From: an uncultured Flavobacteriales bacterium
GTDB lineage: Bacteria; Bacteroidota; Bacteroidia; Flavobacteriales; TMED113
Assembly (NCBI GenBank): GCA_964435285.1
Contig: CAYSYA010000002.1
Coordinates: forward strand, 129,135-193,134
Direction: 5' to 3'
DNA length: 64,000 bases
Shown: one piece after another, positions 1 through 64,000 of the stretch
Position numbering within the stretch: the first letter of the stretch is position 1
How the letters are laid out: the number at the start of each line of letters is the position of its first letter
The notes under the pieces: generated by a model
Databases searched by the model: none
Told to the model about the DNA's origin: nothing
The model's input: only the letters and a program-made list of their open reading frames with translations
Translations under genes and position numbers: made by a program

Positions 1-137
1 TTTGAAATTATGTAAACATCTTTTTTTGATTTCTTAATTAGGTTAAGTACTAACCTTAAAGCAGTTCTTTTTCCAATTCCTGGCATAGAAGAAAGTGCAT
101 TAACTGCATTTTCTATTAACTTTGAAGAAAAATTCAT
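1..137 (-). CDS. recR: Recombination protein RecR, N-terminal part (truncated by window edge; not in ORF track)
   Basis: Manual minus-strand translation from ATG at 137 gives MNFSSKLIENAVNALSSMPGIGKRTALRLVLNL, the RecR helix-hairpin-helix motif (LPGIG.K.A.RL). Confidence 0.9.
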   Translation of the reverse strand, partial: MNFSSKLIENAVNALSSMPGIGKRTALRLVLNLIKKSKKDVYIIS

Positions 138-142
138 ATTAT

Positions 143-150
143 CAAAAATA
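143..150 (-). promoter_or_regulatory. Bacteroidota -7 promoter element (TATTTTTG), 5 nt upstream of recR ATG
   Basis: Matches TAnnTTTG consensus on the minus strand; no clear -33 element seen. Confidence 0.45.
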
Positions 151-197
151 ATCAAACTAATATTAAATACTTCTTGTATGCATAATTTTATTTTTTC

Positions 198-1655
198 ATG
201 ACCGAGTTATTAACAATATTAATAATAGTATTGTATTTTACCTTTTTGTTTTTAATTTCTAAATGGACTAAAGGCAGTGAGGATAACGATACCTTTTTTT
301 TAGGTAAAAGAAGTTCTCCATGGTATATTGTTGCTTATGGTATGGTGGGAGTTTCATTATCAGGAATTACCTTTTTGTCAGTGCCGGGTTGGGTTAAAAC
401 TCAGGAGTTTTATTATATGCAAATGGTATTAGGATTTGTACCTGGCTATATTTTTGTTGCTTATATACTGATGCCTATATATTATAAAATGAAAGTTTAT
501 TCAATATATGAATATTTAAAAGATAGATTTGGATATTTTTCTCATAAATCTGGTGCTTTTTTTTTCTTTTTATCAAGAACTCTAGGAGCTTCTTTGAGAT
601 TGTTTTTAGTTGCAAAAGTTCTAGATTTATTATTTTTCAGTTCATTTAATATCCCTTTTTTTGTTACATCTTTACTTACAATTTTCTTTATATGGGTATA
701 TACTCATAAAGGAGGAATAAAAACAATTATTTGGACTGATACATTACAAACTACGTTTATGCTCTTAACTGTTGTCATTTGTATTTATGTAATTTTTAAA
801 GACTTAGGATTCGAATCAATTATTCAAAGTATTGAACAAAATAAATTGGATTTAAACTTTTTTTTGTTTGACGATTTTAATGACAATAGGCATTTTATAA
901 GATATTTTCTTTCTGGTATGTTTATTTCAATTGCAATGACAGGTCTAGACCAAGATATGATGCAAAAAAATTTATCATGTAAAAATATTAAAGAAGCGCA
1001 ACGAAATATGGTTTGCTTTAGTTTGGTATTAGTCTTTGTGAACTTACTTTTTTTGTATTTAGGTTCTCTTTTGTATGAATTTGCCTCTGTTAATAATATA
1101 ATTAGTGATGGAGATAATTTATTTGTTGAAATTATAAAAAGTGAAAAATTAGGAGTTTTTGTTTTTATAACTTTTTTACTTGGTTTAATGAGTGCGGCTT
1201 ACTCAAGTGCAGATTCAGCTTTAACTTCATTGACTACTTCTTTCTGTATTGATTTTTTAGAAATGGATACAAATAAGCCTAATAAAACAAATATTTTAAA
1301 ACGAAAAAAAGTTCATATTTTTATCTCTTTTCTTCTGTTATGTATAATACTTTTGGTTCATTATCTAAATGATGACAATATTATATCAACATTATTCACT
1401 TTAGCTTCATACACTTATGGGCCTTTATTAGGTTTGTTCTTTTTTGGTATTTTTACAAAAAGAAATATAAATGACCACTATGTTCCATTTGTGGTTATTT
1501 TTTCTCCTTTATTAACATACATAATCAGTACATACGATGAGTTATTAATTAGGTTTAACTTTGGTTATGAGCTATTAATCATTAATGGCTTGATTACATT
1601 TATTTGTTTATTTCTTATTAGTAAACCTAAGTCCTTCCTTTTTGATCTAGAATAG
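198..1655 (+). CDS. Sodium:solute symporter (SSS) family protein
   Basis: 485 aa, about 13 hydrophobic segments; motifs FFLGKR..PW, SGITFLSVPG, GGIKTIIWTDTLQ, GLDQDMMQKNL, SSADSAL. Confidence 0.9.
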   Translation: MTELLTILIIVLYFTFLFLISKWTKGSEDNDTFFLGKRSSPWYIVAYGMVGVSLSGITFLSVPGWVKTQEFYYMQMVLGFVPGYIFVAYILMPIYYKMKVYSIYEYLKDRFGYFSHKSGAFFFFLSRTLGASLRLFLVAKVLDLLFFSSFNIPFFVTSLLTIFFIWVYTHKGGIKTIIWTDTLQTTFMLLTVVICIYVIFKDLGFESIIQSIEQNKLDLNFFLFDDFNDNRHFIRYFLSGMFISIAMTGLDQDMMQKNLSCKNIKEAQRNMVCFSLVLVFVNLLFLYLGSLLYEFASVNNIISDGDNLFVEIIKSEKLGVFVFITFLLGLMSAAYSSADSALTSLTTSFCIDFLEMDTNKPNKTNILKRKKVHIFISFLLLCIILLVHYLNDDNIISTLFTLASYTYGPLLGLFFFGIFTKRNINDHYVPFVVIFSPLLTYIISTYDELLIRFNFGYELLIINGLITFICLFLISKPKSFLFDLE

Positions 1656-2343
1656 TCGTGTTTTTTTTCATATTTCTTAAAATTAAAGTAACTAAAACAG
1701 AAATTAAAAAAATTATGCATAGGTTTTTATCAATTATATTATCAGAATCTAACTTAAAATTAATCAATATGTCTATGTAGAAAAAAGAAAATATTGTAGC
1801 TAAAAATGATGAGTATTCTCTTTTTAAAACTGTCTTAAATGAAAAAGAATATTCATCTTTTTGATAATTAAAAATAGATGGAAAAAAACGAGGAGTTTTA
1901 TTTTTCCAATTCAAAAAATTATTCCCGAACTTTTTTAAAAGATATTTTTCTTCAGTTTTTACTATTTCACCATAGTAAATAAAAAAGAAAATACTTATTA
2001 AAATTGTATAATAAGTATTTAACGAATAAATAGACAGCCCCAACCATATTAAATAGTTTCCAAAGTATAATGGATTTCTAGAAATTGAATAAATTCCTTT
2101 TGTATTTAATTTTTTAGCAATTTGTTTTTTTCTATTTCTTCCAGATGTTCCCCCAGGAGTATTTCCAACGGTATAAATCCTGATAATCATTCCTAAAAAA
2201 CTAAATAAAAAAGAAACAATTTTATTCTTTTCAATAACAGAGCTAGTGAATTGTGAATAGTCGTTATATAAAATAAAAGGAATAATCAATAAAAATAAAA
2301 TTATTGGAATTTGTCCTCTATATTTAAATAAATAATCTCCCAT
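1627..2343 (-). CDS. ICMT/PEMT-family membrane methyltransferase, LmtA-like (lipid A phosphate methyltransferase) candidate
   Basis: TM protein with GIYSISRNPLYFGN, E..L...FG..F..W....PRFFP (ICMT signature) and GTSGRN motif; 3' end overlaps the SSS gene by 29 nt. Confidence 0.7.
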   Translation of the reverse strand: MGDYLFKYRGQIPIILFLLIIPFILYNDYSQFTSSVIEKNKIVSFLFSFLGMIIRIYTVGNTPGGTSGRNRKKQIAKKLNTKGIYSISRNPLYFGNYLIWLGLSIYSLNTYYTILISIFFFIYYGEIVKTEEKYLLKKFGNNFLNWKNKTPRFFPSIFNYQKDEYSFSFKTVLKREYSSFLATIFSFFYIDILINFKLDSDNIIDKNLCIIFLISVLVTLILRNMKKNTTILDQKGRT

Positions 2344-2361
2344 ATTTTTTAATTTTACCTT

Positions 2362-2949
2362 ATGTGTAAATTTATATTATTTTTAATATTTCCATTAATT
2401 ACTTTATCTCAATATTTAAATTACGATTATTCAGTTACATTTGGTAATCATGTTATAGCGATTAATGAAATTAATTATGATTTTCAAGAGGGTGATATTT
2501 TAGGTTGTTTTTTTGTTAACGTTAATGGACAATTGCAGTGCTGTGGTTCAACAATTTATAACAATGAAAAAGTTACTTACATTTCTGCATGGCCTGATGA
2601 TTTTTTAACTGATTATCAAGAAGGTTTTATAGATGGAGATGAATTGATAATTGGTATGTATTTATGCGATAATTATGACTATATGTCTTCATCTTTCAAT
2701 TCTTTAAATTCTGATTTTTCAGTAATTCACTCTGAAGTTTTTTATGTTGCAAATGGAATAAGTCAAATTAATATTGATTTGTTATCTTCTCCAGATTGTA
2801 ACATTTCATTACAAGAAAAAAATATTAATAGAAAAATGACAGGATTTGTTGATATTTTAGGTCAGTTAACAGATAGGGGTAGGGCTAAAAATTTATATTT
2901 TATTTTATATGATGATGGTAGTGTTGAAAAAAAGTTTATTAATAGATAA
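2362..2949 (+). CDS. Secreted hypothetical protein with short CTD-like tail
   Basis: Signal-peptide-like N terminus (LIFPLITLS-Q); acidic Cys-containing core; C-terminal VDILG...YDDGSVEKK tail shared with two other ORFs in the window. Confidence 0.75.
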   Translation: MCKFILFLIFPLITLSQYLNYDYSVTFGNHVIAINEINYDFQEGDILGCFFVNVNGQLQCCGSTIYNNEKVTYISAWPDDFLTDYQEGFIDGDELIIGMYLCDNYDYMSSSFNSLNSDFSVIHSEVFYVANGISQINIDLLSSPDCNISLQEKNINRKMTGFVDILGQLTDRGRAKNLYFILYDDGSVEKKFINR

Positions 2950-3028
2950 AAAATATCTAATTATTATCTGATAATTAAATTTTATTTCATTATATTCACC
3001 AAGAATAATAACTAAAAAAATTAAGATT

Positions 3029-3223
3029 ATGGGATATTCACATAAAAATAGTAAAGGAGTAACTTACTATTTACACTCAAAAGATGTAACTCTAAGAGGA
3101 GGAAGAAATCAAACAATTTATTATTTTGCTAGAGACGAAAGATCTAATTCTTGCGATCTTCCAGCTGGTAAGCAAGTTGTTGAAAGTTCAAGAACTGGAC
3201 TTCCTCTAGTTAAAAAAGCATAA
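3029..3223 (+). CDS. 64-aa basic conserved-looking hypothetical microprotein
   Basis: Not overlapped by another ORF; 63/195 GC (32%, hand count) above background; A-rich translation initiation region; followed by an intrinsic terminator. Confidence 0.8.
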   Translation: MGYSHKNSKGVTYYLHSKDVTLRGGRNQTIYYFARDERSNSCDLPAGKQVVESSRTGLPLVKKA

Positions 3224-3240
3224 GTAAAATTACTTATGAT

Positions 3241-3275
3241 AAAAAAAAGGGACTTTTTTGGTCCCTTTTTTTTTT
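3241..3275. terminator. Bidirectional rho-independent terminator
   Basis: A8-GGGAC-TTTTTTG-GTCCC-T10 between convergent genes (3029-3223 + and 3283-5727 -). Confidence 0.85.
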
Positions 3276-3282
3276 GGTTTTT

Positions 3283-5727
3283 TTAATTAAAGTTTGAATC
3301 ATCAATCCCTTCATTAATAATAACTTCATTTAAAATAGCTTTTATTATTTGACTTCCTTGTTCAGTAATTACTGAAATAGAAGTGTTTTTAGGTAAAGTA
3401 AGATTTTTAAAGCTAGTGTAGTTTGAATACTCTATAATATTTTGCATTCCATCTTTTTGAAAGACTTCCTTTACAAGGTGTCCTGACTTAGTACTAAAAA
3501 ACATACTTTTTTTATCACCTTGTTTGTTAGTTCTAATTACTTTATATGTATCTACTCCATTAATTACTTCAATCTCTTTTAATTCAAACTTATTTCCCAA
3601 CTCGTCTCTAGAAAGAATAGGGTACAACAAAAAATTTTCAATTTCTTTTTCGATGTCAGCTGAAGAAAGTACTCTTTCTCCTTGCATTCCAGACATTGAT
3701 GCCTCAGAACCATTATATTTCATTCCCTGTAATTCTCCTAACATTTTTGCTTTCATACTCATAAAAAAATTATTCGGTTTTTTATAACCCTGAGTTAAAT
3801 TAATTTTCATTGGAGCTCCTTGAATTTCCATTTCAGATTTTAAAATTACGTCACTCCATTGGTTCATATTTTCCTTCCCCCCTAAAGCTTTAATATTATT
3901 TTCAATAATAGATTCAACGGTAACTTTATCGTCGATAACCTTTTTTTCCATGTTTATCATCTCTCCTTGATAATCAAAAAATGTTATTTTATTATCAAAT
4001 GTTTGTAGGTTATTAGATATGTCTTTATTACCAACAACGATAATGTTACAATTATCTGGCTTTATATACTTTTGAGCTACAATGTAAATATCCTTTGCTG
4101 AAACATCATTTAAAGCTTTTAAATAATTTTTGTAATAATTTTTGTCTAAATCATTCATTTTTATATTTAAAGCCAATTGAGCAATTCTAAATGGACTTTC
4201 AAGTGCTCTAGAAAAACTTCCCGTCATGTAATTTTTAATAACATTTAATTCTTTTTCAGTAACTAGTTCTTTTTTCATTTTATTCAATTCATGAATAAAT
4301 TCTACAACAGCACTATCTGTAACTTCATTTCTAACGTCTGCGTATGCTGAAAACTCACCAATATATTTATCAGAGGATATTCTTGACCTTGCTCCATAGG
4401 TATATGCTTTATCTTCCCTTAAATTTTGCATTAATCTACCAGAAAAGACACCACCCCCTAAAATACTATTCATTACTTGACACGTAATTTCATCTTTTGA
4501 CCCTGGTTTTAAAACTATTGGATATGTTACTTTTATTGTTGATTGAACAGCACCTTCTTTATGAACAAAAGCAACTTGATTTTTCTCTGGAGCTGTACAA
4601 TCAATAATTTCTTCCGAGAGAATCTTTTTTTTCTTCCATTTTTTAAAGTATTTATCAGTAATATTTTTAGCTTCTTCTAGTTCAATATCACCTACAATTA
4701 CTAAATATGAAATATTTGGTTTGAAATACTTAGTATAAAGATTTTTTACGTCTTTTAATTCAATGTTATTTATAGTTGTTTCATTTATTAATTCGCCATA
4801 TGGATGATTTTTTCCATAGTTCAATAAATTACTTATGTTATTAGAAATTTGTTGAGAATTACTTTTTTGACTTTCAAGCCCTGATAACATCTGTTTTTTC
4901 GATTTATTAAACTCATTCTTTGAAAAAACAGGATTTATTATAATATCATTTATTAATTCTAATAAGGTTGTTTGATGTTTTTTAAGAGAAGATGCAAAAA
5001 TACCATCAAGACCATTAAAATTAATTGTTGCTCCAATGTAATCTGTTATTTCATCAATTTCTGCTTTACTTTTTGTCTTTGTCCCTGTTCCCATCATCAT
5101 TGAAAGTATGTCTTTTGTGCCAGTTTTTTCTTTTTCTAAAAATGGTATAAAATCAGGGACTAAATAAAATGACACAACAGGTTTTTTATGATTTTCAACT
5201 AGAATAACCTGTAATCCATTTTTTAATTTAAACTCTTGATAATCACCAATTTGAACTTCCGGAGCTATTCCAGCTTTTGGAGCTTTTCTTCTAAATCCAT
5301 GAATTTTTTCCCATTCAACTTTTCCAAGATCTATATTAGTAATGTTTTGATCTAATTTATCTGCAATGACTCCTAAATAATCGTAATTTCTTTTCTTCTT
5401 TTTTGTCTCATTTTTTAGTTGATCTCTTAAACTAATTAGTTTATTGGTATCAATTTTTTTAGATAAATAAATTTCAGAGAGCCAATCTGTCTGAAAATTA
5501 AAATTATTTATATGTTGACTTATAACGTTTTCAATACATTGCCAACCTTCAGCATTAAATCCTTTTTGATACTCATATTTTCTACTATTTTCTTTCTTCA
5601 CCTTCTTTTTTTCTGTGAATTGTAAACAAGATTTAATTTCCTCAATGATAATTTTTGAATTGTTAGTTTTTTCTTGACTGTATGTATAAAGTGTGATAAA
5701 ACTTAAAACAAATAATAATTTTTTCAT
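3283..5727 (-). CDS. M16 (pitrilysin) family peptidase, non-catalytic subunit with C-terminal extra (LolA-like) domain and N-terminal insertion
   Basis: KLKNGLQVILVEN, GGGVFSGRLMQNLREDKAYTYG; lacks HxxEH; signal peptide; downstream of the catalytic partner. Confidence 0.85.
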   Translation of the reverse strand: MKKLLFVLSFITLYTYSQEKTNNSKIIIEEIKSCLQFTEKKKVKKENSRKYEYQKGFNAEGWQCIENVISQHINNFNFQTDWLSEIYLSKKIDTNKLISLRDQLKNETKKKKRNYDYLGVIADKLDQNITNIDLGKVEWEKIHGFRRKAPKAGIAPEVQIGDYQEFKLKNGLQVILVENHKKPVVSFYLVPDFIPFLEKEKTGTKDILSMMMGTGTKTKSKAEIDEITDYIGATINFNGLDGIFASSLKKHQTTLLELINDIIINPVFSKNEFNKSKKQMLSGLESQKSNSQQISNNISNLLNYGKNHPYGELINETTINNIELKDVKNLYTKYFKPNISYLVIVGDIELEEAKNITDKYFKKWKKKKILSEEIIDCTAPEKNQVAFVHKEGAVQSTIKVTYPIVLKPGSKDEITCQVMNSILGGGVFSGRLMQNLREDKAYTYGARSRISSDKYIGEFSAYADVRNEVTDSAVVEFIHELNKMKKELVTEKELNVIKNYMTGSFSRALESPFRIAQLALNIKMNDLDKNYYKNYLKALNDVSAKDIYIVAQKYIKPDNCNIIVVGNKDISNNLQTFDNKITFFDYQGEMINMEKKVIDDKVTVESIIENNIKALGGKENMNQWSDVILKSEMEIQGAPMKINLTQGYKKPNNFFMSMKAKMLGELQGMKYNGSEASMSGMQGERVLSSADIEKEIENFLLYPILSRDELGNKFELKEIEVINGVDTYKVIRTNKQGDKKSMFFSTKSGHLVKEVFQKDGMQNIIEYSNYTSFKNLTLPKNTSISVITEQGSQIIKAILNEVIINEGIDDSNFN

Positions 5728-5738
5728 AATTAGTTTTT

Positions 5739-7046
5739 TTATTTTTTAGGTAAATAATAGAGGGCAACTCTATTTTCTTTAGTATAGTATTTTTTGGCAG
5801 CATTCATTATGTCTTCTTTTGTCACTGCTAAATATTTATTTATTTCATTATTAATTAAATTTGCATCACCAAAGAATAAATGATAATTAGCCAAACTTTC
5901 TGCAACTCCATCCATTCTTGAATTAGAATTTATAAAATCACTCTCTATTTGATTTTTAAGTTTTTCTAATTCTTTGTCAGAAATCAGAGTAGATTTCAGT
6001 TTTTCATATTCAATGTCCATTAATTGTTCTATTTCTTTAGGATTTTCTCCAGAGTTGGCCATTGCAAAAGCTAAGGTTAAACCAGGATCTTCAAGATTAA
6101 AAGTAAAAGCTCCAGCGTACACACACTTTTGACTTTTTTCTACTAATTCAACATTAAGCCTTGAACTATTTCCATCAGATAATAATTTATTCAACATGTC
6201 TACAGCATAAAATTCTTTGGTTCCTTGAGCAGGTATACTAAATCCATGAATTACTGCATCTAGTTGAATATTATCATATATGGTATCTCTTATTTCTTTA
6301 TTTTTTTTTGATTCAGTTATTTTAGGTCTTGGAATTTCATGATTTCCTTTTGGAATACTATTAAAATATTTGTTAACTAATTGAGTTGTTAGTTCTATAT
6401 TTATATCCCCAGCAATTGATAAAACTGCATTATTTGGCACATAAAATGTTTCATAAAATTCCATAAATTCTTCTTCTGTAGCGCTATCTATATGATCCAT
6501 TGATCCTATTACTGTCCATCTATAGGGATGTTCTAAATAAGCTCTTTTCATCATTTCCTCAATCATTGTTCCGTATGGTTGATTATCAACTCTTTGTCTT
6601 TTTTCTTCTTTAACTACTTCTCTTTGAGTTTCAATACCAATTGGCTCAATTTTAGCATGTAACATTCTTTCAGATTCTAGCCATAAACCTAATTCGAGTT
6701 GATTAGATGGAAGAACTTCGTGGTAATATGTTTTGTCATTAGAAGTATATGCATTGTTTGATCCGCCAGAATTTTCTATGTAATCATCAAATTCCCCCCT
6801 GGCGATATTTTCTGACCCCTCAAATAATAAATGTTCAAAGAAATGAGCCATACCAGTTCTTTCTGGATTTTCATTTTTTGACCCAACATGATACATAACT
6901 GAAATTGCTACAATTGGAGTTGAGTTGTCTTCATGTAAAATAACGTGAAGTCCATTATTCAATGTAAATTCTGTGAATTCAATTGGTTTAATTTGAGAAT
7001 AGCTAAAACTTATTGAAAAAATTAAAAAGAAAATGAAATTTTTCAT
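5739..7046 (-). CDS. M16 family zinc peptidase, catalytic subunit
   Basis: YHVGSKNE..ERTGMAHFFEHL (HxxEH), NAYTS.DKT.Y, distal E in LESERM; signal peptide. Confidence 0.93.
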   Translation of the reverse strand: MKNFIFFLIFSISFSYSQIKPIEFTEFTLNNGLHVILHEDNSTPIVAISVMYHVGSKNENPERTGMAHFFEHLLFEGSENIARGEFDDYIENSGGSNNAYTSNDKTYYHEVLPSNQLELGLWLESERMLHAKIEPIGIETQREVVKEEKRQRVDNQPYGTMIEEMMKRAYLEHPYRWTVIGSMDHIDSATEEEFMEFYETFYVPNNAVLSIAGDINIELTTQLVNKYFNSIPKGNHEIPRPKITESKKNKEIRDTIYDNIQLDAVIHGFSIPAQGTKEFYAVDMLNKLLSDGNSSRLNVELVEKSQKCVYAGAFTFNLEDPGLTLAFAMANSGENPKEIEQLMDIEYEKLKSTLISDKELEKLKNQIESDFINSNSRMDGVAESLANYHLFFGDANLINNEINKYLAVTKEDIMNAAKKYYTKENRVALYYLPKK

Positions 7047-7084
7047 AATGATTTTTATTTAAATTAATCTGATAATTGGGTGAG

Positions 7085-7092
7085 CAAATATA
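7085..7092 (-). promoter_or_regulatory. -7 promoter element (TATATTTG) for the M16 operon
   Basis: caaatata on + strand, 38 nt upstream of ATG at 7046. Confidence 0.5.
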
Positions 7093-7141
7093 AAAATATT
7101 ATCGATATTTGTTTTGGTTATTAATATAATTTTAATATAAA

Positions 7142-8509
7142 TTGTCTAGAAAAAATTTTTCATTAAGTGGTATGCCTGACTTTTCTTCTTCTGAGGTTAA
7201 GAAGAGAGAATATGTTTTTTCTATAATGAAAATAATATTTGAGAAATATGGTTTTTCTCCACTTGAAACACCTGCTATTGAAAAAAGAGAGACATTAATT
7301 GGTAATTATGGATCTGAAGGAGATAAATTAGTGTATCAGTTACTTAAAAGTGGAAATTTTATCTCAAAGGTTGATGAAAAAAAAATATTAAGTAAGGATG
7401 TTAATTTTATTGCTTCTCTAGTTTCTGACAAAGCTTTAAGATATGATTTAACTATACCTTTTGCTAGATATATATCATCTAACCAAGCTAATATTACATT
7501 GCCTTTTAAACGATATCAAATTCAAAAAGTATGGCGTGCAGACAGACCTCAAAAGGGAAGGTTAAGAGAGTTTACTCAGTGTGATATTGATGTTATTGGA
7601 AGTCAGTCTATTTGGCTAGAATCTGACCTAATTAAAATCTGTGATGAAGTGTTTATGTCTTTAAATCTAAAAAACGTAGTTTTAAAACTAAACAATAGAA
7701 AAATTTTAGAAGGATTATATGAATATTTAACACCAAAATTTTCTTTTATTGAATTTTGTATTTCATTAGATAAAATTGAAAAGTCTGGAATTGATGTTTT
7801 TTTGTCTTTTTTAGAAAAAAATATGGTCTCAAAAAAGAGTATTTCTATATTTAAAAGTTTATTTAGTAAATCTATTTCATCTAAAGACTTTAAATCACAA
7901 TTCTCAAGTTTATTTAATTTTAAAAACCAATTAATAGAAGAAGGTAAAAATGAAGTTTATAATCTTCTTGCAAAAATATCTGGATTAAAAAATTTAACAA
8001 TTGAAATTGATTTCTCATTAGCAAGGGGACTTGATTATTATACAGGAATGATATTTGAAATTAAATCCAATGATATAAATATTGGAAGTATTGGTGGGGG
8101 AGGTAGATATGATAAATTAACTACTTTATTTGGTAATAATGTTGGTAGTGGAGTTGGTTTATCTTTTGGAGTGGAAAGAATTTTAATTTGTTTAAATGAA
8201 TTAAATCTGTTTCCAAATGATTTAGATTTCTCACTTGATGTTTTATTTGTTAATTTGGGAGAAAGAGAAGCAATTTTGTCTCAATCTTATATTGACAGTT
8301 TAAGAAATAGTGGGATAAAATGTGAACTTTATCCGGATAATGTAAAACTAAAAAAGCAAATGTCATATGCTAATAAGAAAAACATTGATTTTGTTGCTTT
8401 GATTGGAGAAGATGAATTAAAAACTAATAAAATAACCCTCAAAAATATGATTAATGGTTCTCAGGAAATTATTTCTGTAGAGGAAATGATAAAAAAAATA
8501 AAAAAATGA
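7142..8509 (+). CDS. hisS: Histidine--tRNA ligase
   Basis: TTG start; LRYDLTIPFARY, WRADRPQKGRLREFTQCDID, LARGLDYYTG, GGGRYD, C-terminal anticodon-binding domain. Confidence 0.96.
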   Translation: MSRKNFSLSGMPDFSSSEVKKREYVFSIMKIIFEKYGFSPLETPAIEKRETLIGNYGSEGDKLVYQLLKSGNFISKVDEKKILSKDVNFIASLVSDKALRYDLTIPFARYISSNQANITLPFKRYQIQKVWRADRPQKGRLREFTQCDIDVIGSQSIWLESDLIKICDEVFMSLNLKNVVLKLNNRKILEGLYEYLTPKFSFIEFCISLDKIEKSGIDVFLSFLEKNMVSKKSISIFKSLFSKSISSKDFKSQFSSLFNFKNQLIEEGKNEVYNLLAKISGLKNLTIEIDFSLARGLDYYTGMIFEIKSNDINIGSIGGGGRYDKLTTLFGNNVGSGVGLSFGVERILICLNELNLFPNDLDFSLDVLFVNLGEREAILSQSYIDSLRNSGIKCELYPDNVKLKKQMSYANKKNIDFVALIGEDELKTNKITLKNMINGSQEIISVEEMIKKIKK

Positions 8510-9987
8510 ATAAATTTTTTGAGTTAGGTAAAAATTTAAATTTAGATGAAATTTCTAAGCTTTTATTTGAAAACAAAAAAATAAGATTATCTAAAAAAAC
8601 AGAAAATAAAATATCTAAATCTCGATATTTTCTAGAAAAAAAAATTACAGCTTCATCTGAAAAAATATATGGAGTTAACACTGGATTTGGTTCATTATGT
8701 GATACTCAAATAGATAAAAAAGATATTAAGGTTTTACAAGAAAATTTAATTCTTTCTCACTCATGTGGAACTGGAAAGGTAATTCCTAAAGAAATAGCAA
8801 AGTTAATTTTATTATTAAAGATTAATTCTTTGTGTTTGGGCTATTCTGGAGTCAGATTAAGTTTAGTTAAGCAATTAATATCTTTTTACAATAAAGATTT
8901 AATACCAGTAATTTACGAACAAGGTTCATTAGGTGCTTCCGGAGACTTAGCTCCGTTAGCACATATGTCATTACCGCTAATTGGAAAAGGTGAGTTTTAT
9001 TATAAAAACAGTATTAGAAAATCAAAAAAAATACTAAAAAATCAAGGATTAGAAACCTATAAATTATCTTATAAAGAAGGATTAGCTTTAATTAATGGAA
9101 CACAATTTATGTTATCATATGCTATTTGGGGATTTTTAAAAAGTATAAAACTAAATAAGTTTTCTGATTTAATAGCATCTGTATCCTTAGAAGCTTATTC
9201 TTGCAGAATAGATCCATTTTCAAAATTAATATCCTCTGTCAGGCCACATCAAGGTCAAATCGATACAACAAAGAATATTTTAAATAATTTAAGAGGAAGT
9301 AAAGGAATTTTTTTTAACGACGATTTTGTTCAGGACCCTTATTCTTTCAGATGCATTCCTCAAGTTCATGGTGCATCTAAAGATGTATTAAATTATTTTA
9401 AAAAAATTATTGAAATTGAAGTTAACTCAGTAACTGACAATCCTATTGTTTTTGAAAAAGATGAGAAAATAATCTCTGGTGGTAATTTTCATGGTCAACC
9501 ATTAGCAATGGGTATGGATTATTTAGCAATCTCTTTGAGTGAACTAGGAAATATTTCTGAGAGAAGAGTTTTTAACTTAATTTCTGGAGAAAGAGGCCTT
9601 CCTAAATACTTAATTAAAAATTCAGGACTTAATTCCGGTTTTATGATTACTCAATATACATCTGCCTCTATTGTTAGTCAAAATAAACAGTTGTGTACTC
9701 CTGCCTCTGTTGATAGTATTGTATCTTCAAATGGTCAAGAAGACCATGTTAGTATGGGTGCAAATTCTGCTTTAAAGCTATATAGAGTAGTAAACAATTT
9801 GACTACAATTTTGTCAATTGAATTAATGAATGCAACTCAAGCTTTTCAAATAATAAATAAAAAAAGTTCTAAAAAGATTCATTCTCTAATTAAGGAATAT
9901 AGAAAAGTAGTTCCATTTATTGAAAAAGATACAGATTTGTATAAGTACATATCAAAAGGGGAGGATTTTATTATCAATAAGATTTAG
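8506..9987 (+). CDS. hutH: Histidine ammonia-lyase
   Basis: YGVNTGFG, GSLGASGDLAPL (ASG MIO), KEGLALING, QDPYSFRCIPQVHG, GGNFHGQP, QEDHVSMG. Confidence 0.95.
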   Translation: MNKFFELGKNLNLDEISKLLFENKKIRLSKKTENKISKSRYFLEKKITASSEKIYGVNTGFGSLCDTQIDKKDIKVLQENLILSHSCGTGKVIPKEIAKLILLLKINSLCLGYSGVRLSLVKQLISFYNKDLIPVIYEQGSLGASGDLAPLAHMSLPLIGKGEFYYKNSIRKSKKILKNQGLETYKLSYKEGLALINGTQFMLSYAIWGFLKSIKLNKFSDLIASVSLEAYSCRIDPFSKLISSVRPHQGQIDTTKNILNNLRGSKGIFFNDDFVQDPYSFRCIPQVHGASKDVLNYFKKIIEIEVNSVTDNPIVFEKDEKIISGGNFHGQPLAMGMDYLAISLSELGNISERRVFNLISGERGLPKYLIKNSGLNSGFMITQYTSASIVSQNKQLCTPASVDSIVSSNGQEDHVSMGANSALKLYRVVNNLTTILSIELMNATQAFQIINKKSSKKIHSLIKEYRKVVPFIEKDTDLYKYISKGEDFIINKI

Positions 9988-9993
9988 ATTATC

Positions 9994-11007
9994 TTATTTA
10001 ATAATATTTCCAATTAGTATTTTTAGCACTGCATATGTAGGAATTGCTAATAACATCCAAACAATTCCTCCTAACATTCCAGCTGATAAAACTATAGTAA
10101 ATATTTCTAATGGATGAATATTTAAAATTTTGGAAAAAATCAAAGGTTGGAAAATGAAATTGTCAGATGTTTGTATAATACTAAAAAGGATTAAGGTTTT
10201 TAATAATAGAGCTGGAACAATATCAATATTTTGAGTAGTAGTAATTATAATGATTGCTGCAAAAGAAAAACCAATAATTGGTCCTATGTAAGGAATTAAA
10301 TTAATAATTGCAGCAAAAAGAGCGATTATCCAAGCATGTTCTATATTTAAAAATCCCATTCCAATTCCATAACAAGTAAATAGAACTGACAACTGAGTAA
10401 TGAGACCTATAAAATACCTTCGTAAATAATATGTAATTTCAATTAATTTTTTATCAGTATTTTTTGTGTATTTAGAAATAAATTTCGAAAAATTATTTTT
10501 TATTAATTCAGCATCTTTCAGTAAAAAAAAAGTAATAAAACAAATTGAAAAAGTAGCCATAAAAATATTTCCTAACAGGCTAAAAGTTTTTGCGAATATA
10601 CTTGTAAATGAGGTGAAATTGATGAGAGAAAAAAGTTCTTCACTTTTTATGTTTCCATTAATATTAAAATTTTTTAAAAAACCATTAAAATCTGAAATAC
10701 TATCATCCATATATTTTTGAAAACCTTTGTAATCAATTTTACTAATTGTTTCAATTTCATCTATAATTAAAGGATATCCAATAAACCCAATTACAAAAAT
10801 TATAAGAAACACAATTAAAAGACATATTAGTGAAGAAAAAACTTTATTAATTCTTTTTTTTTGTAAGTTGTTTTTAAGGGGGGTTAGGACAATTGCTAAA
10901 ATAATTGATATGAATAAGTAGGCAAATAAAATACTTAGTTTCCAAAAAAGAAAAATAAATAGCAGGACTAATATTACACCTATAAAATTAGCAGAAATGT
11001 TTTTCAT
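9994..11007 (-). CDS. AI-2E family transporter
   Basis: Membrane protein with NLIPYIGP, DN...QPLI, IHPLEI, GIVWMLLAIP. Confidence 0.88.
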   Translation of the reverse strand: MKNISANFIGVILVLLFIFLFWKLSILFAYLFISIILAIVLTPLKNNLQKKRINKVFSSLICLLIVFLIIFVIGFIGYPLIIDEIETISKIDYKGFQKYMDDSISDFNGFLKNFNINGNIKSEELFSLINFTSFTSIFAKTFSLLGNIFMATFSICFITFFLLKDAELIKNNFSKFISKYTKNTDKKLIEITYYLRRYFIGLITQLSVLFTCYGIGMGFLNIEHAWIIALFAAIINLIPYIGPIIGFSFAAIIIITTTQNIDIVPALLLKTLILFSIIQTSDNFIFQPLIFSKILNIHPLEIFTIVLSAGMLGGIVWMLLAIPTYAVLKILIGNIIK

Positions 11008-11016
11008 AAATCAAAT

Positions 11017-11676
11017 TTAGTTATAAGTCATTACATATTCTATTATATTAGCTCCCATTTTTAATGCTTGCTCTCTTTTTTCAAACGAGTTTTGGTGAAC
11101 ATTAGCATCTTCCCAACCATCACCTAGATCACACTCATATGTATATAGACAGATGAGTCGCCCTTGTTTAATTAATCCAAAGGCTTGTGAATTTTTATTA
11201 TCATGAGCATGTATCTTGGGTAAACCATTTTTAAATTTATATTTCATATTATAAATTTTATGATTTTTAGTTATTTCTATAAAATCTAGTTCAGGAAAAA
11301 CTTTTTTCATTTCAGACCTGACGTAAATATCCATTCCATAATTATCATCAATGTGAAGAAAACCACCACCAAGTAAATAATTTCGTAGATTTTTAGATTC
11401 AAATTCATTAAAATAGACATTTCCATGGCCTGTCATATAAATAAAAGGGTAGTTGTATATTTCCGTACTTCCCACTTCTACAATTGCATATTCAGGATTT
11501 ATATTTGTATTTAAATTTTCATTACAAAATATAGCTAAATTTTTGAGAGAAGAGGGATTAGAGTACCAATCTCCCCCTCCTTGATATTTCAATACAGCTA
11601 GTTGATAGTTATTTTTCTTTAAATAAACAAAGCTGTTAAATAGCAATAGTATTAAAATAAAGTATATTCTATTCAT
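11017..11676 (-). CDS. DUF4159 domain protein
   Basis: LKYQGGGDWYSNP, YPFIYMTGHG, GGFLHIDDNYG, YECDLGDGWED. Confidence 0.85.
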   Translation of the reverse strand: MNRIYFILILLLFNSFVYLKKNNYQLAVLKYQGGGDWYSNPSSLKNLAIFCNENLNTNINPEYAIVEVGSTEIYNYPFIYMTGHGNVYFNEFESKNLRNYLLGGGFLHIDDNYGMDIYVRSEMKKVFPELDFIEITKNHKIYNMKYKFKNGLPKIHAHDNKNSQAFGLIKQGRLICLYTYECDLGDGWEDANVHQNSFEKREQALKMGANIIEYVMTYN

Positions 11677-12358
11677 TTTCTGAAATTAAAGTGTAACATG
11701 CGACAATTGCTGCAGTATCTGTTCTTAATCTATTTTTACTTAACGAGACAGACAAAAACTTTGCATCGTTAGCCATTTTGATTTCTTTTTTTGAAAAATC
11801 TCCTTCAGGACCTATAACAATACATGCATTATTATATTTTAGTTTTTTTATAGTTTTTTTATCAGAGTCTTCTTTGCAATGAGCGATAAATTTGTGTTTA
11901 AATTTATTTGTTTTTACAAATTTTGAAAAATCAATCATCTCACAAATTTCAGGTTTGAAAGTTCTTAATGATTGTTTCATTGAAGAAGTTGCTATTTTTT
12001 TAATTCTATCAATATTGATTTTTGTTCTTTCAGATTTTTCACAAATTATTGGAGTTATTATATCAACTCCAATTTCAGTTGCTTTTTCAATAATCCACTC
12101 AACTCTATTTCTTTGTTTAGGAAAAGAAATAGCTAGTTCAACCTTTTTTTTTCTTAATTCTTGATGAGATTTAATTATTTTAATATCAACTTTTTCTGTT
12201 TTAATTTTTTGAATTTCACATTCATATAAAAAACCATTTCCGTCCGTAATAAAAATTATATCATTTTTCTTTTTTCTAAGAACTTGGGAGCAATGTTTAC
12301 TTTCTTCTTTATTTAAGTAAAGTGTAGAAGCTATATCTTTTGAGTAAAATAATTGCAT
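11669..12358 (-). CDS. rsmE: 16S rRNA m3U1498 methyltransferase
   Basis: HCSQVLR, IEKATEIGV, IGPEGDFS, LSKNRLRTDTA. Confidence 0.92.
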   Translation of the reverse strand: MQLFYSKDIASTLYLNKEESKHCSQVLRKKKNDIIFITDGNGFLYECEIQKIKTEKVDIKIIKSHQELRKKKVELAISFPKQRNRVEWIIEKATEIGVDIITPIICEKSERTKINIDRIKKIATSSMKQSLRTFKPEICEMIDFSKFVKTNKFKHKFIAHCKEDSDKKTIKKLKYNNACIVIGPEGDFSKKEIKMANDAKFLSVSLSKNRLRTDTAAIVACYTLISENE

Positions 12359-12364
12359 TCAAAT

Positions 12365-13942
12365 TTAATTTTTGAATATTGGACCACCTAATATTATATT
12401 ATCATTAGAGTGTTTATTGAACTTTTTAAAATTATTATTAAATAAAATAGCTAATTTTTGGGCTTGTTTTTTATAATTTTCTTTATTATCCCATGTTTTC
12501 CAGGGTTGTAAAATCTCATCTGGAACATTAGTACAAGATTTTGGTATTTTTAAGCCAAAAATTTCGTCAGTTATATATTCTTGTGTGTTCAAATCGTTAT
12601 TTAATGCAGCATCAATTATTGCTCTAGTATGATTTAATTTAATTCTATATCCCAAACCATACGGGCCAGAAATCCAACCTGTATTAATTAACCATACATT
12701 AACATTATTTTCTTTAATTTTTTTTGAAAGCATTTTAGCGTATATAGTTGGATGTAATGGCATAAAAGGTGCGCCGAAACAAGAAGAAAATGTAGCTTCT
12801 GGTTCTGTTACACCATCTTCAGTACCGGCAACTTTTGCAGTATATCCAGAAATGAAATGAAACATGGCTTGATTAGGATCTAACTTTGAAACTGGGGGAA
12901 GAACACCAAAGGCATCAGCTGTTAAAAAAAATATATTTTTTGGAGCTTCTCCTAATGATGGAAAAGCAATATTTTTTATATAGTGAATAGGGTAACTAAC
13001 TCTGGTATTTTCAGTTTTTGAGCTGTCATTAAAATTAATTTCATTTGTTCCTTCTTTGAAACAAATGTTTTCAAGAAGAGCTCCACTTTTTATAGCAGAA
13101 TATATATCAGGTTCTTTTTCACGTGATAAATCAATACATTTTGCATAACAACCTCCTTCAAAATTGAAAATTGAGTTTTCGTCCCAACCATGTTCATCAT
13201 CTCCAATTAATTTTCTTTTTCTATGTGCAGATAAGGTGGTTTTTCCAGTTCCAGAGAGACCAAAAAATAATGCAGTATCATTATTTTTACCAATATTGGC
13301 TGAGCAGTGCATGGATAATACATTTTTTTTAGTAGGTAATAAAAAATTTAAAACAGAAAATATTCCTTTTTTTATTTCTCCTGTATAGGCTGTGCCACCA
13401 ATAATTATTTCTTTATTTTGAAAGCTTATAATAGCAAAGTTTTCTTTTCTTGTGTTGTCTTTATTTGGATTTGCTTTAAAGGTTGGTGCACAAATTATAG
13501 TCCAGTCAGTTTTAAAATCTTTATCCTCTTTATCAACTCTTAAGAACATATTGTACGCAAACAAACTAGCCCATGCAGTTTCAGAAATTACAGTAATATT
13601 TAGTTTATATTTTTGATTTGCGCAAGCAAAACAATTTCTTGCGTAGATTTCTTTTTTTGAGTTTAAATGCTGTAAAATTTTATTTTTTAAATTAATAAAA
13701 TTTTCTTCACTGAAAGGTTGGTTTATGTCTCCCCACCAAACTTTATCCTTTGTCTCACTATCTTTTACAATATACCTGTCTTTTGGAGCTCTTCCGGTAA
13801 ACTTACCAGTATCAACTGTTATGGCTTCTAGATTTGTTTTTTTTGCACTACCTTCTAGAAGGCAAATTTTTTCTATTTCACTAGGGGATAAATTCCACTT
13901 AACATCTGTATTTATGTTAAGTTTGTTTAAAATAGCTGTCAT
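12365..13942 (-). CDS. pckA: Phosphoenolpyruvate carboxykinase (ATP)
   Basis: TGRAPKDRY, YTGEIKKG, MHCSAN, FFGLSGTGKTTLS, LIGDDEHGW, NFEGGCYAK, ENTRVSYP. Confidence 0.97.
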   Translation of the reverse strand: MTAILNKLNINTDVKWNLSPSEIEKICLLEGSAKKTNLEAITVDTGKFTGRAPKDRYIVKDSETKDKVWWGDINQPFSEENFINLKNKILQHLNSKKEIYARNCFACANQKYKLNITVISETAWASLFAYNMFLRVDKEDKDFKTDWTIICAPTFKANPNKDNTRKENFAIISFQNKEIIIGGTAYTGEIKKGIFSVLNFLLPTKKNVLSMHCSANIGKNNDTALFFGLSGTGKTTLSAHRKRKLIGDDEHGWDENSIFNFEGGCYAKCIDLSREKEPDIYSAIKSGALLENICFKEGTNEINFNDSSKTENTRVSYPIHYIKNIAFPSLGEAPKNIFFLTADAFGVLPPVSKLDPNQAMFHFISGYTAKVAGTEDGVTEPEATFSSCFGAPFMPLHPTIYAKMLSKKIKENNVNVWLINTGWISGPYGLGYRIKLNHTRAIIDAALNNDLNTQEYITDEIFGLKIPKSCTNVPDEILQPWKTWDNKENYKKQAQKLAILFNNNFKKFNKHSNDNIILGGPIFKN

Positions 13943-14059
13943 TTGTTTTTTTTATATTAAAAAATTAATTGATTTTAATCAATATTTAATACTTACATGG
14001 TAGCTAAATTATAATAAATATTTAGTTAGTTTATTAAAAAAAATATTATTTTTCAGAAA

Positions 14060-15328
14060 ATGAAAAACATTCTTGTTATAGGTACCGGTAGATCATCAAG
14101 TGTTTTGATTGAATATTTATTAAATTACTCTCAATCAAACAATTATTTTGTTACCGTATTAGATCAATTTGAAAATGATTTTTTAAGACAATTTCAAACT
14201 TTCTCTAATTTTAAAAGTCTAATTTTTGATATTCATAATGAAAAATTAAGACACAAAGAAGTAAAAAAATCTGAATTAATTATCTCAATGTTACCCGCAA
14301 GATTTCATACCTTAATTGCTAAGGATTGTTTGTTTTACAAAAAAAATCTTATTACCGCTTCTTACGTTTCTGAAGAGATGAATTCTTTTAATAATGATGC
14401 TATTAAACAAGGTATATTAATGCTAAATGAAATTGGTTTAGATCCTGGAATTGATCATTTATCTGCTATGAGTATTATTGATTCATTAAAAAGTAAAAAT
14501 TATAATATAATTTCATTTAAATCATTTTGTGGTGGATTAATAGCACCTGAGTCATGTGATAATCCATGGGGATACAAATTTACTTGGAATCCTAGAAATG
14601 TTGTTTTAGCCGGATGTGATGGTGCTAAATATTTAAAAAATGGAAATATCAAAGAAATACAATACGATCAAGTCTTTAAAAATTTAGAAACAGTAACAAT
14701 TCCTAATTTTGGAGATTTTGAATCTTATCCAAATAGAAATTCTTTGCATTATATAGAAAAATATAATTTAGAGGGTATTCAAACTTTAGTTAGAGGAACT
14801 ATGAGAAAAAAAGGTTTTTCTTCTGCATGGGACTTTCTAGTGGAGAATGACTTAACCAATTATGAAGAATCTGAAAAAATGTTTTCCAAAAATAATTTTG
14901 TAAAAAAATTAAATAAAATTGACGATAAATTTATTTTAGAAAAAATAAACTATTTAGACATCAACCAATCAGATTTTTTAAAAGAAAATTCTAATGGTAA
15001 AAATTTACAAAACATTTTAGAAAAAAAATGGAAACTAAAAGATAATGATAAAGATATGATTGTAATGCAGCATAAATTTGAATTTGAATCTGATATGAAC
15101 AAGAAGAGACTCTTGAGCTCAATGGTAGTCATTGGTACTGACAATATCAGAACTGCAATGGCAAAAACTGTTGGTTTGCCGATATTTTTTGCTGCTAAGT
15201 TAATTTTAGAGCGTAAAACTTCAATGAAAGGAGTTAGAATTCCTATTTATAAAGAGCTCTATATTCCTATACTGAAATCTTTGGAAGAAGAAGGTATTAA
15301 TTTTATAGAAACAATTGAGGAAATTTAA
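14060..15328 (+). CDS. Saccharopine dehydrogenase (saccharopine reductase / Lys9-like)
   Basis: Rossmann GTGRSS, NEIGLDPGIDHL, SFCGGL, KFTWNPRNVV, YPNRNS, AMAKTVG. Confidence 0.88.
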   Translation: MKNILVIGTGRSSSVLIEYLLNYSQSNNYFVTVLDQFENDFLRQFQTFSNFKSLIFDIHNEKLRHKEVKKSELIISMLPARFHTLIAKDCLFYKKNLITASYVSEEMNSFNNDAIKQGILMLNEIGLDPGIDHLSAMSIIDSLKSKNYNIISFKSFCGGLIAPESCDNPWGYKFTWNPRNVVLAGCDGAKYLKNGNIKEIQYDQVFKNLETVTIPNFGDFESYPNRNSLHYIEKYNLEGIQTLVRGTMRKKGFSSAWDFLVENDLTNYEESEKMFSKNNFVKKLNKIDDKFILEKINYLDINQSDFLKENSNGKNLQNILEKKWKLKDNDKDMIVMQHKFEFESDMNKKRLLSSMVVIGTDNIRTAMAKTVGLPIFFAAKLILERKTSMKGVRIPIYKELYIPILKSLEEEGINFIETIEEI

Positions 15329-15333
15329 GTTAT

Positions 15334-17451
15334 TTAGTTTGTATTAGGCAAAAAAGAATAATCTCTAGCATATTCCATCATTTGTGTCTCAAAATCATCA
15401 GGATATTCTATTTTAACATCAATTATCTCATTATCTTCAATTACTAAACTATACTTAGGATTAATAAACCCACCATAAGGAGCACTATTAAACTTTTTAG
15501 ATCTATTCAATACTTCTTCGTGAATCTTTCTATCAACTTGAACTCCATAATTTTCAACTAATTTTTTTCCAGCTTCAAAATCTCCTTCAGATGTGATTCT
15601 TTGAATTTCTCTCAACAATTGACCAAAAATATTTTGTAATTCTTTGTAATCATTTATTATAAAAAAAGTTTTTCCATCTTTAGTTTTCTTTTCAATTACA
15701 TTATTTTGTTGACCTTTTTTATAAGCCCATGCTGCTACTAGCTGTCTATTCCTCATGTGGTCTTGTTCAATATTATCTCCTAGTTCTATTCTTCTCAATT
15801 GAAGCATTAAACCATTTCTGATATATGAATCATAATGAGCTTTACCGCACTCCATAGATTCCATTAAACCAATTTCAATGAGTTTGTTATTCATCATGTA
15901 GTACAAACCAACTAAATCAGCTCTTGCTTCTTCAAGTGTTGATTTATAGTTTTTTAAGGTTTCTTTAGGTGTTCCAACACCTTCATTTATTTTTCCAGAT
16001 GCGTGACCGACTACTTCATGAAGTAATGTTCCTAATTTACTTGCTTTATTACCATATTTTTTTGCTCTTTCCATTTCTTCATCAGTATAACAAAATTCTT
16101 GCAAAAAACCACCTCCTGAGGCAGCTTCGCTATAAGCAGAAATAATATTACCCAAGCTTACTGATTTTGATCCTTTTTCAGTTCTAATCCAATTATTATT
16201 TGGTAAGTTAACTCCAATTGGGGTTGAAGGAGATGCATCTCCAGATTCCATAGCTACTGAAACTACTTTGTAACTTACCCCAACTACATTTTCTTTTTTA
16301 TGTTCATCCATAATACTCGAGTTATCTTCAAACCACTGAACATATTCATTAATTACCTCTGTTGTTTTAGATGCTTCCAAATCTTTAATTTGAACAATTG
16401 ATTCATAAGCTCCTTTTCTTCCAGCAGCATCGCCGTAAACTTCTACAAAACCATTGATCCAATCAATGTCAGTTTGATTATTAACCCATTGTACGCAATA
16501 CTCATCCCATTTGTAGATATCTCCTGTTTTGTAATATTCTATTAAAAGATCAAACGATTTTTTTTGATCTTCATTTTCAGCTACAGATTTAGCTTTCTCA
16601 ATCCAAAAGATCATTTTGTTTAAAGCTTCTCCATACATTCCATCAACTTTATATGTTTTCTCAAAAACTTTACCATTTTCTTTGACTAATTGAGAATTTA
16701 GTCCATATTCAGGTGCTCTTTCTTCAAATTCTTTTTGATAAAATAAACTAACATCAATCTCTGAAACATTGGGACCATAATAATTATTAGCAGATTCTAG
16801 AATAATATCCACACCCTCATCACGATTAACTCTTTTGAGGTCTGTTTTGTCATCAAAAATTATATTACTAACAAATTGAAATAATTCAGATTTAGTTTCT
16901 CCATTATCTAATGGAAAAGAATAATCATCAGATGAGTTTGTGTTTGAAATTAAGTTGTTAAGAAATTCAGAGGAAAAACCAGGTTGTAATTTTGCGCTGG
17001 AGTAGTGATGATGAATTCCTCCAGAAAACCAAAAACGTTTTACATATATCATAAATTCTTTGAATTCTTTGGAATTTCTATTACCATCATAATTAGCAAC
17101 TATTGTCTCTAAAGTTCTCCTAATTTTTAAATTATGTCTGTAATTTTGGTCAAAAATTATATCTCTACCACTCAAAGATGCTTGAGATAGATAATAAATT
17201 AATTTTTTTTGTCTTAAATCAAGTTCTTCAAATCCTGGAACTCTGTATCTTATCATTTTTAGATCAGCAAATTGTTCTGTTTGATATATAAATTCATCTT
17301 TATCAATAGCATTGGAGGTATTTTGTTTTGGAAATAATATATATTTTCCGTCATTAAGCATAAGAAAAATAACTCCAAAAATTGTTAAAAAAATAATTCC
17401 TTTTAAAATATTTGTTTTTATATTATTTGTTTTATCAGTTGATTGCTCCAT
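15334..17451 (-). CDS. Dipeptidyl-peptidase III (peptidase M49), N-terminally membrane anchored
   Basis: HEVVGH zinc motif, EEARADL, GVNLPNNNWIR, IEQDHMRNR; hydrophobic anchor near the N terminus. Confidence 0.92.
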   Translation of the reverse strand: MEQSTDKTNNIKTNILKGIIFLTIFGVIFLMLNDGKYILFPKQNTSNAIDKDEFIYQTEQFADLKMIRYRVPGFEELDLRQKKLIYYLSQASLSGRDIIFDQNYRHNLKIRRTLETIVANYDGNRNSKEFKEFMIYVKRFWFSGGIHHHYSSAKLQPGFSSEFLNNLISNTNSSDDYSFPLDNGETKSELFQFVSNIIFDDKTDLKRVNRDEGVDIILESANNYYGPNVSEIDVSLFYQKEFEERAPEYGLNSQLVKENGKVFEKTYKVDGMYGEALNKMIFWIEKAKSVAENEDQKKSFDLLIEYYKTGDIYKWDEYCVQWVNNQTDIDWINGFVEVYGDAAGRKGAYESIVQIKDLEASKTTEVINEYVQWFEDNSSIMDEHKKENVVGVSYKVVSVAMESGDASPSTPIGVNLPNNNWIRTEKGSKSVSLGNIISAYSEAASGGGFLQEFCYTDEEMERAKKYGNKASKLGTLLHEVVGHASGKINEGVGTPKETLKNYKSTLEEARADLVGLYYMMNNKLIEIGLMESMECGKAHYDSYIRNGLMLQLRRIELGDNIEQDHMRNRQLVAAWAYKKGQQNNVIEKKTKDGKTFFIINDYKELQNIFGQLLREIQRITSEGDFEAGKKLVENYGVQVDRKIHEEVLNRSKKFNSAPYGGFINPKYSLVIEDNEIIDVKIEYPDDFETQMMEYARDYSFLPNTN

Positions 17452-18568
17452 TTTTTTCTTTTTTATTTGTAATTAAATTAACTTTTCTATCCTTTAAATA
17501 ATTAATTATATAGTCATAATTTATTTTATTTTTTCCAATAATTTCAAGAGGAATAATTCCTTTTTCATTAAAATTTTTTTCTATTATTATATTTGCACAA
17601 GCTGTACAAGTGTAACCTGTTGTTCTAGACATAGAAGATAAATTCAAACTAGTATCATATTCATCAAATAAGTCAATTGTATAAATATTTTTTGAATCAT
17701 GAATTTCAATTTTCATTACAGTAAACTCTAAGTCATTTTCTTCTAGAAACCAGTCTTTTTTAAGAATTTCAGTAGTAATGTCTATTGGTTTTATTTTTTT
17801 ACCATTTATATTAATTTCTTCATTATTAAAAAAGCCACCTTCTTTCAAAGTAAGAATTTTTTTTGCATGACCTTTATATCTCAGTGTTTTTTCTTTCATA
17901 TTCGGTATATGATTCATCGTAAATAAAAGAGTTCGAAGTCCATCTGTATTAAATGCTTCTAAATCACCTATTTTTTCAAAATTTAATATTTCTATTTCTG
18001 TTAATGGATCTTTTGTTACAATTTTATAATTTTCATATAGCCTTGCTGGTCTTGTATATTCTTCAATCACATCAATTGGAGAGAATGGTGCCTTATATTC
18101 GAACGGAGGTTTTTTAATGATTGGAAGTCCACCAACATAACAGGCGTAGTAAGATAAGTTATATATTGAATTATAGTAACCTAATATTAAATTACTTAAT
18201 CCAGGTGCAACTCCAGCATCAACAATTGCTGTAATTTCTTTTTTCTTGGCTAGTTCAGATAATTCTAATGCATCTTCAGGAAAAAAAGATATATCCACAA
18301 CATTTTTTCCTTCCTCAATTATAGTTTGAAGTGTTTTGAAGCCCATAAACCCAGGAACACAACTAATAATTAGATCGAATTTATTAATTAATTTTCTTAA
18401 ATCTGTTAAATTAGAAAGATCCATTTTAACGGTGTTAATATTACATCCTTTTACTTTATTTAAATTATTTTCAGAAATATCTGCTACAGTTACACTGTTT
18501 TTATTAGCTAAGTCTAAGCAAATTGTTCTTCCAACACGACCACAACCCAGGACTAGAATATTTTTCAT
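17435..18568 (-). CDS. Saccharopine dehydrogenase-family oxidoreductase, lysine 6-dehydrogenase-like
   Basis: GCGRVG, DAGVAPGLSN, YVGGLP, YKAPFSPIDVIEEY, EAFNTDGLRTL, SMSRTTG. Confidence 0.8.
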   Translation of the reverse strand: MKNILVLGCGRVGRTICLDLANKNSVTVADISENNLNKVKGCNINTVKMDLSNLTDLRKLINKFDLIISCVPGFMGFKTLQTIIEEGKNVVDISFFPEDALELSELAKKKEITAIVDAGVAPGLSNLILGYYNSIYNLSYYACYVGGLPIIKKPPFEYKAPFSPIDVIEEYTRPARLYENYKIVTKDPLTEIEILNFEKIGDLEAFNTDGLRTLLFTMNHIPNMKEKTLRYKGHAKKILTLKEGGFFNNEEININGKKIKPIDITTEILKKDWFLEENDLEFTVMKIEIHDSKNIYTIDLFDEYDTSLNLSSMSRTTGYTCTACANIIIEKNFNEKGIIPLEIIGKNKINYDYIINYLKDRKVNLITNKKEKNGAIN

Positions 18569-19089
18569 GAGTTAATATATGTAAATTTCTTTTTCGTAAT
18601 TATTTCATATAATCCAAAAAGGGTAAAACAAAAAAATAAATCTCCAAATAAACTATTAAAGAAAAAAGGAATTGCTTGAGTGTAACATTTAATAAGTCCA
18701 TTTAAGTTAGGAGGACAATAATATATTCCATCAGCGGGTGAAGAGAAAATCCAAACAAAAAAATTAGTGAAAAGAAAAAAAATAAAACTAGCAGTAAGAG
18801 ATGTTTTAAATAAAGAAGAATATGATAATTTTTTTCTTAAAATAATTCCCATAGGAACAATTATTAAAAAAGAAAAGTAGACTATAACTGACATTTTGTA
18901 ACCCAAAATAATATCGGATATAAACATTGCCATAAAAGGGATAATAAAGGCTAAATATTTTTTTCCAAAGTATAATCCTCCAAGTATTGACATTGCCCCA
19001 ACAGGTGTAAAATTTGGTGGATGAGGAATTATTCTAGAAAAAGCACCAATCAAAATAATTAGTACAATTAATAATGTTTTGTTCTTCAT
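18565..19089 (-). CDS. DUF6580-type small membrane protein (ECF S-component-like transporter candidate)
   Basis: 174 aa, about 6 TM; RIIPHPPNFTPVGA, NFFVW, GLIKCYTQAIPFF.NSLFGD. Confidence 0.72.
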   Translation of the reverse strand: MKNKTLLIVLIILIGAFSRIIPHPPNFTPVGAMSILGGLYFGKKYLAFIIPFMAMFISDIILGYKMSVIVYFSFLIIVPMGIILRKKLSYSSLFKTSLTASFIFFLFTNFFVWIFSSPADGIYYCPPNLNGLIKCYTQAIPFFFNSLFGDLFFCFTLFGLYEIITKKKFTYINS

Positions 19090-19093
19090 GTAT

Positions 19094-19101
19094 CAAATTT
19101 A
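19094..19101 (-). promoter_or_regulatory. -7 promoter element (TAAATTTG), 4 nt upstream of ATG 19089
   Basis: Exact TAnnTTTG match in a divergent intergenic region. Confidence 0.5.
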
Positions 19102-19147
19102 TAAAATTTATTATCAAATGTTAAAAATAATATGATTTAATAAATTG

Positions 19148-19155
19148 TATATTTG
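19148..19155 (+). promoter_or_regulatory. -7 promoter element (TATATTTG) for the lysyl-oxidase gene
   Basis: Exact TAnnTTTG match 17 nt before ATG 19173. Confidence 0.55.
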
Positions 19156-19172
19156 TATAAAATCATCCAGTC

Positions 19173-22100
19173 ATGTTTATCAAAAAAATACTACTATTTC
19201 TCTTTTTTAGCTTATATATTTCATCTCAAAATAATGATGAAATAACTAATGCAATTCAAATATTTTGTGGTGATAATATAACATCTTCTACAGTCAATAA
19301 CAATTCAGATCAAGAATATTTGACATCTGTTGGTTTAAATGAATGTGGGACGACAGTGAATGAATCGTCAGGAGTTTGGTACATGATTTATGGTGATGGT
19401 CAAGAAATGGAATTAAGTATGTGTGAATCTTCTTATGATACAAAATTACATGTATTTAAAGATGATGGATTTAACTTAACGTGTGTAACTGGAAATGATG
19501 ACTCTGATTGCGAAAATTATTTACATTCAAAAGTCACTTTTTCATCTGAAGAAAATATAGTTTATTATGTATATGTTAGTGGATGGGGATCTTATGAAGG
19601 TAATTTCAATCTAAATCTTTCATGTTCATTTTTGGTAAATGGGTGTATGGATGAAGAAGCATGTAACTATGACCCTTTAGCCACTGATGATAATGATTCT
19701 TGTACTTATCCAAATGAATGTGATAATTGTGATGATGAATTATTTTGTGTTGGTTGTACTGACGTTTCTGCTATTAACTTTGAAACAGATAATGTTATTG
19801 AAGATGGATCTTGTGAATATTCGACAGTTTGTGCTGAAAACCAAGATTTAGTTTTTCTTTCACTTGTTTTCGGAAATTGGACTAGTGAAATTACATGGGA
19901 TATACAAAACGAAAATGGAGAAATAATTGCTAATAGTCCTCCACTGAATTCTTGGTATCAAGACTATGAGACTTATGGTCAATATCTATGTTTAAATGTT
20001 AATGAAACTTACTCTTTCAACTCATATGACACTTACGGGGATGGGTGGAATGGCGGTCTTTATACAATTAGCCAGTGTGATCTAGCTGTTGTTTTAGCCA
20101 ATAATAACGGAGAAGTTCCTCCAGGTTACGGAATAACTGAAGAATTCATGATGACTTCAGTTGATTGTAATTCATACGGTTGCACCAACCCTGATGCTTG
20201 TAATTATGATGCTACTGCTTTAATAGATTATGGTTGTGTTTTTTCTGATGAAATTATTGATTGCGATGGGAATTGTTACAATGATTTAAATCAAAATGGT
20301 ATATGTGACGAGAATGATATTTTTGGCTGTATGGATGACAGTGTTTCTAATTATAATCCTGAGGCAACTTTTGATAATGGTACTTGTTTATATGATGTTC
20401 AGTGCTCAAATACAGAAATTCAAATAGATGTTTTACTATCTACTGACAATTACCCCTGGGAAACTTCATTTATTTTAAATGATAATGGGGGAGTCGTTTG
20501 GGCTAATGAAGATGATGTTTTTTCAAGTGTTTATTCTGATTATTTATTTCAGTATTGTCTTCCTGTAGAGGGTTGCTATATTTTTACCGTTTATGATAGT
20601 TATGGAGATGGAATTTTTGACTCAGGAGGTCTACAAGTTTTCTATGAAAATGATTTAGTTTTAGAAAATCCTGATTTTTCTAATGAAGCATCTATAACAA
20701 TGAATTGCCCGCCAGGATACGATTGTAATACTGCCATTGAGGTGGAGTTAGGGGCATATCAAACATTATCTGACGATTTTTGGTACGTTTTTTCACCCAC
20801 TCAAAATGGACAGTATGAAATTAATACTTGTCAATCTGAATGTAATACTATTATTTATGTTTATGACTATTGTACAGGATTGTTACCAACTGAATCAAAT
20901 GATGCAACAATATATTATAACGATGATGAATGCGGCTTACAATCTCAAGTAAATCCTTTGTTTGCTGAAGGTGAATCTTATTACATAAGAATAAATGGAG
21001 ATTGTTCTGAGATTGATTGGGAAATCTCTTATGTTGGTCCTGTTGAAGGATGTATGGATCCAGCAGCTTGTAATTTTAACCCAATTGCTGAAGTCGATGA
21101 TGGTAATTGTTTATACCCTGGAGATCCTGATTGCACAAGTGGTCCAGACTTAGCAGTTTTGCCATTTGAAGATTCAATGTATTTAGAGGTTTATGAAAAT
21201 AATGATGGTTGCGCTATAGACGAAGGGTGTTTGAATGGTTATGGTACAAGATATCTTGTTAGATTTACCACATGGATTAAAAATATCGGTGATGAAGATT
21301 ATTTTATTGGTTCTGTGAATGATAATGAAGAAACTAATCAATTTGAATGGGATGAATGTCACAATCATTGGCATTATAAAGGATATGCAGAATACGTATT
21401 ATTTGATACTGAAGGACAATTAATCCCAGTTGGATTTAAAAATGGTTTTTGTGTAATGGATTTAGAATGTAGCGATGGAGGAACTGCTCAATATGGTTGT
21501 AGTATAATGGGTATTTCAGCAGGATGTGGAGATATTTATGGTGCGGGTTTATCTTGTCAATGGATTGATATAACTACTGTTCCAGATGGTGATTACACTA
21601 TGGTTGTAAGAACAAATTGGGATCAAGATCCTGATGCGCTAGGGAATGTTGAACTTACTTATGAAAATAACTGGATGCAAACATGTATAAGGGTAATTAC
21701 TTTAGAAGATGGTTCAAAAAATTATGTTCTTTCTACTGATTTAGATAATGATGGAATTGATAATATTAATGATCCAGATATTGATGGAGACGGTATACTG
21801 AATGGTGATGATGATGATATTGATGGAAATGGAATTCTAAATGATATTGATGATAATCCTTTTGGTTTGAGTGATTGTCCTTCATATACAGATTGTAACG
21901 GAGAAGAATTTGGTAACGCTCAATTAGATTGCAATGGTGTTTGTGGAGGGGAGGCTACAACAGGAGATTTGAATTTTGATGGTTTTATTGATGTTAATGA
22001 TGGACAAGAATACATTAATCAGATTATAAATAATGATATAACTCCAACAAATTGTACTGATTTAGACTCAGATGGTGAAATTACTGTTTCTGATATAGGT

Positions 22101-22871
22101 TTACTTGTAAATTGTATAAATAACTTTAGTACCATCACAAGAGATAACCAATCAGAACCTTGTCAATATGGTTTAGAAGTCACTAATCCAAATGATACTG
22201 TCTCTTTTGATATTTATGATTGGAATTTAGAAGAGGCTTATGTTGATATAAGTATTCAAAATCCAAACAATGAAGTATTAGGTTATCAATTTAAATTAGG
22301 TAATGAAGGAGTTATAATAACTGATGTTGAAAATTTAATTTCTGAGAATGATTATCCTATTACACCATCTTTTTCTGTTTATGACAATATGATTTTAGGT
22401 GTTTCATTACAAGATAGCTTAATTCAAAAAAATTATGATCCTGTTCCACTTTGTAGAGTATATTATTCATTACCTTTGGGGGTAAATATTGATGGTGATA
22501 ATTTTATATGTATTGAAGAAATAATCGATGTTGTTAATCAAGATTATGAAAATGTTATTTCTGTAAATAACACTGATGAATGTGAGCCATTCAATCAGTT
22601 TAATATTAACGAATTTGAAGGAATAACTAGTTTTGTTCTTTATCCTAATCCAACTTCAGATATTTTATATTTCAATATTTCCTTTGAAGAGAAAAAAGAA
22701 TTTGTTCTGTCTATATATGATTTAGTTGGTAATTTAATTTCGACTAAAAGTTATAATGCTAAGGATATTTCACAAGAGCTAGATTTTACATCACTTTCAA
22801 TGGGAATATATAACTTGACTGTTGACTATGAAAATGGTTTTATTAATAAAAAAATAGTTATTAAGAAATAG
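19173..22871 (+). CDS. T9SS-secreted multidomain protein with lysyl oxidase domain, Cys-rich repeats, TSP3-like and dockerin-like repeats and type A CTD
   Basis: Signal peptide; LOX motifs WDECHNHWHY, GFKNGFC, GCGDIY, CQWIDIT; five GC(T/M)x repeats; CTD LYPNPTSD...IYDLVG...GIY...KKIVI. Confidence 0.88.
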   Translation: MFIKKILLFLFFSLYISSQNNDEITNAIQIFCGDNITSSTVNNNSDQEYLTSVGLNECGTTVNESSGVWYMIYGDGQEMELSMCESSYDTKLHVFKDDGFNLTCVTGNDDSDCENYLHSKVTFSSEENIVYYVYVSGWGSYEGNFNLNLSCSFLVNGCMDEEACNYDPLATDDNDSCTYPNECDNCDDELFCVGCTDVSAINFETDNVIEDGSCEYSTVCAENQDLVFLSLVFGNWTSEITWDIQNENGEIIANSPPLNSWYQDYETYGQYLCLNVNETYSFNSYDTYGDGWNGGLYTISQCDLAVVLANNNGEVPPGYGITEEFMMTSVDCNSYGCTNPDACNYDATALIDYGCVFSDEIIDCDGNCYNDLNQNGICDENDIFGCMDDSVSNYNPEATFDNGTCLYDVQCSNTEIQIDVLLSTDNYPWETSFILNDNGGVVWANEDDVFSSVYSDYLFQYCLPVEGCYIFTVYDSYGDGIFDSGGLQVFYENDLVLENPDFSNEASITMNCPPGYDCNTAIEVELGAYQTLSDDFWYVFSPTQNGQYEINTCQSECNTIIYVYDYCTGLLPTESNDATIYYNDDECGLQSQVNPLFAEGESYYIRINGDCSEIDWEISYVGPVEGCMDPAACNFNPIAEVDDGNCLYPGDPDCTSGPDLAVLPFEDSMYLEVYENNDGCAIDEGCLNGYGTRYLVRFTTWIKNIGDEDYFIGSVNDNEETNQFEWDECHNHWHYKGYAEYVLFDTEGQLIPVGFKNGFCVMDLECSDGGTAQYGCSIMGISAGCGDIYGAGLSCQWIDITTVPDGDYTMVVRTNWDQDPDALGNVELTYENNWMQTCIRVITLEDGSKNYVLSTDLDNDGIDNINDPDIDGDGILNGDDDDIDGNGILNDIDDNPFGLSDCPSYTDCNGEEFGNAQLDCNGVCGGEATTGDLNFDGFIDVNDGQEYINQIINNDITPTNCTDLDSDGEITVSDIGLLVNCINNFSTITRDNQSEPCQYGLEVTNPNDTVSFDIYDWNLEEAYVDISIQNPNNEVLGYQFKLGNEGVIITDVENLISENDYPITPSFSVYDNMILGVSLQDSLIQKNYDPVPLCRVYYSLPLGVNIDGDNFICIEEIIDVVNQDYENVISVNNTDECEPFNQFNINEFEGITSFVLYPNPTSDILYFNISFEEKKEFVLSIYDLVGNLISTKSYNAKDISQELDFTSLSMGIYNLTVDYENGFINKKIVIKK

Positions 22872-24120
22872 GTTTTTCTATTTTCTCAGTAATGTATTTT
22901 CCAGAAAATAATTTTTCTTTGACCTCAGTAAATGCCTTAACAGTTTTATTAACATCATCATCTGTATGAACTGCTGTTGGAATTAACCTCAACATAATTT
23001 TTCCTTTAGGTATTACTGGATACGTAACAATTGAACAAAATATTCCATGATTTTCTCTTAAATCAAAAGTTAAATTTGTTGATTCAGTAACTCCACCTTC
23101 AAGCCATACAGGAGTAACACAACTTTGTGTTTTTCCTAAGTCAAACCCCTCTTTTCTTAATCCATTTTGTAACAAGTTTGTTATGCGCCAAAGATTATTT
23201 TTTAATTCAGGTTTTGTTTTTATCATCTCTAATCTTTTAATTGCACCAATAACTAAGGGCATAGGAAGCGATTTTGCGAAAATTTGAGATCTTGTTGTAT
23301 ATTTTAAGTAATCAATTACAGTTTTTTTAGAGCTAATGAAGGCACCTATACTTGAAAAACTTTTTGCAAAAGTTCCAAAGTAAATATCAATTTCACTTTG
23401 AACTCCAAAATGTTCACCAGTTCCTCTTCCATTTTTTCCCATAGTTCCAATTCCATGTGCATCATCAACAAAAAGTCTAAATGAATATTTTTCTTTTAGT
23501 TTACAAATTTTATCTAATATTCCTAAGTCTCCTGCCATTCCAAATACACCTTCAGTTATTAACAATATTGAGCCCTTTGTTTTCTCCACTACATTTTCAG
23601 CTCTTTTTAGATTTTTTTCCAAACTTTCAATGTCATTATGCAAATATTTAAATGTGGTTCCATTTAGTTTATGTAACCGTATTCCATCTAAAATACAAGC
23701 ATGTGACTCTTCGTCATAAACAATTACATCTCTTCTGTCAACTAATGCATCAACAGCAGAATGCATACCTTGATATCCAAAATTTAACAATATCGTAGAT
23801 TCTTTCTGAACGAAATCAGATAAGTTATTTTCTAATTCTTCATGATATTTTGTTTCACCAGACATCATTCTTGAACCCATAGGAGTTCCTAAACCCCATT
23901 CTTTTGCAGCTTTTGCATCTATTTTTCTTATTTCAGGATGGTTTGAAAGTCCGAGATAATTATTTATACTCCATGTTATAACCTCTTTCCCTCGAAAAAA
24001 CATTCTACTAGAAATTTCTCCTTCAAGTTTAGGATAAGTGAAATAACCATGAGCTTCTTTTGCGTGTTTTCCCAATGGAGATATCTCCATATTTTTTTCA
24101 ATTTTATCAAATAAATCCAT
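22861..24120 (-). CDS. PLP-dependent alpha-oxoamine synthase family (SPT / cysteate-fatty acyltransferase-like)
   Basis: SINNYLGL, GSRMMSG, DEESHACILDG, EGVFGMAG, VDDAHG, GTFAKS (PLP Lys). Confidence 0.85.
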   Translation of the reverse strand: MDLFDKIEKNMEISPLGKHAKEAHGYFTYPKLEGEISSRMFFRGKEVITWSINNYLGLSNHPEIRKIDAKAAKEWGLGTPMGSRMMSGETKYHEELENNLSDFVQKESTILLNFGYQGMHSAVDALVDRRDVIVYDEESHACILDGIRLHKLNGTTFKYLHNDIESLEKNLKRAENVVEKTKGSILLITEGVFGMAGDLGILDKICKLKEKYSFRLFVDDAHGIGTMGKNGRGTGEHFGVQSEIDIYFGTFAKSFSSIGAFISSKKTVIDYLKYTTRSQIFAKSLPMPLVIGAIKRLEMIKTKPELKNNLWRITNLLQNGLRKEGFDLGKTQSCVTPVWLEGGVTESTNLTFDLRENHGIFCSIVTYPVIPKGKIMLRLIPTAVHTDDDVNKTVKAFTEVKEKLFSGKYITEKIEKPIS

Positions 24121-24143
24121 AATAGTATGAGTTTTTTAAAATA

Positions 24144-24166
24144 CAAAAGTACAATTAATAAATTTG
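24144..24166. promoter_or_regulatory. Back-to-back divergent -7 elements (TACTTTTG on -, 24144-24151; TAAATTTG on +, 24159-24166)
   Basis: Two exact TAnnTTTG matches in the 61-nt spacer between divergent genes. Confidence 0.55.
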
Positions 24167-24181
24167 TTTTAATTTAGCGAT

Positions 24182-24946
24182 GTGAAAAAGGTACTATTTA
24201 TTTTATTTCTTTTATCATTTTTCTCATGTAGTAATTATCAAAAATTATTAAAGAGTGATAATTTTGACATGAAATTTGAAACTGCTTTATCTTATTTCAA
24301 TGAATCTAAGTATTCAAGGGCTTTGGTATTGTTTGAAGATATTTTAAGTGAGTTCAAGGGGAGTAATAGGTCTGAGGATATTTACTATTATTATACTTAT
24401 TCTCTTTTTTATTTAGGTGACTACACTAGTGCAGCTTATCATTTTAATAATTTTTCTAAAACTTTTTTTTCATCTGCTAAAGTTGAAGAAATGGCATTTA
24501 TGTCTGCTAAATGTTATTATTTAGATACTCCTCCTAGTCATTATGATCAATCAAATACTTTTGAGGCTATAAGGCAACTTGAGCTTTTTACTTCTAATTA
24601 CCCAGATAGTGAAAATATCACTGAAGCTGAGAATCTAATTTCTAAACTAAATTTAATTTTAGAAGAAAAAGAATTCAATATTGCATACTCTTATTTCAAG
24701 ACAAGTAAATTCAACTCTGCAATATATGCTTTTAATAATTTTATTGATTCTTATCCAAACTCTGGTTTTTTAGAAGAAGTATTTTATTGTCAAACGAAAT
24801 CTTATTTTGAATTAGCCAAAAATAGTATTGAAGAAAAAAAGGATTTACGAACAAAAGAGTTTATATTTGCATTCCAAGATTTTAGTTTGTCATATCCAAA
24901 TAGTAAATATTTAATTGAATTAAAAAAATTAAGAAATGAATTATAA
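24182..24946 (+). CDS. bamD: Outer membrane protein assembly factor BamD (lipoprotein)
   Basis: GTG start; lipobox FFSC; TPR-like helices; conserved position before rpoZ. Confidence 0.85.
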   Translation: MKKVLFILFLLSFFSCSNYQKLLKSDNFDMKFETALSYFNESKYSRALVLFEDILSEFKGSNRSEDIYYYYTYSLFYLGDYTSAAYHFNNFSKTFFSSAKVEEMAFMSAKCYYLDTPPSHYDQSNTFEAIRQLELFTSNYPDSENITEAENLISKLNLILEEKEFNIAYSYFKTSKFNSAIYAFNNFIDSYPNSGFLEEVFYCQTKSYFELAKNSIEEKKDLRTKEFIFAFQDFSLSYPNSKYLIELKKLRNEL

Positions 24947-25352
24947 AAAAACTAACGCTAGTAAAACAACTATTTCCAGAGACGTTAAGGAGTTAAGTAA
25001 AGAAACAAATAATATTTACAAGACTATCTCCATTTTATCTAAAAGAGCTAAGCAAATTGGTGTTGAAATGAAAGAAGAATTATTAGAGAAAATTGATGAA
25101 TTCGCAACCACTAATAATTCTTTAGAAGAGGTTTTTGAGAATAAAGAACAAATCGAAGTATCTAGGTATTATGAAAGATTACCAAAATCAACTTCTATAG
25201 CTATTCAAGAAATGATTGAAGGTAATGTTTATCACAGAGTTCCTGAACCTAAGGAAGAAGATTTAGATGCCTTTACAGACGTTGTAGAAAATAATAATGA
25301 AAATAATTCTGATTCTGCAAAAGAACCTAATTCTGAAATAAAAGAAGTTTAG
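24936..25352 (+). CDS. rpoZ: RNA polymerase omega subunit (Bacteroidota type)
   Basis: NIYKTISILSKRAKQI, VFENKEQIEVSRYYERLPK; context bamD-rpoZ-coaBC. Confidence 0.88.
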   Translation: MNYKKTNASKTTISRDVKELSKETNNIYKTISILSKRAKQIGVEMKEELLEKIDEFATTNNSLEEVFENKEQIEVSRYYERLPKSTSIAIQEMIEGNVYHRVPEPKEEDLDAFTDVVENNNENNSDSAKEPNSEIKEV

Positions 25353-25368
25353 ATTTCATAATTTTTTA

Positions 25369-26610
25369 ATGAAAATCAAAAATTCTTCATTATTCAAGAA
25401 AAAAATTCTCGTTGGTATTACTGGCGGTATTTCAGCATATAAATCTATTTTTCTAGTTCGTTTACTAAAACAGTGTGGTGCCATTGTTAAGGTTGTATTA
25501 ACTCCATCTGCTCATAATTTCGTTTCTCCTTTAGTGCTATCAGTTTTGTCAAAAAACAAGGTTCATACTAATTTCTATAATGAAAAAAATATATGGAATA
25601 ATCACGTAGAACTTGGTATTTGGGCTGATATTATTATTGTTGCACCAACAACTGCTAATACTATCTCTAAAATATCTCAAGGTGCATGCGACAATCTTCT
25701 ATTGGCCGTAATTTTATCAGCAAGATGTCCTGTTTTTATTGCTCCTGCAATGGATCATGATATGTATCTAAACAAAATCACCCAGAAAAATATAAGTATA
25801 CTTAAGAAAAATAATTATAATTTAATTGATGTTGATTCTGGAAGCCTTGCTAGTGGATTAAGTGGGGAGGGTAGACTCAAAGAACCTGAAAAAATTATTT
25901 CAATTTTAGAATCTTTTTGTTCTAATCAAAAACCCCTTTCTGGGCTAAATTGCTTAGTTACAGCCGGACCTACCTTTGAAAAAATTGACCCAGTTAGATA
26001 TATTGGAAACTTTTCATCCGGAAAAATGGGATGTTGTATCGCAAATGAACTACAAAAATTAGGTGCTAATGTTAATCTAATAATTGGTCCTATTTCTGAG
26101 AAAGTTGATGAAAATATGACTGTTAACAGAGTTGTTTCTTCAAAAGAAATGTATGATTTATCTTTAAAAAAATTTAAAAATCAAGACATCGTCATTTTCT
26201 CCGCTGCTGTTTCAGACTTTACACCACAAAAAAATTATAAGAAAAAAATTAAGAAAGCGGATGTACTCAATATTTCTTTTAAGAAAACAAATGATATTTT
26301 AAAGAAATTAGGTACTATAAAAACGAAGCAAGTTTTGATTGGATTTGCATTGGAGACCAATCAAGAATTAAAAAACGCTAAACAGAAGTTAAAAGATAAA
26401 AATTTAGATGCAATTATTTTAAATTCATTAAATGACAAAGGCGCAGGTTTTGGTTTTGACACTAACAAAATTACAATTATTGACAAAGACTTAAATCAAA
26501 AAAAATATCCTTTAATGACAAAAAAAGAAGCTTCTAAAATTATTGTTAAAAAAGCAACAAATATTTTTTTTAGTCGTTTAAATATTAATAAAGAAATTAA
26601 AAAGTGTTAG
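25369..26610 (+). CDS. coaBC: Phosphopantothenoylcysteine decarboxylase / ligase
   Basis: GITGGISAYK, APTTANT, PAMDHDM, TAGPTFE.IDPVRYIGNFSSGKMG, GFALET. Confidence 0.96.
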   Translation: MKIKNSSLFKKKILVGITGGISAYKSIFLVRLLKQCGAIVKVVLTPSAHNFVSPLVLSVLSKNKVHTNFYNEKNIWNNHVELGIWADIIIVAPTTANTISKISQGACDNLLLAVILSARCPVFIAPAMDHDMYLNKITQKNISILKKNNYNLIDVDSGSLASGLSGEGRLKEPEKIISILESFCSNQKPLSGLNCLVTAGPTFEKIDPVRYIGNFSSGKMGCCIANELQKLGANVNLIIGPISEKVDENMTVNRVVSSKEMYDLSLKKFKNQDIVIFSAAVSDFTPQKNYKKKIKKADVLNISFKKTNDILKKLGTIKTKQVLIGFALETNQELKNAKQKLKDKNLDAIILNSLNDKGAGFGFDTNKITIIDKDLNQKKYPLMTKKEASKIIVKKATNIFFSRLNINKEIKKC

Positions 26611-27509
26611 TGTTTAAAAATTCATTTTTACTCTTTTTTTTAATAAATACTATAATTTTCTCTCAAGAAATAAATTGTAGAGTTTCATTAAATTATTCAT
26701 CTATTCCTAGTGCTAACAAGGAAATGTTTAATTCAATGAGACAGAGTATTAATGAATTTATGAATACAACTAAATGGACCAATGATATTTTTTCTAATGA
26801 GGAACGTATTGATTGTACAATATTGATTAGAATTAATCAACAAATTTCTACTGACGAATTTACTGGTACTATTTCTGTGCAGTCATCTCGACCTATTTTT
26901 AAAAGTACTTATAATTCACCTGTAATTAATTTAGTGGATGATCAATTTAGGTTTAAATATGTTGAATTTGAACCTTTAGAATTTAATGAAAATACCCATC
27001 TTTCGAATTTAACATCTGTTTTAGCATATTATGCTTATATAATTATTGGTTTAGATTATGATAGTTTTTCATTAAATGGAGGAGATAAATATTTTATAAA
27101 GGCGCAAAAAATTGTAAATAATGCACAAAACGATAATAATGCATCAGGATGGAAGTCTTTTGAAGGTTCAAAAAATAGGTATTGGTTAGTTGAAAATTTA
27201 TTAAATCCTGATTTCGAGAATATGAGAAATTCTTTTTATAAATATCATAGAGAAGGAATGGATAATTTTACTGAAAAACCAGACATGGTCAGAGAAACTA
27301 TTGCTGATGCTTTAATTAAATTATTAGATGTTTACAACCAACGACCCAAAAGTTATTTTGTTCAATTATTTTTTGACTCAAAAACCGATGAAATTGTTAA
27401 CATATTTTCTCAGGGAACTTTAATGCAAGCAAATCAGTTAGTCAATGTTTTAACCAGAATATCACCAAAAAATTCTGATAAATGGCAAAAAATTTTAATT
27501 GGTAATTAA
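26604..27509 (+). CDS. porD: DUF4835 family protein (T9SS component PorD)
   Basis: GTG start; QEINCRV, QSSRPIF.STY, NLTSVLAYYAYIIIG.DYDSF, YHREGMD; between coaBC and recN. Confidence 0.8.
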   Translation: MLVFKNSFLLFFLINTIIFSQEINCRVSLNYSSIPSANKEMFNSMRQSINEFMNTTKWTNDIFSNEERIDCTILIRINQQISTDEFTGTISVQSSRPIFKSTYNSPVINLVDDQFRFKYVEFEPLEFNENTHLSNLTSVLAYYAYIIIGLDYDSFSLNGGDKYFIKAQKIVNNAQNDNNASGWKSFEGSKNRYWLVENLLNPDFENMRNSFYKYHREGMDNFTEKPDMVRETIADALIKLLDVYNQRPKSYFVQLFFDSKTDEIVNIFSQGTLMQANQLVNVLTRISPKNSDKWQKILIGN

Positions 27510-29180
27510 ATGTTAAGAAAATTATCAATTAAAAATTTTGCAACTATTAATGAAATAGAAATTTTTTTTAACAGTGGTTTTTTAGTCCTTACAGGTCAAA
27601 CTGGTGCTGGAAAATCAATTATTGTTGGTGCATTAAACTTAATTTCTGGAAAAAGAGCAGATTTTTCAAAATTTAATGATAAAACAAAAAAAATTATTAT
27701 TGAGGCTGAATTTAATATATCTAGTTTAGATTTTACTAATTTCTTCAAATCTAATAATATTGATTATGAAGATAGTTTAATTGTTAGAAGAGAGATTTTG
27801 CCAAATGGTAAATCTCGTTCATTTATTAATGATTGTTTGATTAGGCTAGAGGTTTTAAAATTTCTTTCAAGTAAAATTATTGATATACATTCACAACACG
27901 AGAATTTACTATTAAATGATGAGTTTTTTCAATTAAATTTTTTAGATAGTTTATTAACGTTAACTGACATAAGTTACTCCAATACATTAAAAGATTTTCA
28001 AAAAAAATTTTTGGAAAATCAAGATTTATTTCAAAAAATTGAAAAATTTAAGTTAAATAGTAAATCTGAAAAAGAAAAGTTTGAAAAATTACAGTCCTCT
28101 ATATTAGAACTTCAAAATGCTAATTTAAAAGTTGGTGAAAAAGAAGAAATTACGAAAGAGTATAATTTATTAAATAATATAGTTCAAATAAAAAATTCAT
28201 TAAATGAAATTTTATTTTTTTTTCAAGAAGAAAATGGTGTAATTGCTAAAATGAATAAATCTTATTCGCAATTAAGTTCAATTTCAAAGTACAATGATAA
28301 ATTAGCTAGTTTTAGTGAAAGACTCTCTTCAAGTCTTATTGATATAAAGGATTTAAATGAAGAAATTAATTTATTTCAAGATAGGTTGAGTGTTGATAAA
28401 AATAAATTAGAGGAAATTGAAGGCAGAATAAATTTAATTAATTATCTGGAGGATAAATATTTTGTAAGTTCTGTTGAAGATTTATTGAAAAAATTAGAAG
28501 AATTATCACATAGTTTTTCAAATTTAAATACTTCAAATAATAATTTAAATGACCTAGAGGAAAAATTTAATAAAAACAAAGAATGGTTATTAATTACTTC
28601 AAAATTATTATCCCAATCTAGAAAAGATTTTGCTACAAAAATTCAATCAATAATAATTAAAGATTTAGAGCAATTGGGAATTAAAAATGCAAATCTTCAA
28701 TTTTCGTTTAAAGAATTAGAAAATTTAAATTATTATGGTAAGGACTCTGTAAAATTACTTTTTTCTGCAAATAAAGGTCATGACTTAAAATCAATTGAAA
28801 AAGTTGCCTCCGGTGGAGAAATATCAAGATTAATGTTATGTATTAAAAAACATTTATATCTCACAAAAAAAATATCTACCATTGTATTTGATGAGATTGA
28901 CTCAGGTGTTTCTGGACAAGTCGCAGAAAAATTAGGTTTTTTTATGAAAGAAATTGCAAATAAACAGCAAATCATTGCAATTACACATTTACCTCAAATT
29001 GCGTCTATTGCAGATAATCATTATAAGGTTTTTAAAAACGAACTTGAAGATGAAAAAATAGGGACAAAAATTAACTTATTGGATAATAAAAATCGTGTTT
29101 TAGAGCTAGCAAGATTATTAAGTGGTAAAGAAATAACTAACGAAGCTATTGCAAATGCTAAAAAAATGTTAAATATTTGA
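27510..29180 (+). CDS. recN: DNA repair protein RecN
   Basis: TGQTGAGKS, GKSRSFIND, DIHSQHEN, ASGGEISR, FDEIDSGVSG, ITHLPQIAS. Confidence 0.96.
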   Translation: MLRKLSIKNFATINEIEIFFNSGFLVLTGQTGAGKSIIVGALNLISGKRADFSKFNDKTKKIIIEAEFNISSLDFTNFFKSNNIDYEDSLIVRREILPNGKSRSFINDCLIRLEVLKFLSSKIIDIHSQHENLLLNDEFFQLNFLDSLLTLTDISYSNTLKDFQKKFLENQDLFQKIEKFKLNSKSEKEKFEKLQSSILELQNANLKVGEKEEITKEYNLLNNIVQIKNSLNEILFFFQEENGVIAKMNKSYSQLSSISKYNDKLASFSERLSSSLIDIKDLNEEINLFQDRLSVDKNKLEEIEGRINLINYLEDKYFVSSVEDLLKKLEELSHSFSNLNTSNNNLNDLEEKFNKNKEWLLITSKLLSQSRKDFATKIQSIIIKDLEQLGIKNANLQFSFKELENLNYYGKDSVKLLFSANKGHDLKSIEKVASGGEISRLMLCIKKHLYLTKKISTIVFDEIDSGVSGQVAEKLGFFMKEIANKQQIIAITHLPQIASIADNHYKVFKNELEDEKIGTKINLLDNKNRVLELARLLSGKEITNEAIANAKKMLNI

Positions 29181-29218
29181 AAAATAGATACTATAAATGA
29201 TTATTTAATTTGTGACTT

Positions 29219-30031
29219 ATGAACAATTTATTAGAAGGGAAAAATGGAATTATATTTGGCGCTTTAGATGAAAAATCTATTGCATGGATGGTAGCTGAGG
29301 AATGTGTGGCAAATGGAGCAAAAATAGTTTTAACAAATGCGCCAACAGCTTTAAGGTTAGGGAGTATTAGTGAATTGGCAAAAAAATGTAATACAGAAGT
29401 AATTTCTGCTGATGCTACATCTTTAGAGGATTTAGAAAATTTATTAACTAAATCAATGGAGATTTTCAATGGAAAAATAGATTTTATATTACATTCTATT
29501 GGAATGTCTGTTAATGTTAGAAAAAAAAGACCTTATACTGATCTTAATTACGATTATTTAATGAAAGGTTTAGATGTTTCTGCAGTATCTTTTCATAAAT
29601 TATTACAGGTTTCAATGAAGTTAGATGCTGTGAATTCTTGGGGCTCTATCTTAGCTTTGTCTTATATAGCAGCTCAAAGAACTTTTCCTAGTTACAATGA
29701 TATGGCTGAAAACAAAGCTTTTTTAGAATCTATTGCTAGAAGTTTTGGTTATCATTATGGTACTAGGAAAAAAGTTCGAATTAATACCATTTCTCAATCA
29801 CCAACAATGACAACGGCTGGTAGTGGGGTAGAGGGTTTTGATACTTTTTTTAAATATTCTGAAAAAATGTCTCCTTTAGGTAATGCAAGTGCATTAGATT
29901 GTGCTAAGTTTTGTGTAATGTTATTTTCTGATTATACTAGAATGGTAACTATGCAAAACTTATATCATGATGGTGGATTTTCAAATACGGGTATTAGTGA
30001 TGAAATTATAGAAAAATTAAATTTAGATTAG
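29219..30031 (+). CDS. fabI: Enoyl-ACP reductase FabI (SDR)
   Basis: FGALDEKSIAW, LHSIGMS, YNDMAENKA, SQSPTMTTAGSG, HDGGFS. Confidence 0.88.
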   Translation: MNNLLEGKNGIIFGALDEKSIAWMVAEECVANGAKIVLTNAPTALRLGSISELAKKCNTEVISADATSLEDLENLLTKSMEIFNGKIDFILHSIGMSVNVRKKRPYTDLNYDYLMKGLDVSAVSFHKLLQVSMKLDAVNSWGSILALSYIAAQRTFPSYNDMAENKAFLESIARSFGYHYGTRKKVRINTISQSPTMTTAGSGVEGFDTFFKYSEKMSPLGNASALDCAKFCVMLFSDYTRMVTMQNLYHDGGFSNTGISDEIIEKLNLD

Positions 30032-32538
30032 TTTTTTATAGTCAATGATATCAAGTCTTCTTTTTCGTTATAGTCTATTTTTATTTTATCACCTTCTTTA
30101 ACTTTACCCAGAATTATTTCTTCAGCGAATGGATCTTCAATATATTTTTGAATAGCTCTTTTTAAAGGTCTAGCTCCAAAATTTTCATCAAATCCTTTTT
30201 TTGCAATATAGTTTTTTGCTTTTTTGCTTAGTTGTAATTCATATTTAAGAATTTTAATTCTTTTTTTGAGTTTTTCTATTTCAATATCAATAATTACATC
30301 AATATTTTCTTTTGATAAATTATTAAATAATAATACATCATCTAGTCTGTTTAAAAATTCTGGAGCAAAGGTCTTTTTTAAAGAATTATTTAAAACACTT
30401 TTTGTATGTTCATCTAAATTTTCTTTTTTTGAGTTAGTACTAAATCCGATTCCAGCACCAAATTCTTTTAATTTTCTAGTTCCTACGTTTGATGTCATGA
30501 TTATAACAGTGTTTTTAAAATCTATTTTTCGACCTAAACTATCAGTCATTTCGCCATCATCCATAGCTTGAAGGAGTAAATTAAATACATCAGGATGAGC
30601 TTTTTCAATTTCATCAAGTAAAATTATGGAATAGGGTTTTCTTCTAACTTTTTCTGTTAATTGTCCTCCCTCTTCATATCCTACGTAACCAGGAGGGGCT
30701 CCAACTAATCTTGAGACAGCAAATTTTTCCATATATTCGCTCATATCAACTCTAATTAATGCATTTTCAGAATCAAATAAATATTTTGCTAGTTCTTTTG
30801 CTAATTGTGTTTTTCCAACACCAGTTGGTCCTAGAAATATGAATGAGCCAATGGGTTTATTTGGGTCTTTTAAACCTGCTCTATTTCTTTGAATAGCTTT
30901 TACAATTTTTTCAACTGCTTCATTTTGACCAATGATACTCTTTTTTAGGTCATTAGTCATTGTTGATAATTTTGCACTTTCACTTTTTGCAATTCTCTGA
31001 ACAGGAATTCCAGTTATCATTGAAACTACTTCAGCTACATTGCTCTCAGAAACTAATTCTTTTTCTAATTTGATTTTTTCTTCCCATTTAATTTGTTCCT
31101 CAATTAATTTTGATTCTGTTTGTTTTTCAGTATCTCTTAATTTTGCAGCTTCTTCATATTTTTGTTTTTTTACAACATCTTTTTTTTGTTGTTGTATTTT
31201 TTCTAATTGCTTTTCTAATTTGGTAACTGTTTCTGGTACATTAATATTTGTTATGTGTACTCTTGATCCAGCTTCATCAAGCGCATCAATTGCTTTGTCA
31301 GGAAGATATCTGTCAGTTATATATCTAGTTGTTAAATTAACACAAGCATTTATTGCTTCATCAGTGTATAAAACGTTATGATGTTCCTCATACTTCTCTT
31401 TAATATTTTTCAATATTTCAATAGTTTCTTCAGGTGTTGTTGGGTCGACAATAACTTTTTGGAATCTTCGTTCTAATGCACCATCTTTCTCAATGAATTG
31501 TCTGTACTCGTCTAAAGTAGTTGCTCCGATACATTGAATTTCTCCTTTTGCAAGAGCTGGTTTAAACATGTTTGATGCATCTAATGACCCTGTAGCTCCT
31601 CCTGCTCCGACAATTGTATGAATTTCGTCAATGAAAAGGATGATGTTTGGATTTTTTTCTAACTCGTTCATTATTCCCTTCATTCTTTCTTCAAATTGCC
31701 CTCTATATTTAGTTCCAGCGACAAGAGAAGGTAAGTCAAGGGTAAGAATTTTTTTATTGAATAAGACTCTAGAAACTTGTTTTTTTACAATTCTTATCGC
31801 TAGTCCTTCAGCAATTGCAGATTTTCCAACTCCAGGTTCACCTATTAGTAGAGGATTATTTTTTTTTCTTCTTGATAAAATTTGTGACACTCTTTCAATT
31901 TCCTCTTTTCTTCCAATTACAGGGTCTAACTTTCCTTCCTCAGCATATCTGGTTATATCTCTGCTAAAATTATCTAAAATTGGAGTAGAGGACTTAGATT
32001 TAGATTTTTGCTTACTAACCCAACTTTTTGATTCTCTTTCATGACTATCATCTTCACTCAAAGAACCTTTAAATGAATTCTCGTCCTGTTTTTCTTTTTT
32101 AAAAAGGTAGTTACTGTATTCATTTTTCACACTTTCATAAGTTATGTCAAATTCATTTAATAGCTTTGTTAATGGGTCATCAAAATTTCTAAGTACACAT
32201 AATAAAAGGTGGGGAGTTCCAATTATGTTACTCTCAAATTTTCTAGCTTCTAAAAAAGTAGTTTTTAAAGCTTTTTCTGCCTGTTTAGTTAATGGGAGTT
32301 GTTTTTTTGATATAGCTTGCTCTATGTTATTTTTTTGACCAAAATCTTCGATTTTTTCTCTCAGAATATTTATTTCAATTTTTAAATTTGAGAGAATATC
32401 TATAGCGCCTCCCTCTCCCTCTCTGATTATTCCTAATAATAGATGTTCGGTTCCAATAAATGCGTGTCCAAGCCTTAGGGCTTCTTCTCGACTATAACTT
32501 ATTACTTCCTTTATTCTATTAGAAAAACTTTGTTCCAT
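30028..32538 (-). CDS. clpC: ATP-dependent Clp protease ATP-binding subunit ClpC
   Basis: Clp N domain, two Walker A motifs (GEPGVGKS, GPTGVGKT), YRGQFEER, UVR-like middle domain, GARPLKR. Confidence 0.96.
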   Translation of the reverse strand: MEQSFSNRIKEVISYSREEALRLGHAFIGTEHLLLGIIREGEGGAIDILSNLKIEINILREKIEDFGQKNNIEQAISKKQLPLTKQAEKALKTTFLEARKFESNIIGTPHLLLCVLRNFDDPLTKLLNEFDITYESVKNEYSNYLFKKEKQDENSFKGSLSEDDSHERESKSWVSKQKSKSKSSTPILDNFSRDITRYAEEGKLDPVIGRKEEIERVSQILSRRKKNNPLLIGEPGVGKSAIAEGLAIRIVKKQVSRVLFNKKILTLDLPSLVAGTKYRGQFEERMKGIMNELEKNPNIILFIDEIHTIVGAGGATGSLDASNMFKPALAKGEIQCIGATTLDEYRQFIEKDGALERRFQKVIVDPTTPEETIEILKNIKEKYEEHHNVLYTDEAINACVNLTTRYITDRYLPDKAIDALDEAGSRVHITNINVPETVTKLEKQLEKIQQQKKDVVKKQKYEEAAKLRDTEKQTESKLIEEQIKWEEKIKLEKELVSESNVAEVVSMITGIPVQRIAKSESAKLSTMTNDLKKSIIGQNEAVEKIVKAIQRNRAGLKDPNKPIGSFIFLGPTGVGKTQLAKELAKYLFDSENALIRVDMSEYMEKFAVSRLVGAPPGYVGYEEGGQLTEKVRRKPYSIILLDEIEKAHPDVFNLLLQAMDDGEMTDSLGRKIDFKNTVIIMTSNVGTRKLKEFGAGIGFSTNSKKENLDEHTKSVLNNSLKKTFAPEFLNRLDDVLLFNNLSKENIDVIIDIEIEKLKKRIKILKYELQLSKKAKNYIAKKGFDENFGARPLKRAIQKYIEDPFAEEIILGKVKEGDKIKIDYNEKEDLISLTIKN

Positions 32539-32560
32539 TTTTTTAAAAAAAATATACTAT

Positions 32561-32568
32561 CAAATATA
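32561..32568 (-). promoter_or_regulatory. -7 promoter element (TATATTTG) for clpC
   Basis: caaatata on + strand, 22 nt upstream of ATG 32538. Confidence 0.5.
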
Positions 32569-32708
32569 ATGACTTTTGTTGTTAAAAAATCAAAAGATGA
32601 AATTTTTAATAAATTGTTATTAAAAACATTAGATTTTAATACAAAAAATTGATATATATGCCTTATATTGTCGCATTGAATTATAAGAAAATATCAAAGT
32701 AAAACTTT

Positions 32709-35342
32709 ATGGATAATCAAGATTTAAACGAAGAACAAGAAAACCAAAGAATTATTCCAATTAACATAGTTAATGAAATGGAGTCCGCATATATTGACTA
32801 CTCCATGAGCGTTATTGTTTCTAGAGCTTTACCTGATGTAAGAGATGGATTAAAGCCTGTACATAGAAGAATTTTATACGGCATGCATGAATTGGGCCTA
32901 ATGTCTAATAGAGCACACAAAAAATCTGCAAGAGTTGTTGGTGAAGTTCTTGGAAAGTATCACCCTCACGGTGATTCCTCTGTTTATGATGCTATGGTAA
33001 GGATGGCACAAGAATGGTCTTTAAGGTATCAAATGGTTGACGGTCAGGGTAATTTTGGTTCAATTGATGGAGATAGTCCTGCTGCAATGAGATATACTGA
33101 AGCTCGTTTGAGAAAAATGGCTGAAGAAATGCTATCAGATATTGAAAAAGATACTGTGGATTTTCAATTGAATTTTGATGATACATTAAAGGAACCCACT
33201 GTTTTACCCACTAGAATTCCTTCAATTTTAGTTAATGGAGCTAGTGGAATTGCGGTTGGTATGGCTACAAATATGGCTCCTCATAATTTAACTGAAGTTT
33301 TAGATGGTATAATTAAATATATAGAAAGTAAAGGTGAAATAGAATTATCTGACTTAATGAACTACATTAAAGCACCAGATTTTCCCACTGGAGGAATTAT
33401 ATATGGTTATGAAGGAGTTAAACAGGCTTACGAAACTGGAAAAGGAAGAGTTGTTCTTAGATCCAAAACTCATTTTGAGGAATTAAAAAATAACAGAGAA
33501 GCTATTGTTGTAACTGAAATTCCATATCAAGTTAATAAATCAGAGATGATAAAAAAAACAGCTGATTTGATTAACCAAAAAAAATTAGAAGGTATTTCTG
33601 ATATAAGAGATGAGTCAGATAGAAGAGGTATGAGAATTGTTTATGTTTTAAAAAGAGATGCAATTCCTAATATAGTTTTAAATAAACTTTTCAAGTACAC
33701 TCAACTCCAGTCTTCTTTCAGTATCAATAATATTGCTCTTGTTAAAGGAAGACCTAAATTACTTAATCTTAAGCAAATTATTCAACTTTTTGTTGCTCAC
33801 AGACATGAAGTTTTGATTAGAAAAACAAAATTTGATTTAAAACAAGCAGAAAAACGTGCGCATATTCTTAAGGGTCTTTTAGTTGCTTTGGATAATCTTG
33901 ATGATATTATTTCCTTGATTAAAAAATCACAAACTCCTGAAGAAGCTAGAAATGGTTTAATAAATAACTATAATTTAACTGAGATTCAGGCAAAGGCGAT
34001 TCTAGATTTACGATTACAAAAGTTAACTGGTTTAGAGAGAGATAAAATTAAATTGGAACACCAGCAATTAATGGAAAAAATTAAAAATCTTAATGAGATT
34101 CTTAACAACGAGGACTTAAGATTAAGTATTTTGATAGAAGACTTTAAGGACGTTAAAGAAAAATTTGGTGATGAAAGAAGAACTCAAATCGAATATTCTA
34201 GTGCAGACTTGAGTATTGAAGATATGATTCCAAATGAAAAAGTTGTTATTACAATTTCTCATTTAGGTTATATTAAGAGAACACCTTTATCTGAGTATAG
34301 ACAACAAAATAGAGGGGGTGTGGGGCACAGAGGAGCATCTTCTAGAGATGAAGATTTTTTAGAACATATTTTTATAGCAACTAATCATAATTATATGTTG
34401 TTTTTTTCTCAGAATGGAAAATGTTTTTGGTTAAAAGTTTATGAGATACCTGAAGGTTCAAAGACGGCAAAGGGTCGTGCTATTCAAAATTTAATTAATA
34501 TACCTTCTGAAGATAAAATTATGGCTTTCATTAATGTTGATAACTTAAAAGATGAAAACTATATAAATTCAAATTACATTCTAATGTGCACAAAAAAAGG
34601 GGTAATTAAAAAAACCTCTCTTGAATCATATTCAAGACCACGCCAAAATGGAATAAAAGCAATTAATATTAGAGAAGACGATCAATTATTAGAAGCTAAA
34701 CTTACCAATGGTTCGATGGATATAATGATGGCTCTAAAATCTGGTAAGTGTATTAGGTTTAATGAGGAAAAAGCTCGTTCTATGGGTAGAGGGAGTACCG
34801 GAGTTAGGGGAATAAGACTTGCTAACGAAAAAGATCAAGTAATTGGAATGATATGTGTTGATGATGTTGAAACTGAAGTATTAGTTGTTTCTGAAAATGG
34901 ATATGGAAAACGTTCAAAAGTAAATGATTACAGAACCACTAACAGAGGGGGTAAGGGTGTGAAAACAATAAATATAACAGATAAAACAGGGAATCTAATT
35001 GCTATCAAAAATGTTAAAGATGGGGATGATTTGATGATAATTAACAAATCAGGTATTACAATTAGAATGTCAGTTGATGATATGCGTATTATGGGTAGAG
35101 CAACTCAAGGAGTTAGATTAATTAATTTAAAAAATGATGATATAATTGCTGCTGTTGCTAAAGTTGAAATTTCTGATGAAGAGAAAGAAGAGAGTTTAGA
35201 ACAAAATCAAGATAATTTAAATAATCCTGTAACAGATTCAGATAAAACAAATGATGAAAATAATTTATCTTTAGAGAATTCAAATAATACTTCAGAAATT
35301 TCAGATAATAACACAGAGGGTTTAGATGAAATTAATGAGTAA
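32709..35342 (+). CDS. gyrA: DNA gyrase subunit A
   Basis: [31 protein letters not shown], GyrA box QNRGGVG, beta-pinwheel repeats, acidic tail. Confidence 0.98.
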
Positions 35343-35370
35343 CTAGTACTAAGAAATTAAATTTATAATT

Positions 35371-36549
35371 ATGAGACTTACTATTTTATTTTTTTTATTT
35401 TTTTCAATTATAAATGCACAAAAATCTGACTTAACCAGTTCAATTTTAGCATTTCAAAAGAAAGATACTTTAGCTGCTAAGGAATTAATTGACAATGCAT
35501 ATAATAAATTTATGGAAAAAGGAATGGAATCATTTAAACCAAAACTGATTTCAAAATTTTGGCATTACAGAGGACAAATATATTTAGCTTTGGGTGACTT
35601 AGATAAATCTGTTGAATCCTTTAAATCTGATATTGAATTAAATGCAAAAGGAGGTCTTCAAAAAAAATCTGTTAATGCTTTAAATTTATGCGCAGTAAAG
35701 TGTTTAAATCTTGCTGACGAAAATTACAAAAAAGCTTTAGAACTTTTTGAAACTGACAAGATCTTAGCAAAAGAAAATTTATTTAATTCAGCCAACTTAT
35801 TTTTAAAAACTTATAATATCAGAAATAATCAATCAATTGGAGTTGTAGATACAGCCTCATTATTTAACTCATGTCTTTTATTTTCTGATGTTGGGACACC
35901 TGATGCTGACGTTTTAGCATTAGAGCAAGCTAGAAAATTAGTTGAATTAAATCCAAAAGATGAAAAGTTTCAAATTCGATTGTTAGTTTGTTTAGAAAAA
36001 AATGGTGATAATGATTTGCTACTTTCTGCTATTAACTCTGCTAGAACTAACATTCCTAATTCCCAAGATATAATTAACAGAGAGGTTAATTTTTATATAT
36101 CCATTGATGATAAAGAAGGATTAAAAAATAGCTTATACAGTGCATTAGAATCTGATTCTAATAACCCAACTCTTCATTTTGCTCTTGGGACAGCATTACA
36201 GTCACTAAAAGATAATGAAGGTGCTAAAAATTCATATACACAAGCTATTCAATTAAATCCAAATTATTTTGACGCGCATAATAATCTAGCTAGTATGTAT
36301 TTAGATGAAACCACTTCTTTAATAACAAAAATGAATAATCTTGGTTCTAGCTCAAGCGATCAAAAAAAATATAATAATTACAAAAAACGAAGAAACAATC
36401 TATACAATGAAAGTATTCCTCATTTAGAAAAATGTGTAGAAATTCAGCCTGATAACGTTATGATTCTCAATGTTTTAAAAGAAATATATTATAAGGTAGG
36501 AGATGTTAAAAACATGAGAAGGGTTAAGTCCTTAATAGAATCACTCTAA
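35371..36549 (+). CDS. Secreted TPR-repeat protein
   Basis: Signal peptide; TPR helices (A..Y..AIQLNPNYFDAHNNLA); gyrA-adjacent position typical of Bacteroidota. Confidence 0.85.
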   Translation: MRLTILFFLFFSIINAQKSDLTSSILAFQKKDTLAAKELIDNAYNKFMEKGMESFKPKLISKFWHYRGQIYLALGDLDKSVESFKSDIELNAKGGLQKKSVNALNLCAVKCLNLADENYKKALELFETDKILAKENLFNSANLFLKTYNIRNNQSIGVVDTASLFNSCLLFSDVGTPDADVLALEQARKLVELNPKDEKFQIRLLVCLEKNGDNDLLLSAINSARTNIPNSQDIINREVNFYISIDDKEGLKNSLYSALESDSNNPTLHFALGTALQSLKDNEGAKNSYTQAIQLNPNYFDAHNNLASMYLDETTSLITKMNNLGSSSSDQKKYNNYKKRRNNLYNESIPHLEKCVEIQPDNVMILNVLKEIYYKVGDVKNMRRVKSLIESL

Positions 36550-36555
36550 TTTTAC

Positions 36556-37626
36556 GTGCTAGTAAACAAAAAAATAGAGAAATCAAGTACTATACATAGT
36601 AAATTTTATACGTCAGATTTAGTTTTTTCTGAATCAAAAAAAATTTTTGAAAATACTTGGCAGTTTGTTACTCACGAATCTAATCTTGTTGAGAAAAATG
36701 CCTTTCCTTTTAGTTATCTAGATGAATTTATTGATGAACCTTTAGTTATTATTAAAAATAAAGATGGTATAGTTAATTGTTTTTCTAATGTTTGTACACA
36801 CAGAGGTAATATTTTAGTTGATAAACACTCTGTTATTTCAAATAGTGTATGCTGTCGATATCATGGAAGAAAGTTTGATTCATCAGGTAAATGTATTTTT
36901 ATGCCAAAGTTTGAAAATGTTGTTGGTTTCCCCTCCAAAAAAGATGATTTAACAAATATTTCTGTATCAAATTGGCGTCAGTTTATTTTTTGTTCCTTTG
37001 GAAATAAATATAAAATTGAACATTTTTTTGGAGAATTGGAAAATAGAATTGGTTGGATGCCAATTGAAGATTTTATATTTACCCCTGAACTATCAAAAGA
37101 TTATGAAGTTAAGGCAAATTGGGCTTTGTATTGTGATAATTATTTAGAAGGTTTTCATATTCCTTTTGTACACCATGATTTAGCTAAGAAGTTTGAATAC
37201 GATGAATATTCTGTTGAGTTATTTCCGTATTCTAATTTGCAACTTGGAATTGGAAAAGATGGACAAGATTGTTTCAATTTACCTAAGTCATCAGTAGATT
37301 ACGGAAAAAATATTATAGCTTATTACTTTTGGGTTTTTCCAAACATGATGTTTAATTTTTATCCTTGGGGTCTGTCAATAAATATAGTCAAGCCAGTTTC
37401 TAAAGATTTAACAAAAATTGAATTTCGATCATTTGTTTGGGATGAAACAAAGCTAAAAAGAGGTGCTGGATCAGACTTAGATAAAGTAGAGAAAGAAGAT
37501 GAAGAAATAGTAGAGTCTGTTCAAAGAGGTGTGAATTCAAGATTTTATGATAGGGGAAGATTTTCACCAACTATGGAAACAGGGGTTCATCATTTTCATT
37601 CACTTTTAAGTAAGTTCATGAAATAA
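36556..37626 (+). CDS. Rieske non-heme iron oxygenase alpha subunit, choline monooxygenase-like
   Basis: GTG start; Rieske CTHRG...CRYHG; catalytic DNYLEGFHIPFVH and EDEEIVESVQRG; GRFSP.ME.GVHHFH. Confidence 0.88.
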   Translation: MLVNKKIEKSSTIHSKFYTSDLVFSESKKIFENTWQFVTHESNLVEKNAFPFSYLDEFIDEPLVIIKNKDGIVNCFSNVCTHRGNILVDKHSVISNSVCCRYHGRKFDSSGKCIFMPKFENVVGFPSKKDDLTNISVSNWRQFIFCSFGNKYKIEHFFGELENRIGWMPIEDFIFTPELSKDYEVKANWALYCDNYLEGFHIPFVHHDLAKKFEYDEYSVELFPYSNLQLGIGKDGQDCFNLPKSSVDYGKNIIAYYFWVFPNMMFNFYPWGLSINIVKPVSKDLTKIEFRSFVWDETKLKRGAGSDLDKVEKEDEEIVESVQRGVNSRFYDRGRFSPTMETGVHHFHSLLSKFMK

Positions 37627-37881
37627 AAATTAAAGTTAAAATTTGACTTATAAATTAAGATTATTAACCACTCTCTTCTCTCTGTTCTGATTTCTTAAAT
37701 TATTGATAAATAAATTTTTATAAATTGTATAAAATTCAAGAAAACTTTAACATGATTTATAACATGTTTAGTATAGTTATTTATATTATTTATCTTTAGA
37801 TTAATTATCATATGATAAATTATAGAATTTCATAATTTTTTAAATTTACATATACACATTCTTTAAAAAACTTAAAATGTC

Positions 37882-45858: not shown

Positions 45859-48171
45859 ATGAAGAGTTTTATTTTTTTATCATTTTTTTACTCATTTTTT
45901 TTATTTTCTCAAAACCTACCAAGTCAGTACTATTTTTCTGAGGATGGAAATAGATTAATAAGAGGAGGATTGGATTTAGGTGGTTTTTATAATCAATCAG
46001 AAATAAAAACCATTTACTTATACTTTGATCAACCAAATTTTTGGGACATTCTACACAATAATTACTGTGATAAAATTAATATTCCCGCAACTTTGATTTA
46101 TGATGGACAAACATATGAAAATGTTGGTGTAAGATTTAAAGGACAAACTTCATATGCAAATACAAATGGTTCTCAAAATGGTGGTGGTCCTGGAGGAGGA
46201 GGTCCTGGAGGTAATAATGTTGATACAGATAAAAAGTCATTTAATATTGAGCTTGATTGGCAAACAAATCAAAATATTAACGGTTATGAAACATTAAACT
46301 TAAATAATTGCTACCAAGATCCTAGTTTTTTAAGAGAATTTATTTTTTCAAAATTATCTAGAAATTATATTCCATCTGTTCAAGTAAACTTCCTAAAATT
46401 AATGATTAACGATGAGGACTGGGGTATTTATCCAAACATTCAACAATTAGATAAAAAACATGCTGGGGAGTGGTTTTTTGATGATGAGTGCACTAGATGG
46501 AGAGCTGAAAACCCTAATAGTGAGGCTCCTGGTTGTGGGGATTCTTTTACAGGGGGAGGTCCTGGGGGAGGAGGTCCTGGAGGAGGAGGCCCTGGAGGAG
46601 GGGGTCCAAATTTTGGAGCAGGCACATCTTCTCTAAATTTTCTTGGAATTGATACTTCTTACTACTTAGAGCATTATAATTTAAAAAAGTCATACAAAAA
46701 TGATCCTTGGCAAGATTTAGTAAATGCTTGTATAGCTATTGAAAATGTTGAAAATTATGAAGACCAGTATAATGATATTAACGAACATTTTGATTTAGAT
46801 GCGGCTTTATGGCATTTAGCTGTCGAAATTATATTTTCAGATGATGACAGTTATATAAACAAAGGAGGAATGGATTATTATGTTTATTTCGATAAATTTA
46901 ATAACAGGATATTACCAATTGAATATGATGGAAATACAGTTTTTGGTAATATTAATTGGAGTCCATTTTATAATGAAAATAACTCCGATTTTGCTCTTTT
47001 AAATAAATTGTTAGCTATACCAGAATTTAGACAAAGGTATTTAGCTCACTTTAGAACTATTTTAAATCAATGTTTTGAGGAAAATTATATTAATAATTTA
47101 ATTGATTATTATGCTGAATTCATTAATCAAAGTGTTTATGATGATCCTAAAAAGATATATTCTTATGTTAATTTTCTAAATGAAGTAGAAGAATTAAAAG
47201 AATATTTTCAAGAAAGAAAATCTTATTTATTATCAAATGATGAGGTCAATCAGGAATCGGTAGAATTTGAAAGTGTGGTTTACTCGGTTAATGGTGTTAA
47301 TTTTTCTCAACCAAGTTCTTTAGATGAAACTTTAGTTTCAGTAATTTTAGATTCTCCAGATTTAGTAGATCAAGTAAATTTATATTACGGTTCTGGTTTT
47401 ACAGGTCATTTTGAAAAAGTGCAAATGGAAAATAATTTGAATTATTATTTTTACAATATTCCTGCTCATGACCCTGGTCAATATGTTAGATTCTACATAG
47501 AAATAATTGATAAAAATGGTGTTAGGAAATATAATCCCGAAGGCGCTGAACATGATGTATATATATATCAAGTAAAAATGAACCAAGATTTGTTTAGTGA
47601 TATTGTTATTAATGAGATTATGGCTTCTAATGATTTTACTGCTGTTGATGAATTTGGAGAATTTGATGATTGGATTGAGATTTATAATAAAGGAAATGAG
47701 TCAATAAATTTGTCAGGTTATTTTCTATCTGATGATCTTAATAATTTAACAAAATATACTTTTCCAGACGTTATTTTAGACCCCGATCAATATTTCATTG
47801 TTTGGGCGGATGATGATGAAGAAGATCAAGGAGATTATAATCATGCTACATTTAAATTATCTGCCTCTGGAGAATCAGTATATTTATCTGATGAAAATCT
47901 AAATTTAATTGATAATTGTGTGTTTGGTGAGCAACAAACAGACCAAGGTTTTGCACGTGTACCTAACGGATTTGGAGATTTTGTTATTCAAGCTCCTTCA
48001 TTTAATTATAATAATGATTTAATATCATCAACTTTGGACGGCTCTAATAATCAAAAAAAACTTATAAAAGTTATTGATATTTTAGGTAAAGAATTAACTA
48101 AGAATATTGATGGAATTCAAATTGAAATTTTTAATGATAATACTGCTGTAAAAAAGTTTAAATTAAGATAA
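45859..48171 (+). CDS. Secreted CotH kinase with GPGGG insertions, lamin-tail domain and short CTD-like tail
   Basis: Signal peptide; VGVRFKGQTS, KKSFNI, LNLNN, FLRE; LTD VINEIMASN...DWIEIYN...LSGYFLSDD; tail LIKVIDILGKE. Confidence 0.88.
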   Translation: MKSFIFLSFFYSFFLFSQNLPSQYYFSEDGNRLIRGGLDLGGFYNQSEIKTIYLYFDQPNFWDILHNNYCDKINIPATLIYDGQTYENVGVRFKGQTSYANTNGSQNGGGPGGGGPGGNNVDTDKKSFNIELDWQTNQNINGYETLNLNNCYQDPSFLREFIFSKLSRNYIPSVQVNFLKLMINDEDWGIYPNIQQLDKKHAGEWFFDDECTRWRAENPNSEAPGCGDSFTGGGPGGGGPGGGGPGGGGPNFGAGTSSLNFLGIDTSYYLEHYNLKKSYKNDPWQDLVNACIAIENVENYEDQYNDINEHFDLDAALWHLAVEIIFSDDDSYINKGGMDYYVYFDKFNNRILPIEYDGNTVFGNINWSPFYNENNSDFALLNKLLAIPEFRQRYLAHFRTILNQCFEENYINNLIDYYAEFINQSVYDDPKKIYSYVNFLNEVEELKEYFQERKSYLLSNDEVNQESVEFESVVYSVNGVNFSQPSSLDETLVSVILDSPDLVDQVNLYYGSGFTGHFEKVQMENNLNYYFYNIPAHDPGQYVRFYIEIIDKNGVRKYNPEGAEHDVYIYQVKMNQDLFSDIVINEIMASNDFTAVDEFGEFDDWIEIYNKGNESINLSGYFLSDDLNNLTKYTFPDVILDPDQYFIVWADDDEEDQGDYNHATFKLSASGESVYLSDENLNLIDNCVFGEQQTDQGFARVPNGFGDFVIQAPSFNYNNDLISSTLDGSNNQKKLIKVIDILGKELTKNIDGIQIEIFNDNTAVKKFKLR
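46180..46212 (+). repeat. 15-bp tandem repeat encoding (GGGP)/GPGGG, block 1
   Basis: ggtggtggtcctggaggaggaggtcctggaggt. Confidence 0.85.
46552..46608 (+). repeat. 15-bp tandem repeat encoding GPGGG x3 plus a final GP, block 2
   Basis: gggggaggt cctgggggaggaggt cctggaggaggaggc cctggaggagggggt cca; locally very GC-rich in an AT-rich genome. Confidence 0.9.
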
Positions 48172-48239
48172 AAAATCTTTTTAATTTTATAATATTTCTT
48201 TATAATTTTAGTTAAAAATTACAATAATAATATTTACAA

Positions 48240-49436
48240 ATGAATATGAAAAAAACACAAATCTTATTTACTGTTGGTTTAACGTCTCTAGTTTTATCTG
48301 TTATTTTTATTTTAATCACAATTATTTCTCCAAAAAAAACAGAAACTATTATTATTAAGGAACAAAATACACCAGTAGAGTTTTCTGGTCCTGTAAACAC
48401 GAATAATTATTTTGATTTTTCTTCTGCATCTGAAAAAGCAACTAAGGCAGTTGTTCATATAAAATCCAGTCTTGAAAAAACAAAGAATGAAAGTAATCGA
48501 ATAGAATTCAATCCTTTTGATTTTGATCCTTTTGGAGGAGGTTGGGGTTTTTTTGATGCTCCTAGTAAACCTTCCTCAGGTATGGGTTCTGGTGTTATAA
48601 TCTCAGAAGATGGATATATTATAACAAATAGTCATGTTGTTCAGGGATTTGACAAGTTTGAAGTAACATTAAATGATTCTAGATTATTTGATGCTGAACT
48701 GGTTGGTAAAGACCCCTCAACTGATATAGCAGTTTTAAAAATTAAGGAAAAGAATTTAAATTATTTAAACTTCTCAAACTCAGACTTAGTCAAAGTTGGA
48801 CAATGGGTACTGGCAGTAGGTAATCCTTTAGATTTAAAATCTACAGTTACTTCTGGAATTATAAGTGCTAAAGCTAGAAATATTAATATATTGAGAGGTG
48901 AAAAGTTTTCTGTTGAATCTTTTTTACAAACGGATGCTGCAGTAAACCAAGGAAATAGTGGAGGTGCTCTAGTTGATATTTTCGGTAACCTAATAGGGAT
49001 TAATACCGCTATTGCAAGTAGAAGTGGGGGGTATGAGGGCTATTCTTTCGCAGTTCCTTCAAATATTGCAAATAAAGTTTGTAGTGATTTAATTGAATAT
49101 GGAGCAGTTCAAAGAGCTTTACTAGGTGTATTTATTCAGGAATTAAATCCTGATCTTTGTAAGAAATTTGATTTAGATAAAGATATTCGAGGAATTTACA
49201 TCAGTGGATATACTAGTAATAGTACAGCTGAAAAAAATGGAATTAAAGAAGGAGATGTAATGCAAAAAATTGATGGATCAATTATAAATACAATTCCTCA
49301 GTTACAAGAAAAGTTATTACAAAAAAATCCTGGTGATTATATTAATGTTGAAGTTTTGAGGAAAGGTAAATCTAAAACTTTAAAAGTTAAACTAATGAGT
49401 TTAGAAGAAGCTTCTGAAATCATGCAAAAATCCTAA
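48240..49436 (+). CDS. HtrA/DegP-family serine protease with one PDZ domain
   Basis: GSGVII, TNSHVV, TDIAVLK, QTDAAVNQGNSGGAL; N-terminal TM. Confidence 0.93.
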   Translation: MNMKKTQILFTVGLTSLVLSVIFILITIISPKKTETIIIKEQNTPVEFSGPVNTNNYFDFSSASEKATKAVVHIKSSLEKTKNESNRIEFNPFDFDPFGGGWGFFDAPSKPSSGMGSGVIISEDGYIITNSHVVQGFDKFEVTLNDSRLFDAELVGKDPSTDIAVLKIKEKNLNYLNFSNSDLVKVGQWVLAVGNPLDLKSTVTSGIISAKARNINILRGEKFSVESFLQTDAAVNQGNSGGALVDIFGNLIGINTAIASRSGGYEGYSFAVPSNIANKVCSDLIEYGAVQRALLGVFIQELNPDLCKKFDLDKDIRGIYISGYTSNSTAEKNGIKEGDVMQKIDGSIINTIPQLQEKLLQKNPGDYINVEVLRKGKSKTLKVKLMSLEEASEIMQKS

Positions 49437-50419
49437 TGGAAGAAAATATAAAATCTTTTCCAGACCATTTAATTAATAGTTTTTCAAATTTTAATTCCAT
49501 AAAATTAACAAAGAATAAATTTAATTCTATTCTAATTGTTGGTCAGGGCGGATCTAGTGTAGGAGCCCTAATATTAAGTGATTTACTTAAAAAAGATATT
49601 AAAATACCAATTATTGTAAATCACGGATATAAACTTCCCAATTGGGTTTCAAAAGAAACATTAATTATAATTTCTTCCTACTCTGGAAATACCGAAGAAA
49701 CTTTAAATATTTTTAAACTCTGTATAAATAAAGGTTTTATTCCAGAATGTGTTTCTTCGGGTGGAAAAATTTTAAAGATTTGTAATAAAAATAAAATTAA
49801 TTTTACTTATTTACCTGAAGGATATCAACCAAGAGAAGCTTTGGGTTTTTCAATTTATGCATTATTTTCAATTTTTTATAAATATGGAATCATTTCTAGA
49901 ACCAGTTTCATGAAACTAAAAAATTCCTCAAAGCAACTTTCTAAAAGTCAAGCAGAAATTATAAAAAAAGCAAAAGAATTATCTGTTAAGATTTATAATA
50001 AAGTTCCAATAATTTACTCATCTAATCTTTTTGTCGGACTTGTAACAAGATTCAAACAACAATTAAATGAAAATTCAAAAAATCTTTGTTGGTTTAATAT
50101 AATTCCTGAAATGAATCATAATGAAATTGTTGGATGGGATTTATCAAACAAAGATATAAATTCAAATTTTATTTCATTATTCATAAAAAGTCATTTAGAT
50201 ATCAAAAAAAATCATAAAAGAATTGATTTTACTCTTGACTATTTAAAGCAAAAAAAAATTAGTTCAGAGTTAATAATTATGGATAAAGGGGATTTATATT
50301 TTCAATATTTATATTTGATTAATTTATTAGATTTTGTTTCTTTTTATTTAGCAGGTAAAAAAAATGTAGACCCTTACAATATTGATTCTATAATAACATT
50401 AAAATCTAAATTGAAATAA
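49436..50419 (+). CDS. Bifunctional phosphoglucose/phosphomannose isomerase (SIS fold)
   Basis: GQGGSS, SSYSGNTEET, SSGG, QPREA, KQQLNENSK, PEMNHNEI, I..LK. Confidence 0.85.
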   Translation: MEENIKSFPDHLINSFSNFNSIKLTKNKFNSILIVGQGGSSVGALILSDLLKKDIKIPIIVNHGYKLPNWVSKETLIIISSYSGNTEETLNIFKLCINKGFIPECVSSGGKILKICNKNKINFTYLPEGYQPREALGFSIYALFSIFYKYGIISRTSFMKLKNSSKQLSKSQAEIIKKAKELSVKIYNKVPIIYSSNLFVGLVTRFKQQLNENSKNLCWFNIIPEMNHNEIVGWDLSNKDINSNFISLFIKSHLDIKKNHKRIDFTLDYLKQKKISSELIIMDKGDLYFQYLYLINLLDFVSFYLAGKKNVDPYNIDSIITLKSKLK

Positions 50420-50423
50420 ATTT

Positions 50424-51035
50424 ATGATTAAAGGATTTATATTGGATTTTGATGGTGTAATTATTGATACAAATAACTATCATTTTTTATCATGGAAAAA
50501 AAGTTTAAAAGATTTTGATATAAATTTCACTGAATCAGATTATGAAGAAATAAAAGGTTTAAGTAGATTATTGTCAGTTGATTATCTATCTTCAGTTCAT
50601 AAAGTTATTGAGTCAAATAAACAAAATTTATTAAAAAAGAAAAATGATATTTATTTAAAATTAATTGAAAGTGTAAGTTCCGATGATTTAATGTATGGAG
50701 TAAAAGATTTTCTTATAACCTACGGAAAGTCAAAATTAGGAGTAGCTTCCTCAAGTAAAAATGCAAAATATATACTTAAAAAAATTAAATGTGATCATTA
50801 TTTCGATGTTATTGTTGATGCAAATGATATTCCTGAATCAAAACCAAATCCAAATGTTTTTCTAAAATGTTCAGAGCTACTTGGTTTAAAACCATTTCAG
50901 TGTGTAGTTTTTGAAGATTCTGAAAAAGGATTATTAGCATCACAAAAAGGGGGGTTTATAAGCTATTTAGTTGGTAATAAGAAAATAAGTCATTTGACTA
51001 ATAACTATATTGATAATTTAACATTATACAAATGA
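50424..51035 (+). CDS. HAD-family hydrolase, beta-phosphoglucomutase-like
   Basis: DFDGVIIDT..YHFLSWK, ASSSKNA, SKPNPNVF, FEDS. Confidence 0.82.
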   Translation: MIKGFILDFDGVIIDTNNYHFLSWKKSLKDFDINFTESDYEEIKGLSRLLSVDYLSSVHKVIESNKQNLLKKKNDIYLKLIESVSSDDLMYGVKDFLITYGKSKLGVASSSKNAKYILKKIKCDHYFDVIVDANDIPESKPNPNVFLKCSELLGLKPFQCVVFEDSEKGLLASQKGGFISYLVGNKKISHLTNNYIDNLTLYK

Positions 51036-51877
51036 TACTAATTGCTGATAGTGGTTCAAGTAAAACTGATTGGGCTTATTTTGACAATTCAATAAATCAG
51101 TTTAAAATTATTAGAACAATAGGCTTTAACCCTTACTTTATTGACTCTAAAAGAATAATAGAAGAGTTAAATTCTTCTTTTGATTTATTAAAAATTTCAA
51201 AATCTGTAAGAAAAGTTTTTTTTTATGGAGCAGGATGCACTGAAGATTCAAAGAAAAATATAATATTTGAATCCTTAAATTCATTTTTTTTAGATTCTGA
51301 TATTTTTATTGAGAATGATATTTTAGGTGCTTGTTTGTCTGTAAAATCTAAAAAAACTAGTATTAACTGTATTTTAGGGACAGGGTCTATTGCATGTATT
51401 TTTGATGGAAGGAAAATAGAAGAATCAGTTCCTTCTTTGGGTTTTATTCTAGGTGATGAGGGAAGTGGTAATTATTTTGGAAAAAAAATATTAAAACTTT
51501 ACATGACCAACCAGTTACCTAGAAATTTAAAAACTAATTTTGAAAAAAATTTTGATATTTCTTATGAAAAAATAATGACTAATATTTATCATAGTGAAAG
51601 GCCAAATTCTTTTCTGTCTTCTTTTTTCCCTTTTTTAGCTAAAAATAAAACCGACCCATATATTTCTAATATTTTAAAAATTGGATTATTAGATTTTTTG
51701 AATGTTCACGTTTTTTCTATACCAAATTTTAAAGATTACGATATTAATTTTTTTGGTTCAGTATCAATAATTTTAAAGGATGAAATTATTGAAATTCTAA
51801 GAGAGAGAAAATGTAAAATAGGATTATTTATAGATAAACCAATTTTAGGTTTATGTAATTATCATTATAAAAAATAG
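51032..51877 (+). CDS. BadF/BadG-type sugar (N-acetylglucosamine) kinase
   Basis: IADSGSSKTDW, GFNPYF, FYGAGC, ILGTGS, LGFILGDEGSG. Confidence 0.85.
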   Translation: MILIADSGSSKTDWAYFDNSINQFKIIRTIGFNPYFIDSKRIIEELNSSFDLLKISKSVRKVFFYGAGCTEDSKKNIIFESLNSFFLDSDIFIENDILGACLSVKSKKTSINCILGTGSIACIFDGRKIEESVPSLGFILGDEGSGNYFGKKILKLYMTNQLPRNLKTNFEKNFDISYEKIMTNIYHSERPNSFLSSFFPFLAKNKTDPYISNILKIGLLDFLNVHVFSIPNFKDYDINFFGSVSIILKDEIIEILRERKCKIGLFIDKPILGLCNYHYKK

Positions 51878-51907
51878 TTTTTTTAGTAGCTATTAATAAA
51901 ATACTTT

Positions 51908-51915
51908 TAAATTTG
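51908..51915 (+). promoter_or_regulatory. -7 promoter element (TAAATTTG), 4 nt before alkB ATG
   Basis: Exact TAnnTTTG match. Confidence 0.5.
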
Positions 51916-51919
51916 ATTT

Positions 51920-52990
51920 ATGAATCCCTTTTCTTTTATTAAAAGTTTAATACCATTTCAATACTCATTTTCTTATATTTTTTTTGTTTTTGGTTGGGTT
52001 AGTTTTTTTTACTCAGGTTTATTTTCTTACTCATTAATTTTATTTGCTTTTGTCTTTCTACCAATTTTAGAACTTTTAACTCCTCCTGGTTTTAAGTTTT
52101 TTCAAGGTTTAGATACTAAAAAAGATAGTTTTATTTATGACTTAATACTTTATTTTACAGTTTTTTTACAAATAGTATCACTGATTTTTTTTCTATTTGT
52201 AATCAACTATTATGATTTATCTGCTTATGAGTTAGTTGGAAAAGTTTTAGCAATGGGAACTTTATGTGGTCATTCAATCAATATAGCTCATGAATTAGGT
52301 CATAGGTCAAATAAGTTCGATCAATTTTTGTCTAAAACACTGCTCTTAACAAGTTTATATATGCATTTTTTTATTGAACATAACAAAGGACACCATGTAA
52401 GGGTTGGCACACACAGTGATCCAGCAACAGCACGAAAAGGTGAATGGTTGTATTTCTTTTTTGTTAGATCAATTATTTTTCAGTATATATCTGCTTGGAA
52501 AATTGAATTTAAAAGACTAAAAATGAAAAAAAAATATTTTTTTTCACTTAATAATGAAATGATTCAGTTTACTTTAATTCAACTTTTTTTAATTCTTACC
52601 ATCTTCTACTTAAATATTTTTTCAGGTATAATGTTTTTATTTTCCGCGTTTTTTGGAATCATTTTACTTGAAACAATAAATTATGTTGAACACTATGGGT
52701 TAGTAAGAAATTTGAAATCAAATGGTAGACATGAGGCATTATCTGAATTTCATTCTTGGAACTCAGATTTTATTTTAGGAAGATTATTACTCCATCAATT
52801 AACGTTACATTCAGACCACCACTTAAAAGCATCGAAAAAATATCAAAAATTAGAAAATATATCCAATGCTCCTAAACATCCTAGTGGTTATCCAGGTATG
52901 ATGGTATTGGCTTTTTTTCCCCCACTATGGTTTTTTTCCATGAACCCTTTAGTTAATAAGTACAGAATTAAATCAAAAAAAAAAAAATAA
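51920..52990 (+). CDS. alkB: Alkane 1-monooxygenase (AlkB) family non-heme di-iron membrane enzyme
   Basis: All His boxes present: AHELGH, EHNKGHH, NYVEHYGL, LHSDHH; multiple TM segments. Confidence 0.92.
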   Translation: MNPFSFIKSLIPFQYSFSYIFFVFGWVSFFYSGLFSYSLILFAFVFLPILELLTPPGFKFFQGLDTKKDSFIYDLILYFTVFLQIVSLIFFLFVINYYDLSAYELVGKVLAMGTLCGHSINIAHELGHRSNKFDQFLSKTLLLTSLYMHFFIEHNKGHHVRVGTHSDPATARKGEWLYFFFVRSIIFQYISAWKIEFKRLKMKKKYFFSLNNEMIQFTLIQLFLILTIFYLNIFSGIMFLFSAFFGIILLETINYVEHYGLVRNLKSNGRHEALSEFHSWNSDFILGRLLLHQLTLHSDHHLKASKKYQKLENISNAPKHPSGYPGMMVLAFFPPLWFFSMNPLVNKYRIKSKKKK

Positions 52991-52995
52991 CTAAC

Positions 52996-55479
52996 ATGAA
53001 AAATATAATTTTATTCTTAATTCCATTATTTTCTTTGTCTCAAGATTATAGTAAATATATGTCTAAAGGAAATAGTCAAAAACCTACAGGAAAAATTTAT
53101 GGAAAAATTCAAGATGATAATTCAAAAAACCTACAATTTGCTAACGTTTCATTACTTTCAAATGATTCTATTTTAGAAGGTTTAATTACTGATGAAAAAG
53201 GCAGGTTTTTATTTGAAGATATTCAAGTTGGTAAGTATTCCTTGAAAATTAATTATGTTGGTTATGAAACAAAAAAAATAGATGAAATATCAATTACCAA
53301 AGATATTAATGTAATCAACTTGAAAAACATTAAACTTGAATTGACAATAAATATGTTAGAGGGTATGAATTTAGTTGATGAAAAACCTATTTATGAAAAT
53401 AAATTTGAAAAAATTATTTATAATGTTGAAAATGATTTAAGTCAAAATTCTCTTGATGGCATTGATGTTTTAAGTCAGGCTCCACTCCTTGATGTTGATA
53501 TAGAAGGAAATGTTTCTTTGAGAGGTTCACAAAATATTAAGTTTTTACTTAATGGTAAAGAATCTTCTTTTTTAAAAGGTGATAATGTAGCTGATGTACT
53601 TAAAATGATTCCTTCTGAACAAATTAAAAGTGTTGAGGTAATAACGAGTCCAACAGCGAGATACGCAGGTGAGGGTAATGCTGGTATAGTTAATATAATT
53701 ACTAAACAAGATAAGTTAGAAGGATTTACGGCTGGATTGGGTACAAGTACTGGAACAAGGGTAAATAGAACTAATGGTAATTTTAGTTATGGTAATAATA
53801 AATTTGGCATTAGCGGAAGAATTGGTGGGAGATATGGATGGCCAAGGGAAGGAAAAAGTACTTATTATAGAGAAACAATTGGCGAAAATGGAGAAAATTT
53901 AAGCATTTTAGAATCTAACGGAAAAACTATAGGGAATTGGGTGGGGCATAACTCCTCTTTAGATGCTTATTATGAATTTAATCCTCAATTAAATATTTTA
54001 TCATCTCTTTGGTATGGAGGATACAGGAAAACTAATGAGGGAAATTATAATTATTACTCTGATATACAAGGTGAATATGATGTCTTTCAAGAATCTTTAA
54101 ATACTGATACTGAACTAGAATGGACAACTGATATTGTTAAAACTTTTTTAGATAATGAGAAGAGAGAATTAAGATTTGCTTTTCAGTTAGGAAGAGAATA
54201 CAATAACGATGAAAGTTTTACAAATCAAGGTTTCTCTACCTTTCAACAAACTGATAGTTTAGATTATGATAATCTTAGTGATGGCTTAGGTCGAGAATAT
54301 ACATTTCAATTAGACTACATTCACCCTATATCTAAATCTTATGAAATTGAATTAGGGGGAAAATTCATTAATAGACTGAGAGAAATTGATTATTCTAACA
54401 CTCAAGAAACATTTTTTGAAGACGAAAGCGACGAAGGAAATTCTGATTTATTTAGTGCTAATGATATTTTTAACTATGATCAATCAGTTTGGGCAGGATA
54501 CCTGTCTTCAAGTATGGAGTTTCCTAAGGACATTTCTTTAATAGCTGGAGTAAGATATGAAGGAACAAAAATTAGTGGTCAATACCAGTTAAGTAATCAA
54601 AACATAGATGAAAACACATACCATACTTTTTTACCAAGTTTTGTGCTATCAAAAAAAATAGATTTTTCTAAAACATTAAAGTTATCTTATTCAAAAAGAT
54701 TGATGAGGCCTAGTATGACTTACATTAATCCAAATATTGTTTTTACAGATTCTAAAAACATCAAAATTGGAAATCCAAATCTAAATCCAGAAATAACCCA
54801 ACAATTTGAATTTGGTTACAGTAGTTTTAAACCTGGTTTTATGACAAATTATTTCATTTATTACAAAAAAACAGATGACATAATAGAAGACTTTATCTCT
54901 ATATCTGGAGATACTTCAATCACTAATTATTTTAATATCGGAACAAATAACTCATTTGGGTTTAATTTTTTTGGTTCAATTAGAATACCAAATATTATGA
55001 ATATAAGAGGAGGGGGTGATATTTACACTTACAATGTTTCATCATCGCAATTTTCAGTAAATAATCCTAATGTAGATGATGTAAGACTAGTATTTAAATG
55101 GTATTTAAATTCTAAAATTGATTTAGGAAAAAATTATACTTTTGAATGCAGAGGATGGTACAGATCACCAAGACAAACAATTCAAGGAACTATTCCAAGT
55201 TTTTCCATGGTTAGTTTTGGATTAAAAAAAGAGTTCAATAATAAACGAGGTTCAATTGGAATTGGCTTAATTGAGCCATGGAATAAGTATAAGTCATTTG
55301 AAACTGAATTATCTGGAAATAATTTTAATCAACAATCAAATAATCAAATTTTATTTAGATCAATTCAATTAAATTTTAAATATAAGTTTGGGAAGTTAAA
55401 ATTTGATCCTATAAAAGGCAAAAGTACAATTAATAACAATGACTTAAAAGATGGTGATGGGGGTGGAGGAGAATATTAA
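52996..55479 (+). CDS. TonB-dependent receptor-like outer membrane beta-barrel with N-terminal carboxypeptidase-regulatory-like domain
   Basis: Signal peptide; plug motifs VDIEGNVSLRG, SVEVITSPTARY..EG.AGIVNII; GNPNLNPE; C-terminal YKFG. Confidence 0.88.
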   Translation: MKNIILFLIPLFSLSQDYSKYMSKGNSQKPTGKIYGKIQDDNSKNLQFANVSLLSNDSILEGLITDEKGRFLFEDIQVGKYSLKINYVGYETKKIDEISITKDINVINLKNIKLELTINMLEGMNLVDEKPIYENKFEKIIYNVENDLSQNSLDGIDVLSQAPLLDVDIEGNVSLRGSQNIKFLLNGKESSFLKGDNVADVLKMIPSEQIKSVEVITSPTARYAGEGNAGIVNIITKQDKLEGFTAGLGTSTGTRVNRTNGNFSYGNNKFGISGRIGGRYGWPREGKSTYYRETIGENGENLSILESNGKTIGNWVGHNSSLDAYYEFNPQLNILSSLWYGGYRKTNEGNYNYYSDIQGEYDVFQESLNTDTELEWTTDIVKTFLDNEKRELRFAFQLGREYNNDESFTNQGFSTFQQTDSLDYDNLSDGLGREYTFQLDYIHPISKSYEIELGGKFINRLREIDYSNTQETFFEDESDEGNSDLFSANDIFNYDQSVWAGYLSSSMEFPKDISLIAGVRYEGTKISGQYQLSNQNIDENTYHTFLPSFVLSKKIDFSKTLKLSYSKRLMRPSMTYINPNIVFTDSKNIKIGNPNLNPEITQQFEFGYSSFKPGFMTNYFIYYKKTDDIIEDFISISGDTSITNYFNIGTNNSFGFNFFGSIRIPNIMNIRGGGDIYTYNVSSSQFSVNNPNVDDVRLVFKWYLNSKIDLGKNYTFECRGWYRSPRQTIQGTIPSFSMVSFGLKKEFNNKRGSIGIGLIEPWNKYKSFETELSGNNFNQQSNNQILFRSIQLNFKYKFGKLKFDPIKGKSTINNNDLKDGDGGGGEY

Positions 55480-55491
55480 AATTAAGTTTAT

Positions 55492-55968
55492 ATGAAAACA
55501 ATACACGATTGGTTTGATGAATATGGTCAAAGTCATCAAAATAAAACAAATAAAATCATTCATTGGATTTGTATTCCACTAATTTTTTGGAGCATTATTG
55601 CATTATTATCTATAATTCCTCAACAATTTATAAAAATAGGTAGTGAATATAATTTTTTACATTTTGGTACAATAGTTATTATTTTGGGATTATTTTTTTA
55701 TTTAAGATTATCTTTTAAAATTTTTCTTGGGATGTTTGTCTTTTCTTTATATGTTTTACTTGATGTTTACTTTTGGGATACGGTTTTTGGAAGAGATGTT
55801 TTAATGTTTTTAGCGATTAGTATTTTTGTATTTTCTTGGATACTTCAATTTTATGGTCATAAAATTGAAGGTAAAAAACCCTCATTTGCAAAAGATATTC
55901 AGTTTTTATTAATTGGTCCAGCTTGGTTACTTGGTTATATTTATAAAAAAATTGGAATTAAATTTTAG
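55492..55968 (+). CDS. Mpo1-like (DUF962) membrane protein
   Basis: YGQSHQN..N..IHWICIP, QFYGHKIEGKKPSF, LLIGP. Confidence 0.88.
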   Translation: MKTIHDWFDEYGQSHQNKTNKIIHWICIPLIFWSIIALLSIIPQQFIKIGSEYNFLHFGTIVIILGLFFYLRLSFKIFLGMFVFSLYVLLDVYFWDTVFGRDVLMFLAISIFVFSWILQFYGHKIEGKKPSFAKDIQFLLIGPAWLLGYIYKKIGIKF

Positions 55969-55970
55969 TT

Positions 55971-56735
55971 ATGGTAGATATTTTTAAAGAGGAATTAAAT
56001 GTTTCTCAAGATGAAAAAGTTCCTTCAATAGACAGAGGAGAGTTTATAAAAGTAGTTGAAAGTAGAAGAAGTGTAAGGGTTTATAATGATGAAAAAATTC
56101 CTGAAAAAGATATTCAAAAATGTTTAGATTTAGCATTACTTGCTGCTAACTCATCAAATCTTCAAGCATGGCAATTTTACTGGGTGAAATCAAATGAAAA
56201 AAAGAAAAAATTAGTTAAGTATTGTTTAAATCAACCAGCAGCTAGAACAGCCCAAGAATTAATTGTTTGTGTAGCTAAACCAAGTGCTTGGAAAAAAAAT
56301 AGCAAAAAAATGTTAGAATTACTTAACTCTAAAGGTAATCCCCCTGAGGCTGTTGTAAATTATTATAAAAAAATAGTTCCATTAGCTTATGACCAAGGAT
56401 TTTTAGGAATAAAGGGTTTTTTAAAAAAAATTGCAATTTTCTTTTTAAGTTTTTCAAAACCTATTCCAAGGGAGCCAGTTTCTTTTTCTGATATGAAAGT
56501 TTGGTCACAAAAAACAACCGCATTAGCTTGTCAAAACTTAATGCTTTCATTAAGAGCGTTTGGATATGATTCTTGTCCAATGGAAGGTATTGATTCTGCA
56601 AGAATAAAATCTTTATTAAATCTTCCAAAGTCAGATCAGATTTGTATGGTTATTAGTGCAGGTAAAAGAGCATCAAATGGTGTTTATGGAAAAAGAATTA
56701 GGTTCAACAGAGAAGATTTTATCAAGATAGTTTAA
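55971..56735 (+). CDS. Nitroreductase family protein
   Basis: SRRSVR, LAANSSNLQAW, QNLMLSLRAFGYDSCPMEG. Confidence 0.88.
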   Translation: MVDIFKEELNVSQDEKVPSIDRGEFIKVVESRRSVRVYNDEKIPEKDIQKCLDLALLAANSSNLQAWQFYWVKSNEKKKKLVKYCLNQPAARTAQELIVCVAKPSAWKKNSKKMLELLNSKGNPPEAVVNYYKKIVPLAYDQGFLGIKGFLKKIAIFFLSFSKPIPREPVSFSDMKVWSQKTTALACQNLMLSLRAFGYDSCPMEGIDSARIKSLLNLPKSDQICMVISAGKRASNGVYGKRIRFNREDFIKIV

Positions 56736-56740
56736 ATTTT

Positions 56741-56748
56741 TATCTTTG
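56741..56748 (+). promoter_or_regulatory. -7 promoter element (TATCTTTG)
   Basis: Exact TAnnTTTG match that overlaps the track's TTG start, favouring ATG at 56773. Confidence 0.5.
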
Positions 56749-56772
56749 TTTGAACGAATCTCTTTTGTCTCT

Positions 56773-58944
56773 ATGAAAAAAATTATATTTCTATTAACAT
56801 ATCCTTTTATTTTATTTTCTCAAGTTAACTTTAGTGAAGATATTTCATCAATTATATATAATAATTGTACTGAATGCCATAGGCCGGGACAATCAGGTCC
56901 AATGCCATTTACTAATTATTTAGAGGTAGCTGCTTTTGGAAACATGATTAATTATGTAACTGCTATTGATTACATGCCTCCTTGGCATGCTGATACAGAA
57001 TATTCTTCTTTTCTTGGAGAAAGAGGTTTAACAGATGATGAAAAAAATTTAATTAACGAATGGGTTACTAACGGAATGCCTCAAGGTGATCCTTTACTTG
57101 AAGCACAGATTCCAAATTTCCCAGAGGGTTCTGCAATTGGTACACCTGATGCTGTTTTCACAATGGAGGAAGAATATTTGATTGAAGGAAATAATCAAGA
57201 TGATTATAGAGTTTTTGTTTTTGAAACAAATTTTCCTGAAGATAAATATTTAAAATCTATTGAGATTATTCCTGGTAATTATGCTGCTGTTCATCATGTT
57301 TTAATCAATATTGATGATGGTGCATGCGCGGCAATTGATGCTACTACTCCTGAATATGGTTATGAGTGTGAAAGTGGTTTTTGTACAGGTGAAATTCCTC
57401 AGATATCAGCTGGATATACTCCGGGAATGGTTCCCCCAGTTTGGAATAATGATGTTGGGATGTTACTTCCTGCAGGTGCAGATATATCTATTCAAATGCA
57501 TTATGCCCCAAGTCCTATAGACCAATATGATCAATCTACAGTTAATTTATTTTTTAAAGAACAACCTGTTTTAAGAGAAATACAAGTAGAAACAATTGTT
57601 GATACTCAATTATTTATTCCAGCCAATGAATTATATGAACACTATGTTTCTTTTGAAATAGAGGAAGATATTAGTTTAATTAGTATTCTACCTCACATGC
57701 ATTTAATTGGTAAGTCATGGCTTGTTTATGCAGAAAATAATGGAGATACAATTCCAATTATAAGTATTCCAGAATGGGATTTTAACTGGCAAAGTTTTTA
57801 TCAACCTGAATATATGTTAAAATTACCTCAGGGATACACTCTTCATGCTTATGCTACTTATGATAATACTGCTAATAATCCACTAAACCCTAATTCACCA
57901 CCTCAAAATATGTATTGGTGCGATTATACAACTTGTGAAATGTTTTTTCTTCCATTTGCCTATGTTGAGTATCAAGAAGGAGATGAAAATATATACCTAG
58001 GAAACAGCGAAGATTTAGGATGTACTGATTTAAATGCTTGCAATTATAATCCAAATGCAATAATTGATGATGGTAGTTGTGGAATATCAGATGATTGTGG
58101 AGAATGTTTTGTTCCATGTTGTTATAATTTTGAAACTGAAACATGTGATCAAACAGTAAGTCAACAAGACTGTGAATATTTTTGGGCTGATTATAGTATA
58201 ATTTCTGATCCAGAACAAAATATATTTTGGAATTTGAGTTGTAATTCAGGTTGTACAGATCCTTTAGCTTGTAACTATGATTCAACAATTTTACCTGGTG
58301 GTTTTGACGATGGTTCATGTGTTTTTGTTGATGGTATATGCGATACATGTGAAAATGGTGTTGTAATTGATAATGATGCTGATAATGATGGAATCTGCAA
58401 TGGTGATGAATTAGAAGGCTGTACAGACCCTCTAGCTTGTAATTACAATGAATTTGTAACAAATGATGATGGAAGTTGTGAATATGCTCCAGAGTTTTAT
58501 GACTGTGAAGGTAACTGTTTACAAGACTTGGATGAAGATGGAATTTGTGATGAATGTAATAGTTTTGAAAATATGGTTGTTGATTGTGAATGTGAATTTT
58601 TAGATCCGGCTACCTACACTGTATTTTTTACAAATGTCATTGAAAGTGATTGTATTTTAATTGAAGATTGTTATTGTGAATGTATTAGTGATTTAGATGA
58701 AGATGATATTTGTGATGAAAATGACAATTGCCCTGATGAGTATAATCCAAATCAAGAAGATTCAAACGATGATGGAATAGGTGATGCGTGTGACCAAACT
58801 AGTTTGAATGAAAATATCAGTAATAGAAAATTAATTAAAGTTGTTGATATTCTTGGAAGAGAAGTTAGGGAATTAAATAAATATACTCTTTTATTTTATG
58901 TTTATGATAACGGAGAAATTATTCCAAATTACATCATCAAATAA
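56773..58944 (+). CDS. Secreted CxxCH + copper type II (PHM/DBH-like) monooxygenase with Cys-rich repeats and short CTD-like tail
   Basis: Start moved to ATG 56773 (MKKIIFLL signal peptide); CTECH; VHHVL, QMHY, PHMH, CEM copper ligands; three GCTD repeats; TSP3-like DxDxDG motifs. Confidence 0.85.
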   Translation: MKKIIFLLTYPFILFSQVNFSEDISSIIYNNCTECHRPGQSGPMPFTNYLEVAAFGNMINYVTAIDYMPPWHADTEYSSFLGERGLTDDEKNLINEWVTNGMPQGDPLLEAQIPNFPEGSAIGTPDAVFTMEEEYLIEGNNQDDYRVFVFETNFPEDKYLKSIEIIPGNYAAVHHVLINIDDGACAAIDATTPEYGYECESGFCTGEIPQISAGYTPGMVPPVWNNDVGMLLPAGADISIQMHYAPSPIDQYDQSTVNLFFKEQPVLREIQVETIVDTQLFIPANELYEHYVSFEIEEDISLISILPHMHLIGKSWLVYAENNGDTIPIISIPEWDFNWQSFYQPEYMLKLPQGYTLHAYATYDNTANNPLNPNSPPQNMYWCDYTTCEMFFLPFAYVEYQEGDENIYLGNSEDLGCTDLNACNYNPNAIIDDGSCGISDDCGECFVPCCYNFETETCDQTVSQQDCEYFWADYSIISDPEQNIFWNLSCNSGCTDPLACNYDSTILPGGFDDGSCVFVDGICDTCENGVVIDNDADNDGICNGDELEGCTDPLACNYNEFVTNDDGSCEYAPEFYDCEGNCLQDLDEDGICDECNSFENMVVDCECEFLDPATYTVFFTNVIESDCILIEDCYCECISDLDEDDICDENDNCPDEYNPNQEDSNDDGIGDACDQTSLNENISNRKLIKVVDILGREVRELNKYTLLFYVYDNGEIIPNYIIK

Positions 58945-59001
58945 AGTTGATTTAAAAATAATTTTCTAAAGAAAAAGAGCAAATACTGTTACAATTTTAG
59001 T

Positions 59002-59862
59002 ATGAAGAATATATCATTAGTTATTTCTTGTGGTGGTGCTAAGGGATTAGTTGGTGTTGGTGTAATTGAAGAATTAGAACGTAGAGGTTTTAATATTAAG
59101 TCTGTTGCTGGAACTTCAATTGGCTCTGTAATACTTGGTATTTATGCTTCTGGAAACTTACAAGAATATAAAAAGTGGATGTTGAAACAGGGTAGAATTG
59201 ATATTTTGCGAATGATGGATTTTACTATAGATAAGAGAGGAATTATAAAAGGTAAAAAGGTTTTTGATGAGATGAGACCCTTTTTTAAAGATTCTTTAAT
59301 AGAGAACTTACCGATTCCTTATTGTGCTGTTGCTGCTGATATTAATACATTTGAAGAAGTTGTTTTTAAAAAAGGAAGTTTACATAAAGCAATTAGATCT
59401 TCTATTTCTGTTCCATCTCTAATAACTCCAGTGGTAACTGAAGATAAAGTTCTAGTTGATGGTGGATTAGTAAATCCACTTCCACTTTCAAGAGTTCAAA
59501 GAACTAAAGATGATATTTTAGTAGCAGTAAATTTAAATTATTACGATTCTAATTATGAAAAAGATATACCACAATATTCATTAGATTATCCTATAATAAA
59601 TAAAATGTTAAATTATTTTAGCTCATCTTCAAAAAAGGAAGATGCGGGAAATATGGTAAATTTCTTAAATAAAACTGTTTATGTTATGATGAGTCAATTA
59701 TCAAAAAATTCAATTGATAAATATAAACCTGATATTCTTATAAATATTCCTTATAACATATGTGGTTTTTTTGATTATCATAAAACAAGTGAATTAATTG
59801 AATACGGAGTCAAGAAAACTAGCCAAATTTTGGATGAGAAATTAAGTTTGTATAATAATTAA
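59002..59862 (+). CDS. Patatin-like phospholipase
   Basis: CGGAKG oxyanion loop, GTSIG nucleophile, LVDGG. Confidence 0.9.
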   Translation: MKNISLVISCGGAKGLVGVGVIEELERRGFNIKSVAGTSIGSVILGIYASGNLQEYKKWMLKQGRIDILRMMDFTIDKRGIIKGKKVFDEMRPFFKDSLIENLPIPYCAVAADINTFEEVVFKKGSLHKAIRSSISVPSLITPVVTEDKVLVDGGLVNPLPLSRVQRTKDDILVAVNLNYYDSNYEKDIPQYSLDYPIINKMLNYFSSSSKKEDAGNMVNFLNKTVYVMMSQLSKNSIDKYKPDILINIPYNICGFFDYHKTSELIEYGVKKTSQILDEKLSLYNN

Positions 59863-59907
59863 TATAATTAATTATACAAAGTATACTATTTTCTAATAAA
59901 AAAAAAT

Positions 59908-59915
59908 TAAATTTG
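59908..59915 (+). promoter_or_regulatory. -7 promoter element (TAAATTTG) for the RND operon
   Basis: Exact TAnnTTTG match 20 nt before TTG 59936. Confidence 0.5.
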
Positions 59916-59935
59916 TCGACCAAAAAACCTGTAAA

Positions 59936-61027
59936 TTGAAAAAAAATATAATTTTCTTATTCACTCTATTCTTATTAATTTCTTGTGTTAGTAATGAAAA
60001 AACCGTTGAATCAAATTCAGATAATTCATCTTCAGAAATTAAGGAAGATATCGTTTTATGCTCCTTTTATATTCCTAAAAATATATCTCCAAAAGTTGAA
60101 ATATCAGGAACAATAAGTTCAAAAAACAAGGTAGACCTATTAAGTGAGGTTAGTGGTAAACTTAAAACAAAAAAAAATAAATTTAAAGTTGGAAATGAGT
60201 TTAAAAAAGGACAAACTCTTATAAGAGTTGAGTCATCTGATTTGAAATTAGAAATTAAATCTGTTAAAAGTGAGTTTTTATCATTGCTCATTCAATGTTT
60301 ACCTGATCTTAAATTGGACTATCCAGCTTCATTTAATAAATGGGAATCTTATGTTGAGGGTTTTAATATAAATAGAAGATTAAGAAGTCTACCTGATTCA
60401 GAAAACAATCAAATAAGGAATTATCTTTCAGGCAGAGGTATTTATAGTCTTTTTTACAGAATAATGTCTTTAGAAAATAAATTAGATAAGTTTTCAATAA
60501 AAGCTCCATTTGATTGTGTGGTTACTCAATCTTTCTTATCAACTGGTTCAAATATTGTTATGGGACAAAAAATTGGTCAAATAATAGACAAAAAGAATTA
60601 TGAAATTACAACTTCTTTAGGTATTTCGGAGTCAGAACTCTTTAAAATTGGTGATCATGCAACTTTAAATTCTGAGGACATTGATAAAACTTTTAGTGCA
60701 AAAATAAAGAGAAAAGGAAATCACATCAACACCTTAACTCAAAGTATTGATATTTTTTTTGATATTTCAGATAAAGATTTAAAAGATGGAATGTTTGTAA
60801 AAGGTTATGTTACTGGAAAATTACTAAAAAATGTTTATAAAATTCCAAGAAATAAACTTGTTAAAGACAAGAATGTATTCATCAAAAAAAATAACATTTT
60901 AGCAGAAAAGGAAATTAAGGTAATTTATTTTGATAATGACTCAGTTATTATTTCTGGTCTTGACAATCAAGACTGTGTTATAGATAATTACAGAAATTAC
61001 TTCTACGATGGTATGGAAATAAATTAA
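59936..61027 (+). CDS. RND efflux periplasmic adaptor (MFP), lipoprotein
   Basis: TTG start; lipobox LISC; EVSG..., IKAPFD lipoyl motifs; directly upstream of the RND permease. Confidence 0.85.
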   Translation: MKKNIIFLFTLFLLISCVSNEKTVESNSDNSSSEIKEDIVLCSFYIPKNISPKVEISGTISSKNKVDLLSEVSGKLKTKKNKFKVGNEFKKGQTLIRVESSDLKLEIKSVKSEFLSLLIQCLPDLKLDYPASFNKWESYVEGFNINRRLRSLPDSENNQIRNYLSGRGIYSLFYRIMSLENKLDKFSIKAPFDCVVTQSFLSTGSNIVMGQKIGQIIDKKNYEITTSLGISESELFKIGDHATLNSEDIDKTFSAKIKRKGNHINTLTQSIDIFFDISDKDLKDGMFVKGYVTGKLLKNVYKIPRNKLVKDKNVFIKKNNILAEKEIKVIYFDNDSVIISGLDNQDCVIDNYRNYFYDGMEIN

Positions 61028-61032
61028 TATTT

Positions 61033-64000
61033 ATGAAAGCTCTTATATCGTACTTTATTAAATATCCCATCACTGCAAATCTTTTAATGTTTCTAATTTT
61101 TGTTTTTGGAGTTGTTGGTTTAAATAGTCTTCGCTCTACATTCTTTCCTGAAATGGAGAGTAGGACTATTCTTGTTCAAGCTATTTCTGCTGGTCTTTCT
61201 CCGTTAGAAATTGAAGAGTCTATAACAAAAAAAATAGAATATAAATTAGAGGCTGTTTCTGGCGTAAAAAATATTACATCATCCTCTCTTGAAAACACAT
61301 CTTCAATTTATGTTGAAATGGATCGAGGTTCAGATATGTATGTTGCATTACAAAACGTAAACAATGCGGTAGATCAAATTAGTTTTAATACGGATATAGA
61401 TGAAATGTTTATCAGAAAAATAGAATTTATTATGCCAACAATAAGTTTTTCTGTTTCATCAAATAAGGATTTAGACTATTTAAAAAATAAAATTGATATA
61501 ATAGAAGATGATTTAAAATCTGTTGATGGTATTTCAGAAGTATCGATCACTGGTTTACCTGAAAAAGAAATTGAAATTTCTGTAAGTGAAAAGAAGCTTT
61601 TAGCTTATAATCTGTCTTTAGATGAAATAAATTCTGCGGTTTTACAAAATAATATAAATCTTTCTGGTGGTAAAATTGAAGTTAATCAGAACCAATACCT
61701 TTTACGATCAAATAATAAACAAAATTCAAGTTTAAAATTAAGGGACATTATTATTAGGGTTGATGAAAATGGAAGCCCACTTTATCTAAAAGATATAGCT
61801 GATATTAAAGATACTTGGTCTAAATCATCAATTGAACGCTACAGAAAAAATAAAAGATCAATTAATGTCACAATTAGCAACACTGAAACTCAAGATATTT
61901 TATTTATAGCCAATTATGTTAAAGATTATGTTTCAAAATTTAATGAAAACAATAACGATACTGACGCTAAAATTTTATTTGATGCTTCAACTCCTTTAAA
62001 GCAAAGAATTGATTTATTAACAAAAAACGGGGTAATTGGATTTCTTCTGGTTTTACTCTTTTTAACGATGTTTCTTCATCCAAGAGTGTCTTTTTGGGTT
62101 GCCTTAAGTATACCTATTTCATTTTTGGGTATGTTCTTTTTGGCCCCATCTGCTCCAATTACTATTAATATGATGACAATGTATGCTATGATTTTAGTTA
62201 TAGGAATACTAGTTGATGATGGAATTATTATCGGAGAAAATATTATTAGAAAGTTTGAAAGCGGTTTAAACAGGTATGATGCAGCTGTTGAAGGAACTAT
62301 GGAAGTTTTTCCTGCTGTTTTTGCTGGAGTTTCAACAACTGCAGTTGCTTTTTTATCTTTTTTCTTTTTTGAGGGAATGATGGGTGAATTTGGATGGCAA
62401 ATGGGTTTTGTTGTAATTGTTACTTTAATTTTTTCATTAATCGAAGGAGCTTTTATTTTACCAGCTCATATTGCTTACTCTAAAGCACTTGATAAAAAAA
62501 CTAAAAAAAATAAAATTTCTTTATTTTTTAATAGTATAATAAACACTTTCAGAGATAAATATTACAAACCTTTACTGTCTCTTTTTCTAAAGCGTATTTA
62601 CCTTGGCTATTTATTTTTTATAGGTTTATTTATAGTTTTTGTTTTCTTAAGTGGAGTTAAGTTTACTTTTTTTCCATCTGTTGAACTTGATGATTTGTAT
62701 GTTGAATTTAAAATTAAACCTGGTTCAACTATTGAAAAAACAAAAATATATGGTGATAAATTATTGAATATTGTAAATAAAGTCAACAATGAACTAGAAG
62801 ATTCTTTAAACTCAGCAGTTATTCGCTCCAAGGAATTAAAATTAGGACCAAAATCTCATACAGGTCAGATTCAACTATTTTTAGAAGCTCCAGAAAAAAG
62901 AGGGATAAAAGCTTATGATATTGTTGAGAAATTGCGTTCTAATTTGAATGGTTTTGATGGTTTAGAAAACCTAATTATTGGTGTTGGAGATCCTTTTGGA
63001 AAACCCCTCTCTTTTGCTTTACTGAGTAATAATAGTGATGATTTAGAAAAAGCTAGTTTATTATTCTCTAAAAAATTAAAGGAAATAGAAGGAGTAGCTG
63101 CTGCATCAACCAATTATGAGTTTGGCCCTGATGAAATAAATTTTACGTTAAACGAAAAAGCAAAAAGCTTAGGTTTAACCAATTATCAAATTTTATATCA
63201 AGTTAGACAAGGTTTTTTTGGAACTCAAGTACAAGATTTACAAAAAAATAAGGACGAGCTTAAATTATGGATAAGGTTTGATGAAGATGAAAAAAATTCC
63301 TTTTCTTCTCTTGAAAATATGAAAATAAAAACTGAAAAAGGAATTTTTCCATTGAGTGAATTAGTAAAATTTCAAATAGATAATAAAATTGTAAGTATAA
63401 ATAGAAAAAATGGGAGTAAAATTATCGAAATTGAAGGTGAATTAGCAAGTAATACTTCATATAGTTCAGACATAATTTCAGAAGTTGAAAGTAAAATGTT
63501 TCCTGAAATTCAAAAAAAGTACCCGTCTGTTAGAATGGAACTTTCTGGTTCTTCTGATGAAGGTACTGTCACTGCAAACTCAATGAAAAAAATTATGCCT
63601 GTTTTTGCCTTATTAATATTGTGCATAGTTTTAGTTACTTTTAGATCTAAAGCTCAAACTTTTCTTGTTTTTTTGTTAATGCCTTTTACCTTAGTTGGGG
63701 TATATTTTGGTCATTTATTACACGGAATGCCAATAAGTGTTTTATCTGGATTTGGAGTTGTGGCGTTAATAGGAGTCTTAGTAAATGATGCTCTTGTATT
63801 TATTACATCATTTAACTTAAGGTTAAAAAAAGGAGAATCATTTTTGTCAGCCTTAGAAATAACTTCAATTAATAGATTTAGACCAATTATATTAACAACA
63901 ATAACCACTGTTTTTGGTCTCCTTCCATTGATTTTTGAAAAAAGTATGCAAGCACAATTTTTAATACCAATGGCTATATCACTAAGTTATGGTATAATTA
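61033..64000 (+). CDS. RND efflux permease, AcrB/AcrD/AcrF family (runs off window end; not in ORF track)
   Basis: Manual translation MKALISYFIKYPITANLLM...STFFPE; later GILVDDGIIIGENI, GVLVNDALVFI, RFRPIILTTITTVFGLLPL. Confidence 0.93.
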   Translation, partial: MKALISYFIKYPITANLLMFLIFVFGVVGLNSLRSTFFPEMESRTILVQAISAGLSPLEIEESITKKIEYKLEAVSGVKNITSSSLENTSSIYVEMDRGSDMYVALQNVNNAVDQISFNTDIDEMFIRKIEFIMPTISFSVSSNKDLDYLKNKIDIIEDDLKSVDGISEVSITGLPEKEIEISVSEKKLLAYNLSLDEINSAVLQNNINLSGGKIEVNQNQYLLRSNNKQNSSLKLRDIIIRVDENGSPLYLKDIADIKDTWSKSSIERYRKNKRSINVTISNTETQDILFIANYVKDYVSKFNENNNDTDAKILFDASTPLKQRIDLLTKNGVIGFLLVLLFLTMFLHPRVSFWVALSIPISFLGMFFLAPSAPITINMMTMYAMILVIGILVDDGIIIGENIIRKFESGLNRYDAAVEGTMEVFPAVFAGVSTTAVAFLSFFFFEGMMGEFGWQMGFVVIVTLIFSLIEGAFILPAHIAYSKALDKKTKKNKISLFFNSIINTFRDKYYKPLLSLFLKRIYLGYLFFIGLFIVFVFLSGVKFTFFPSVELDDLYVEFKIKPGSTIEKTKIYGDKLLNIVNKVNNELEDSLNSAVIRSKELKLGPKSHTGQIQLFLEAPEKRGIKAYDIVEKLRSNLNGFDGLENLIIGVGDPFGKPLSFALLSNNSDDLEKASLLFSKKLKEIEGVAAASTNYEFGPDEINFTLNEKAKSLGLTNYQILYQVRQGFFGTQVQDLQKNKDELKLWIRFDEDEKNSFSSLENMKIKTEKGIFPLSELVKFQIDNKIVSINRKNGSKIIEIEGELASNTSYSSDIISEVESKMFPEIQKKYPSVRMELSGSSDEGTVTANSMKKIMPVFALLILCIVLVTFRSKAQTFLVFLLMPFTLVGVYFGHLLHGMPISVLSGFGVVALIGVLVNDALVFITSFNLRLKKGESFLSALEITSINRFRPIILTTITTVFGLLPLIFEKSMQAQFLIPMAISLSYGII

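Follow-up and report, generated by a model that had tools for sequence, protein, structure and literature searches.

Why do three otherwise unrelated, apparently exported proteins of an uncultured Flavobacteriales bacterium end in the same short tail, and what might such a tail be for? The question is raised by a 64,000-nucleotide stretch of DNA (contig CAYSYA010000002.1, positions 129,135 to 193,134; here called the window), in which a first-pass annotation picked out three recurrent C-terminal tails and proposed that they represent a minimal subtype of T9SS CTD. Reviews describe T9SS CTDs of three types, A, B, and C (PMC10202324). Here, we follow the three tails, which we call mini-tails, through the host genome, its relatives, and sequence databases. 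The original observation is confirmed, and the phenomenon proves to be much larger than three tails.

Three tails in the window

The tails lie exactly where they were first noticed (Table 1). Their translations read SLQEKNINRKMTGFVDILGQLTDRGRAKNLYFILYDDGSVEKKFINR, TLDGSNNQKKLIKVIDILGKELTKNIDGIQIEIFNDNTAVKKFKLR, and SLNENISNRKLIKVVDILGREVRELNKYTLLFYVYDNGEIIPNYIIK, that is, 46–47 residues, each followed by a stop codon. The three cargo proteins are otherwise unrelated, and each begins with a signal-peptide-like N-terminus; open reading frames and translations therefore bear out the claim that three unrelated signal-peptide proteins share one tail. The same holds for two other genes in the window to which a full, YPNP-containing type A CTD had been ascribed: both carry one according to TIGR04183. 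The window contains exactly three mini-tails, and a fourth lies just outside it on the same contig. At the DNA level, the three tails are only ~60% identical, which argues for conservation of the protein rather than for a recent DNA repeat. A repeated DNA element as the source of the tails was rejected on this ground. A chance or compositional origin was likewise rejected, in this case by the HMM score gap and the database counts described below.

Table 1. Mini-tails, their cargo genes, and two long CTDs for contrast, in window positions (C2 denotes positions on the contig that contains the window)
Feature	Position	Strand	Properties and evidence
Cargo gene 1	2362..2949	+	195 aa, exported-type protein; HMM member, 60.2 bits, match stops 1 residue short of the C-terminus; no Pfam or NCBIfam family match
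Mini-tail 1	2806..2949	+	47 aa and stop codon; SLQE boundary motif; putative strand 1 with motif B (FVDILGQ), strand 2 (LYFILY), DDG turn, strand 3 with motif E (VEKKFI); translation and column statistics
Cargo gene 2	45859..48171	+	770 aa, CotH kinase and lamin-tail-domain (LTD) protein; PF08757 (5e-38), PF00932 (9e-20); without PF18962
Flexible linker of cargo gene 2	47926..48051	+	Residues 690-731, from LTD to tail; pLDDT <50 (AF2 full-length model); holds boundary motif SSTLDG
Mini-tail 2	48031..48171	+	46 aa and stop codon; translation
Predicted strands of mini-tail 2	48061-48075, 48112-48132, 48145-48162		DSSP, residues 735-739, 752-758, 763-768
Cargo gene 3	56746..58944	+	732 aa, cytochrome-c/PHM-like copper monooxygenase with TSP3-like repeats; weak PF13442 and PF03712 matches
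Mini-tail 3	58801..58944	+	47 aa and stop codon; translation
Predicted strands of mini-tail 3	58831-58845 (LIKVV), 58885-58905 (TLLFYVY), 58918-58935 (IIPNYI)		AF2, 35-tail alignment
Long type A CTD (YPNP), contrast	22638..22865 (C2:151772-151999)	+	In 1,232-aa protein at 19173-22871; TIGR04183 42.6 bits, profile positions 1-72
Long type A CTD (YPNP), contrast	40129..40341 (C2:169263-169475)	+	In 825-aa protein at 37882-40359; TIGR04183 44.6 bits

A tail family across the genome

The host genome spans 1.57 Mb at 28% GC in 18 contigs. An HMM built from the three window tails was searched against all genome ORFs of at least 60 aa and then iterated. The starting HMM retrieves 34 ORFs at E<1e-3, and all of its matches stop 0–9 residues from the stop codon. 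The iterated HMM has 35 members scoring 43.6–66.3 bits, with the next best ORF at 9.3 bits, and in 35 of 35 members the match comes within 0–7 residues of the C-terminus. A six-frame search of the genome counts 38 copies. The mini-tail genes are scattered through the genome. Carrying such an HMM through the genome and its relatives had been suggested at the outset, and the scan yields, beyond these 35 ORFs, copies in further genomes, to which we return below.

Signal-peptide-like N-termini occur on 35 of 35 mini-tail proteins: 32 by a simple hydrophobicity rule, two more by eye, and the remaining one in a gene that an assembly gap (a run of N) interrupts, its signal peptide lying upstream. The first-pass annotation had held that tails on cytoplasmic proteins lacking a signal peptide would speak against its reading; no such protein is among the 35. 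Mini-tail signal peptides typically end in ...FSQ, with the Gln nearly invariant. The cargo are typical secreted proteins. Specifically, they include PHB-type esterases, M43 and S9 peptidases, two CotH kinases, Kunitz and PKD proteins, a Porphyromonas-type peptidyl-arginine deiminase (PAD_porph), and others.

A tail that standard models miss

The suspicion that standard CTD HMMs overlook the tail proves right. None of TIGR04183, TIGR04131, NF033708, PF18962, and PF13585 matches any of the three full window proteins at E<=10. When the window tails were scored with TIGR04183 and PF18962, none rose above the curated cut-offs of 23 and 27 bits, respectively; the best isolated tail reaches 13.2 bits (E 0.066) against TIGR04183. 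Genome-wide, there are 42 TIGR04183 matches, none of them within a mini-tail ORF. Ordinary long type A CTDs account for 39 ORFs over the TIGR04183 cut-off, including the two contrast genes of the window and again no mini-tail ORF, and neither PF18962 nor TIGR04183 matches any of the 35 mini-tail ORFs. In precomputed annotation, the Pfam field of mini-tail orthologs reads "-".

The consequence for annotation is considerable. In the host genome, 35 of 74 CTD-type cargo escape both TIGR04183 and PF18962, and about half of the apparent T9SS-exported proteins end in the ~47-residue, three-strand tail. Across 15 genomes of the family, the mini-tail share is ~49%, and the shortfall touches 4,613 protein clusters or more. 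For an ocean lineage that is abundant but uncultured, predicted T9SS secretomes are accordingly too small by about half, and many mini-tail proteins are labeled "hypothetical". A dedicated mini-tail HMM would repair this gap.

Sequence and predicted structure of the mini-tail

Counted from the Ser of the boundary motif, mini-tails have a median length of 47 aa (range 44–55), compared with ~89 aa for long tails. The consensus begins ..S-x-(I/L)-(E/N)-E-N..(K/R)K-L-I-K-x-(I/V)-(D/N)-(I/L)-L-G-(R/K/Q)-E.. and, after a loop, continues (G-F-Y)-I-x-I-Y-(D/N)-D-G-S-V-E-K-K-(Y/F)-x-x-x. A single Gly never varies, and another Gly and a Lys hardly do. The strand with D-x-x-G is here named motif B, following the Veith nomenclature: the Gly is present in 35 of 35 tails, preceded at -3 by D/N in 35 of 35 and followed by R/K/Q in 33 of 35. 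The Gly of motif D (G-x-Y) is confined to the subgroup of mini-tails with a short loop and is missing from the long-loop subgroup. Motif E places a K/R at -4 to -7 from the end in 91% of mini-tails and 79% of long tails, compared with 53% of other proteins, and K/R at 5–6 residues from the end is enriched in both tail classes. Upstream, the boundary motif (S/T)-x-(I/L)-(E/D/N)-(E/D/N), a putative cleavage-site motif, stands ~9 residues ahead of strand 1 in 54% of mini-tails; in this genome it is found in 48% of long tails and in 7% of random 9-mers. The PNP motif is absent from mini-tails. The initial description of the tail as lacking YPNP and the first strands, yet keeping a D-x-x-G-(R/K) strand and a terminal strand, which is basic, is supported.

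AF2, run with the 35-tail alignment, predicts three strands (residues 12–16, 30–36, and 41–46) at a mean pLDDT of 80.5. Modeling of the tail alone had been named in the first-pass annotation as a check, and it gives these three beta-strands. In the AF2 model of the full-length CotH protein, the tail again has three predicted strands, here following a 42-residue linker with pLDDT <50; this model is poor overall (mean pLDDT 59), and only its linker and tail region was used. The seven-strand, Ig-like beta-sandwich of the type A CTD is not what AF2 gives for the mini-tail. A Foldseek comparison of the mini-tail model with 350,542 PDB chains returns no statistically significant match. The top two ranks, at E 0.6–0.8, are the CTDs of RemA and RemZ in the SprA–PorV translocon (8gl6_D and 8gl8_D). 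That translocon-bound CTDs head the list is suggestive at most.

Mini-tails and long CTDs replace each other at the same junction

In two ortholog families, the mini-tail replaces a long CTD at the same junction. The first is the CotH/LTD family, in which the 32 closest orthologs (57–100% identity, ~757–787 aa) have the mini-tail and lack PF18962, whereas orthologs one tier further out (<=56% identity) carry PF18962 from that junction on. Both tail types begin a few residues past a conserved PTFNxNN segment. The second is the PHM-like family. Here, protein P0271 is 91% identical to the window protein at 56746-58944 and matches it up to ...DGIGDACD. After the shared GIGDACD, P0271 continues as GIGLEENEFEWNIYPNP..., a long YPNP CTD with PF18962, whereas the window protein and P0272–P0281 continue as QTSLNENISNRKLIKVVDILGRE..., the mini-tail. 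Such long/short swaps between near-identical orthologs are natural, ready-made test pairs.

Alignments of the swap pairs show what the two tails have in common. Boundary motif, D-x-x-G strand, and final hairpin are present in both; the YPNP strands and the strand 4–5 segment, ~40 residues in all, are missing from the mini-tail. Comparison of the mini-tails with the host's own long CTDs by hhalign gives E 5e-4 and a probability of 30% over the motif B (D-x-x-G) region, and 10% in global mode. From the ortholog alignments and hhalign together, strand 1 is equated with the D-x-x-G strand of the long CTD, and strands 2 and 3 with its final hairpin. Since sequence similarity to long CTDs is weak, we argue common descent mainly from positional equivalence and the swaps.

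Distribution in relatives and databases

Of 40 relatives, the 15 that belong to the host's own family all have mini-tails, with 12–43 copies each. Four further families of the order have 5–46 copies per genome, and a fifth is represented by one genome with a single copy. The complete 2.1 Mb genome GCA_965183885.1 (OZ238992.1; our G034) has 46. Mini-tails are found mainly in genomes of 0.8–2.3 Mb, and the 17 of 40 relatives with zero mini-tails are mostly larger genomes. Named relatives, retrieved with the CotH protein as query, are uncultured marine "Flavobacteriales bacterium" MAGs. Long CTDs are present in 23 of 23 related mini-tail genomes, at 19–64 each. Over the 15 family genomes together, mini-tails (410) and long CTDs (422) are nearly balanced, in counts obtained with differing search thresholds.

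Searched against 1.84 billion cluster representatives, the 35-tail profile matches 4,613 at E<=1e-3 and 835 at E<=1e-10. Among the best 150 of the 4,613 matches, all but a few reach to within a few residues of the C-terminus. In a phylum sample of 300 high-quality genomes, by comparison, matches beyond a few Flavobacteriales families are limited to single copies in four genomes. This sequence distribution suggests that the mini-tail profile does not match Bacteroidales tails.

A proposed route and its alternatives

The genome encodes T9SS parts, namely SprA (2,680 bits), PorU (1,207), PorV (487), and PorQ (298), all well above their curated cut-offs. The PorV gene lies at C4:98062-99363. Taking sequence, models, and analogy together, we consider it likely that the mini-tail is a short sorting signal of three strands, akin to type A, and that it takes the usual SprA–PorV–PorU route. 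The Sec signal peptide would take the cargo to the periplasm, where it would fold, and a flexible linker would then present the ~47-residue tail. The tail comprises the boundary motif S-x-(I/L)-(E/D/N)-(E/D/N); a strand 1 closing in motif B, (I/V)(D/N)(I/L)LG(R/K/Q); a short loop; a strand 2, (G-F-Y)-I-x-I-Y, with a D-G turn; and a strand 3 with the basic motif E, V-E-K-K-(Y/F). The three predicted strands match strands 3, 6, and 7 of the seven-strand long CTD, the sheet with the motifs reported to face PorV. Because the mini-tail keeps this sheet, it is expected to dock in the SprA pore on PorV loops, as a long CTD does. Outward transport of the cargo would then fall to PorV, and cleavage of the linker, at or close to the boundary motif, to the PorU sortase. 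That the mini-tail proteins leave through the T9SS, bind PorV, and are cut by PorU is an inference, as is what then becomes of them, whether release or anchoring. The suggestion that the tails might be left uncleaved finds no support: the boundary motif is common to mini-tails and long tails, and PorU is encoded.

Structural work bears on this proposal. Lauber et al. 2024 identify a near-invariant Lys close to the C-terminus as the only conserved CTD residue that contacts PorV, and they argue that the SprA/PorV pocket recognizes the size and shape of the seven-strand sandwich (PMC10994853). That a lone three-strand sheet would fill that pocket is not obvious, and this counts against what we regard as the best explanation. 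So do the weak sequence similarity to long CTDs, a structural match to solved CTDs that falls short of significance, and the loss of the motif D Gly in the long-loop subgroup.

Could the tail instead act outside the cell, as a small module that, for instance, attaches to the surface, binds LPS or glycans, or mediates oligomerization, on proteins that cross or reach the outer membrane by another route? We judge this unlikely. Two points speak for this reading: no curated CTD model recognizes the tail, and it is too small to form a stable domain by itself. The tail is, however, always the last 44–55 residues and never internal; it takes the place of a long CTD, one for one, at a common junction, in one case between proteins 91% identical; it has the boundary motif and the basic C-terminal motif in common with long tails; and the 35 otherwise ordinary secreted enzymes show no other secretion signal. 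The tails might also be decayed remnants of long CTDs in a reducing genome, functionless or partly functional. Although mini-tails occur mainly in small genomes (0.8–2.3 Mb) and resemble long CTDs weakly, as decay would have it, we regard this as extremely improbable. Conservation is strong, with its invariant Gly and near-invariant Gly and Lys, and extends over 4,613 cluster representatives, 835 of them at E<=1e-10. Mini-tails make up about half of all CTD-like tails in 15 genomes of the family and sit on conserved enzymes, and independent decay would not converge on one exact 47-residue architecture.

A different carrier is the remaining alternative. The first-pass annotation raised the possibility of a distinct PorV-like shuttle, and a candidate exists: the genome encodes a third PorV/PorQ-family protein (L025, at C4:117928-118977; PorV_fam 159 bits) that is neither PorV, PorQ, nor PorV2. 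By analogy with type B CTDs and PorP/SprF, mini-tails could use this paralog rather than PorV. Orthologs of L025 occur in 18 of 23 mini-tail genomes versus 4 of 17 without mini-tails (Fisher p = 0.001, uncorrected for phylogeny), or 6 of 6 versus 4 of 12 when counted by family. Yet in 9 of 9 paralog genomes checked, L025 adjoins an ortholog of L028, a 1,370-aa protein with a CTD-like end of its own; four of these nine genomes are without any mini-tail, and L025 and L028 are missing together from three other genomes. This synteny and joint absence point to a dedicated two-gene unit rather than a general shuttle. Moreover, there are zero mini-tail genes on the L025 contig and none linked to the L025/L028 pair, and the short CTDs of Prevotella have been modeled on ordinary PorV (PMC11969387). 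The co-occurrence of L025 with mini-tails is most simply phylogenetic. A separate shuttle is thus disfavored, the sole extra PorV/PorQ paralog being tied to L028 and not to mini-tail genes, and we hold this alternative to be very unlikely. The ordinary SprA–PorV–PorU route remains our preferred reading.

Comparison with known systems

Type B CTDs are ~100 to >200 aa long, need PorP/SprF partners encoded beside the cargo, and are probably not cleaved. Type B (TIGR04131/PF13585) and type C (ChiA-type, NF033708) CTDs resemble the mini-tail in being C-terminal T9SS signals beside type A, but the mini-tail has no sequence match to either at E<=10. Unlike type B genes, moreover, mini-tail genes are scattered, and none adjoins the extra PorV-family gene.

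The likeness to the long type A CTD is closer (TIGR04183/PF18962; RgpB, PorZ, and RemA/RemZ in SprA–PorV, 8gl6 and 8gl8). Both elements form the C-terminus of Sec-exported cargo, with the same upstream boundary motif, D-x-x-G strand, and basic residue 5–6 from the end; orthologs carry one or the other at a common junction, and both are found where SprA, PorV, and PorU are encoded. The mini-tail differs in lacking strands 1–2 (YPNP) and 4–5, ~40 residues fewer, in its predicted three-strand sheet in place of a seven-strand sandwich, and in scoring under the model cut-offs. A related case is Hbp35 of Porphyromonas gingivalis, which, as cited by Ye et al., has a five-strand CTD whose last 22 residues are enough for GFP secretion (PMC11969387). 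Hbp35 resembles the mini-tail in that a much reduced C-terminal element with motifs D and E can drive T9SS export; there, it is an engineered truncation of one protein, whereas here it is a natural, genome-wide tail class.

The closest precedent lies in the oral genus Prevotella. Short type A CTDs of Prevotella intermedia were reportedly noted by Veith et al. in 2013. More recently, Ye et al. 2025 (Open Biol) described 48 "short" CTDs of 43–55 aa in P. intermedia, each predicted as one sheet whose three strands match strands 3, 6, and 7 of the long form, with motifs B, D, and E retained (PMC11969387). Their cleavage falls at a PT/GI-type site within a flexible linker, they are glycosylated, AF3 models seat them on PorV exactly as long CTDs, and they were called unique to P. 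intermedia (PMC11969387). Our full-text literature search found no report of short CTDs in Flavobacteriales.

Judged by the published description, the two are alike in many respects. Lengths are 44–55 aa here (median 47) and 43–55 aa there; AF2 predicts the same single sheet of strands 3, 6, and 7 here; and both have motif B (Gly plus a basic residue) and motif E (basic, often doubled). In P. intermedia, a cleavage-site motif with a conserved Ile lies in a flexible linker, 6–11 residues before motif B; here, an Ile/Leu-centered boundary motif, a candidate counterpart, stands a few residues ahead of motif B in a linker predicted to be flexible. Short and long CTDs coexist in both (here 35 and 39), and tail length has no obvious tie to cargo function. 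The differences begin with the host, an uncultured open-ocean member of the Flavobacteriales as opposed to the Bacteroidales. The mini-tail is a distinct sequence family, near-silent elsewhere in the 300-genome phylum sample, and TIGR04183 and PF18962 miss it, whereas most of the Prevotella tails are found by long-CTD HMMs. In the mini-tail, the Tyr of motif B is replaced by Ile/Val-Asp, and the Gly of motif D occurs in a subgroup only. Finally, cleavage and glycosylation are shown for P. intermedia, and the mini-tail is known from sequence and models.

The first-pass idea of a minimal T9SS CTD subtype therefore stands in part: the tail behaves as a minimal, type A-like signal would, but the concept is not new, given the P. 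intermedia precedent (PMC11969387). The mini-tail is the published short-CTD architecture in another order, in a sequence family missed by the curated models. What is new is a second, sequence-distinct, and very large short-CTD family in ocean Flavobacteriales, invisible to standard models and with long/short swaps between near-identical orthologs. A second family with the same three-strand layout supports strands 3, 6, and 7, with motifs B and E, as the functional core, and an export tag of 45 residues would be of use in engineering surface display or secretion in Bacteroidota. We speculate, tentatively and with more doubt than conviction, that marine Flavobacteriales and oral Prevotella, from two unrelated orders, independently trimmed the seven-strand type A CTD to strands 3, 6, and 7, the natural minimum for SprA–PorV and PorU, and that tail length is a sorting code. 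If so, tail length would decide, in genomes that have both forms about equally, what becomes of a cargo, for instance whether it is released into seawater or stays attached to the cell surface.

Organization of mini-tail genes

Contig C8, outside the window, bears a run of five successive genes on one strand, each of which ends in the mini-tail, the predicted T9SS sorting tail of about 47 residues. Stop and start codons overlap among four of the five, and the run resembles an operon that encodes esterase-like cargo. Eight further mini-tail genes lie on contig C3.

Directly upstream of the mini-tail, at least six cargo proteins carry calcium-binding repeats of a thrombospondin-type-3-like form (DNCPxxYNPxQxDxDxDGIGDxCD). 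P0271, a 91% identical ortholog of the window's cytochrome-c/PHM-like protein, has the same repeat followed by the long type A C-terminal domain (CTD). Other orthologs have a Kunitz domain at this position instead of the repeats.

Features of mini-tail cargo and of other putative T9SS substrates and carriers (C3, C4, C7, C8, and C9 are contigs of the same genome)
Feature	Location	Remark
Signal-peptide N-termini, examples	window 2362-2415, 45859-45915, 56773-56823	
Thrombospondin-type-3-like repeats before mini-tail	window 58690-58800	also at the matching place in five or more further mini-tail proteins
Five-gene mini-tail run	C8:77729-86618	outside window
Four of these genes, stop/start codons overlapping	C8 81225-82277, 82274-83662, 83659-85662, 85659-86618	
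Eight further mini-tail genes	C3:8020-55760	
L025 + L028 pair	C4:117928-123112	outside window
Giant proteins	C8:56023-73845, C7:17555-25372, C4:207-4988	1,593-3,631 aa
Interrupted cupredoxin/FAS1-like gene	C9 ~19,900-20,100	run of N

Other tails and a possible carrier

Giant proteins from three regions, on contigs C4, C7, and C8, share the C-terminal end ...G-x-Y-Y-Y-x-(I/L)...(I/V)-x-(I/V)-K-R. Judged by sequence, these ends look like type B (gliding-associated) CTDs and, therefore, T9SS tails of three kinds are probably present in the genome.

The genome also encodes a third PorV/PorQ-family outer-membrane protein, L025 (349 aa), distinct from PorV, PorQ, and PorV2. Its gene adjoins, as a conserved pair, that of L028, a 1,370-aa exported protein in which a CTD-like domain is followed by approximately 21 additional residues with the end ...IDLNTF. 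Synteny of the pair is kept in nine genomes from eight families of the order; as a pair, the genes are missing from three others. L025 and L028 may constitute a dedicated cargo-carrier unit.

Two small, nearly complete genomes of the same order, G025 (1.6 Mb) and G028 (1.9 Mb), contain no mini-tails. Thus, small genome size alone does not predict the mini-tail. TIGR04183 matches number zero in G025 and one in G028; loss of all T9SS cargo from these lineages is possible.

Signal peptides

One mini-tail ORF, of 98 aa, lacks a signal peptide because an assembly gap splits its gene: the ORF is the 3' piece of an exported cupredoxin/FAS1-like gene on contig C9. Across the 35 mini-tail proteins, signal peptides finish in ...FSQ, with the Gln nearly invariant though the cargo is unrelated. 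Exported proteins of Porphyromonas carry pyroglutamate N-termini, and an N-terminal Gln following signal-peptidase cleavage, as predicted for mini-tail cargo, recalls that arrangement.

Follow-up and report, generated by a model that had tools for sequence, protein, structure and literature searches.

[quoted passage not shown] 2018, PMC5899467). The precursors of the lysine tyrosylquinone (LTQ) cofactor lie 16.6 Å apart in this crystal (PMC5899467), hence cofactor formation needs a conformational change, a step that cannot be judged from sequence. Amongst prokaryotes, LOX was already listed in Bacteroidetes by a 2015 survey, and some members carry the NCBI name "lysyl oxidase family protein". 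The only prokaryotic LOX found with measured activity sensitive to the inhibitor 3-aminopropionitrile (BAPN) is HTU-LOX of the archaeon Haloterrigena turkmenica (Pestov et al. 2019, PMC6452851), an active amine oxidase which demonstrates that prokaryotic members can be active. Its specificity is relaxed, with many small amines accepted, and Pestov et al. suggested that it contributes to nitrogen availability; activity was undetectable in the native host (PMC6452851). Our literature searches retrieved no publication on a Bacteroidota or T9SS lysyl oxidase and no biochemistry for any Bacteroidota member, in agreement with an earlier note on the DNA analysed here, which had described prokaryotic LOX as known from surveys and largely uncharacterised. 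Papers on cysteine-rich repeats and HGT that surfaced in these searches do no more than cite the 2015 survey and were set aside as irrelevant.

The stretch of DNA that was analysed (64 kb, hereafter the window) belongs to a low-GC (27.6%) marine Flavobacteriales lineage represented by open-ocean MAGs and single-cell genomes. It contains a LOX gene at 19173..22871 which, like all of its features given below, lies on the + strand and encodes a 1232-aa multidomain protein, predicted to be secreted, with 59 Cys residues and a composition of 10.8% Asp and 10.4% Asn. The interval 21141-21696, to which the LOX machinery had been assigned, is open in frame 1 over 185 codons, and its translation contains FEWDECHNHWHY, GFKNGFC, GCGDIYG and CQWIDIT. 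The motif coordinates of the earlier note proved exact, with FEWDECHNHWHY corresponding to aa 724-735 (21342-21377) and the proposed Lys and Tyr codons (21438-21440 and 21537-21539) to K756 and Y789, respectively. A promoter-like TATATTTG, read from the sequence at 19148..19155 (+ strand), 18 nt 5' of the start codon, fits the Bacteroidetes -7 promoter consensus, TAnnTTTG; as the upstream gene is divergent, the LOX ORF probably has its own promoter. An Rfam scan at gathering thresholds detected no structured RNAs in the window.

The GC content of the LOX gene is 31%, relative to 27.6% for the window, with a smooth composition profile, and orthologues in related genomes occupy the same genomic context; recent transfer or contamination was rejected on these grounds. 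The LOX domain is identical to that of a locus in JAYYFR010000029.1 (Bacteroidota MAG, XS_MAG9). Comparisons with orthologues gave dN/dS values of 0.10-0.22 for the whole gene and of 0.012, 0.068 and 0.125 (three orthologues) for the LOX domain, the lowest in the gene. Purifying selection acts on the gene, most strongly in the LOX domain, and the ORF is intact.

The catalytic domain occupies aa 656-845 (21138..21707). Pfam profile PF01186 matched aa 690-838 with 99.9 bits (gathering cut-off 20.4; E 2e-28), the alignment covering only profile positions 49-191 of 204. In a phmmer search against the PDB, human LOXL2 (5ZE3) was the sole relative (E 2.9e-19; next hit E 0.11), and a profile of the family matched the same entry at E 2.2e-42. 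An AF2 (AlphaFold) model of the domain (pLDDT 87, pTM 0.81) also retrieved 5ZE3 as its best Foldseek match (E 2.8e-14, rmsd 2.8 Å over 199 columns; next fold E 2.6e-3), and as it superposes on LOXL2 with a TM of 0.77, the predicted fold is LOX-like. Assignment to the LOX family, which the earlier note had made from motifs, is upheld by the HMM, the PDB sequence match and the predicted fold.

Residues were paired with those of LOXL2 by sequence alignment and the numbering of the 5ZE3 paper (PMC5899467). By this pairing, the predicted Cu(II) ligands H730-N-H732-W-H734 (21360..21374) are equivalent to LOXL2 H626, H628 and H630, whilst the predicted LTQ lysine K756 (21438..21440) and tyrosine Y789 (21537..21539) are equivalent to K653 and Y689. 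All five residues are invariant in 90/90 Bacteroidota homologues, and the copper-binding His triad and LTQ pair that had been proposed are indeed present, as predicted sites. Eight Cys residues map onto the LOXL2 disulfides C573-C625, C579-C695, C657-C673 and C663-C685; seven of these are invariant and C766 is retained in 81 of the 90 homologues. The Ca2+ site retains five of its six positions (D659, L660, E827, N832 and N833), the exception being the ligand D724 of LOXL2, which is replaced by Thr829. The domain is a complete and strongly conserved copy of a lysyl oxidase, for which enzyme activity, copper loading and LTQ formation are predicted.

The resemblance to LOXL2 extends from the Pfam family and predicted beta-sandwich fold (32% identity) to the HxHxH metal site, the LTQ Lys/Tyr pair, the PDL ... 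E-x-x-Y-x-N-N Ca2+ site and four of the five catalytic-domain disulfides, the fifth of which (C732-C746 in LOXL2) has no counterpart in the window protein. The latter differs in an insertion of approximately seven residues ahead of the Ca2+-site strand and in two additional clade-invariant Cys residues, C654 and C838. It also lacks the SRCR domains of LOXL2, its flanking modules being bacterial, and its predicted export is by Sec and the T9SS as opposed to the eukaryotic secretory pathway. HTU-LOX, too, is prokaryotic, belongs to PF01186 and carries a signal peptide, but it is archaeal and simply built; it has an N-terminal stretch that is autoinhibitory, and neither a T9SS tail nor beta-sandwich or dockerin-like modules.

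A homologue is carried by at least 578 species genomes, and clustering at 50% identity gives approximately 256 clusters that match at E <= 1e-30. The best 150 representatives comprise almost only the Bacteroidota clade; module counts given below were taken over 149 family representatives, and residue invariance over the 90 Bacteroidota homologues. Identity in the LOX domain is 57-69% across family loci and 75-100% within the window's own nine-genome clade, complete members of which are approximately 1220-1234 aa in length. PF01186 was paired with Por_Secre_tail in 59/60 family members of approximately 800 aa. The shared core order is an X beta-sandwich, a PPC-like beta-sandwich, a 22-aa Cys motif, LOX, a Cys linker, a dockerin-like module and a beta-domain, ending with the C-terminal sorting domain (CTD), as exemplified amongst the ~800-aa proteins by representatives P0008, P0023, P0029 and P0033. 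Relative to these shorter proteins, the window protein and its eight closest species-level relatives (L002-L009) have approximately 390 additional N-terminal residues (PPC_A, two Cys motifs, X1 and a linker) and an additional Asp-rich repeat after LOX. Some Flavobacteriales encode two LOX paralogues 6.5 kb apart. The window protein is what one would expect to find in an already catalogued family and will not surprise specialists; what the analysis adds is a conserved core architecture, in which LOX is preceded by a beta-sandwich pair and a Cys motif and followed in turn by dockerin-like module, beta-domain and CTD.

The N-terminal modules of the window protein begin with a PPC-like beta-sandwich, PPC_A (aa 20-155; 19230..19637), recognised by weak self-similarity to PPC_B; it is part of the lineage-specific extension and was found in only 2/149 representatives. 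Self-comparison then revealed two copies of the 22-aa Cys motif (aa 157-179 and 194-216; 19641..19820), with the pattern C-x-D-x2-A-x-N-Y-x-P-x-A-x3-D-G-S-C-x-Y, of which further copies occur at 20178-20246, 20325-20396 and 21048-21119. X1 (aa 219-335; 19827..20177) is a beta-sandwich paralogous to X2 (phmmer self-match, iE 7.5e-8). X2 itself (aa 411-512; 20403..20708) is a CUB-like beta-sandwich of the conserved core, present in 104/149 representatives, modelled by AF2 at pLDDT 96 and with Foldseek matches that include chains of the CUB-domain proteins TMPRSS6, C1r/C1s and neuropilin. It is followed by the second core beta-sandwich, PPC_B (aa 513-625; 20709..21047; 122/149), which adjoins LOX upstream and is joined to it by the fifth Cys motif (aa 626-649; 21048..21119; 134/149). 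A word-indexed search for PPC_B homologues returned only four fragments, and representatives from an exhaustive search were used instead.

PPC_B was also modelled at pLDDT 96, and AF2 confidently predicted the X2-PPC_B tandem as two beta-sandwiches. Foldseek aligned PPC_B with the collagen-binding domain of ColG (1NQJ; TM to target 0.59, 110 columns, 16% identity) and with the tandem ColG domains of 5IKU (E 1.2e-5). PPC_B is of the same beta-sandwich fold class and the tandem resembles ColG s3a-s3b; against this, identity to ColG (1NQJ, 5IKU) is only 10-16%, TM to target is 0.59 at best and the PPC profile PF04151 has no match in the window protein, even at E <= 1. As the ectodomains of SIDT1/2 and CUB proteins score similarly, the likeness to ColG is one of fold and not evidence for collagen binding.

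Downstream of LOX, inspection identified Asp-rich D-x-D-x-D-G repeats without a Pfam match (aa 846-900; 21708..21872), possibly a Ca2+-binding spacer. These were found in only 1/149 representatives (the nearest cluster, P0028) and are hence lineage-specific. A Cys-rich linker (aa 901-928) and a dockerin-like EF-hand pair (aa 929-990) follow at 21873..22142, and were present in 119/149 and 120/149 representatives, respectively. Dockerin_1 (PF00404) scored 19.2 bits in the window protein, below its cut-off of 22.9 (E 0.0014), but matched in 16/60 family members (best E 3e-8), and the family profile matched the CelS dockerin (1DAQ/2MTE) at E 3.5e-4. The next segment (aa 991-1150; 22143..22622), which had no match in Pfam or PDB sequence searches, is a conserved domain, a candidate beta-domain, found in at least 97/149 representatives; a cohesin identity, guessed for it from sequence pattern, was unsupported by those same searches. 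Binding of Ca2+ by the flanking modules is suggested by their motifs.

The earlier note had pictured LOX as displayed on a long stalk rich in Cys and Ca2+. This picture is imprecise: LOX is located mid-protein (aa 656-845), preceded by beta-sandwich and Cys-motif modules that together span approximately 635 aa, and the Asp-rich repeats, dockerin-like module and beta-domain lie between it and the T9SS tail. That beta-sandwich, Cys-motif, Asp-rich and dockerin-like modules dominate the protein is typical of adhesins, and our literature searches gave no measured activity for the Bacteroidota clade; LOX could on this basis be a disulfide-rich structural or binding module of a surface adhesin that is no longer enzymatic. 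We consider this very improbable, as a structural role would not demand that HxHxH, K and Y be retained together, and yet the five catalytic residues are invariant in all 90 homologues and their domain is the most constrained in the gene.

Export was predicted from both ends of the protein. A Sec signal peptide, MFIKKILLFLFFSLYISS followed by Q and lacking a lipobox Cys, was recognised by inspection at 19173..19226; it consists of MFIKK, a hydrophobic core and SS before the Q, and the N-termini of orthologues retain the hydrophobic core, followed by [FY]S and then Q-[EN]-N-D-E. At the C-terminus, a T9SS type A sorting domain (aa 1156-1232; 22638..22868) was matched by PF18962 (E 6e-12, 46.1 bits, cut-off 27) and TIGR04183 (E 5.9e-9, 35.8 bits, cut-off 23) at aa 1156-1231, and the family profile also recovered 8GLK/8GLJ, T9SS CTDs of solved structure (E 5e-8). 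One gene of the T9SS apparatus, porD (26604..27509, + strand), lies 3.7 kb downstream of the LOX gene (NF052317 T9SS_PorD; E 9e-113, 376 bits, cut-off 170), and a second CTD-bearing cargo is located at 37882-40359, whilst none of the core gldKLMN/sprA genes were seen within the 64-kb window. The T9SS export that had been claimed is supported by a type A CTD that exceeds curated cut-offs and by PorD in the same window, and export of the LOX protein by Sec and the T9SS is plausible.

We propose that the protein would be exported by Sec via its N-terminal signal peptide and, judging from what is known of the CTD family, moved over the outer membrane by the T9SS via the type A CTD. Removal of the CTD would then either free the enzyme or leave it attached to the surface through its C-terminal end. 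Outside the cell, under oxidising conditions, disulfides would form among the 59 Cys residues and H730, H732 and H734 would bind Cu(II); by homology to LOXL2, Y789 would be self-oxidised and cross-linked to K756 to give LTQ. The mature enzyme would convert primary amines to aldehydes with release of NH3 and H2O2, and where these amines are the epsilon-amino groups of polymer-bound Lys, the product would be reactive allysine, available for cross-linking or attachment, with ammonium being freed. The proposed chemistry and export are considered likely, and the explanation as a whole, from export through to amine oxidation, is assigned a probability of roughly 0.78.

The substrate is a more tentative matter. 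Polymer-bound Lys epsilon-amino groups of extracellular or surface proteins are favoured, though at less than even odds, because a conserved CUB-like and PPC/collagen-binding-domain-like pair and a dockerin-like module flank LOX. Alternatively, the same enzyme, exported in the same way, could serve in nitrogen scavenging as a surface deaminase of a streamlined planktonic cell, freeing ammonium from dissolved primary amines such as polyamines, amino sugars and free or peptide lysine, with cross-linking being irrelevant. The retention of a 3.7-kb gene under purifying selection in a low-GC (27.6%) open-ocean lineage is in keeping with such a role, as are the relaxed small-amine specificity of HTU-LOX and the nitrogen-availability proposal of its authors (PMC6452851), but small-molecule oxidases have no obvious need for tandem beta-sandwich and dockerin-like modules.

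The genes surrounding LOX, which encode an M49 peptidase, two M16-like peptidases, a histidine ammonia-lyase and two saccharopine-dehydrogenase-family proteins, also suggest peptide and amino-acid catabolism and would suit nitrogen scavenging. All ORFs within +/-10 kb were clustered across 80 related loci, and no conserved operon partner or neighbour indicative of a substrate was identified, in that no family was found beside LOX in more than 20 of the 80. The window's own neighbours recur in 7-12 loci, chiefly those of the closest relatives, with a KBL-like aminotransferase reaching 12. Since neighbours are kept only amongst very close relatives, they carry little functional signal, which counts against nitrogen scavenging as well, and we regard this role as possible but unlikely. 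The nearby lysine-catabolism genes were rejected as functional evidence, as they are not conserved across the 80 loci.

The LodA/GoxA quinoprotein oxidases of marine bacteria oxidise lysine epsilon-amines or other amines extracellularly and release H2O2. They have an unrelated fold and a cysteine tryptophylquinone cofactor that is made with a partner flavoprotein, hence their likeness to the window protein is an analogy of function; Pfam and NCBIfam scans of the ORF gave nothing pointing to this family. LodA of Marinomonas, an unrelated lysine-epsilon-oxidase, nonetheless offers a comparison for a further alternative, in which the chemistry is as proposed but the selected product is H2O2, acting as an antagonistic or dispersal factor. 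Each amine-oxidase turnover makes H2O2, the enzyme is predicted to be secreted or surface-exposed, and the paralogue pairs of some Flavobacteriales, 6.5 kb apart, are what might be expected if a weapon or interaction factor were diversifying. In the 80 loci, however, no gene for immunity, catalase or a regulator is consistently found beside LOX, and the highly conserved architecture and low dN/dS are atypical of arms-race effectors, making this an improbable role.

A further-reaching form of the polymer-bound reading is that the Bacteroidota T9SS LOX proteins are a dedicated surface system of conserved architecture, in which the beta-sandwich pair binds extracellular proteins and presents them to the lysyl oxidase for oxidative cross-linking or aldehyde-tethering in matrix formation, particle attachment or prey capture, and that this clade may be near the bacterial source of eukaryotic LOX. 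This is speculative and, in our estimation, rather unlikely. Should such a surface cross-linking system prove true, it would be the first physiological role for a prokaryotic LOX, and if the clade does lie near the source of eukaryotic LOX, the enzyme that cross-links the extracellular matrix of animals would gain a concrete candidate donor.

Experimenters now have a defined construct to work with (aa 411-850, or aa 656-845 alone), as well as a defined clade. In a streamlined Flavobacteriales lineage of the open ocean, strong purifying selection maintains a LOX that is fully equipped and predicted to be secreted, and a single conserved multidomain T9SS architecture is common to hundreds of aquatic Bacteroidota species. 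If active at the cell surface, these enzymes would convert the amines of dissolved or particulate organic matter to aldehydes, ammonium and H2O2, which would matter for the recycling of marine nitrogen and for the chemistry of particles.

Frame 1 of the interval 21141-21696 was open with no stops, and its translation contained FEWDECHNHWHY, GFKNGFC, GCGDIYG and CQWIDIT exactly where the earlier note had placed them. The interval lies inside one long ORF (19173-22871, + strand) of 1232 aa with a central LOX domain (aa 656-845), in which these motifs correspond to aa 724-735 (FEWDECHNHWHY), K756 and Y789. Pfam matched aa 690-838 to PF01186 (Lysyl_oxidase; E 2e-28, 99.9 bits; cut-off 20.4 bits), and phmmer retrieved human LOXL2 (5ZE3) as the sole sequence relative in the PDB (E 2.9e-19; next match E 0.11), a match that reached E 2.2e-42 and spanned the whole LOX domain when a 60-member family profile was used. 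When aa 651-849 were modelled with AlphaFold2 on 22 homologues (pLDDT 87, pTM 0.81), the top structural match was likewise 5ZE3 (E 2.8e-14, TM 0.77, rmsd 2.8 A, 199 columns, 32% identity), the second-best fold match having an E of 2.6e-3; the predicted fold is therefore not one unlike PF01186. The proposed membership of the lysyl oxidase family is thus upheld by Pfam match, LOXL2 match and predicted fold.

Alignment with LOXL2, for which an offset of 317 between 5ZE3 chain numbering and LOXL2 residue numbers was checked against the disulfides and ligands in the structure paper (PMC5899467), paired the predicted metal ligands H730, H732 and H734 with H626, H628 and H630, and the predicted precursors of lysine tyrosylquinone (LTQ), K756 and Y789, with K653 and Y689. 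Four of the five LOXL2 catalytic-domain disulfides have Cys counterparts (C680=C573, C686=C579, C729=C625, C760=C657, C766=C663, C776=C673, C785=C685 and C795=C695). The LOXL2 Ca2+ site (D549, L550, E722, D724, N727 and N728; PMC5899467) corresponds to D659, L660, E827, T829, N832 and N833, with one ligand position altered (D724 to T829). The three His, K756 and Y789 were invariant in all 90 LOX domains of an alignment that covered 80 related genomic loci, as were nine Cys, including the clade-specific C654 and C838, and the suggestion of Cu-binding His and LTQ-forming Lys and Tyr accordingly stands. Nei-Gojobori dN/dS against three orthologues was lowest in the LOX domain (0.012, 0.068 and 0.125), relative to 0.10-0.22 for the whole gene and 0.42-0.70 for the C-terminal sorting domain (CTD); because dS was ~1 these values are approximate, though their ranking is clear. 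We infer that the domain loads metal, forms LTQ and is active; a non-catalytic role, set beside this invariance and purifying selection, is less likely.

Export through type IX secretion (T9SS), also proposed earlier, is predicted from several signals. On inspection, the N-terminus (MFIKK, a hydrophobic core, and SS before the cleavage site with Q after it) resembles a signal peptidase I substrate, and Gln at +1 was kept in orthologues; Bacteroidota typically have a conserved Gln at this position. The C-terminal 77 residues exceed both curated cut-offs for a T9SS type A sorting domain, and the family profile matched solved T9SS CTDs. The window also encodes the T9SS component PorD (26604-27509, +; NF052317, E 9e-113), 3.7 kb downstream of the LOX gene, and a second CTD-bearing protein (37882-40359, +).

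Searches of segments of the protein against 149 family representatives revealed a conserved core of modules around LOX (149/149), comprising, on its N-terminal side, an X beta-sandwich (104/149), a PPC-like beta-sandwich (122/149) and a 22-aa Cys motif (134/149) and, on its C-terminal side, a Cys linker (119/149), a dockerin-like module (120/149) and an unassigned domain at aa 991-1150 (97/149), followed by the CTD. The CTD was recovered in 35 of the 149 by single-sequence search, whilst Pfam identified Por_Secre_tail in 59, and PF01186 in all, of 60 typical members, which are ~800 aa long with LOX at ~260-465. The dockerin-like module is weak in the window protein, scoring under the Pfam threshold, and its assignment is supported at the family level by a Pfam scan of members and a family profile search. 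At its N-terminus the window protein carries a lineage-specific extension, made up of another PPC-like domain, two additional Cys motifs, a paralogue of X and a linker, and C-terminal to LOX it has an Asp-rich repeat; both are common only to the nearest relatives, whose complete proteins are ~1220-1234 aa.

The AlphaFold2 model of aa 411-655 (pLDDT 96.2, pTM 0.85) comprised two beta-sandwiches, for which Foldseek retrieved several tandem beta-sandwich proteins, including SIDT1/2 ectodomains, the tandem collagen-binding domains of ColG (5IKU, E 1.2e-5), a single ColG collagen-binding domain (1NQJ, TM to target 0.59, 110 columns) and CUB-domain protein chains. These matches assign the modelled pair to the CUB and PPC fold classes, a fold likeness that is no proof of collagen binding. 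The stalk envisaged earlier is thus more aptly seen as modules flanking a central catalytic domain on either side. Were the protein anchored to the surface by its C-terminus, rather than released, the C-terminal modules would act as a spacer.

The LOX protein has five copies of the Cys motif (consensus G-C-T/M-D-x2-A-C/x-N-Y-N/D-P-x-A-x3-D-G-S-C-x-Y; 19641-19709, 19752-19820, 20178-20246, 20325-20396 and 21048-21119), and the motif is also present in two further large ORFs of the window. It matched no Pfam family and resembles a disulfide-knot linker shared by secreted proteins across the lineage. One of these ORFs is the type A cargo at 37882-40359 (825 aa), which is very rich in Cys, Asp and Trp and contains two Cys motifs plus a Kazal-like fragment (E 2e-5). 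The other, 56746-58944 (+, 732 aa), carries three copies and probably encodes another secreted modular protein; neither it nor the ORF 2362-2949 (+, 195 aa) had a Pfam or NCBIfam match.

When 1.84 billion cluster representatives were searched exhaustively, 2952 matched at E <= 1e-3, of which 256 reached E <= 1e-30. A genome scan confirmed at least 578 LOX loci, and the majority of those among the matches listed belonged to Flavobacteriales, Saprospiraceae, Sphingobacteriales and Chitinophagales. The LOX-domain sequence was identical to one in a Bacteroidota MAG (XS_MAG9, JAYYFR010000029.1), and the nearest relatives among the matches listed were marine Flavobacteriales single-cell and metagenome-assembled genomes. 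Four contigs with typical Bacteroidota-type LOX genes (L043, L045, L064 and L076) were in MAGs assigned to Comamonadaceae, Methanobacteriota or Gammaproteobacteria, most likely reflecting mis-binning, not transfer. Nine Flavobacteriales loci (L018, L021, L025, L027, L029, L034, L036, L049 and L050) each harboured two LOX-domain paralogues; these were ~840 aa, ~53-55% identical to the query domain, convergent and ~6.5 kb apart.

The LOX gene stands alone, with a divergent gene upstream and a TATATTTG motif 18 nt before its start codon. A convergent KBL-like aminotransferase gene (22861-24120, -) overlaps its 3' end by 11 nt (22861-22871), leaving no space for a shared intergenic terminator. There was no compositional sign of recent transfer of the gene (window GC 27.6%). 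Its neighbours are housekeeping genes, encoding, besides the aminotransferase, two saccharopine-dehydrogenase-family proteins, an M49 peptidase, DUF6580, BamD, the RNA polymerase omega subunit and PorD, along with what we take from ORF translations to be CoaBC and RecN. The saccharopine-dehydrogenase-family genes (14060-15328, +; 17435-18568, -) flank the M49 peptidase gene just upstream of LOX, and the saccharopine pathway of lysine catabolism yields allysine, likewise the LOX product, in its free form. This neighbourhood was conserved in 8 of 80 loci, exclusively in very close relatives, and so is probably coincidental. Clustering of all ORFs from the 80 loci identified no neighbour conserved beyond close relatives; the context therefore offers no substrate clue. 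Elsewhere in the window are two CotH kinase-family proteins (40373-42184, -; 45859-48171, +), the latter as a fusion with a lamin-tail domain. Several Flavobacteriales loci other than this one have, immediately downstream of LOX, a ~1020-aa protein (4568-7615 in L010, for example) that is putatively lamin-tail-domain-like from its N-terminal sequence.

The analysis showed that the domain belongs to the LOX family, conserves its key residues and has the corresponding predicted fold, and that the protein carries export signals and is under purifying selection. The reading with most support is that of a catalytically competent Cu/LTQ amine oxidase, secreted by the cell, that would generate extracellular aldehyde, NH3 and H2O2. 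As binding-type modules are conserved, polymer-bound lysines are the favoured substrate, with protein modification or cross-linking and release of ammonium. A role in scavenging nitrogen from small amines comes close to this in plausibility, and an antagonistic role for the H2O2 is less likely. Overall, the original observation holds and its interpretation is supported, the activity being predicted.

That prokaryotic LOX are known from surveys and few are characterized agrees with the literature searched. Grau-Bove et al. (2015) had already reported LOX in Bacteroidetes, most prokaryotic LOX appearing single-domain; biochemistry was found only for the archaeal Haloterrigena turkmenica enzyme, which is active, sensitive to the inhibitor BAPN and relaxed in specificity, with no known native role (PMC6452851), and no paper was found on Bacteroidota or T9SS LOX. 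The family itself is known, widely distributed and already annotated, some members bearing the NCBI label 'lysyl oxidase family protein'. What this analysis adds is its conserved T9SS multidomain architecture, together with strong evidence for retained catalysis, as a predicted activity.

Follow-up and report, generated by a model that had tools for sequence, protein, structure and literature searches.

A bacterial protein predicted to join a c-type cytochrome domain to a PHM/DBH-type two-copper core

The gene described here lies in a 64-kb stretch of DNA from a marine member of the Bacteroidota (the window) and encodes a single chain in which a CxxCH domain precedes a two-copper core of the PHM/DBH type. 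We consider it reasonably probable that the product is an exported haem-copper oxygenase, in which a haem c relay would feed electrons to a core that hydroxylates a substrate C-H bond. The loading with haem and copper, the direction of electron flow, the O2-dependent hydroxylation and the extracellular location are what we infer. That the two units are fused had been the central claim of a preliminary description of this DNA, and it holds: the motifs occur in one open reading frame, and the copper ligands have their equivalents in PHM. The coordinates of all features are collected in Table 1.

Table 1. Features of the gene and its product, in positions of the window
Feature	Position	Strand	Basis
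Whole gene, 723 amino acids plus stop	56773..58944	+	Program-made ORF list
Predicted Sec signal peptide (MKKIIFLLTYPFILFSQ)	56773..56823	+	By inspection: basic n-region, then hydrophobic stretch
Mono-haem class I cytochrome c-like domain, residues 18 to ~105	56824..57087	+	Sub-threshold Pfam match, profile homology
C32-T-E-C35-H36, putative haem c attachment motif	56866..56880	+	DNA read, invariance
M68-P-P-W71, candidate distal (sixth) haem ligand Met	56974..56985	+	Invariance
N-terminal beta-sandwich of core (CuH domain, ~residues 126-262)	57148..57558	+	Foldseek, hhalign, strand pattern of model
H174-H175 = PHM H107-H108, CuH ligand positions (CAT CAT)	57292..57297	+	DNA read, invariance, hhalign
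Q241-M-H243 = PHM Q170-V-H172, third CuH ligand and conserved Gln	57493..57501	+	DNA read, invariance, hhalign
C-terminal beta-sandwich of core (CuM domain, ~residues 263-410)	57559..58002	+	Pfam, Foldseek, hhalign
H308-M-H310 = PHM H242-T-H244, CuM ligand positions (CAC ATG CAT)	57694..57702	+	DNA read, invariance, hhalign
W335-D-F-N-W-Q340, family signature; Q340 aligns with PHM Q272	57775..57792	+	Invariance, hhalign
M390 = PHM M314, CuM thioether ligand position, in T-x-x-E-M	57940..57942	+	DNA read, invariance, hhalign
Cys-rich region, 32 Cys	58021..58812	+	Regex scan, Cys map
Asp-rich thrombospondin-type-3-like motifs	~58684-58791	+	Within Cys-rich region
Conserved C-terminal tail (LIKVVDILGREV...YVYDNGEIIPNYIIK)	58825..58941	+	Shared with L008, L009, P0009, P0012

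Read directly from the DNA, the frame is intact from the ATG at 56773 through to the stop, and so continues past position 57960, which had earlier been mistaken for the end of the gene. The ORF list places the start at a TTG at 56746; we take the ATG as the start because the homologues begin at its MKK. From the N-terminus onwards the chain consists of a signal peptide, the cytochrome c domain, the PHM/DBH-like two-copper core, Cys- and Asp-rich modules and a short conserved tail. The signal-peptide region varies among homologues, with conservation setting in at V18, and from its sequence the product is probably exported. The CTECH motif reported just after this peptide was found again as TGT ACT GAA TGC CAT, the peptide itself being judged by inspection. 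An identical protein is present on 21 contigs in public collections, a near-identical one (MEC8537993.1) carries the record name 'cytochrome c [Bacteroidota bacterium]', and a protein search returned 2,728 homologues.

The evidence for the two-copper core comes from ligands, fold and profile comparison. All six copper-ligand codons named in the preliminary description were recovered on direct reading of the DNA, among them the CAT of H243 at 57499-57501 in the context Q-M-H-Y; M390 stands in T-T-C-E-M. The AlphaFold2 model (pLDDT 88.5, pTM 0.82) bears out the proposed comparison with PHM, in that PHM and DBH are the only PDB matches of the predicted fold: the top 31 Foldseek matches are all one or the other (E 8e-15 to 4e-11, target TM 0.38-0.70, 13-17% identity to PHM), followed at E>1e-6 by capsid proteins of the jelly-roll type, which are unrelated. 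In an hhalign comparison with rat PHM (a sequence identical to residues 36-356 of 5wm0_A; 93.5% probability, E 2.3e-7), H174, H175, H243, H308, H310 and M390 fall on PHM H107, H108, H172, H242, H244 and M314, and Q241 and Q340, both invariant in the family, fall on Q170 and Q272. The six copper positions and C32, C35 and H36 are invariant in a set of 16 homologues and in one of 62 that spans 47-90% identity; W335, D336, F337, W339 and Q340 are likewise invariant in the 62. Copper ligands are spaced by 68, 65 and 80 residues, as against 64, 70 and 70 in PHM, and the set of ligands with these spacings goes far beyond chance.

The kinship with PHM is visible only in profile-profile comparison and in the fold. 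Searches of PDB chains with the protein sequence and with full-length profiles did not find PHM, and in Pfam the window protein has no match to PF01082 and reaches 15.6-16.4 bits with Cu2_monoox_C on residues 295-368, under the cut-off of 23. Cu2_monoox_C is matched by 46 of the 62 homologues (best E 6.4e-8), with 26-34 bits in relatives that carry a further fusion. Remote membership of the copper type II monooxygenases (PF01082 + PF03712) is thus supported by profile and fold comparison.

The core belongs to a family of 6,788 clusters at 50% identity, found in at least 592 species genomes of Bacteroidota, Latescibacterota, Marinisomatota and other groups. A CxxCH precedes the core in 121 of the 150 best representatives, and the remaining 29 appear truncated at the N-terminus; judged from these sequences, the fusion of haem domain and core is obligate in the family. 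Whatever else is fused to the chain, the haem domain is always directly N-terminal to the CuH domain, and no metal ligand or second-sphere residue varies from one phylum or architecture to another. Public records name family members 'cytochrome c', 'T9SS sorting domain protein' or 'hypothetical'. We found no literature on bacterial PHM-like proteins, with most subscription journals outside the coverage of the search, and this very large bacterial family appears never to have been studied before.

When the ORFs of 84 related loci were clustered, a gene for a thioredoxin-fold protein emerged as the sole conserved neighbour, and nothing beyond it hinted at a substrate. It adjoins in 58 of these loci, and other bacteria have the thioredoxin-fold module as a fused part of the enzyme's own chain. 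(The contig of one such fused relative, P0382, is only 3 kb long and its context is uninformative.) By tblastn the neighbour is absent from the window; L008 and L009, the syntenic loci, lack it as well, and the partner of the window organism may be encoded elsewhere in its genome. Two cysteines of the partner are invariant, one at the active site and one in a C-terminal G-C; its layout is TlpA/ResA-like, F-x-x-x-x-C-x-x-[CSTA], with the second CxxC cysteine usually missing.

We suggest the following course of events. After Sec export, haem c would be bound covalently at C32 and C35 and axially by H36 and M68, in a domain joined by a linker of about 20 residues to the catalytic core of two beta-sandwiches. 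One sandwich would hold CuH by H174, H175 and H243, the other CuM by H308, H310 and M390. The haem, standing in for ascorbate, the reductant of the animal enzymes, would accept single electrons from an outside donor and hand them to CuH, from which they would pass to CuM; there O2 would be activated and the C-H bond of a bound substrate, other than a glycine-extended peptide, hydroxylated. In most relatives the thioredoxin-fold protein would cooperate, either as a two-electron thiol reservoir for the haem or as a copper- or haem-maturation factor. The term 'self-sufficient', used earlier for this enzyme, is unsupported: a cytochrome c with a single haem relays electrons one by one and is no source of them, and most relatives keep the thioredoxin-fold component.

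A bolder version of this scheme strikes us as possible rather than probable. It would have the PHM/DBH-type reaction run independently of ascorbate on a three-part electron chain: a thioredoxin-fold dithiol, recharged from the cytoplasm, would give up its two electrons singly to haem c, and these would pass to CuH and then to CuM, to hydroxylate a substrate other than a peptide, within the envelope or beyond the cell. The clade of the window protein would then be a derived one, hardened by disulfides, fully extracellular and free of the partner.

The same partner could be read in another way. Thiols or periplasmic cytochromes might pass electrons through the haem to the copper pair merely to reduce O2, peroxide, superoxide or nitrite, so that the protein would be an oxidase or redox-defence module and would hydroxylate no organic substrate. 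The only conserved neighbour and fusion partner is indeed placed by Pfam in AhpC-TSA/Redoxin, with source names such as 'peroxiredoxin' and 'redoxin'; the residues with which PHM binds its substrate are missing; and in PDB entries the CuM of PHM binds small ligands (nitrite, azide, CO). However, the partner is without the Prx-type P-x-x-x-T-x-x-C context and has instead the TlpA/ResA-like layout and the invariant C-terminal Cys, while the full catalytic set of PHM (the equivalents of Q170 and Q272, and the Met) is invariant, as C-H activation predicts. The T9SS CTDs and dockerin of the homologues, described below, would also be odd on a defence oxidase, and we regard this explanation as unlikely.

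For the haem domain itself, direct comparisons with known cytochromes are weak and the indirect one is strong. In its favor, C32, C35, H36 and M68-P-P-W71 are all invariant in the 62 homologues, and M68 sits at the usual distance from CxxCH for a distal Met (expected 30-60 residues). We prefer M68 to M43 (in GPMPF) as distal ligand because M68 is conserved across homologues and M43, which we rejected, is not. In the AlphaFold2 model of the protein the domain has helices at 20-31, 33-36, 49-54, 56-64 and 88-99, the last being the C-terminal helix after the candidate distal Met, with the invariant W97 within it. In Pfam the window protein stays below the cytochrome cut-offs, with 20 bits against 27 for Cytochrome_CBB3, a model that 40 of the 62 homologues match at E<0.01. 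Its haem-domain profile matches residues 203-296 of P0262 and 26-116 of P0256 with hhalign probabilities of 99.7% and 99.5%, and these same regions do exceed the Cytochrome_CBB3 cut-off, at 37.1 and 34.1 bits. Against the PDB the best profile match is weak (E 0.0094), and c-type cytochromes make up nine of the 13 weak matches; in one of them (E 0.27) the M68 segment aligns with the MPP of the Shewanella cytochrome ScyA. The domain modelled alone found no cytochrome in Foldseek (best E 2.8), and its hhalign comparison with Pseudomonas cytochrome c551 was insignificant (16.7% probability). Because these two comparisons gave no match, the assignment rests on motifs and transitive homology, by which, though without the support of fold searches, a c-type haem domain is supported.

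Those two failures and the sub-threshold Pfam scores are what one would cite for a CxxCH that binds no haem and forms a disulfide or holds another metal, in a helical domain that is a structural or substrate-binding cap, with a small-molecule reductant such as ascorbate serving the core. To these may be added that no cytochrome c maturation gene (ccs/ccm) was found within the window. Aerobic Bacteroidota, however, mature c-type cytochromes with the System II CcsBA synthase. The joint invariance of C, C, H and M-P-P-W with the Met at its usual distance, the preponderance of c-type cytochromes among the weak PDB matches, the P0262 and P0256 domains above the cut-off and the name 'cytochrome c' given by NCBI to near-identical proteins also speak for haem, and we judge a haem-free domain to be quite improbable.

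As for what the haem-copper oxygenase would oxidize, peptide C-termini had been put forward in the preliminary description, and the aligned residues make them unlikely. In the hhalign alignment PHM R240, N316 and Y318, which bind peptidylglycine by its glycine carboxylate, correspond to L306, F392 and P394, and the family consensus of the 62 homologues (x-P-H-x-H and E-M-F-x-L-P) does not restore them. The residues around CuM are hydrophobic (L306, F391, F392). On the replacement of R240, N316 and Y318 we rejected peptide amidation, and for the same reason the protein is not a peptide-amidating orthologue. A true bacterial PHM, or an orthologue of dopamine or tyramine beta-hydroxylase, would have the fold and the six ligands in common with it; however, besides the lost glycine-carboxylate holders, the identity to PHM is just 13-17%, no PAL-like lyase was found nearby in the window or in the related loci, and the DOMON domain of DBH is absent. 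Such orthology seems to us very improbable.

The C-terminal half of the protein bears on where it may act. The Cys-rich repeats noted earlier are real: a regex scan and a Cys map found three C-x-D-x-x-A-C-N-Y...DDGSC modules, starting at 58021, 58252 and 58420, and residues 639-676 give a partial NCBIfam match. Module content varies among close relatives of 723, 775 and 849 amino acids, and the Cys-rich module recurs in a further secreted protein encoded by the window. The tail had been described as a 'mini-CTD'. It is conserved, yet as a T9SS signal it scores no better than shuffles: with a profile built from CTDs of the family it obtains 8.0 bits, against up to 11.9 for shuffled tails and 43.7 and 33.8 for two further proteins encoded in the window. 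Pfam finds no recognisable T9SS type A CTD (~75 aa, PF18962) in the window protein. The tail is possibly a truncated T9SS sorting signal; on these scores we do not claim one. PF18962 is present in 45 of the 62 homologues, and some carry a dockerin, which points to export past the periplasm. The long, variable, repeat-rich C-terminal half and the recurrence of its module might suggest a catalytically dead, adhesin-like surface protein with the core as a scaffold for Cys-rich, Ca-binding modules, but it is the C-terminal modules that vary and the ligands and second-sphere residues that are strictly invariant, and we scarcely credit this idea.

PHM and DBH are textbook copper enzymes in which the route of electrons to CuH and across to CuM is debated, and, being ascorbate-dependent secretory proteins of eukaryotes, they are awkward subjects. 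With haem c built into the chain beside the CuH domain, a bacterial homologue would offer an expressible system in which electron entry could be triggered and followed optically, and the conserved thioredoxin-fold partner is a concrete handle on the physiological reductant. The family is very large and often has secretion signals, so that an abundant oxidative activity of environmental bacteria may now be going unannotated. The ascorbate-independent chain, if true, would be a new class of secreted oxidative enzymes, present in Bacteroidota and in other phyla, with algal or dissolved organic matter as possible substrates.

Among the closest known systems is rat PHM, the core of PAM (PDB 1PHM, 1SDW, 3MLL), with which the window protein shares two beta-sandwiches, a His-His...His CuH site and a His-x-His...Met CuM site at near spacings; Cys199 and Cys204 of its clade fall on PHM Cys126 and Cys131. 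In contrast to the window protein, PHM has no haem domain, is reduced by ascorbate and has a PAL partner, whereas the window protein has a bacterial host, a signal peptide and secretion-type C-terminal modules, and lacks R240, N316 and Y318. DBH, tyramine beta-monooxygenase and MOXD1 have the same core (human DBH, PDB 4ZEL, Foldseek E 1.3e-14), and in DBH, too, an extra domain stands N-terminal to the CuH domain. That domain is a DOMON beta-sandwich without covalent haem, whereas the window protein has a small helical CxxCH domain in that place, and the dimerisation domain of DBH is absent.

Haem proteins are known to serve copper monooxygenases: the cytochrome domain of cellobiose dehydrogenase reduces LPMOs, and cytochrome b561 serves PHM and DBH via ascorbate in secretory granules. 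As proposed for the window protein, a haem protein there feeds single electrons to an O2-activating copper outside the cytoplasm. Those reductants, however, contain haem b and are either separate from the enzyme or linked to it by a diffusible shuttle, whereas here haem c would be covalently fused to the two-copper core. LPMOs differ further in that a histidine brace holds their single copper and their fold is unrelated, where the window core is of the two-copper PHM type. Sco-cytochrome c fusion proteins have reportedly been described (Banci et al. 2011, J Biol Inorg Chem). These, with the periplasmic TlpA and ResA proteins, likewise bring a thioredoxin-fold module together, in the cell envelope, with a c-type cytochrome and a copper site. 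The family's partner resembles TlpA and ResA in its F-x-x-x-x-C-x-x-C layout and differs from Sco, TlpA and ResA in that the second CxxC cysteine is mostly missing, the C-terminal G-C is invariant and the CxxxC...H of Sco does not occur; its client would be a PHM-like enzyme, whereas that of Sco is cytochrome oxidase.

The target is a single intact open reading frame in the ORF list, which puts the start at TTG 56746; aligned homologues begin at ATG 56773, from where the N-terminus, MKKIIFLLTYPFILFSQ, is predicted to be a typical Sec signal peptide. The preliminary description ended the gene at 57960, which truncates it by 330 codons, whereas its coordinates for the CTECH motif and the six copper ligands were all confirmed in the DNA.

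Features of the target, its relatives and its surroundings (window coordinates unless a locus is named; L, loci of related haem-copper genes)
Feature	Coordinates	Strand	Remarks
Target gene	56773-58944	+	723 codons
C32-T-E-C35-H36	56866-56880	+	direct DNA reading
H174-H175	57292-57297	+	direct DNA reading
H243	57499-57501	+	direct DNA reading
H308-M-H310	57694-57702	+	direct DNA reading
M390	57940-57942	+	direct DNA reading
Clade-specific core cysteines	57325-57384; 57919-57936		C185, C199, C204; C383, C388; odd count
Order shared with L008			outer-membrane beta-barrel, Mpo1-like, nitroreductase, target, patatin, HlyD
Partner genes	e.g. L005:5437-5970		adjoin haem-copper gene; L001, L002, L005-L007 and 53 of L008-L087
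Lysyl oxidase protein	19173-22871	+	1,232 aa; modules start at 19644 and 21051
Kazal-type protein	37882-40359	+	825 aa
CotH-kinase-domain protein	40373-42184	-
CotH-kinase-domain protein	45859-48171	+
Rieske ring-hydroxylating oxygenase alpha subunit	36556-37626	+
Fatty-acid desaturase	51920-52990	+
Mpo1-like dioxygenase	55492-55968	+
Nitroreductase	55971-56735	+

Genuine homology of the copper core to PHM/DBH is settled by three independent lines: conservation, fold and profile alignment. Sequence comparison alone supports it weakly: on the target, Pfam Cu2_monoox_C reaches 15.6-16.4 bits, under its cut-off of 23, and PHM was not recovered from PDB sequences using the target protein or a full-length profile. 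The search returned 2,728 homologues, and two alignments, of 16 and of 62 of these (sharing 47-90% identity with the window protein), show no variation at the six copper-ligand positions. From the 62-sequence alignment, AlphaFold2 modelled residues 1-416 with a mean pLDDT of 88.5 and a pTM of 0.82. The 31 best Foldseek matches of this model in the PDB consisted solely of PHM and human DBH entries (E 8e-15 to 4e-11; TM at most 0.70, on PHM length), followed by unrelated viral jelly-roll proteins (E >1e-6). With hhalign, the family profile matched the rat PHM catalytic core (sequence identical to 5wm0_A residues 36-356) at 93.5% probability and E 2.3e-7, pairing H174/H175 with PHM H107/H108 and H243 with H172 at CuH, and H308/H310 with H242/H244 and M390 with M314 at CuM. 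Locally, Q-M-H-Y, P-H-M-H-L-I-G-K and T-x-x-E-M of the target correspond to Q-V-H-Y, V-H-T-H-H-L-G-K and S-S-D-E-M of PHM, and the invariant Q241 and Q340 of the family align with the PHM second-sphere glutamines Q170 and Q272, the latter mutated in two PDB entries returned by Foldseek, 8DSL and 8DSN.

Among 1.84 billion cluster representatives, a core-only query (residues 113-416) matched 6,788 at E<=1e-3, 3,714 at <=1e-10 and 687 at <=1e-30. CxxCH lies upstream of the core in 121 of the best 150 of these 6,788, and the other 29 start mid-domain and look truncated, which makes the haem-core fusion the defining feature of the family. The family occurs in at least 592 genomes (scan of one genome per species); those listed are mostly Bacteroidota (Saprospiraceae, Flavobacteriales, Cytophagales, Chitinophagales and Fluviicola, and including the isolate Hymenobacter sp. 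BT190), with Latescibacterota and Marinisomatota also present. The usual form has about 525 amino acids, with a T9SS type A sorting domain at its C-terminus (45/62), replaced in some members by a C-terminal dockerin.

The first six distant loci include five in which a thioredoxin-fold (AhpC-TSA/Redoxin) gene of about 175 codons sits directly upstream, on the same strand. A profile of this partner found an adjoining same-strand copy in most of 80 genome loci, and ORF clustering identified it as the sole conserved neighbour (58 of 84 loci). Two features never vary across 66 partner sequences, the first active-site Cys and a C-terminal G-C; S, T or A often replaces the second Cys of CxxC. Single chains also exist in the order thioredoxin-fold, cytochrome c, core (P0293, P0332, P0352 and P0382) or cytochrome c, core, thioredoxin-fold (P0299), and in P0262 the whole unit is duplicated in tandem. 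The haem domain always directly precedes the CuH domain, fused forms included. The fused proteins come from other phyla; their N-termini resemble membrane anchors and they lack a T9SS domain, so they are probably periplasmic. Together, gene adjacency and fusion argue that the three parts work together. Of the earlier proposal, the fusion of haem domain and copper core and the export stand, but "self-sufficient" is unsupported, since most relatives pair with a thioredoxin-fold component, adjacent or fused.

We suggest that electrons would pass from haem to CuH to CuM, and that the thiol partner would either serve the haem as a two-electron source or assist the maturation of copper or haem. Our best reading, which we hold to be reasonably probable, is that this relay hydroxylates a non-peptide, probably hydrophobic substrate. 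The protein could alternatively act as an oxidase or in redox defence and have no organic substrate, which we regard as unlikely.

C32, C35 and H36 are invariant in the 62-sequence alignment, and M68 in Y-M-P-P-W and W97 in the C-terminal helix are invariant too; M43 (GPMPF), the more obvious Met at first sight, was rejected as the distal ligand, other homologues having F, L or I there. The modelled helices (20-31, 33-36, 49-54, 56-64 and 88-99) form the pattern expected for a small class I cytochrome. Modelled on its own, the domain had a pLDDT of 87.6, and Foldseek with this isolated model gave no cytochrome match. Cytochrome_CBB3 scores 20 bits on the target against a cut-off of 27, with E<0.01 in 40/62 homologues. 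Of 13 weak matches of the haem-domain profile to PDB sequences (E<10), nine were c-type cytochromes; the best, itself weak, was the hydrazine synthase alpha haem domain (E 0.0094), and ScyA, also weak, aligned at CxxCH and at MPP. By hhalign, a verified cytochrome c551 sequence matched weakly, at 16.7% probability, and the related proteins P0262 (residues 203-296) and P0256 (26-116) at 99.7% and 99.5%. The link to cytochrome c is made indirectly, because these two regions exceed the Cytochrome_CBB3 gathering cut-off (37.1 and 34.1 bits). A near-identical protein carries the NCBI name "cytochrome c". It is likely, though not proven, that the domain carries a single haem c with His/Met ligation; that this CxxCH, with its invariant Cys and His residues, binds no haem seems quite improbable. 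No cytochrome c maturation gene was found within the 64-kb window, so the host's capacity for maturation is taken from general knowledge of aerobic Bacteroidota.

PHM R240, N316 and Y318, which bind the glycine carboxylate, are not kept: hhalign places L306, F392 and P394 there in the target, and the family consensus lacks them too. With the ligands kept and these residues lost, the PHM catalytic machinery is conserved and the substrate would not be a glycine-extended peptide; the suggested action on peptide C-termini thus loses its support. We think it very doubtful that the target, for all its shared ligands, is a true PHM or DBH orthologue, and an inactive scaffold with those ligands invariant is scarcely credible.

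The window's clade is a derived form of the family. The target locus is syntenic with L008 of the single-cell genome AG-343-M05; of several oxygenase or redox genes in the region, the Mpo1-like and nitroreductase genes directly upstream are syntenic there. No partner gene was found in the window or near the haem-copper genes of L008 or L009, and MAG SAT30 holds two copies, one of the window type (L009) and one of the standard form with its partner (L015). Five core cysteines are extra relative to other bacterial homologues; in the hhalign alignment, C199 and C204 coincide with C126 and C131 of PHM, positions at which the animal enzyme has disulfides. The clade has a long, variable Cys-rich and Asp-rich C-terminal extension (723, 775 and 849 aa in close relatives) and ends in a conserved 35-40-aa tail instead of the 75-aa sorting domain (CTD). 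This tail has a D-x-x-G-R-x-V strand in common with true CTDs; the "mini-CTD" described earlier is unproven, as the target's tail scores 8.0 bits against the family CTD profile and shuffled tails reach 11.9. The Cys-rich module of the target recurs in a T9SS-exported lysyl-oxidase-like protein of the window, which would fit an extracellular life and export by a putative secretion route.

In that protein, a lysyl oxidase domain (PF01186, residues 690-838, E 2e-28) is combined with a complete T9SS sorting domain (E 6e-12) and with two C-x-D-x-x-A-C-N-[YF]...DD-x-x-C modules as in the target. Within the 64 kb it is the second secreted copper oxidase of "animal-like" type. Protease-inhibitor modules recur among the organism's secreted proteins: a Kazal-type motif accompanies a T9SS sorting domain in one window protein, and P0009 and P0010, close relatives of the target, have a Kunitz/BPTI domain. 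The two CotH-kinase-domain proteins lie <6 kb apart, one also with a lamin-tail domain. The G+C content (23-35% over the whole window), the housekeeping genes (hisS, pckA, gyrA, clpB, bamD, rpoZ, coaBC and recN) and a protein identical to the target on public contigs of 1.57-1.61 Mb suggest that this marine Bacteroidota genome is streamlined and known solely through metagenomes and single cells.

A literature search for bacterial PHM-like proteins, with most subscription journals outside its reach, found nothing. The catalytic core is of a known kind; its obligate fusion to haem c and its thioredoxin-fold partner are not described for such a core.
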